Virus record (IMG/VR): IMGVR_UViG_2778261568_000005 | Direction: 5' to 3' (one strand) | DNA: 5,022 nt | Source of the DNA: a virus | Taxonomy: Duplodnaviria; Heunggongvirae; Uroviricota; Caudoviricetes | Part shown: positions 1 through 5,022 of the stretch, one piece after another | Layout of the letters: every line of letters starts with the position of its first letter | Numbering within the stretch: position 1 is the first letter of the stretch | Position numbers and translations under genes: made by a program | The notes under the pieces: generated by a model | Seen by the model: the letters and a program-made list of their open reading frames with translations, nothing else | Database searches by the model: none | What the model was told of the DNA's origin: nothing

Positions 1-203
1 TTGGTATACGTTTTACCGAGCATGATGTCTTTTCCTGTATGCCCGTGACATACAGTCCATACACCAACAATATCTTTATATGGTATGTAGCTGACACCTT
101 CCAGACCATCGTCACCACTCGGACCAGTGATGAGCACAGACGCTATGGCAACAGCCCCACCACCAATAGCAGCTGCTACAGCCTTGCGTAATGATGGCGA
201 CAT
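1..203 (-). CDS. rrrD: SAR endolysin (phage 21 R21 / DLP12 RrrD-type lysozyme), N-terminal 67 codons; continues beyond the left edge of the window
   Basis: Minus-strand translation from ATG at 203..201 gives [68 protein letters not shown], i.e. a Gly/Ala-rich signal-anchor-release segment followed by the start of a lysozyme catalytic region, as I recall for R21. The start overlaps the holin stop by 1 nt (TAATG). Confidence 0.85.
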
Positions 204-418
204 TATTCACCTCTCGCAGCCTTACGCTTATCTTCTTTAATCTTGAAATAAAGGTTTGTCAGATAAGTGAGAAAACCCAACACAAGGCTTCCAAGCACTC
301 CAATCGCCGCCCACTGTGACGGACTGACCTGATCAAGCCACTGTAAAAACCAGTAGCCAGCACTGCCTGCAGAGGTGCCGTAGGCAATGCCCGTTGTTAA
401 CTTGTCCATGGATTTCAT
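203..418 (-). CDS. essD: Class II holin / pinholin of the S21 (EssD) type, 71 aa
   Basis: ORF translation [71 protein letters not shown] closely matches my recollection of phage 21 S21. Dual-start motif Met1-Lys-Ser-Met4 (antiholin/holin), two hydrophobic segments, charged C-terminus. SD GGAGGTGA lies upstream of the ATG at 418. Immediately followed by the SAR endolysin. Confidence 0.9.
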
Positions 419-492
419 AGCCTCACCTCCGCGAATAACGGATGGTGTACACGGTTTGGAATGAAAGAGGGAAAGATACAGAAGTTACATTA

Positions 493-524
493 GAAAAGAA
501 AAACGCCAGCGATTATTCTGGCGT
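493..524 (-). terminator. Rho-independent terminator downstream of the AraC-family gene (minus strand)
   Basis: 7-bp stem ACGCCAG (503..509) / CTGGCGT (518..524), 8-nt loop, followed on the minus strand by UUUUCUUUUC (plus 502..493). Sits about 60 nt after the AraC stop and about 75 nt before the holin start. Confidence 0.6.
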
Positions 525-585
525 AGCTGAAAGCATCATATAATCATCAAATATGAAAATTACAAAATCATCAAAACGCATCACG

Positions 586-1317
586 TTACATCTTGCCTTT
601 TTCTAAAAAAAATCTTGATGAATATTCATGGGGGGGAACACCAAAATATCTTCTGAAAACACTTATAAAATATGACGCGCTTTCATAACCACATATTTTA
701 GCAACTTTCCCAACAGGATAGAAATTGTAGCTTAATAACCTTTCAGCCATCACCATTCGTTCTTCAAGAATTAATTTGCTAAATGATAAGCCTTCGTGTT
801 TTAGTTTTCTTTTTAACAAACTTTCACTCAGACATAGTCTTGAAGAAATATCACAAAGTCTCCATGCTGCAGATATGTCCGAGTGAATAATAGCCTTAAC
901 TTTGCTTCCTAAACTATTAAGACACCCAAACAAAAAACTCTGAAACATTTTTTCCGAGGATAAAATAGCAAGACATGCAAATAATATTGAATTTTTAACT
1001 ACAGCCGTAGTTTCACCATCACAATTCAAGCAACCTATCAAGTTCTTTAACAATGAATAGTCTGTACAGTTTACTATCAAGTATGCTGAATAAAATCTTC
1101 TTACAGAAAAAGGTGAGAGTGTATTGTTTTTAAAGAAGTCATTAACTGTTTTCTCTTCAATATCCACGATCATTATATTATCTTTATTTGAAGAAAAGAA
1201 AACTTTTAAATTGTATTCTATAGCAACAACACTTCCTTTTTTTAGAGAGATTTTTTCTTTACCAAGCCGGATATCAAACGAGTTCAAAACCAAAATGATA
1301 GAACATATGCATGGCAT
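586..1317 (-). CDS. AraC/XylS-family transcriptional regulator (about 243 aa), AT-rich, probably horizontally acquired
   Basis: ORF-track protein carries a C-terminal AraC-type HTH signature (...GYESASYFISVFRRYFGVPPHEY...) with overall architecture like the Rns/AppY/GadX group. I place the start at ATG 1317..1315 because a GGTGG Shine-Dalgarno precedes it by 5 nt; the ORF track's start at 1326 is a GTG lying inside that SD. Base composition is visibly AT-rich by eye. Confidence 0.8.
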   Translation of the reverse strand: MPCICSIILVLNSFDIRLGKEKISLKKGSVVAIEYNLKVFFSSNKDNIMIVDIEEKTVNDFFKNNTLSPFSVRRFYSAYLIVNCTDYSLLKNLIGCLNCDGETTAVVKNSILFACLAILSSEKMFQSFLFGCLNSLGSKVKAIIHSDISAAWRLCDISSRLCLSESLLKRKLKHEGLSFSKLILEERMVMAERLLSYNFYPVGKVAKICGYESASYFISVFRRYFGVPPHEYSSRFFLEKGKM

Positions 1318-1326
1318 ACCATCCAC

Positions 1327-1635
1327 CTGACATAATTAGATTTGAGTTAAGTAAGTATAGGTGGAAATATTAAAATTGCCATATTTTCAATGAGAAAAAT
1401 CTCATTATATCATCATGAACTTTGATATTTTCTTTAAAATATTTATGTAATACTAGATTAAACAGAACTATTTTTGGCTTGCTTGATTATTAATCATTAA
1501 TTAACATATTAACATTACCTTAAGCATGAACCGAATTTTTTTACAAACTGTACAACTATAGATATCATAGTGAAGTTTTTACGATTGTAAACATTCTCTA
1601 AGGAGAAAATCATCTTGTTGGTGCATTCCAAACGC
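1327..1635 (-). promoter_or_regulatory. AT-rich intergenic/leader region, candidate promoter for the AraC-family gene
   Basis: About 310 bp of very AT-rich non-coding DNA between the YbgA-like stop and the AraC start. On the minus strand an extended -10 element TGaTATAAT maps to plus 1412..1404, with no convincing -35. AT-rich tracts with palindromic TTAATTAA-type motifs (about 1486..1510) are typical of H-NS-bound xenogeneic promoters. Assignment is by eye only. Confidence 0.3.
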
Positions 1636-2595
1636 CTAGTTCACCAAGAGTCTTAGAGCCAGTTCATCAGGATAGGGGTGGAAGTAATTCTGTATAAGCA
1701 AATAATCATCAGGATACTCTGCCAAGTAATGCTTCAGCAAAGTTAATGGCGCAAGAAGAGGTAGCGTGCCAGCTCGATAGTTAAGTATAACATCGCTCAA
1801 CTCTTTACGCTGACGTGTATTTAAGCAGTTACTAAAATATCCCTGTATATGCATCAGCACATTCGTGTGATTTTTACGTGATGCAGGTTTTCTGAGAATC
1901 GCCATCAGCTTCTCACGATACACCTCAAAGTATGATTCAAGGTCTGCCCACTCATGTATTGCAGCCACAAATGGCCCCATCTCTTTATAACCGGCCTGGC
2001 TATGCGCCAACAACTGAAGCTTATAACGGCTATGAAAAGCTAATAATTCCCTTCTTGATAATTTCGCTTTATAAAGATGATTGAGCTCATGTAAAGCAAA
2101 TACTCTTTCAACAAAGTTTTCACGAAGCACTGGATCATGTAGTCGCCCATCCTCTTCAACCGGTAGCCAGGAAAACCTTTCCATCAACGTGCTCGTAAAT
2201 AGTCCCACTCCATCTTTACGACCACGATTACCATTTTCATCATATACACGCACGCGTTCCATACCACAGCTAGGAGATTTTGCACAAACCACAAATCCCG
2301 ATACATCCTTTAATTTGTCAAGATAAGAACGACTAAACTCTGTCATTTTCTCTGTAACATCCTCATTCTGGTCGTGGCTGAAACACATCCGTATATTTCC
2401 TTGCGCCGAGCGAACAAGACGTAGAGCAGGACGCGGAACTGGAAGCCCTATAGCCATTTCCGGACATACTGGTTTGAATGTTACCCATTCCAGTAATTTG
2501 TCCATTAAAAAGCTAGCTCTTTTGTGACCACCATCAAAACGGACAGAAGAACCGGCCAAACAACCACTGATCCCAACGACAGGTTTTTTTATCAT
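1636..2595 (-). CDS. DUF523 (TudS-like, putative [4Fe-4S] thio-nucleobase desulfidase fold) fused to DUF1722 (YbgA-like), 319 aa
   Basis: ATG at 2595 preceded by an AAGGGG Shine-Dalgarno. N-terminal half has the conserved cysteines in DUF523-like contexts (GISGCLAG, KPVCPEM, AKSPSCGM); C-terminal half resembles the DUF1722 domain of E. coli YbgA. Domain assignment is from recollection of the family motifs, not from an HMM search. Confidence 0.7.
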   Translation of the reverse strand: MIKKPVVGISGCLAGSSVRFDGGHKRASFLMDKLLEWVTFKPVCPEMAIGLPVPRPALRLVRSAQGNIRMCFSHDQNEDVTEKMTEFSRSYLDKLKDVSGFVVCAKSPSCGMERVRVYDENGNRGRKDGVGLFTSTLMERFSWLPVEEDGRLHDPVLRENFVERVFALHELNHLYKAKLSRRELLAFHSRYKLQLLAHSQAGYKEMGPFVAAIHEWADLESYFEVYREKLMAILRKPASRKNHTNVLMHIQGYFSNCLNTRQRKELSDVILNYRAGTLPLLAPLTLLKHYLAEYPDDYLLIQNYFHPYPDELALRLLVN

Positions 2596-2787
2596 TGCCT
2601 ACCCCTTGACTAATTCATTAACAGGTTAACAGTGTAGTACACGACCTAAACTGCCTTTCTGCCGTCATCACTGACAATTTTTTTGTTATGGACTATTCCT
2701 AATATAGTAGGAAAGTTCTTTAAGTGATCGGTAGTAATCATCTATCTTTAATACTTACTCTCAACTATCAAAAGTACAGGATATATT
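2596..2787. promoter_or_regulatory. Divergent intergenic region between the YbgA-like gene (minus) and the lipocalin gene (plus)
   Basis: 192 bp non-coding spacer between two divergently oriented start codons, each with a plausible SD (AGGA 7 nt before ATG 2788; AAGGGG before ATG 2595). It must contain both promoters; no individual hexamers could be assigned with confidence. Confidence 0.35.
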
Positions 2788-3312
2788 ATGAAGTTATGGC
2801 CTGTGTTGACTGGCATTGCACTCTCTTTCACTCTGATAGCATGTAAGGCCCCGACACCACCTAAAGGTGTGCAGCCGATTACAAATTTTGACACCAACCG
2901 CTACCTCGGAAAATGGTATGAAATAGCTCGGCTTGAGAACCGATTTGAACGTGGTCTGGAACAGGTCAGCGCCACTTATGGGAAACGGAACGACGGAGGG
3001 ATTAGTGTACTTAATCGTGGATATGACCCAACGAAAAACAAATGGAGCGAGAGCGAAGGTAAAGCATACTTTACAGGAGATAATACAACTGCAGCGTTGA
3101 AGGTTTCGTTTTTTGGCCCCTTCTATGGTGGCTATAATGTAATCAAACTGGATGATGAGTATAAGTATGCTCTTGTCAGTGGTCCGAACAGAGAATACCT
3201 ATGGATTCTGGCACGGACTCCAACTATTCCAGATAATGTAAAAGCAGACTATGTGCGTACTGCTCAAAAATTGGGATTCAATGTCAATGAACTATTATGG
3301 GTCAAACAATAA
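2788..3312 (+). CDS. blc: Bacterial lipocalin, outer-membrane lipoprotein of the Blc family, 174 aa
   Basis: Translation aligns along its length with my recollection of E. coli Blc: signal peptide ending in a lipobox (TLIAC), then ...NFDTNRYLGKWYEIARLENRFERG...SEGKAYFTGD...ALKVSFFGPFYGGYNVI...YLWILARTPT.... Opposite strand to all phage genes. Confidence 0.85.
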   Translation: MKLWPVLTGIALSFTLIACKAPTPPKGVQPITNFDTNRYLGKWYEIARLENRFERGLEQVSATYGKRNDGGISVLNRGYDPTKNKWSESEGKAYFTGDNTTAALKVSFFGPFYGGYNVIKLDDEYKYALVSGPNREYLWILARTPTIPDNVKADYVRTAQKLGFNVNELLWVKQ

Positions 3313-3340
3313 AATACCTAACCGGATTGATACTTATTAG

Positions 3341-3368
3341 AAAAAAAACCAGCCTTTGGGGAGGCTGG
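3341..3368 (-). terminator. Strong rho-independent terminator downstream of Q (tR'-like); may also stop the convergent lipocalin transcript
   Basis: Stem CCAGCCT (3349..3355) / AGGCTGG (3362..3368), 6-nt loop, followed on the minus strand by eight U (plus 3341..3348 is A8). About 100 nt downstream of the Q stop, as expected for the terminator that Q-modified polymerase reads through. On the plus strand it is preceded by the A-tract and not followed by T, so termination of blc would be weaker. Confidence 0.7.
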
Positions 3369-3468
3369 CTAAATCAGGGAACAAGCTGTTATATGATCAT
3401 AACTACGTTGCGATTCTAACATTTGAAACATTAGTCTAATGATAACCAGACAGCAACTTTTCCTTTAA
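3369..3468 (-). promoter_or_regulatory. Candidate late promoter (pR'-like) and Q-utilisation region between Q and the terminator
   Basis: Position is the canonical one for pR'/qut in lambdoid phages. On the minus strand: candidate -35 TTGCTG (plus 3456..3451), 17-bp spacer, -10 TAATGT (plus 3433..3428), and a further -10-like hexamer TAGAAT (plus 3418..3413) in the initial transcribed region that could act as a sigma-dependent pause element. The exact hexamers are my inference and not a match to a remembered sequence. Confidence 0.4.
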
Positions 3469-3846
3469 TTATCTCAAACAATCAGCATCCATCTCCAATC
3501 TGAGATCCAACACCATCAGCATGCCCTCCACTACGCCCTCAGCTTTTTGGAGCATCCTGCCAATCCAACAATCAGATCTACCATGCTTACGCGCAAGCGC
3601 CATAAAAGTCATGCCGCCGACATAATAGTCCACTAACAAATCATGCAAATCGCTGTTGTTATTTTTCAGACGGGCCATGCACCCGCAAATGATCATCGCG
3701 TCATCGTCACAACATTGCGGGCGAGATTTTACTTTTGAAGGAATTAATCCCTTAAAACCGGCGGCAATGGACGACCAGGTCACATCTTCATGATTATTAG
3801 CCGCCCACGCTCCCCAACGCTCAAGAACCATCTGAATATCACGCAT
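3469..3846 (-). CDS. quuD: Late-gene antiterminator Q (phage 82/21 QuuD-type), 125 aa
   Basis: Translation [34 protein letters not shown]...[17 protein letters not shown]... matches my recollection of DLP12 QuuD / Q82. I use ATG 3846..3844 (GGAG SD 7 nt upstream); the ORF track's start at 3861 is a TTG adding 5 residues. Confidence 0.85.
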
Positions 3847-3931
3847 CAACTTACTCCACAAAAATCAGACCAGAACGCCAATTACAAGCAAAAATCAGCA
3901 AAACAGTATTAGTTGATTGTTATCTCTGACT

Positions 3932-4069
3932 TCATACTCCTGCTCCTGTCAGTGTTTTGGCGTAATTCTTCAGTATTCGGTAATCGGTCAAAACAGAACC
4001 GGGGAAACGATATAAGCGCAGACGCACCCAGCGGTGGCGAAGACGTTCTGCCATATAAAACTCAAACAT
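3932..4069 (-). CDS. ylcG: Small nin-region protein YlcG-like, 45 aa
   Basis: Not in the ORF track (below its length cut-off). Manual minus-strand translation from ATG 4069..4067 gives [45 protein letters not shown], stop TGA at 3934..3932. Its start overlaps the rusA stop by 1 nt. Size and position between rusA and Q match ylcG of DLP12; the sequence identity itself is inferred from synteny. Confidence 0.6.
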   Translation of the reverse strand: MFEFYMAERLRHRWVRLRLYRFPGSVLTDYRILKNYAKTLTGAGV

Positions 4070-4431
4070 CATTCATTCCCCATTTCGGTGATGGTCAATT
4101 CCAGCCTCCCACCTTTGGTAACAGGCATCTTCACAACGCGGTAATCAACGACCTGAGCATCATCCAGCCAGAAACCTGCTTTGGTGAGTGCGTCAAAAGC
4201 GGCTTTTTGCAGATTATCCAGGTCACGGCGACGGCGATCCGGCATGTGGCACTCAATGCGGATTTTCACAGGCATCGCCAGGCCGATATCCAGCATTGCG
4301 TTTTTAATGATTCGGGCGACGTTATCGCGGTATGCCTGCCCCTCTGCGCTGACGTGCGTGCGCCCGCGATTATGGCGATAATAGCGATTATTGCTCGGAG
4401 GCCAGGGTAGTGTGATGTGGTAAGTATTCAC
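4069..4431 (-). CDS. rusA: RusA Holliday-junction resolvase, 120 aa
   Basis: Translation [120 protein letters not shown] is essentially the E. coli RusA sequence as I recall it. Start codon is GTG (plus 4429..4431 = CAC), overlapping the upstream ybcO-like frame stop as GTGA. Confidence 0.92.
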
Positions 4432-4556
4432 GCCTTAATTACCCCCTCTTTCAGCCAGATAACCTGCGTTCTCGCCATACCTTCCCGCGCGCATTCTTTT
4501 GCATATGCAGCATCGACTTGCTTGGCATGCCCTTTACCGGCAATCTTCTGTATGCG
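4428..4556 (-). pseudogene. ybcO: ybcO-like (DUF1364, putative nuclease) 3' remnant, N-terminally disrupted
   Basis: Minus-strand frame ending at TGA 4430..4428 translates to ...[29 protein letters not shown], matching the C-terminus of DLP12 YbcO as I remember it, with the stop overlapping the rusA start exactly as in the ybcO-rusA arrangement. Upstream the frame is closed by TAG at 4559..4557 and 4565..4563, and the only in-frame ATG (4478..4476) would give 16 aa. YbcO is 96 aa as I recall, so this looks like a truncated remnant. Confidence 0.4.
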
Positions 4557-4637
4557 CTAAACCTAGATAGAATCCACTCTGTGCACATTGAAGCCCGCTC
4601 TATGCTTCCTTTCAGGTATTGAAGGGATTGAGATGGG

Positions 4638-4940
4638 CTAAGCATTATTGGCCTCCTGCATCAGGAGAAAGACAATAATGGCGGCGCGGAGAGGTCTGGT
4701 ATCAAATATTGGGCTTACGCCTTTTGCATCCACACACCATTCAGTTAACTGGTCTAAGATAGAAATCCTGTATTTCTCAATAATCGGCCATGAAGCGCTC
4801 GGATCATTGCAGTAGTCAGGCAAATGATTTAATGGCTCAAAAGTTGTATCAGCATTTCCGTAATACCATTTGTTGGTGTTATTCCCTGATGTTTCCGGTT
4901 TACTTGCCCAAAGGCCTTTAAAAATTATGTCTCCTACCAT
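4638..4940 (-). CDS. Hypothetical protein, 100 aa, unknown function
   Basis: Uninterrupted ORF from ATG 4940 to TAG 4640..4638 with reasonable codon appearance, sitting where ninE/ybcO would be in DLP12, but I do not recognise the sequence. No Shine-Dalgarno upstream of the ATG (an AGGAG lies just inside the ORF), and a stable hairpin ends 6 nt before the start, so the start is uncertain. Confidence 0.4.
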
Positions 4941-4946
4941 TCTGTG

Positions 4947-4978
4947 TAAGCGTCAACGGAGCACCGTATTGACGCTTA
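4947..4978. other. Perfect 10-bp inverted repeat / hairpin between the upstream gene end and the 100-aa ORF
   Basis: TAAGCGTCAA (4947..4956) and TTGACGCTTA (4969..4978) are exact reverse complements around a 12-nt spacer that itself pairs (CGG...CCG). On the plus strand it is followed by TTTATTGG, so it is terminator-like for plus-strand transcripts; on the minus strand it lacks a U-tract. The stop codon (plus 4976..4978) of a minus-strand frame entering from the right edge lies in its right arm. Confidence 0.5.
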
Positions 4979-5022
4979 TTTATTGGTGAGTACTACGTTC
5001 CATGGCAGGAGTTCGTCAACTC

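Follow-up and report, generated by a model that had tools for sequence, protein, structure and literature searches.

A probable stress-type lysogenic-conversion cassette of lipocalin, RudS and AraC-type genes between Q and holin in a lambda-like Escherichia coli prophage

The window, by which we mean the whole 5,022-nucleotide stretch analysed here (IMG/VR record IMGVR_UViG_2778261568_000005), carries what is probably a lysogenic-conversion cassette of stress type, encoding a Blc-type lipocalin, the desulfidase RudS and an AraC-type regulator, in a slot whose concept is classical and with parts that are largely known. We consider it probable that this is a moron-type cassette occupying an exchangeable slot that, in lambda-like E. 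coli phages, extends from Q/pR'/tR' to the holin gene, and that it is a composite of two units. An earlier reading of the window from its letters and open reading frames (the sequence-only reading) had proposed a three-gene cargo module in this position, and the genes lie where it had put them, with strong Pfam matches for AraC, for DUF523 plus DUF1722 and for Lipocalin_2. The orientations are also as it had described, with RudS and AraC running along with Q and holin and the lipocalin gene opposed. Its view that the combination was not a described module needs qualification, as the parts are known (RudS_vir has been tested, blc is a lambda moron and PsrA is an AraC-type regulator encoded in the Q-S region), while its suggestion of a stress-type conversion cassette stands.

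Results

Layout of the window and boundaries of the slot

The features of the window are listed below by coordinates, strand and basis of assignment.

203-418, minus: class II (P21 S-type) holin, first lysis gene (Pfam Phage_holin_2_1, E 3e-35; annotated class II holin/essD)
503-524, minus: intrinsic-terminator-like hairpin with T-run between the AraC gene and holin (terminator scan; -12.1 kcal/mol, z -2.4)
586-1317, minus: AraC/XylS-family regulator of the PatE/PsrA/GadW/AppY group, 243 aa, about 30% G+C (Pfam HTH_18, E 3e-15; HTH_AraC)
1318-1635, no strand: AT-rich spacer from RudS to AraC (composition; about 27% G+C)
1636-2595, minus: RudS, a TudS/DUF523 desulfidase fused to DUF1722 (Pfam 2-thiour_desulf, E 4e-40; DUF1722, E 1e-40)
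2596-2787, no strand: divergent RudS/lipocalin intergenic region (96% mean column identity among four module variants)
2788-3312, plus: Blc-type lipocalin, predicted outer-membrane lipoprotein, 174 aa (Pfam Lipocalin_2, PF08212, E 2e-43)
3347-3370, minus: tR'-like intrinsic terminator, 9-bp G+C-rich stem with T8 run (terminator scan; -14.2 kcal/mol, z -3.5)
3371-3468, minus: presumed late promoter pR' and Q-loading region (from its position between the Q stop and the terminator)
3469-3846, minus: late-gene antiterminator Q, QuuD/phage-21-like family (Pfam Phage_antitermQ, E 2.5e-51)
3932-4431, minus: ylcG and rusA, nin-region genes upstream of Q, context (Pfam RusA; annotation)
4946-5022, no strand: end of an IS66-family (ISEc23-like) element, context outside the module (departure from 1H12 and strain 550 at 4945/4946)

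Read along the minus strand, the order is rusA-ylcG-Q, the tR'-like terminator, the opposed lipocalin gene, RudS, AraC, a second terminator and holin. Alignment with DLP12, which the sequence-only reading had suggested as a means of defining insertion boundaries, supplied them. Homology runs from rusA into Q (94% nucleotide identity over 3487-4517), breaks off 18 nt short of the Q stop, and picks up again 11 nt before the holin start to span 1-429. These breaks, at 429/430 and 3486/3487, mark 430-3486 as an exchangeable cargo slot with the holin gene as its downstream edge. The limits first proposed for the module, 493-3340, fall nearly exactly between the hairpins at 503-524 and 3347-3370, but the segment that differs from DLP12 is slightly wider. 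The 503-524 hairpin is outside the DLP12-homologous part and is therefore assigned to the cargo. The 3347-3370 terminator lies about 100 nt past the Q stop, is kept in other module variants, and was the sole signal in an Rfam scan of the window, where it fell below the gathering score. Downstream of it, no further strong terminator occurs in the RudS/AraC stretch ahead of 503-524. Upstream of it, 3371-3468 contains a TTGCTG-17-TAATGT-like pair and the block ATATAACAG, which are also found after quuD of DLP12, and it is from this likeness and its position that the segment is presumed to be the pR'/Q-loading region.

The same slot holds nmpC and IS5 in DLP12, stx in Stx phages, and yet other cargo in an O157 prophage and in Sakai Sp4, the latter carrying psrA and tRNAs. 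As related phages (DLP12, the O157 prophage and Sp4) have different genes here, the cassette is dispensable. The Q of the window is 82% identical in amino acid sequence to that of Sp4 and 75-77% identical in nucleotide sequence to that of many Stx phages, in which homology again ends at 3487, such that the break 18 nt before the Q stop is common to DLP12 and to Stx phages with related Q. In DLP12, nmpC is opposed to the late operon, as is the lipocalin gene here. The cassette nevertheless differs from the nmpC and stx cargo in its genes, which are three of stress type and include no toxin and no porin. Cargo composition is unlike that of the flanking phage genes, with 27-33% G+C in AraC and its leader and 38-46% in RudS and lipocalin, against 45-54% in the flanks. 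Searches for flanking repeats or insertion scars at the cassette returned short chance-level repeats only, no tRNA genes were found in the window, and in a promoter scan consensus matches were no more frequent than in shuffled sequence.

In a genome that is 100% identical, the segment lies within a complete lambda-like prophage extending from int to J and integrated beside icd, and the same prophage is also packaged as phage 1H12. The sequence-only reading had placed the cargo at the Q-S site of a lambdoid prophage and had taken Q and holin to be parts of one prophage. Both points are upheld, and the site is the one that holds nmpC in DLP12 and psrA with tRNAs in Sp4. The genes are not contiguous chromosomal housekeeping genes, as the DLP12 prophage of K-12 has other cargo at the site.

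Distribution and selection

A match to the module is present in 1151 of 5426 complete E. coli genomes, and a near-full-length RudS gene in 1064 of the 5426 (19.6%). The expectation that the three genes would travel together between Q and holin was borne out, as 74 of 80 IMG/VR contigs have the full Q-lipocalin-RudS-AraC-holin order with identical spacing, and the three genes also lie between Q and holin in all four E. coli contexts that were examined, which represent three or more prophage backbones. Most of the module is also found in 12 isolated phage records. The host strains inspected were mostly non-EHEC isolates. For gut isolates, a benefit of near-UV protection is not obvious.

All three cassette genes are under purifying selection, with dN/dS of 0.07-0.10 for lipocalin, 0.10-0.13 for RudS and 0.21-0.27 for AraC (0.07-0.27 overall, similar to Q and holin) and dS of up to 0.6 among variants. 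Reading frames are intact in about 1000 genomes, and some copies of the module are disrupted by IS elements.

RudS

The RudS protein has an N-terminal PF04463 domain (residues 7-149) and a C-terminal PF08349 domain (residues 192-309), and is identical at 319 of 319 residues to gp66 of Escherichia phage 1H12 (H3V29_gp66), which is the RudS_vir of PMC11417400; there is no protein-level difference between the two. Window positions 1-4945 are 99.96% identical to 1H12 DNA, and 1H12 likewise has lipocalin, AraC, Q and holin around RudS. The published work handles the RudS_vir gene alone, and lipocalin, AraC and prophage are unmentioned in it (PMC11417400). It has been shown that RudS_vir expressed in E. 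coli reduces 4-thiouridine (s4U) in tRNA (Jamontas et al., Nucleic Acids Res 2024, PMC11417400). The three conserved [4Fe-4S]-binding cysteines of RudS enzymes, listed for RudS_vir as Cys12, Cys44 and Cys110 (Table 1 of the same paper), are all in place in our translation. By this identity to a tested enzyme, the RudS of the window is predicted to be a tRNA 4-thiouridine eraser. Although well expressed, RudS_vir lowered s4U to a smaller extent than other RudS enzymes did, and the lag on 4-thiouracil was shortest with it (PMC11417400); this combination suggests that tRNA may not be the only or main substrate of RudS_vir. The same paper reports that over-expression of RudS diminishes UVA-induced growth delay.

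Two papers call E. coli RudS-negative, and the species is said to have no TudS/RudS homologues (PMC11417400), yet about one-fifth of strains, at the frequency in complete genomes given above, have a RudS gene.

The lipocalin and the origin of the lipocalin-RudS pair

Lysophospholipids or fatty acids are bound by E. coli Blc. The lipocalin of the window scores 315.5 bits against the NCBIfam Blc subfamily model NF007786 (cut-off 267), and shares with E. coli Blc (PDB 1qwd, 2aco, 3mbt) the fold family and a lipoprotein signal. It is, however, only 64% identical to this chromosomal protein (over 155 aa; E 3e-69 in the match to solved Blc 3mbt), and belongs to a second enterobacterial lineage, with 74-82% identity to copies in Leclercia, Enterobacter, Buttiauxella and Raoultella, that adjoins RudS and is not at the core blc locus. 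Its N-terminus, MKLWPVLTGIALSFTLIAC followed by KAP, contains the lipobox LIAC (read by eye off the translation, without a predictor), with Cys19, Lys20 at +2 and no Asp at +2. The lipobox and the Lys at +2 mark the protein as a predicted lipoprotein sorted to the outer membrane. Among 19 lambda phages from the infant gut, more than 50% were reported to carry a 'blc' moron (Mathieu et al., Nat Commun 2020, PMC6969025), and this is the same gene as the phage lipocalin described here.

The divergent region at 2596-2787 is 96% conserved, whereas nucleotide identity in the genes on either side is 92-95% (dS 0.19-0.30), and it has a constant length of 192-193 bp in 80 viral contigs. It is likely that both lysogen promoters lie in this region.

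In their closest chromosomal relatives, lipocalin and RudS occur with a MerR/MlrA-like regulator, and five of the eight closest non-phage loci have the arrangement of lipocalin, MerR and/or transthyretin-like gene, and RudS. These relatives sit in metabolic or stress operons, not in defence islands. RudS is likewise paired with neighbouring stress genes in the Pseudomonas phrB-litR-rudS unit (PMC11417400). In contrast to such chromosomal MerR/LitR-RudS units, the phage module has no MerR, and an unrelated AraC regulator follows RudS; a tblastn search found no MerR gene in the window, and the gap between RudS and lipocalin is just 192 bp. These arrangements suggest that lipocalin and RudS were taken up together from a chromosome, leaving their MerR regulator behind. 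No non-coding DNA was found in common between the phage module and the chromosomal lipocalin/RudS loci. Homology, at 65-75% nucleotide identity, is restricted to coding sequence, and as such the capture junctions are not definable. A hidden lipocalin in the chromosomal RudS operon was considered and rejected, as the unannotated protein of 174-175 aa found there in Citrobacter and Klebsiella is without similarity to the phage lipocalin. One copy of this protein had a weak chalcone-isomerase-like match only.

The AraC-type regulator

The third gene encodes a protein with a C-terminal double helix-turn-helix (PF12833 and PF00165), and its start ATG at 1317, which is also the RefSeq start, aligns with the N-termini of PatE, GadW and AppY. 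Full-length identity is 53% to PatE (235 aa; sequence identified indirectly from O157 genomes), 40% to PsrA (235 aa; identified via its Sakai locus tag in PMC13502914), 35% to GadW (236 aa) and 30% to AppY (235 aa), these being the four proteins compared. Among solved structures, the GadX DNA-binding domain 3mkl comes closest (E 5e-21), followed by Rns/CsvR/ToxT. Assignment as an orthologue of YdeO or of GadX was rejected on the NCBIfam equivalog models (112.7 bits against a cut-off of 348, and 98.7 bits against 500, respectively), and a distant AraC homologue (P0067) taken as a lead to PsrA/B was likewise rejected, being rare (7 genomes) and not PsrA.

PatE (z0321), PsrA (z1789/ECs1087) and PsrB (z2104) are prophage AraC-like regulators of EHEC O157:H7 that activate the gadE/hdeA acid-resistance genes and repress type III secretion (reviewed in PMC10877973). 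The cassette regulator shares full-length homology with PatE and PsrA, and all are prophage-borne, but it is a distinct paralogue rather than an orthologue of either. PsrA is also found in the Q-S region, behind the related Q of Sp4, whereas PatE is found at a different site, with an integrase and IS remnants next to it. At 53% identity, the targets of PatE are not transferable to the cassette regulator. The spacer at 1318-1635 contains minus-strand promoter-like hexamers at 1591-1564 and 1382-1354, in no excess over shuffled sequences, and is probably the AraC gene's own promoter or a silencing region.

Discussion

We propose that the first unit of the cassette is the divergent pair of Blc-like lipocalin and RudS, probably derived from an enterobacterial chromosome, where the pair would have been arranged around a MerR/MlrA-like regulator that was lost in the phage copy. 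The second would be the low-G+C AraC gene, which belongs to the PatE/PsrA/GadW group; genes of this sort are repeatedly met immediately after Q in other prophages. Expression of the cassette genes in the lysogen would start from promoters of their own, situated in the 192-bp divergent region and in the AT-rich leader of AraC. The lipocalin may then contribute to envelope-lipid handling for the host, RudS may take photosensitive s4U8 out of tRNA, and the AraC-type regulator may rewire acid- or stress-response genes. On induction, Q-modified polymerase would pass the tR'-like terminator, cross the lipocalin gene antisense, and transcribe RudS and AraC as additional late genes on its way to the lysis genes. 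The layout makes Q-dependent read-through into RudS and AraC a reasonable expectation.

This layout is also what would be expected if the cassette, or at least RudS, served mainly the lytic phage, with late RudS stripping s4U8 after UV-type induction such that translation is kept for virions, and with lipocalin and AraC as secondary passengers. The invariant position of the cassette, the placement of RudS and AraC between the tR'-like terminator and holin with no other strong terminator until 503-524, and the reported effect of RudS over-expression on UVA-induced growth delay all fit such a role. We nonetheless regard it as unlikely. Independent expression of the lysogen type is suggested by the conserved divergent region and by descent from a chromosomal unit that had its own regulator, late transcription would have little time to de-modify the tRNA pool, the tRNA activity of RudS_vir is comparatively low (PMC11417400), and the unrelated slot cargo of phages with related Q implies that the cassette is unneeded for lysis.

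A more speculative possibility, and one that we hold to be quite doubtful, is that the lipocalin-RudS pair was a MerR-controlled photo-oxidative stress unit which lost its sensor-regulator on capture by lambda-like phages and is now Q-dependent and late. UV-type induction would then erase s4U8 and guard translation for virions, and, through lysogeny, tRNA s4U content and the near-UV response would vary between strains as phage-determined traits in about one-fifth of E. coli.

Defence genes are frequent in prophage cargo sites, and tRNA, on which RudS acts, is often targeted when phage and host are in conflict. As such, an anti-phage defence or counter-defence module, for example one altering tRNA against tRNA-targeting nucleases or superinfecting phages, might be considered, and nearby prophage regions at related loci do carry defence-like genes such as ABC-three-component systems. 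None of the three proteins, however, matched any of 5027 PADLOC models (E <= 0.01), all have clear homologues in housekeeping or stress roles, and the operon contexts of the chromosomal relatives point the same way; this option, which the sequence-only reading had left alongside fitness and stress roles, found no support and is in our view very improbable. That the genes are neutral hitch-hikers kept solely by linkage to Q and the lysis genes is equally hard to credit, as the cassette does sit between two essential phage functions, such that it is carried at every recombination, and IS-disrupted copies do exist, but the low dN/dS at appreciable dS, the widely intact frames, the conserved non-coding region and the enzymatic activity of an identical RudS protein (PMC11417400) all argue against it.

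Under the conversion-cassette account that we favour, little is added to the classical concept of Q-S cargo, and of the three genes two have been described before. What is new here is modest, namely the captured lipocalin-RudS pair without MerR and the presence of RudS in a substantial minority of complete E. coli genomes. Since E. coli is not uniformly RudS-negative, prophage RudS should be looked for whenever s4U, UVA growth delay or tRNA quality control is studied in natural isolates. The adjacency of lipocalin and RudS, recurrent on chromosomes and in phages, offers a clue, open to experimental test, to the function of bacterial lipocalins, which is poorly understood. A PatE/PsrA-like regulator in many non-EHEC strains could change the regulation of acid resistance in commensal and extra-intestinal E. 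coli.

We note that at the far end of the window, outside the module, the ISEc23-like element end truncates the 5' end of ninX, and that in strain Q65 the same 73-77 nt border an ISEc23 transposase gene located another 1.5 kb along.

Gene content and boundaries of the cargo slot

The window is E. coli prophage DNA, positions 1-4949 being present at 100% identity in many complete genomes, and in strain 550 the stretch lies within a complete lambda-like prophage running from int, adjoining icd, to tail gene J. Gene calls, family matches and the strain 550 prophage together show that the sequence-only reading had the content, coordinates and orientation of three cargo genes between Q and the holin correct.

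Features of the window, in the order of late transcription
5' end cut, minus strand: ninX, the most upstream gene in the late direction
4428-4517, minus strand: ybcO (DUF1364) remnant, C-terminal part only, between rusA and ninX
4069-4431, minus strand: rusA
3932-4072, minus strand: ylcG
3469-3846, minus strand: Q (Pfam Phage_antitermQ, E 2.5e-51)
3347-3370, minus strand: tR'-like hairpin and T8 run (-14.2 kcal/mol, z -3.5), ~100 nt past the Q stop
2788-3312, opposite (plus) strand: Blc-like lipocalin (Lipocalin_2, E 2e-43)
1636-2595, minus strand: RudS, a DUF523 and DUF1722 protein
586-1317, minus strand: AraC-family protein
503-524, minus strand: second terminator-like hairpin, downstream of the AraC gene
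203-418, minus strand: P21-type holin

Homology to DLP12 of K-12 extends over 3487-4517 (94%), from rusA almost to the end of Q, and over 1-429, from the holin gene on; nothing in 430-3486 matches, so the slot is bounded at 429/430 and 3486/3487. At the same place DLP12 carries nmpC with IS5. Stx phages with a related Q give the same break, at 3487, which is 18 nt short of the Q stop. Because this break within the Q gene is common to DLP12 and many Stx phages, the final six codons of Q, together with the presumed pR' region, move with the cargo rather than with Q. The putative late promoter region, 3371-3468, contains a TTGCTG-17-TAATGT-like pair and a short block common to DLP12; promoter-like matches across the window showed no excess over shuffles. 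The 3347-3370 hairpin sits at the position expected of tR', and the limits originally proposed for the module, 493-3340, are essentially the interval between this hairpin and that at 503-524.

At the upstream edge, agreement with strain 550 and phage 1H12 stops at 4945/4946; the last 77 nt of the window (4946-5022), starting GTAAGCG, match the border of an ISEc23 element (IS66 family) that in strain Q65 is located 1.5 kb further on. Strain Q65 matches the entire window length in two pieces. As the ISEc23-like element in the window's source abuts ninX and takes away its first codons, the genes upstream of ninX (ninE, methyltransferase, ninB, ren) may have been deleted there, and the source prophage may be defective. 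The ybcO remnant is annotated by RefSeq as a partial pseudogene in identical genomes.

Distribution and positional constancy

Of 5426 complete E. coli genomes, 1151 match the module, and 669 of these have a single locus that accounts for at least 80% of it; in 589 genomes a single locus spans 80% or more of the full 5-kb window. The Q-holin position was kept in all four contexts opened, which represent at least three prophage backbones: the lambda-like prophage at icd, a DLP12-like nin region (ybcN-ninE-ybcO-rusA) and two Qin-like prophages (ydfU/rem/hokD), in one of which IS3 interrupts the module. In an independent set of 80 IMG/VR viral contigs, retrieved with RudS as query, 74 have Q, the opposed lipocalin, RudS, AraC and the holin in this order, the remaining six lacking at least one of the five. 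Most spacings across the 80 contigs are near-invariant (Q-lipocalin 162-169 bp, lipocalin-RudS 192-193 bp); that between RudS and AraC has a median of 355 bp and reaches 1913 bp in one contig. The three genes do travel together between Q and the holin; they were not found to be chromosomal housekeeping genes outside a prophage, nor were Q and the holin found to belong to other than one late operon. Most of the module is also present in 12 isolated phage records, including 1H12 and the Lambda_ev series, 11 of them at 99.9-100% identity.

Two further loci were noted. JARKOR010000135.1 (2113 nt), binned as 'Candidatus Nanosynbacter', carries Q (98%), lipocalin (97%) and partial RudS (92%), arranged as in the E. 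coli phages, and is almost certainly a piece of E. coli prophage that was binned wrongly. In one module-carrying prophage (L002, 12174-16082) a 3.9-kb gene for an inverse autotransporter (intimin/invasin-like) is inserted between the nin region and replication gene P, another cargo site.

Origin of the cargo genes

Chromosomal RudS homologues (71-76% identity) occur in many Enterobacterales; in Citrobacter braakii, Klebsiella grimontii and Pectobacterium brasiliense (L011-L015, 1-6960) the gene closes a conserved operon of nine genes, in the order SnoaL, SDR, amine oxidase, DUF1365, CFA-synthase-like, DUF2878, an unassigned 175-aa protein, DUF3833 and RudS. A 500-aa database protein (P0076) is a DUF3833-RudS fusion. 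The nearest non-phage lipocalins, 71-82% identical at eight loci, form a lineage separate from core Blc (~60% identical), and at five of these loci a divergent RudS gene lies 0.9-1.5 kb from the lipocalin (Leclercia tamurae, Enterobacter nematophilus, Buttiauxella izardii, Raoultella sp. and Huaxiibacter).

Chromosomal lipocalin-RudS loci (lipocalin 74-82% identical to that of the phage)
L024, L025, L027 and L028: ~3590-6525
L026: 4183-6525

Four of the five have a MerR/MlrA-like regulator between the two genes, and in two (Leclercia and Huaxiibacter) a transthyretin-like gene was found there. Given this divergent layout, mostly with a regulator between, the phage pair looks like the chromosomal unit without its regulator. 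No alignable DNA was found between phage and chromosomal loci beyond coding sequence, so the presumed capture of the pair is old, its junctions having been lost. Divergence between module variants climbs from Q and lipocalin through RudS to AraC and holin, and the AraC gene has a G+C of ~30% vs 38-46% for lipocalin and RudS; both features fit a composite origin.

The AraC-family protein has full-length similarity to PatE of O157 (53%), PsrA (40%), GadW (35%) and AppY (30%), and to GadX (39%) over the C-terminal half only; its scores are well under the orthologue cut-offs for YdeO and GadX. PatE, PsrA and PsrB are prophage-encoded, activate gadE/hdeA and repress type III secretion (PMC10877973). 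PsrA (ECs_1087) is similarly placed, in the Q-S interval of Sakai prophage Sp4 downstream of a Q 82% identical to that of the window, and other homologues (37% and 62% identical; L019 3953-5741, L021 4045-5735) lie directly downstream of another antiterminator family (PF03589). Placement of an AraC regulator after Q is therefore recurrent, and has arisen or been exchanged between Q types. In Sp4 (L103, 26716-29669) psrA is preceded by a CAAX-protease-like gene and followed by the ileZ-argN-argO tRNA genes; its RefSeq CDS (588 nt) seems 5'-short, as homology to the window protein already begins 126 nt ahead of the annotated start, at 28678.

Proposed function

Full-text literature searches found no paper describing the three genes as one unit, but the Q-S slot and cargo of this kind are already in the literature, as are two of the genes, and the third falls within a family that has been studied. 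'blc' was already counted as a moron carried by over half of 19 lambda phages from the infant gut (Mathieu et al. 2020, PMC6969025). The window lipocalin exceeds the NCBIfam Blc cut-off, is 64% identical to the solved E. coli Blc, and has lipobox LIAC with Lys at +2. Window RudS, with three cluster-binding cysteines (positions 12, 44 and 110), is identical at 319/319 residues to phage 1H12 gp66, synthesised as RudS_vir by Jamontas et al. 2024 (PMC11417400). In E. coli, RudS_vir lowered tRNA 4-thiouridine, less than other RudS enzymes did despite good expression, and gave the shortest lag on 4-thiouracil (PMC11417400).

Beyond the established gene identities, position and conservation, and the established activity of the identical RudS, we propose that in the lysogen all three genes would run from their own signals, the lipocalin supplying an outer-membrane lipid-binding lipoprotein, RudS erasing part of the photosensitive s4U8 in tRNA, and the PatE-like regulator acting on host stress genes. 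On induction, Q-modified polymerase would pass the tR'-like terminator, run antisense across the lipocalin gene, and transcribe RudS and AraC in the sense direction, continuing past the second terminator into the lysis genes. The 192-bp divergent RudS-lipocalin region is 96% identical across variants, against a dS of 0.19-0.30 in the flanking genes, which argues for conserved regulatory sequence. The main rival to this lysogen-centred proposal is that RudS mainly helps the phage, as a late gene following UV-type induction. Neutral hitch-hiking is unlikely in view of dN/dS values between variants of 0.07-0.10 for lipocalin, 0.10-0.13 for RudS and 0.21-0.27 for AraC (Q and holin, 0.08-0.09 in the same comparison). 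A defence module, an option raised at the outset, is also unlikely and was not borne out, none of the three proteins matching any PADLOC defence model.

E. coli is said to be without RudS in both the RudS paper (PMC11417400) and a 2026 review (PMC13602947). These statements need qualifying, as, of the 5426 complete genomes of the species, 1064 (19.6%) hold a near-full-length RudS gene by way of the prophage cassette, almost always on the chromosome. One 403-aa E. coli database protein (P0071) joins the RudS domains, 94% identical across 92% of the query, to a GGDEF domain (PF00990); it may be a fusion, or else an artefact of assembly or of a frameshift.

Follow-up and report, generated by a model that had tools for sequence, protein, structure and literature searches.

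Organization of the Q–holin interval

The window analysed here, a stretch of 5,022 nucleotides, comes from a lambdoid (Jouyvirus-type) E. coli phage of the common lambda-like kind. Its gene order is Q, pR'/tR', blc (reverse), ybgA, araC, terminator and holin. Except for blc, every feature described below lies on the minus strand. The Q antiterminator gene (PF06530) occupies positions 3469–3846 and is supported by Pfam (E 2.5e-51) and RefSeq. A candidate late promoter pR', TTGCTG-17-TAATGT at 3428–3456, is placed by position only and would serve this function; it is conserved in two prophages that bear the same cassette, one DLP12-like (L013) and one Qin-like (L014). An alternative pR' site at 3497–3468 was flagged by the scan. 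On the 3' side of Q, the scan also located a tR'-like intrinsic terminator (3339–3370) with a 9-bp stem and a T8 run, which is kept in cassette-bearing prophages. Rfam RF02278 gives a weak hit (26 bits; its cut-off is 50) that reflects the tR'-like hairpin only.

Three cassette genes follow. The first, blc (2788–3312, plus strand), encodes a Blc-type lipocalin lipoprotein and runs antisense to late transcription (NCBIfam Blc, 315.5 bits, cut-off 267; Pfam Lipocalin_2). PMC6969025 notes it as a frequent lambda moron and mentions no other gene of the cassette. The second, ybgA (1636–2595), encodes a YbgA-family protein with 2-thiouracil desulfurase/DUF523 and DUF1722 domains (Pfam), and is the upstream partner of the third, an AraC/XylS-family regulator gene of PatE/GadW-like type (586–1317; 243 aa) that is identified by the ORF list, RefSeq (WP_001112170.1), phrog_1450 and Pfam. 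PADLOC returned no defence-system matches among the three cassette proteins.

The regulator gene is separated from the lysis genes by an intrinsic terminator found by scan at 493–524, ACGCCAG-aataatcg-CTGGCGT followed by a T-run, with the hairpin at 503–524. Three diverged alleles (L013, L014 and the phage L008) share this hairpin and T-run without any change while their flanks diverge, and the P0014 homologue has a similar hairpin 3' of the gene. The original prediction, that the regulator gene has its own terminator and adjoins the lysis genes, is borne out on both points. An S21-type class II holin gene (203–418; Pfam Phage_holin_2_1, E 3e-35; RefSeq) marks the start of the lysis cassette, and is followed by the 5' part of an RrrD-like endolysin gene (1–203; RefSeq annotation of an identical locus) that is cut at the window edge.

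The regulator protein and its relatives

Translation of the regulator starts at ATG 1317, in agreement with RefSeq and with the N-termini of homologues. The ORF-finder start, GTG 1326, falls within the Shine-Dalgarno sequence AGGTGG (1323–1328), which lies 5 nt upstream of the ATG; CAGGTGG is kept upstream of homologues. Two Pfam profiles exceed their gathering scores, HTH_18 at 56.8 bits (cut-off 33.6) and HTH_AraC at 47.6 bits (cut-off 26.6), so the helix-turn-helix domain on which the AraC/XylS assignment had depended is present. The AF2 model of the regulator (pLDDT 81.7) finds its top fold matches in Rns, CsvR and ToxT, and its DNA-binding domain superposes on that of GadX (3MKL) with an rmsd of 1.4 Å over 103 residues. 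The model predicts a two-domain architecture of the Rns/ToxT/GadX class with two C-terminal helix-turn-helix motifs, in keeping with the C-terminal domain of about 100 aa and two such motifs that defines the AraC/XylS family. Rns, CsvR and ToxT, AraC regulators of virulence whose full-length structures have been solved, have the same cupin-like N-domain and double HTH, but they share only about 20% identity with the regulator, and the domain orientation in the model differs from theirs (rmsd about 14–15 Å).

The top NCBIfam matches are YdeO, GadX and HilD, each under its equivalog cut-off (YdeO, 112.7 bits against 348; GadX, 98.9 against 500). Scores this far below the cut-offs indicate that the regulator is not an orthologue of GadW, GadX, YdeO or AppY. 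An identical protein is present on at least 1000 contigs. We found the regulator only under generic names, and none of the papers searched deals with the regulator of this cassette.

The nearest characterised relatives are the EHEC prophage and acid-resistance regulators named in the original prediction. Closest among those studied is ECs_0287 (Sakai, Sp1 at thrW), with 53% identity over 235 aa, followed by PsrA (40%), GadW (35% over 236 aa, E 7e-49), AppY (30% over 235 aa) and YdeO (28% over 236 aa). We infer that ECs_0287 is PatE/Z0321 from its position, since it is the sole AraC gene in Sp1/OI-8. Identity to ECs_0287 is 72% in the DNA-binding domain and 39% in the N-terminal domain. Of the 13 residues in recognition helix 3, 12 are the same, and recognition helix 6 has 4 substitutions among its 15. 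Given the N-terminal divergence and the differences in helix 6, the signal input and exact site preference of the regulator may diverge from those of ECs_0287.

Like the regulator, PatE (Z0321, OI-8/CP-933H of EHEC O157:H7) is prophage-borne, AT-rich (35% GC), about 245 aa long and GadW-like, and it has the invariant TATACTT upstream with similar Shine-Dalgarno spacing. This close sequence and common upstream promoter element make the regulator PatE-like, a label that hinges on the position-based equation of ECs_0287 with PatE. Unlike the regulator, PatE sits at the tail-fibre/attachment end of its prophage beside an IS element and not in the Q–holin interval, and its targets were established by experiment, whereas those of the regulator are proposed from homology alone. 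PsrA and PsrB (Z1789/ECs1087 and Z2104), EHEC prophage-encoded secretion regulators, belong to the same subfamily and share the slot just 3' of Q, in late-operon orientation and before the lysis region. They differ in not being AT-rich (42% GC), in their lower identity than PatE and in their ties to effector and Pch loci in EHEC. Downstream of them come the ileZ-argN-argO tRNA genes (and stx2 in phiSTEC1575-Stx2k), where the regulator gene has the terminator and holin.

The E. coli K-12 proteins GadW, GadX, YdeO and AppY are homologous to the regulator over their full length, with a common N-terminal motif (M-x-x-x-C-S-[VI]-I) and a conserved SESLLK recognition helix, although at only 28–35% identity. 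Alignments with GadW, AppY and YdeO include the N-terminal domain and place the regulator in the acid-resistance subgroup. AppY is also equally AT-rich (31.7% GC) and prophage-borne (DLP12).

Composition, age and expression signals

The region 586–1635 has a GC content of 29.9%, against 44.4% in the remainder of the window. No other 1050-bp stretch within 19 kb of this prophage is as poor in GC (z = -3.5 relative to stretches outside the region), and 586–1635 is both more AT-rich than its neighbours, as had been predicted, and compositionally foreign to the phage backbone. The regulator CDS has 31.3% GC and a GC3 of 26.2%. Codon use sets it apart in the same way, with rare codons making up 11.1% of the gene versus 3–6% of Q, rusA and holin. 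Runs of A/T of at least 6 nt number 6–11 per 250 bp over 501–1500 (mostly 10–11, and 11 in the upstream region), compared with 1–5 in the flanking phage genes. At 66–73% AT and rich in A/T tracts, the regulator region has a composition that would fit H-NS-silenced xenogeneic DNA. The H-NS high-affinity motif TCGATAAATT has no match in 586–1635 at up to 2 mismatches.

The original prediction had also taken this composition as a signature of recent acquisition, which comparison between alleles does not support. Cassette alleles are separated by a dS of 0.35–0.59, and a more distant homologue by a dS of 1.4, and all are equally AT-rich (31–33% GC). The regulator gene is under purifying selection (dN/dS 0.19–0.27, with 0.07–0.14 for its neighbours), and its ORF is full-length in all alleles examined. 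Equal AT-richness across diverged alleles and relatives, including AppY and ECs_0287 (35.2% GC), points to a stable property of the family and not to a mark of recency. A donor outside E. coli was rejected: among GTDB species representatives a single relative reaches 50% identity or above, and it comes from a piece of E. coli prophage that had been mis-binned into a Nanosynbacter MAG.

The intergenic region that separates ybgA from the regulator gene (1318–1635; 318 bp) is AT-rich, at 26.7% GC. Alleles diverge more here (72–79% identity, with indels) than in any other segment, and the region probably has a regulatory function or is prone to H-NS binding. The terminator scan found none within it. 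What had been described as a long AT-rich leader is indeed AT-rich upstream DNA, but its description as a transcribed leader is unsupported, and a structured RNA leader or riboswitch in 1300–1640 was rejected (MFE no better than shuffles, z +0.69; no Rfam match in the region). Repeats in the upstream region are short two-copy matches only and may be due to chance.

Promoters were called from consensus matches and conservation. The proximal candidate, ATGGCA-17-TATACT of sigma-70/sigma-S type (1354–1382), has the -10 context CTATACTTA, which lies about 37 nt ahead of the ATG and has a single occurrence in the window for an expectation of 0.04. TATACTT is invariant across seven homologues whose proteins are 37–100% identical, and the -35-like T.G..A is mostly retained. 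The sigma-S-type label follows the reported sigma-S -10 consensus (Weber 2005; Typas 2007). The extended -10 element of the original prediction, TGATATAAT at 1404–1412, is present as the sole match in the window, but it is not above chance (0.43 expected; 36% of shuffles yield at least one match) and is allele-specific, with TGATGCAAT or CCCGCAGCA at this site in other alleles. A distal promoter-like site, TTTACA-16-TATGAT (1564–1591; 10/12 positions by scan), closely follows the stop codon of ybgA, lies in an imperfect inverted repeat (1540–1557/1574–1591) and is conserved in four cassette alleles. A GadE GAD box in the window was rejected; the best match has 5/20 mismatches and lies downstream of the regulator gene. 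With its GC content of 30% vs 44%, a conserved candidate promoter and an invariant terminator, the regulator gene has the features of a phage moron, namely a putative promoter and a terminator of its own, unlike composition and a dispensable position.

A proposed role in host acid resistance

The product of this gene is most likely a lysogenic-conversion regulator that acts on the gadE/hdeA acid-resistance network, with pR' read-through in addition on induction. We hold with moderate confidence that the moron is a self-contained AT-rich unit, encoding a PatE/GadW-type regulator in the Q–holin slot and feeding the host acid-resistance circuit. Among the characterised relatives, AppY binds gadE directly, and GadW, GadX and YdeO control it (PMC10057817). 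PatE and PsrB act at positions -132 to -45 of hdeA, PsrB also binds the gadE promoter, and both PsrA and PsrB induce GadE (PMC10877973). Z0321 is 6-fold RpoS-dependent, and ECs0287 is induced on transition to stationary phase.

In a lysogen, the regulator gene would be weakly transcribed from a promoter of its own. Stationary phase and RpoS probably favour this promoter, as for Z0321/PatE, and H-NS on the upstream DNA (73% AT) probably holds it down. Transcripts that run on from ybgA may contribute. The terminator would keep this transcription out of the holin and endolysin genes. By homology, the regulator would bind AT-rich sites in host promoters and activate the acid-fitness-island circuit (gadE, hdeAB, gadBC), on which AppY, GadX, GadW, YdeO, PatE, PsrA and PsrB are all described as acting (PMC10057817, PMC10877973). 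On induction, Q-modified RNA polymerase from pR' would continue past tR' and ybgA and then across the regulator gene with its terminator. As the gene has the same orientation and lies downstream of Q, pR' and tR', it should be co-transcribed with the late genes, and induction would add the regulator to the late gene products, as with Stx. The same slot holds other cargo elsewhere, nmpC in DLP12 and stx in Stx phages. The stx genes are a positional analogue only. They too lie between Q/pR'/tR' and holin in late-transcript orientation with a promoter of their own, but they encode a toxin and not a regulator, and for the regulator gene dependence on induction is a prediction.

We also considered whether the regulator acts locally, controlling the divergent blc/ybgA promoters (2596–2787) as many AraC proteins control their neighbours, with all three genes operating as a single functional unit. 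The regulator gene, ybgA and blc travel together in different backbones (L013, L014 and L008), and their genome counts are similar: among 5426 complete E. coli genomes, about 970 (roughly 18%) have the regulator gene with its upstream region, and 1044 have the ybgA-blc stretch, at least 80% covered. No terminator was detected from ybgA to the regulator gene. Blc is a lipid-binding lipocalin, and the best full-length folds for the regulator, Rns and ToxT, are PDB entries of fatty-acid-bound forms. The linkage is not general to the family, however. Homologues of 37–62% identity occur without blc or ybgA. The order is Q-araC-holin in L096, L012 and L094 have the homologue directly 3' of Q, and genes of PatE type, again without either partner, adjoin tail-fibre genes. 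The regulator gene is also unlike its partners in composition (31% GC vs 43–44%), and no motif of at least 10 nt is common to its upstream region and the blc/ybgA intergenic region. We therefore regard local control as unlikely.

It is less probable still that the regulator serves the phage, being made chiefly from the Q-antiterminated late transcript and tuning either the host during lytic growth or phage promoters (lysis timing, superinfection). Its gene does lie between tR' and holin in late-operon orientation, and GadW-like relatives recur directly 3' of Q genes from three unrelated families, ahead of holin or a tRNA-stx region. The conserved candidate promoter and terminator nevertheless point to expression in the lysogen, where characterised relatives act on host genes; PatE-type relatives are located outside the late operon, and the gene is intact though many of its carriers are defective DLP12- and Qin-like prophages. 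Equally improbable is that the gene is H-NS-coated, barely expressed cargo with no present role, retained solely because it is linked to the lysis genes, for although its very low GC, its rare codons, its generic annotation and a dN/dS above that of its neighbours are what such cargo would show, that dN/dS is well below 1 over dS values up to 1.4, every allele examined keeps the full-length ORF, the -10, Shine-Dalgarno and terminator are conserved, and the related AT-rich regulators AppY, PatE and PsrA/B are functional despite silencing.

The favoured reading, a lysogenic-conversion regulator of host acid resistance, allows a further suggestion that we offer as doubtful. GadW-like regulators may be recurrent Q–holin cargo, behind three unrelated antiterminator families, as the slot would allow expression in two modes. 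In the lysogen there would be a silenced, RpoS-type trickle; on induction, a Q-driven burst would enable the phage to reprogram the acid or stress physiology of induced cells, in a regulatory parallel to the release of Stx. Safety in this arrangement would come from the invariant terminator, acting as an insulator.

Prophage AraC regulators of acid resistance and virulence have been studied nearly exclusively in EHEC (PatE, PsrA/B) and K-12 (AppY). The cassette described here reaches about one in six complete E. coli genomes, as well as infant-gut phages that still form plaques (1H12, Lambda_ev*). The position of the regulator gene makes it a simple case for asking if induction switches on moron regulators together with lysis genes. 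If the regulator acts on gadE and hdeA, part of the variation in acid survival among commensal and extra-intestinal E. coli strains would be phage-borne and transferable.

Organization of the late-control and lysis region

Gene calls, Pfam and RefSeq show that the window covers the end of a lambdoid phage devoted to late control and lysis, where the phage genes occupy the minus strand. NinX (4638–4979) comes first in gene order, followed by RusA (4069–4431), YlcG (3932–4072) and antiterminator Q (3469–3846). Three cargo genes come next, and beyond them lie an S21-type holin (203–418) and the start only of an RrrD-like endolysin (1–203). The layout runs from Q through a pR' candidate and a tR'-like terminator to blc on the opposite strand, ybgA, the regulator gene, a terminator and the holin. 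The pR'-to-tR' unit (3339–3456, minus strand) consists of TTGCTG-17-TAATGT, about 50 nt, and then the terminator, a 9-bp stem with T8 (3370–3347, minus strand). This unit would yield an RNA of about 80 nt, comparable with lambda 6S. Searched against Rfam, the window gives a single match, RF02278, which scores 26 bits, below cut-off, and corresponds to this terminator hairpin. A prophage of E. coli 2017C-4173W12 matches the window at 100% identity, and the regulator protein is 100% identical in the temperate phages 1H12, Lambda_ev203/087/066/110/058 (Jouyvirus) of infant-gut E. coli (PMC6969025).

Between rusA and ninX, a truncated YbcO/DUF1364 remnant (within 4428–4645, minus strand), a pseudogene in RefSeq, is overlapped by a 64-aa ORF that lacks a Pfam match; this interval is a recombination scar in the nin region. 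The holin N-terminus, MKSMDK, has two Met codons three residues apart, as is usual for the dual starts of S21-type holin/antiholin pairs. Of the regulator's two cargo partners, ybgA (1636–2595, minus strand; phrog_3275, unknown function) encodes a full-length 2-thiouracil desulfurase (DUF523/TudS) fused to the DUF1722 'YbgA family' domain. K-12 YbgA is not known to carry more than the DUF1722 part. The blc gene (2788–3312, plus strand) encodes a Blc-type lipocalin lipoprotein and is antisense to the late transcript, so that Q-driven late transcription would collide with its expression. The blc gene is present in over half of the lambda-like phages of the infant gut (PMC6969025).

Family and relatives of the regulator

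The regulator gene (586–1317, minus strand) has the orientation of the late operon. Its start should be ATG 1317, giving 243 aa, and not the GTG 1326 of the ORF finder, since the former is the one used in RefSeq and fits the N-termini of homologues (MxxxCS[VI]I), and the latter lies inside the Shine-Dalgarno sequence AGGTGG (1328–1323, minus strand). The AraC-family call of the original prediction is right and the finding is real, with HTH_18 and HTH_AraC both scoring above Pfam cut-offs. An AlphaFold model (pLDDT 81.7) has a beta-rich N-domain and a double-HTH C-domain; its best full-length fold matches are Rns, CsvR and ToxT, and the GadX DNA-binding domain superposes on it with an rmsd of 1.4 Å. 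A comparison at the sequence level likewise places these structures closest.

Among K-12 proteins, the regulator aligns over its full length with GadW (35% identity, E 7e-49), AppY (30%) and YdeO (28%), and with GadX over the C-terminal half only (39%). YdeO and GadX rank top in NCBIfam, both so far below their equivalog cut-offs that, judged by these scores, the regulator is not an orthologue of either. Of the characterised relatives, ECs_0287 (53% over 235 aa) is the nearest, ahead of PsrA (ECs_1087, ORF extended to full length; 40%), GadW and AppY. Identity to ECs_0287 is 72% in the DNA-binding domain and 39% in the N-terminal domain, and the recognition helices agree at 12 of 13 positions (helix 3) and 11 of 15 (helix 6). 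ECs_0287 is the sole AraC gene of Sakai prophage Sp1 at thrW. We infer that it is PatE, because Sp1 matches OI-8/CP-933H, whose regulator Z0321 is PatE. At the Sakai psrA locus (L006, 18677–19390), the annotated CDS encodes 195 aa from an internal Met; extended upstream, the ORF reaches about 237 aa with the family N-terminus MxxVCSVI, a form widespread in public records.

At least 1000 contigs encode exactly this regulator protein, which has only generic names in public records and falls in phrog_1450 ('unknown function'). It is an uncharacterised, ordinary-looking member of the PatE/PsrA/AppY kind, and very probably a PatE-like moron regulator.

Composition, divergence and transcription signals

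The predicted AT-richness of the gene and its upstream region (586–1635) is pronounced, at 29.9% GC against 44.4% for the remainder of the window, and this is the lowest-GC 1050-bp stretch in 19 kb of the identical prophage (z = -3.5). GC is 31.3% in the CDS (GC3 26.2%) and falls to 26.7% in the 318 bp of intergenic DNA upstream of it; the neighbours range from 42.7% (ybgA) and 43.6% (blc) to 47.2% (holin) and 47.4% (Q). Rare codons account for 11.1% of the regulator gene versus 3–6% in Q, rusA and holin. Recent acquisition, which had been read from this composition, does not follow. Among cassette alleles, dS of the regulator gene is 0.35–0.59, rising to 1.4 against a 62% identical homologue, and dN/dS is 0.19–0.27 (neighbours 0.07–0.14; Nei-Gojobori). 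GC is kept at 31–33% in all alleles, and AppY (31.7%) and ECs_0287 (35.2%) are likewise AT-rich. The regulator gene is therefore an old cassette resident, kept intact by selection, and its AT-richness is a family trait and not a mark of recent arrival. Nucleotide identity to the window is 82–87% for the regulator gene and 72–79%, with indels, for its upstream intergenic region; it is 92% for ybgA, 95% for blc and 94–97% for Q. No relative of at least 50% identity was found outside E. coli prophage DNA among GTDB species representatives, so no donor can be named. A 2.36-kb stretch of a 'Candidatus Nanosynbacter' MAG contig (JARKOR010000151.1) is 84% identical to the E. coli prophage cassette; the contig is almost certainly a binning contaminant.

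The terminator expected 3' of the regulator gene is present (stem 524–503 plus T-run, minus strand) and is invariant in three diverged alleles whose flanks vary. The extended -10 proposed as the promoter, TGATATAAT (1412–1404, minus strand), exists as described, but its support as a promoter fell away: at least one match occurs in 36% of shuffles, and other alleles lack it. Two other candidates are better supported by sequence conservation: a distal TTTACA-16-TATGAT (1591–1564, minus strand), kept in four cassette alleles, and a proximal ATGGCA-17-TATACT (1382–1354, minus strand), whose TATACTT is invariant in seven homologues (proteins 37–100% identical) and always 36–40 nt before the ATG. 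[quoted passage not shown] With the promoter at the proximal site, the 318 bp would be largely upstream regulatory DNA and not the leader once supposed; this region gave no RNA structure signal versus shuffles (z +0.69) and no Rfam family. The interval from ybgA to the regulator gene yielded no terminator in the scan, which would permit transcription to run on from ybgA. An imperfect inverted repeat of 18 nt, located immediately after the stop codon of ybgA (1540–1591), holds face-to-face pairs of promoter-like hexamers, TTTACA-17-TATCAT (plus strand) and TTTACA-16-TATGAT (minus strand).

Spread, placement and proposed role

The window's layout is also found in a DLP12-like prophage, a Qin-like prophage and phage IdasGreatGrand. 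The regulator gene with its upstream region, counted where at least 80% was present, occurs in 970 of 5426 complete E. coli genomes, and the ybgA-blc pair in 1044. Of the 970 carriers, 110 are at 95% identity or more (108 at 99% or more) and most others at about 80%.

Tight linkage to blc and ybgA would suit a local regulator of these two genes, but homologues exist without them, and the regulator upstream region shares no motif of 10 nt or more with the blc/ybgA intergenic region. Distant clade members occupy the Q-to-holin slot with neither gene. P0014 (54% identity) lies between a lambda-type Q (PF06323) and holin, P0013 (62%) and P0023 (37%) lie directly after a PF03589 antiterminator, and PsrA and its phiSTEC1575-Stx2k homologue (40%) follow Q ahead of tRNA genes, with stx2 too in phiSTEC1575-Stx2k. 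A late function serving the phage would match the position of the gene, yet the gene has its own candidate promoter and terminator and stays intact in defective prophages. Its dN/dS and conserved signals weigh against its being silenced, functionless cargo.

The protein class, selection on the gene, its conserved -10 and terminator, and its late-operon orientation are all observed directly. For a PatE-like moron regulator, we propose low expression in the lysogen, probably favoured by RpoS and dampened by H-NS, with the terminator insulating holin and endolysin. After Q antitermination, the gene would be co-transcribed with the late genes, as stx is. The regulator may activate the gadE/hdeA acid-resistance circuit, on which its relatives AppY, GadX, GadW, YdeO, PatE, PsrA and PsrB act (PMC10057817; PMC10877973). 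By this analogy, an acid-resistance target is an evenly balanced possibility, and we lean only slightly towards the whole statement of a PatE-like moron regulator with such a target.

GadW-like AraC genes lie directly 3' of antiterminators, in the same orientation, at five loci (L012, L094, L096, L011 and the Sakai psrA locus, L006), and the preceding antiterminators belong to three unrelated families (PF06530, PF03589 and PF06323). PatE-type genes (ECs_0287, ev099 and mEp332) lie beyond tail-fibre genes, whereas the window's regulator gene is in the Q-to-holin slot. Given this difference and the slot members that lack blc and ybgA, the regulator module is separable cargo and the Q-to-holin slot a repeated landing site. 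Three points go beyond the original prediction: how prevalent the cassette is, the presence of TATACTT across the clade, and the repeated location of such genes behind unrelated Q genes.

Follow-up and report, generated by a model that had tools for sequence, protein, structure and literature searches.

This locus raises the question of what a gene for a fusion of a TudS (DUF523) domain and a DUF1722 domain is doing in the late region of a temperate Escherichia coli phage. In the window, the whole 5,022-nucleotide stretch of viral DNA analysed here, the gene runs from ATG to stop as one reading frame and encodes a single polypeptide of 319 aa. Pfam profiles identify PF04463 (2-thiouracil desulfurase, formerly DUF523) at aa 7–149 (E 3.6e-40; score 137.7 bits, cut-off 34.7) and PF08349 (DUF1722) at aa 192–309 (E 1.3e-40), both far above their gathering scores. 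The profile search that an earlier, sequence-only reading of the window had called for thus bears out the domain fusion it proposed. H3V29_gp66 of Escherichia phage 1H12 has exactly this DNA and protein sequence (319/319 aa) and the same neighbouring genes, and the window matches that phage at 99.94% identity over 4949 bp. H3V29_gp66 is the “RudS_vir” of Jamontas et al. 2024, NAR (PMC11417400). The gene, here rudS, is real and intact, and its product has been characterised previously. Work published in 2024 on this very protein had already answered the biochemical question, and the finding as first stated is not new; the sequence-only reading overstated matters in calling a thio-tRNA activity unexpected, the family having been named RudS in 2024 with this exact protein among those assayed (PMC11417400).

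Table 1 Features of the window, in window coordinates
Feature	Position	Strand	Basis
Phage 21-type class II holin gene, first lysis gene past the cassette	203..418	minus	PF04971 (E 3e-35), annotation
Variable cargo segment (leader/terminator, lipocalin gene, rudS, AraC-like gene)	430..3486		DLP12 homology breaks
Terminator-like hairpin and T-run, between AraC-like gene and holin gene	503..524	minus	Terminator scan, folding
AraC-family (AppY/EnvY/YdeO-like) regulator gene	586..1326 (PGAP start 1317)	minus	HTH_18, HTH_AraC
rudS coding sequence, 319 aa, TudS–DUF1722 fusion	1636..2595	minus	ORF list, Pfam, identity to RudS_vir
DUF1722 domain, aa 192–309, all-helical	1669..2022	minus	PF08349, AlphaFold2 model, YbgA identity
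Catalytic TudS/DUF523 domain, aa 7–149	2149..2577	minus	PF04463, TudS alignment, conservation, Foldseek
Divergent intergenic region, rudS to lipocalin gene	2596..2787		Sequence
Blc-like outer-membrane lipocalin gene, 174 aa	2788..3312	plus	PF08212, NCBIfam, PDB Blc
Strong intrinsic terminator, 9-bp stem followed by eight U	3337..3370	minus	Terminator scan
Promoter-like site with extended -10 (TG-n-GATAAT), 3′ end of Q	3468..3497	minus	Consensus scan only
Antiterminator Q gene, Q21 family	3469..3861 (PGAP start 3846)	minus	PF06530, PDB Q21

The three cysteines that had been picked out from the sequence in GCLAG, VCPE and SPSCG contexts are present as Cys12 (SGCLAG), Cys44 (PVCPEM) and Cys110 (SPSCGME). 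They align with Cys10, Cys43 and Cys104 of crystallised TudS (PDB 6z92), are 97–99% conserved among 143 diverse family representatives (≤50% identity), and are listed at the same positions for RudS_vir in Table 1 of PMC11417400. By homology, Cys12, Cys44 and Cys110 are predicted to ligate a [4Fe-4S] cluster; binding of an Fe-S cluster has been demonstrated for RudS_KT and TudS, not RudS_vir (PMC11417400). The catalytic residues Glu46, Arg55, Ser107 and Ser109 are also present and 94–99% conserved in the 143 representatives; mapped by their offset from the cysteines, they correspond to Glu51, Arg60, Ser111 and Ser113 of RudS_KT. In an AlphaFold2 model of RudS (mean pLDDT 70.8), the N-terminal domain finds TudS structures as its sole significant PDB matches (Foldseek probability 1.00, target TM 0.62–0.68), and this agreement, together with the cysteine alignment to 6z92, supports the fold and cysteine geometry for which the sequence-only reading had suggested a structural check.

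TudS (PDB 6z92–6z96 and 6zw9) and RudS agree in the fold of the catalytic domain, in the three cysteines of the cluster and in the Glu and Ser residues, but TudS is a single-domain protein with a deposited chain of 166 aa and 27–28% identity to RudS. Its substrates are free bases and nucleotides (thiouracil, 4-thio-UMP), and it does not lower tRNA 4-thiouridine (s4U) (PMC11417400). RudS falls outside the stand-alone TudS class, being 319 aa long, having the extra DUF1722 domain and giving no TudS-like growth rescue (PMC11417400).

The C-terminal domain is helical in the model, and the C-terminal half of RudS is 50% identical to K-12 YbgA over 152 aa. It is to this homology that the phage protein owes its NCBI name, “YbgA family”, the label that PGAP also gives to the gene at the same rudS coordinates in E. 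coli strain 550. E. coli YbgA, however, lacks the catalytic domain and is encoded upstream of phr, and RudS, at 189.6 bits, falls short of the 237 required by the NCBIfam YbgA equivalog NF007549, which it matches over aa 160–315 only. In the published RudS model, DUF1722 is a tRNA-binding domain that contacts the anticodon arm (PMC11417400). Judged by offset, Arg19, Phe20, Asp21, Ser239 and Arg240 of RudS would correspond to the tRNA-binding residues Arg24/Tyr25/Asn26 and Ser243/Arg244 of RudS_KT; at these five putative tRNA-binding positions the 143 representatives carry R, F/Y, D/N, T/S and R, and the RudS_KT Tyr25Phe variant retains wild-type activity (PMC11417400).

RudS_vir was assayed as a synthesised gene on an expression plasmid, in a study that did not discuss phage context, and its overexpression in E. 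coli lowered s4U in tRNA (PMC11417400). Every RudS variant assayed cut E. coli tRNA s4U 4.7- to 26-fold and stand-alone TudS and YbgA left it unaffected, although the tRNA-desulfidation activity of RudS_vir was below that expected from its protein level (PMC11417400). Overexpression of RudS_KT, the variant used in that experiment rather than RudS_vir, shortened the UV-A growth delay from ~105 to ~60 min (PMC11417400). The published s4U loss with the identical protein supports the link to tRNA s4U and UV at which the sequence-only reading had guessed. Its s2U and free-thiouracil readings find no such support: 2-thiocytidine was unchanged by RudS, s2U could not be detected, and growth on 2-thiouracil was not sustained by any RudS variant (PMC11417400).

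These growth data bear on a different reading, in which the chief role of RudS, like that of stand-alone TudS, is to salvage thiolated pyrimidines in free form (4-thiouracil or 4-thio-UMP arising from tRNA turnover) and its effect on tRNA is a side activity of overexpression. RudS_vir gave uracil-auxotrophic E. coli on 4-thiouracil the shortest lag among the RudS variants (PMC11417400), and Pfam, alignment and Foldseek all identify the catalytic domain as a genuine TudS domain. We nonetheless regard salvage as improbable: no RudS variant rescued growth as TudS did and none did so on 2-thiouracil, tRNA s4U is lowered by all RudS variants and not by stand-alone TudS (PMC11417400), and the DUF1722 domain is kept under purifying selection.

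It is very unlikely that RudS is instead a weapon or counter-defence directed at another thiolated target, such as wobble s2U34, which would tune the G/GT tail-chaperone frameshift, or modifications of competing-phage or host DNA. Lambda replication does need tRNA thiolation through that frameshift (PMC3296357), the prophage has the G and T chaperone genes, and the RudS study was unable to measure s2U, but loss of s2U34 hinders lambda rather than helping it (PMC3296357), and the 2-thiocytidine and 2-thiouracil results above also speak against such a target. Neither RudS nor the lipocalin nor the AraC-like protein had a match in PADLOC, leaving the interference or defence role raised in the sequence-only reading unsupported. 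Chromosomal orthologues, moreover, are ordinary genes in photolyase (phr) neighbourhoods or lipocalin-linked loci and not in defence islands.

As an eraser of tRNA s4U, RudS would work as follows. In the TudS domain, Cys12, Cys44 and Cys110 would hold a [4Fe-4S] cluster whose free iron takes the sulfur of s4U, with Glu46, Ser107 and Ser109 presumably acting in desulfidation catalysis. Docking of the tRNA would fall to the helical DUF1722 domain, and s4U at position 8 would become uridine again.

The surroundings of rudS are those of a lambdoid phage. Upstream of the cassette lie NinX, RusA, YlcG and Q (PF06530 E 2.5e-51; PDB Q21 6p18 E 2e-8), and downstream the holin, RrrD and RzpD, as identified by Pfam and PGAP annotation; these neighbours and the near-identity to phage 1H12 confirm the prophage setting that had been claimed. 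The genes are ordered Q, a tR′-like terminator, a Blc-like lipocalin gene on the opposite strand, rudS, the AraC-like regulator gene and holin, and this order is unchanged in 80/80 related IMG/VR loci and in E. coli strains 550, HS and PSS-11. The lipocalin gene, divergent from rudS and found in 80/80 viral loci, encodes a clear family member (PF08212 E 2.2e-43; NCBIfam Blc subfamily score 315 bits, cut-off 267; PDB Blc 1qwd E 5e-68). The AraC-like gene, 3′ of rudS, is AT-rich (GC 29–34%), and its product is 30% identical to AppY and 32% to EnvY.

Homology to the K-12 prophage DLP12 ends at window positions 429 and 3487. In the same Q-to-holin slot, K-12 DLP12 carries nmpC and K-12 Qin carries cspB/cspF, likewise with flanking terminators and GC below that of the phage backbone; unlike nmpC or cspB/cspF, the cargo here comprises a tRNA-modification-removing enzyme, a lipocalin and a regulator. 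The leader at 3313–3486 co-occurs with rudS (1105 versus 1082 genomes). Insertion between Q/tR′ and the lysis genes, with swappable cargo, marks lambdoid cargo, and the DLP12 breaks, the nmpC and cspB/cspF counterparts and the flanking terminators all display it. rudS is cargo (a “moron”) between Q with its tR′-like terminator and the holin gene of an E. coli lambda-like temperate phage.

Sequence signals offer several candidates for how this cargo might be expressed. The strong terminator lies ~100 nt downstream of Q, in a leader whose fold has a z of -3.1, and, by comparison with other lambdoid phages, is a candidate for tR′ of the late transcription unit. The promoter-like site at the 3′ end of Q is a weak candidate for the late promoter pR′; promoter-like sites in the window are as numerous as expected from shuffled sequence in the consensus scan. 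The hairpin before the holin gene marks the distal end of the cassette. Directly after rudS and before the AraC-like gene we found no convincing terminator, folding there being no better than in shuffled sequence. A Shine-Dalgarno-like AAGGGGTAGG stands immediately 5′ of the rudS ATG. The divergent intergenic region gives a single weak promoter-like match in the consensus scan (minus strand, 2764..2737) and may contain a promoter active in the lysogen. The idea that phage and chromosomal loci have a conserved native promoter in common was considered and rejected, the Kluyvera blc–rudS intergenic region giving no meaningful alignment to that of the phage. A search near rudS for a LexA box or another SOS- or UV-linked operator found none: the full LexA consensus had no match, and CTGT-N8-ACAG with one mismatch matched once, within coding sequence and at chance level. 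No structured RNA or tRNA genes were found in the window, and inverted repeats in its intergenic regions are AT-rich, low-information palindromes only.

During lytic growth, Q-modified RNA polymerase would be expected to read through the cassette, and a separate promoter may drive rudS in the lysogen. The description of the locus as part of a late operon, made in the sequence-only reading, holds as to place, with rudS on the late strand, between Q and holin and past the tR′-like terminator; as to transcription, this support is positional and the cassette may have a promoter of its own.

The prophage gene is common. We find rudS in 1082/5426 complete E. coli genomes (~20%), in prophages of which some are apparently complete and others decayed (Qin-like). 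Both IMG/VR scans that gave matches returned the same 80 loci, each bearing this cassette, and IMG/VR scans with a 55%-identical relative and a Klebsiella orthologue gave no RudS in other phage lineages. Among GenBank phages, full-length RudS occurs only in Escherichia lambda-like phages; the remaining matches are a partial one of 67% identity, from a 1.6-kb record that is labelled as a Salmonella phage, and weak ones confined to the N-terminal domain.

That rudS might be a functionless passenger, hitch-hiking with the lambdoid Q–lysis region in, for example, decaying Qin-like prophages, would agree with the many copies in defective prophages (including those of HS and PSS-11), with the IS3 element that interrupts rudS in BL21(DE3), and with frequent disruption of the neighbouring AraC-like gene (11/76 copies). 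Such a reading is barely tenable, however, given that rudS is intact in 84/84 surveyed copies with all catalytic residues retained, that dN/dS is ~0.11 between allele groups at dS ~0.30, and that activity in E. coli has been shown for the identical protein (PMC11417400). By these sequence comparisons, rudS is evidently under purifying selection.

Taken together, RudS is in all probability a two-domain eraser of tRNA s4U carried as prophage cargo in a fixed lipocalin–RudS–AraC-like cassette; its expression and its benefit in light we infer.

Chromosomal RudS proteins of Enterobacterales (RudS_ST/ORF319 of Salmonella), and also RudS_KT of Pseudomonas putida, have the same 319-aa two-domain layout, cysteines and catalytic residues. 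Phage RudS is 68–76% identical to a lineage not linked to phr (Citrobacter, Klebsiella, Enterobacter and Kluyvera) and 70–74% to Salmonella enterica homologues. Chromosomal rudS usually has a MerR/MlrA-type regulator next to it or a photolyase gene downstream (also PMC11417400), whereas the phage copy has neither and, unlike chromosomal copies, lies in the late region and adjoins an AraC-like regulator. Many chromosomal copies nevertheless also have a divergent Blc-like lipocalin neighbour, and among close chromosomal relatives (68–76% identity) the lipocalin is linked in 20/36 loci. The phage appears to have acquired its lipocalin–RudS pair from a chromosomal locus in enterobacteria. K-12 ybgA aligns only to aa 137–316 of a RudS of the rudS–phr type, and E. 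coli's own ybgA appears to be a 5′-truncated rudS.

Prophage RudS may thus replace a function lost by the species, its own rudS having perhaps decayed to ybgA. Loss of the UV-A photosensor s4U would be expected to lessen tRNA cross-linking, shorten the growth delay and dampen the stringent response, a benefit conditional on light. It might be felt by the lysogen in sunlit environments, or by sustaining late protein synthesis when UV induces the prophage. Lambda replication is mildly inhibited in a thiI deletion host (PMC3296357), and therefore erasure of s4U brings no obvious advantage to lytic growth in darkness. That prophage RudS is a light-conditional fitness factor restoring a function lost in E. 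coli, with the co-captured lipocalin belonging to the same light/envelope-stress module, is a tentative proposal that we think has less than an even chance of being right; the RudS paper does not take up such a role (PMC11417400). If the light-conditional part is true, lysogens would gain in sunlit secondary habitats, and late-gene translation could continue under induction by sunlight.

In the library searched, we found no paper combining RudS with prophages, and protein accessions occurred only in the RudS paper (PMC11417400). What is added here is context: a tRNA-modification eraser as fixed, selected cargo of a common E. coli prophage family, present in about one in five complete genomes. 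This carriage is at odds with the statement in the RudS paper that E. coli has no RudS (PMC11417400). Differences between strains in UV-A growth delay, in stringent-response dynamics and in s4U-based RNA labelling could depend on prophage content, and phage 1H12 lysogens with and without rudS offer a simple system in which to ask if phages alter tRNA modification in the host to serve themselves or that host.

A reading of the sequence alone had taken the rudS frame for a fusion of DUF523 (TudS-like) and DUF1722 domains with three cysteines in GCLAG, VCPE and SPSCG contexts, and had proposed an HMM search and structure prediction as checks. The observation is confirmed in full. In Pfam, PF04463 (2-thiouracil desulfurase, DUF523/TudS) covers residues 7-149 (E 3.6e-40) and PF08349 (DUF1722) residues 192-309 (E 1.3e-40) of the single 319-codon ORF, both far over gathering thresholds. 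The cysteines are Cys12 (SGCLAG), Cys44 (PVCPEM) and Cys110 (SPSCGME), which align by phmmer with the cluster ligands Cys10, Cys43 and Cys104 of the stand-alone enzyme TudS (PDB 6z92); Glu46, Ser107 and Ser109 lie opposite the TudS Glu and Ser of the same motifs. A search of 1.84 billion cluster representatives returned 4138 relatives at E <= 1e-10, and when 142 full-length representatives are aligned to the query, conservation is 94-99% at Cys12, Arg19, Cys44, Glu46, Arg55, Ser107, Ser109 and Cys110. Built from 43 sequences, the AlphaFold2 model has a mean pLDDT of 70.8 (moderate quality), with the N-terminal domain core mostly at 80-92 and residues 15-27 and the C-terminal 40 residues poor. 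In the PDB the model significantly matches the five TudS chains and nothing else (Foldseek probability 1.00, E 5e-5 to 2.5e-4, target TM 0.62-0.68); the PDB holds no solved structure of a DUF1722 domain.

A tblastn search of GenBank phages finds the protein at 100% identity in eleven Escherichia lambda-like phage records, including Escherichia phage 1H12 (NC_049947), to which the whole window is 99.94% identical across 4949 bp. The 1H12 counterpart, H3V29_gp66, is identical in protein and in its 960-bp DNA, and was named "RudS_vir" by Jamontas et al. (2024, Nucleic Acids Res 52:10543; PMC11417400), whose Table 1 lists it with Cys12, Cys44 and Cys110. What the ORF encodes has therefore been settled biochemically by published work, and the finding, whose protein exactly matches an enzyme studied by experiment, is already known. 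In that paper, RudS is defined as a TudS-DUF1722 fusion, and six RudS genes, RudS_vir among them, each lowered 4-thiouridine (s4U) in E. coli tRNA 4.7- to 26-fold when overexpressed; stand-alone TudS and YbgA (DUF1722 only) had no effect. Mutating the cluster cysteines and catalytic residues abolished the activity of the Pseudomonas putida enzyme RudS_KT, which shortened the UV-A growth delay from ~105 to ~60 min. RudS_vir expressed well, was comparatively less active on tRNA and gave the shortest lag on 4-thiouracil. The first reading's interpretation was essentially right, the identical protein lowering tRNA s4U on overexpression; action on s2C finds no support, 2-thiocytidine being unchanged by RudS (PMC11417400).

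The window comes from a lambdoid prophage of E. coli. Read in the sense of late transcription, its minus strand carries NinX, a DUF1364 remnant, RusA, YlcG and Q (Q21 family); after Q come a Blc-like lipocalin gene on the opposite strand, rudS, an AraC-family regulator gene and a phage-21-type holin gene, followed beyond the window by RrrD, RzpD, Iss/Bor and the terminase genes. Homology with K-12 DLP12 ends at positions 3487 and 429. DLP12 has the same rusA-ylcG-Q and holin-rrrD-rzpD-bor backbone, but nmpC stands where the window has a 3.06-kb intervening segment, and in K-12 Qin cspB and cspF fill the equivalent Q-to-holin interval. Because these prophages carry other genes in the interval, rudS is cargo in the classic Q-to-S position. 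Overlapping the DUF1364 remnant is a 64-aa ORF (4451-4645); the phage 1H12 annotation calls it a hypothetical protein (gp61), and it matches nothing in Pfam.

Features of the rudS cassette and its surroundings, in window coordinates
Feature	Position	Strand	Remarks
Second terminator-like hairpin	524..503	-	follows AraC-like gene
AraC-family regulator gene	586-1326	-	with AT-rich spacer 1327-1635; 27-33% GC
rudS ORF	1636..2595	-	319 codons, ATG to stop
Blc-like outer-membrane lipocalin gene	2788-3312	+	NCBIfam Blc subfamily, above cut-off
Strong intrinsic terminator	3370..3347	-	9-bp stem and eight-U run; ~100 nt 3' of Q stop codon
Promoter-like site, extended -10 element	3497..3468	-	consensus match; precedes terminator
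DUF1364 pseudogene remnant	4428-4645	-	between RusA and NinX; N-terminus missing (PGAP)

By analogy, the promoter-like site and strong terminator have the pR'/tR' layout of lambdoid phages, with the candidate pR' recognized by consensus match in a window whose count of promoter-like matches equals shuffle expectation. The leader has a better predicted fold than its shuffles (z = -3.1). Across E. coli genomes the 174-bp leader co-occurs with rudS (1105 vs 1082) and is therefore part of the cassette. A terminator scan and folding gave no convincing terminator immediately 3' of rudS, and the window scan no LexA box. From position and strand we infer that Q-modified polymerase would cross the lipocalin gene in antisense and go on to transcribe rudS, the AraC-like gene and the lysis genes. 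The 192-bp region between the divergent genes (2596-2787) may hold a separate promoter.

Among complete E. coli genomes, 1082 of 5426 (~20%) carry rudS, which contradicts the remark in PMC11417400 that E. coli lacks RudS. The window allele (at least 99% identity) is present in 110 genomes, and a second allele (90-95% nucleotide identity; ~92% among the matches listed) in 971. Strain 550 holds the window allele in a lambda-like prophage that sits at icd and appears complete, and strains HS and PSS-11 the second allele in Qin-like remnants. All 80 retrieved IMG/VR loci share the order Q, lipocalin (opposite strand), RudS, AraC-like gene, holin. All 84 rudS copies surveyed are intact, with median dN 0.032 and dS 0.30 between allele groups; its dN/dS of ~0.11 is comparable to those of Q (0.105), the lipocalin gene (0.078, strong purifying selection) and the holin gene (0.067). 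Because of this intactness and constraint, RudS is kept by selection and is no decaying passenger. Of the cassette's genes, the AraC-like one has diverged furthest (dN/dS 0.28) and is broken most frequently (11 of 76 copies); its product is distantly related to the prophage regulators AppY (30% identity) and EnvY (32%), its best NCBIfam match, YdeO, falling far under the cut-off.

The strain 550 prophage (locus L001, positions 18923-19216 and 36329-41291) also encodes Iss (Bor-like), a serum-survival lipoprotein, and lies a few kb from mnmA (tRNA 2-thiouridine synthase), a closeness that is probably coincidental. BL21(DE3), the expression host of the published s4U assays (PMC11417400), retains a relic of the Q-lipocalin-rudS cassette in a Qin-like prophage (NZ_CP053602.1, 1584487-1594633; positions 3751-6340 of locus L176), with rudS broken by IS3 after 147 nt.

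Chromosomal relatives were collected from one genome per GTDB species, and the 80 retrieved loci sorted by context. At 42 loci, RudS is 57-64% identical to the phage protein and the photolyase gene phr begins immediately after rudS; another 36, without phr linkage, reach 68-76%. Even these closest relatives, in Citrobacter, Klebsiella, Enterobacter, Buttiauxella, Kluyvera and Salmonella, are thus only 68-76% identical. A Blc-like lipocalin gene lies 113-1529 bp upstream of rudS on the opposite strand at 20 of the 36 non-phr loci (Kluyvera, Enterobacter, Buttiauxella, Raoultella and others), its product 73-82% identical to the phage lipocalin. In Kluyvera the two genes are directly divergent, as in the phage, whereas in Enterobacter an MlrA-like MerR regulator and a transthyretin-like hydrolase stand between them. 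Given this linkage, the phage lipocalin-RudS pair looks like a block captured from the non-phr enterobacterial locus type without the MerR regulator. The lipocalin gene is divergent from rudS in every phage copy; with the 20 chromosomal loci, this suggests a functional pairing, which the available text of PMC11417400 does not mention.

In Klebsiella grimontii (loci L088-L090, positions 106-6960), rudS ends a co-directional cluster of SnoaL, SDR, amine oxidase, DUF1365, cyclopropane-fatty-acid synthase, DUF2878, a 174-aa protein without a Pfam match, and DUF3833, resembling the Pseudomonas light- and oxidative-stress clusters discussed in PMC11417400. Two metagenome-assembled genomes are probably contaminated by mis-binned enterobacterial or prophage DNA: 'Candidatus Nanosynbacter' (L133, a 3.2-kb contig) has a phage-type rudS (88% identity) alongside an AraC-like gene and holin, and 'uncultured Clostridiales' (L095) a Citrobacter-type rudS (76%).

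K-12 YbgA is nearer the phr-linked lineage (median 59% vs 51%). At the K-12 ybgA locus (NC_000913.3, 737000-741500; positions 1957-2511 of locus L174), the phr-linked RudS of Citrobacter werkmanii aligns only from residue 137 on, beginning 45 nt ahead of where ybgA is annotated to start, and the homology ends adjoining the ybfD H-repeat element. In 42 other Enterobacterales species, phr is immediately preceded by a full-length rudS. With the alignment confined to residue 137 onward, E. coli ybgA seems to be a rudS that has lost its 5' part. Among the E. coli chromosomes examined, full-length RudS occurs only in the prophage cassette; a few plasmids carry another type. A sensitive DNA search found 60 places on E. 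coli plasmid records matching rudS at lower identity, the two listed having 66% nucleotide identity and a YbgA family annotation. The one plasmid inspected, pCFSAN061763 (NZ_CP042900.1; positions 5216-9209 of locus L175), encodes an Enterobacter-type RudS, unlike the cassette one, whose module comprises a partial lipocalin, MerR-family regulator, uraH, RudS and AAA ATPase and adjoins IS26 and a class 1 integron.

The catalytic mechanism is the one published for TudS and RudS, and the conserved residues support it here. The three cysteines would hold a [4Fe-4S] cluster, and the s4U8 thiocarbonyl would bind through its sulfur to the fourth iron. Hydrolytic desulfuration would be aided by Glu and Ser, and DUF1722 would dock the tRNA anticodon arm. 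Under UV-A, s4U8 cross-links to C13, which leaves the tRNA poorly charged, delays growth and sets off a burst of ppGpp (PMC11417400). Our literature search found no paper addressing the role of phage-borne RudS. The suggested defence or interference function finds no support, PADLOC returning no hits. Lambda replication is mildly but significantly inhibited in the dark in a thiI deletion host, an effect its authors credit to sulfur partitioning at IscS (PMC3296357), and this inhibition argues against an unconditional pro-lytic role of s4U erasure. A benefit that depends on light is the most parsimonious inference: s4U erasure would blunt the UV-A response in the lysogen and could also do so in the late phase after a prophage is induced by sunlight.

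What is incremental over the known enzyme is a fixed, selected cargo cassette with ~20% carriage in complete E. coli genomes, together with a lipocalin-RudS module apparently captured from an enterobacterial chromosome and an E. coli rudS of its own that seems to be truncated.

Follow-up and report, generated by a model that had tools for sequence, protein, structure and literature searches.

The gene at positions 2788–3312 of the 5,022-nucleotide stretch of viral DNA analysed here (hereafter the window) codes for an additional Blc-type lipoprotein, carried as prophage cargo in an orientation opposed to the late operon; this reading is supported by profile and structure matches, by the gene order of related phages and by the genome of an E. 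coli host. The gene is no duplicate of E. coli blc but a phage-borne member of a second enterobacterial lineage, for which we use the name Blc2. In the phage, as in chromosomes, it is linked to a divergently transcribed gene, rudS.

The open reading frame, on the + strand, runs from an ATG to a TAA codon and encodes 174 amino acids. A Shine–Dalgarno sequence, AGGA (2778–2781, + strand), is located 6 nt 5′ of the ATG and is unchanged in all 12 Blc2 upstream regions compared. The product matches the Pfam family Lipocalin_2 (PF08212; 2.2e-43; 148 bits, cut-off 24) and, over residues 1–174, the NCBIfam profile of 176 positions NF007786, 'outer membrane lipoprotein Blc' (315.5 bits, cut-off 267); it is identical to gp65 of phage 1H12. 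Moreover, it aligns without gaps, over residues 16–174, with E. coli Blc chains of known structure (3MBT, 1QWD and 2ACO; about 1e-68), and because the mature region is about 63% identical to these structures, the phage protein is expected to adopt the lipocalin fold, formed by an eight-stranded barrel and a C-terminal helix. The N-terminal GxW motif of lipocalins is present as Gly41-Lys42-Trp43. Judged by these scores, membership of the Blc family, as proposed in the original prediction, is far beyond chance.

As read from the translation, the N-terminus, MKLWPVLTGIALSFTLIAC followed by a Lys, forms a type II signal peptide (2788–2844, + strand), with the lipobox Leu16-Ile17-Ala18-Cys19 (LIAC; 2833–2844, + strand) and the Lys at position +2; the phage gene has, as anticipated, a lipobox signal peptide of its own. 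The position of Cys19 is the same in all the Blc2 relatives compared, and in those of the ampC/sugE-linked type to which E. coli Blc belongs (Blc1; see below). In Gram-negative lipoproteins, a +2 residue other than Asp leads to sorting to the outer membrane. Phage Blc is predicted to be a lipidated protein with this destination: after export through Sec, Cys19 would be lipidated and the signal peptide removed by signal peptidase II; with a Lys at +2 in place of an Asp, the protein would then be carried by Lol to the outer membrane, on its periplasmic side.

All the recognisable neighbours of blc in the window are on the − strand: NinX, RusA, the antiterminator gene Q (3469–3846 or 3469–3861; Pfam Phage_antitermQ, 2.5e-51, and annotation), a gene with TudS and DUF1722 domains (1636–2595; Pfam 2-thiour_desulf and DUF1722; annotated 'YbgA family'), which is rudS, the divergent partner of blc, an AraC-family gene (586–1317; Pfam HTH_18 and HTH_AraC), the P21-type holin gene S (203–418; Pfam Phage_holin_2_1, 3e-35), which is the first lysis gene, and the start of a lysozyme gene. 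The predicted convergent arrangement of blc with respect to Q and the flanking phage genes is what the annotation reveals. The region is 99.9–100% identical to isolated lambda-like coliphages (1H12, Lambda_2E9, ev203 and others) and occurs in 12 isolated phage genomes. By BLASTN, phage ev243 shares with the window just positions 1–429 and 3487–4945, with the same Q and lysis genes, and positions 430–3486 represent, relative to ev243 and its annotation, the variable cargo segment of the slot between Q and S. In ev243 this slot holds an ompC-type porin gene, likewise opposed to the late genes, and an ompC/nmpC-type porin replaces the blc block in sister phages that share Q and the lysis genes. 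The blc block is an insert between conserved phage modules, absent from ev243 and related phages, and its description as prophage cargo, also part of the original prediction, is well founded.

We surveyed the 80 viral loci retrieved from IMG/VR: the order holin(−), AraC(−), RudS(−), Blc(+), Q(−) was found in 73 of them, and the remaining seven are truncated subsets of the same order. DLP12-type and Qin-type prophages harbour this block as well and, in E. coli Q65, the strain that matches the window most closely, the region lies inside a complete lambda-like prophage integrated beside icd. The third gene of the cargo block, which codes for the AraC-family regulator, is AT-rich (31% GC) and is found in 73/80 viral loci; its best NCBIfam matches, YdeO and GadX, are both under the cut-off, and it looks like a separate addition to the block. 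The porins of the Q–S slot (nmpC/ompC/ompD; DLP12, ev243, ev099, ev017) resemble blc in their location and in an orientation opposed to the late operon and, together with other lambda morons (bor/iss, sitABCD), in being envelope proteins absent from sister phages; they belong, however, to other protein families, and the blc cargo is a block of three genes, two of which run in the direction of the late operon. Another temperate phage, Morganella phage IME1369_01, also carries a lipocalin lipoprotein gene near its lysis genes, labelled 'outer membrane lipoprotein Blc'. Its product, however, is only 51% identical to that of the window, the gene is found after the lysis genes and on their strand, and it is unaccompanied by rudS; the gene seems to have been acquired independently.

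The chromosome of strain Q65 keeps its own intact ampC-blc-sugE locus (4,440,296–4,440,829) and therefore the prophage blc is an extra copy, as had been proposed; a host with no other blc, which the original prediction named as grounds for its refutation, is thus not what Q65 shows. Two blc places were likewise found in all six phage-type-positive records among the matches listed in a search of 5426 complete E. coli genomes. The query matched 5372 of these genomes. Full-length phage-type blc, at a nucleotide identity of at least 90%, was present in 1042 of the 5426 (19%), and the rest of the matching genomes had chromosomal blc only; the chromosomal gene, about 68% identical to the phage gene at the nucleotide level, is found in nearly all E. 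coli genomes. Since no copy of intermediate identity was found in the 5426 genomes, the prophage supplies a lipocalin type that is otherwise missing from E. coli.

The phage protein shares 59.8% of its residues with E. coli Blc and 60.9% with the Blc of CMY-2 plasmids; its identity to the Blc2 lineage overall is 74–82%, the highest values (80–82%) being those for Cedecea, Leclercia tamurae, Enterobacter nematophilus and uncultured or metagenome Blc2 proteins. In neighbour-joining analysis, the three phage alleles formed a clade in 300/300 bootstraps, as did Blc2 including the phage clade, and the ampC/sugE-linked Blc1 proteins (E. coli, Citrobacter, Salmonella and others) were recovered in 298/300. 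The phage gene groups with the chromosomal Blc2 genes of other enterobacterial genera, a possibility that the original prediction had raised. We regard Blc1 and Blc2 as paralogues because Buttiauxella izardii has both types in one genome and because Scandinavium has, in different assemblies, a Blc2 gene and lipocalins that are more distant. E. coli Blc and phage Blc share family, length, the Cys19 lipobox and nearly all of the ligand pocket (see below), but the E. coli gene is of the Blc1 clade, is flanked by ampC and sugE, in place of the rudS and Q neighbours of the phage gene, and has a GC content of 53.6%, as against 43.6%. Mobile blc genes are familiar from plasmids carrying ampC; the one beside blaCMY-2 (Citrobacter-derived ampC-blc-sugE) is, like the phage gene, a Blc-family gene on an E. 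coli mobile element, but it is of the Blc1 type, 89.8% identical to E. coli Blc, and hitch-hiked with ampC rather than being phage cargo.

Chromosomal Blc2 genes are divergent from a gene for a MerR/MlrA-like regulator, and the far side of the locus is closed by a 319-residue TudS and DUF1722 gene, rudS, which is transcribed away from blc. We compared the layouts of nine chromosomal Blc2 loci, from eight named genera and one metagenome contig. In Leclercia, E. nematophilus and the metagenome contig (L006), the order is rudS, transthyretin-like, MlrA-like, blc; in Buttiauxella and Raoultella, it is rudS, MlrA-like, blc; and in Huaxiibacter, rudS, transthyretin-like, blc, the regulator being absent there too. 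In Klebsiella variicola and Scandinavium, the genes between rudS and blc are DUF3833, an unknown gene, DUF2878, CFA-synthase-like, DUF1365, amine-oxidase-like, SDR, SnoaL and MlrA-like; Cedecea has the same set from DUF2878 to SnoaL, followed by MlrA-like and blc, with the rudS end beyond the fetched locus. The phage layout is the minimal form, with rudS and blc back to back around a 192-bp spacer (2596–2787) presumed to contain both promoters. The spacer reaches straight to rudS, and no MerR/MlrA-like regulator is found in the window. Thus, the phage gene shares with the chromosomal Blc2 genes the clade, the divergent link to rudS and the conserved upstream blocks described below, but lacks the regulator found between blc and rudS in chromosomes, and also the transthyretin-like gene or the lipid-modification cluster of up to eight genes often found there. 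Among about 50 non-enterobacterial loci with distant lipocalins, no RudS or MlrA-like neighbour was found within 4 kb, save for one weak match.

The RudS of the window is identical, residue for residue, to H3V29_gp66 of phage 1H12 and is 71–74% identical to the chromosomal RudS proteins linked to Blc2. Expression of H3V29_gp66 (RudS_vir) in E. coli, which has neither RudS nor TudS of its own, lowers the level of 4-thiouridine in tRNA (Jamontas et al., PMC11417400); the lipocalin goes unmentioned in that study (PMC11417400). Of such a chromosomal Blc2 locus the phage has retained just the two end genes, blc and rudS, and has lost the regulator. The GC3 of the two phage genes (0.39 for blc and 0.37 for rudS) is well below that of the closest relatives (0.68) and synonymous sites are saturated: the genes were captured long ago, or their donor has not been sampled.

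Transcribed against the late operon, blc would need a promoter of its own, from which it would be expressed in the lysogen. A consensus scan of the spacer for sigma-70-like promoters gave one weak match, on the − strand (2764–2737), and none on the + strand ahead of blc. Alignment with the DNA upstream of chromosomal Blc2 genes revealed, however, two conserved blocks on the + strand. Block 1, CCTAATATAGTAGGAA (2698–2713), includes TATAGT and aligns to CTCAATATACTACGAAT upstream of the chromosomal genes of at least nine genera, amid otherwise diverged DNA; it may be a promoter or an operator. Block 2, AATACTTAC (2750–2758), is a candidate −10 element of blc, about 30 nt before the ATG. Its counterpart in the Blc2 relatives is CACTACACTTAA/TTT, or CTACACTTAA, which fits the sigma-S −10 consensus, CTAYRCTTAA. 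This −10-like block is the one sign that phage blc might share the stress- or stationary-phase-induced expression of the Blc subfamily. As the + strand offered no sigma-70 match, these two blocks are all that speaks for promoter use by blc in the phage, which is plausible. A palindrome in block 1, TTCCTA-N6-TAGGAA, was considered as an operator and dropped, as it is not kept in the second phage allele; the search for inverted repeats in the spacer returned just an AT-rich palindrome over the start codon. No LexA box (CTGT-N8-ACAG), which would provide a link to UV and the SOS response, was found in the spacer, and the one match with a single mismatch, inside rudS, is no more than expected by chance.

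A G+C-rich hairpin (3347–3370) is present between the stop codons of blc and Q, and was called by the terminator scan on the − strand only. The RNA of the − strand folds into a 9-bp stem followed by U8, whereas that of the + strand forms the same stem with A8 before it and CUAAAUC after it, and has no U tract. The element as a whole (3341–3370, − strand) resembles a tR′ terminator and lies some 100 nt past the stop codon of Q. Ahead of it on the − strand is an extended −10-like sequence, TGTTAGAAT (3413–3421), which is kept in the second phage allele and is a candidate for the late promoter downstream of Q. The hairpin is best read as the tR′-type terminator of the late operon, overridden by Q. 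The original prediction had blc ending at a terminator shared with late transcription: the hairpin is real and lies where expected, between the two stop codons, but the sharing fails, since the U tract is found on the − strand only. Neither the terminator scan nor the folds gave a + strand intrinsic terminator after blc, and therefore phage blc is not a textbook self-contained moron. The scan also detected a terminator after the AraC-like gene and upstream of holin S (503–524, − strand). In the repressed lysogen, short transcripts from the late promoter would end at the tR′-like terminator, which lies 36 nt past the stop codon of blc. Upon induction, the Q-modified polymerase would pass this terminator and cross blc antisense, which may shut off its expression, before transcribing rudS and the AraC-like gene in the sense orientation and reaching the lysis genes.

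The phage blc alleles are under purifying selection, with a dN/dS of about 0.07. The window allele differs from the DLP12-type allele by 20 synonymous and five nonsynonymous changes (dS 0.19, dN 0.012, dN/dS 0.065), and its dN/dS against the Qin-type allele is 0.09; for comparison, rudS has a dN/dS of about 0.11 and the AraC-like gene one of 0.26. Moreover, blc is intact in 80/80 IMG/VR loci and no truncated allele was found among those examined. In a co-crystal of E. coli Blc with heme, 19 residues are within 4 Å of the ligand (PMC8177097). Of these, all but one are identical in phage Blc (18/19, the exception being K77R), whereas the remaining mature positions are 58.8% identical to E. coli Blc (Fisher p = 0.0012 for the enrichment in the pocket). 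With a near-identical pocket, phage Blc should bind the same class of ligand as E. coli Blc, and its β-barrel would hold a hydrophobic ligand of that class at the outer membrane. The native ligand of Blc is disputed, lysophospholipids or fatty acids having been proposed in earlier work and heme or another tetrapyrrole more recently (PMC8177097). The pocket also suggests biochemical redundancy with the Blc of the host. We infer the membrane sorting, the promoter use and the benefit to the host, and regard it as rather likely that in phage blc the lambdoid coliphages carry a functional lysogenic-conversion ('moron') gene.

There are other ways of accounting for a blc gene in this position. That it is the chromosomal blc of the host, its context having been misjudged, or that it arose by recent duplication of the chromosomal or plasmid-borne, ampC-linked gene, would be suggested by the common family and by the known travel of blc with ampC on plasmids. 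This has next to no probability and is refuted by the data: the gene lies in the Q–S slot of a complete lambdoid prophage at icd, and in isolated phages; the same strain, Q65, has ampC-blc-sugE elsewhere; and the phage protein is only about 60% identical to the E. coli and plasmid proteins and falls, in 300/300 bootstraps, in a different clade. A more serious alternative is that blc is a passenger, the selected cargo being rudS, the AraC-like regulator or both, and blc being retained through its neighbourhood and the shared promoter region. RudS_vir has a demonstrated activity that E. coli is without, the two genes were inherited jointly from a chromosomal locus, and a Blc whose pocket is almost the same is already present in the host, all of which agree with a passenger role. 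However, with a synonymous divergence of about 0.19 among the phage alleles, dN/dS is lower for blc (0.065–0.09) than for either of the presumed selected genes; the reading frame is, furthermore, intact in every IMG/VR locus retrieved and free of truncation in the alleles examined. We consider it unlikely that blc is merely carried along.

The lipoprotein could, on the other hand, serve the phage itself, through masking or modification of a receptor that results in superinfection exclusion, in the manner of the T5 Llp or the Cor proteins. The same slot is occupied in sister phages by porins that alter the surface; the morons of these lambda phages code mostly for membrane proteins, including a superinfection-exclusion gene and bor/iss (PMC6969025); and the Morganella phage independently has its lipocalin, 51% identical, beside the lysis genes. 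Against this, phage Blc departs little from its lineage of housekeeping lipocalins, its ligand pocket being unaltered, and its gene belongs to a linkage group that is chromosomal, and not phage-borne, in many genera; in addition, published work has Blc face the periplasm rather than the outside of the cell (PMC8177097). A role in exclusion is in our view less probable still than that of a passenger, and a conversion gene acting on the lysogen is the reading we prefer.

That blc is carried by prophages is as such already known, and it is ordinary in kind rather than a new kind of system. Mathieu et al. (2020) had listed blc as a common lambda moron, blc is among the morons in >50% of 19 lambda phages from the infant gut (PMC6969025), and the GenBank records of these phages label the gene 'Lipocalin Blc'. 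What is added here is the assignment to Blc2, the inherited pairing with the characterised RudS_vir and the conservation of the pocket. Our literature search found no published expression or phenotype of phage blc and no published link to RudS; nor did it return relevant work on a lipocalin in combination with DUF1365, photolyase and MerR.

The pairing invites a further, more speculative reading, which we put forward as improbable: that Blc2 and RudS form a two-gene module for protection against near-UV and photo-oxidative damage, lifted without its repressor from a light-responsive (class II LitR-like) enterobacterial locus. RudS would erase the UVA-sensitive tRNA base s4U, and the outer-membrane lipocalin would sequester photosensitising tetrapyrroles or photo-damaged lipids in the periplasm; lambdoid phages would spread the two genes into E. 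coli, which natively has neither, and the beneficiary would be the lysogen, or the phage itself after UV induction. The model for such a locus is the light-inducible cluster under class II LitR in Pseudomonas (PMC9758184, PMC11417400). A photolyase gene was not found next to rudS in Leclercia, where an AAA-ATPase gene is found instead, and for this reason the label of light locus depends on the likeness in gene content between the Klebsiella and Scandinavium loci and the Pseudomonas LitR cluster. The link of phage blc to near-UV or photo-oxidative stress has a low probability.

Present in about one in five sequenced E. coli genomes, the blc block ranks among the more common cargo elements of lambdoid phages. 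A lipocalin type missing from E. coli, its pairing with rudS and its kept pocket turn a gene that had merely been listed as a moron into the subject of a concrete, testable hypothesis. They also suggest that the published work on the phage RudS should take its divergent partner, blc, into account.

The final 78 bases of the window (4945-5022) match the end of ISEc23, an element of the IS66 family. In E. coli strain Q65, which carries a prophage of the same type, ISEc23 adjoins ren; in the window, the end of the element directly abuts a shortened ninX. Thus, an IS-associated deletion appears to have removed the genes from ninE to ren, inclusive, from the source prophage, which is possibly defective. 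The remnant of a DUF1364 (ybcO-like) gene found between rusA and ninX (4428-4517, minus strand) was placed by correspondence with positions 24428-24517 of the Q65 locus (L002); it is a partial pseudogene in the annotation of that strain. Phage-type blc (97% identical) adjoining the same Q gene (98%) was also present on a 2.1-kb contig (L013) binned as Candidatus Nanosynbacter sp., a Saccharibacteria MAG; this contig is almost certainly a mis-binned fragment of an E. coli prophage.

More distant Blc-like genes were also retrieved. In Morganella phage IME1369_01 (L174, 5001-5516), a gene for an 'outer membrane lipoprotein Blc', 51% identical, is flanked by the lysis genes on one side and the gene for the small terminase subunit on the other, all in the same orientation; this temperate phage seems to have acquired its lipocalin independently. 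A third group of enterobacterial lipocalins, represented in Enterobacter sp. CC120223-11 (L029) and Scandinavium sp. UTDF21-P1B (L030), shows 56-59% identity and an ACRSPGLP N-terminus. Since this group branches outside both Blc1, the lineage of E. coli Blc, and Blc2, that of the phage gene, some Enterobacteriaceae may have up to three Blc-like paralogues.

In Scandinavium sp. V105_16 (L011, 7001-10431), the chromosomal Blc2 cluster is located about 1.7 kb from the 3'-end of icd, which is also the integration site of the window-type prophage in E. coli Q65 (L002, 38869-41375). This proximity could hint at how a phage first encountered these genes, or it may be a coincidence, because the cargo is located in the Q-S slot, between the antiterminator gene Q and the holin gene S, rather than beside the att site.

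On the 3' side of Q, the sequence CATATAACAG (3386-3394, minus strand) has a counterpart at the equivalent relative position in phage ev243 (L175), which carries a porin gene in the Q-S slot. The motif ATATAACAG is nearly the sole similarity downstream of Q between the blc-type and the porin-type phages, and is positioned about 14-19 nt past the candidate late transcription start. In phage 82, a -10-like element pauses the polymerase for Q loading; by analogy, ATATAACAG may be such an element.

The AraC-family regulator gene between rudS and holin S (586-1317, minus strand) is AT-rich (31% GC) and, with a dN/dS of 0.26, evolves faster than its neighbours. Its top matches, both below threshold, were the acid-resistance regulators YdeO and GadX, and a possible grouping is with AppY and other AraC-like regulators carried by prophages.

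The product of rudS (1636-2595, minus strand; annotated as 'YbgA family'), a TudS and DUF1722 fusion, is identical in sequence to gp66 of the lambda-like coliphage 1H12. As gp66 is RudS_vir, so is the window protein; removal of 4-thiouridine from tRNA by RudS_vir was established experimentally (PMC11417400). Because rudS has the orientation of the late operon, it should also be expressed during lytic growth, through Q read-through, which could be relevant once the prophage is induced by UV.
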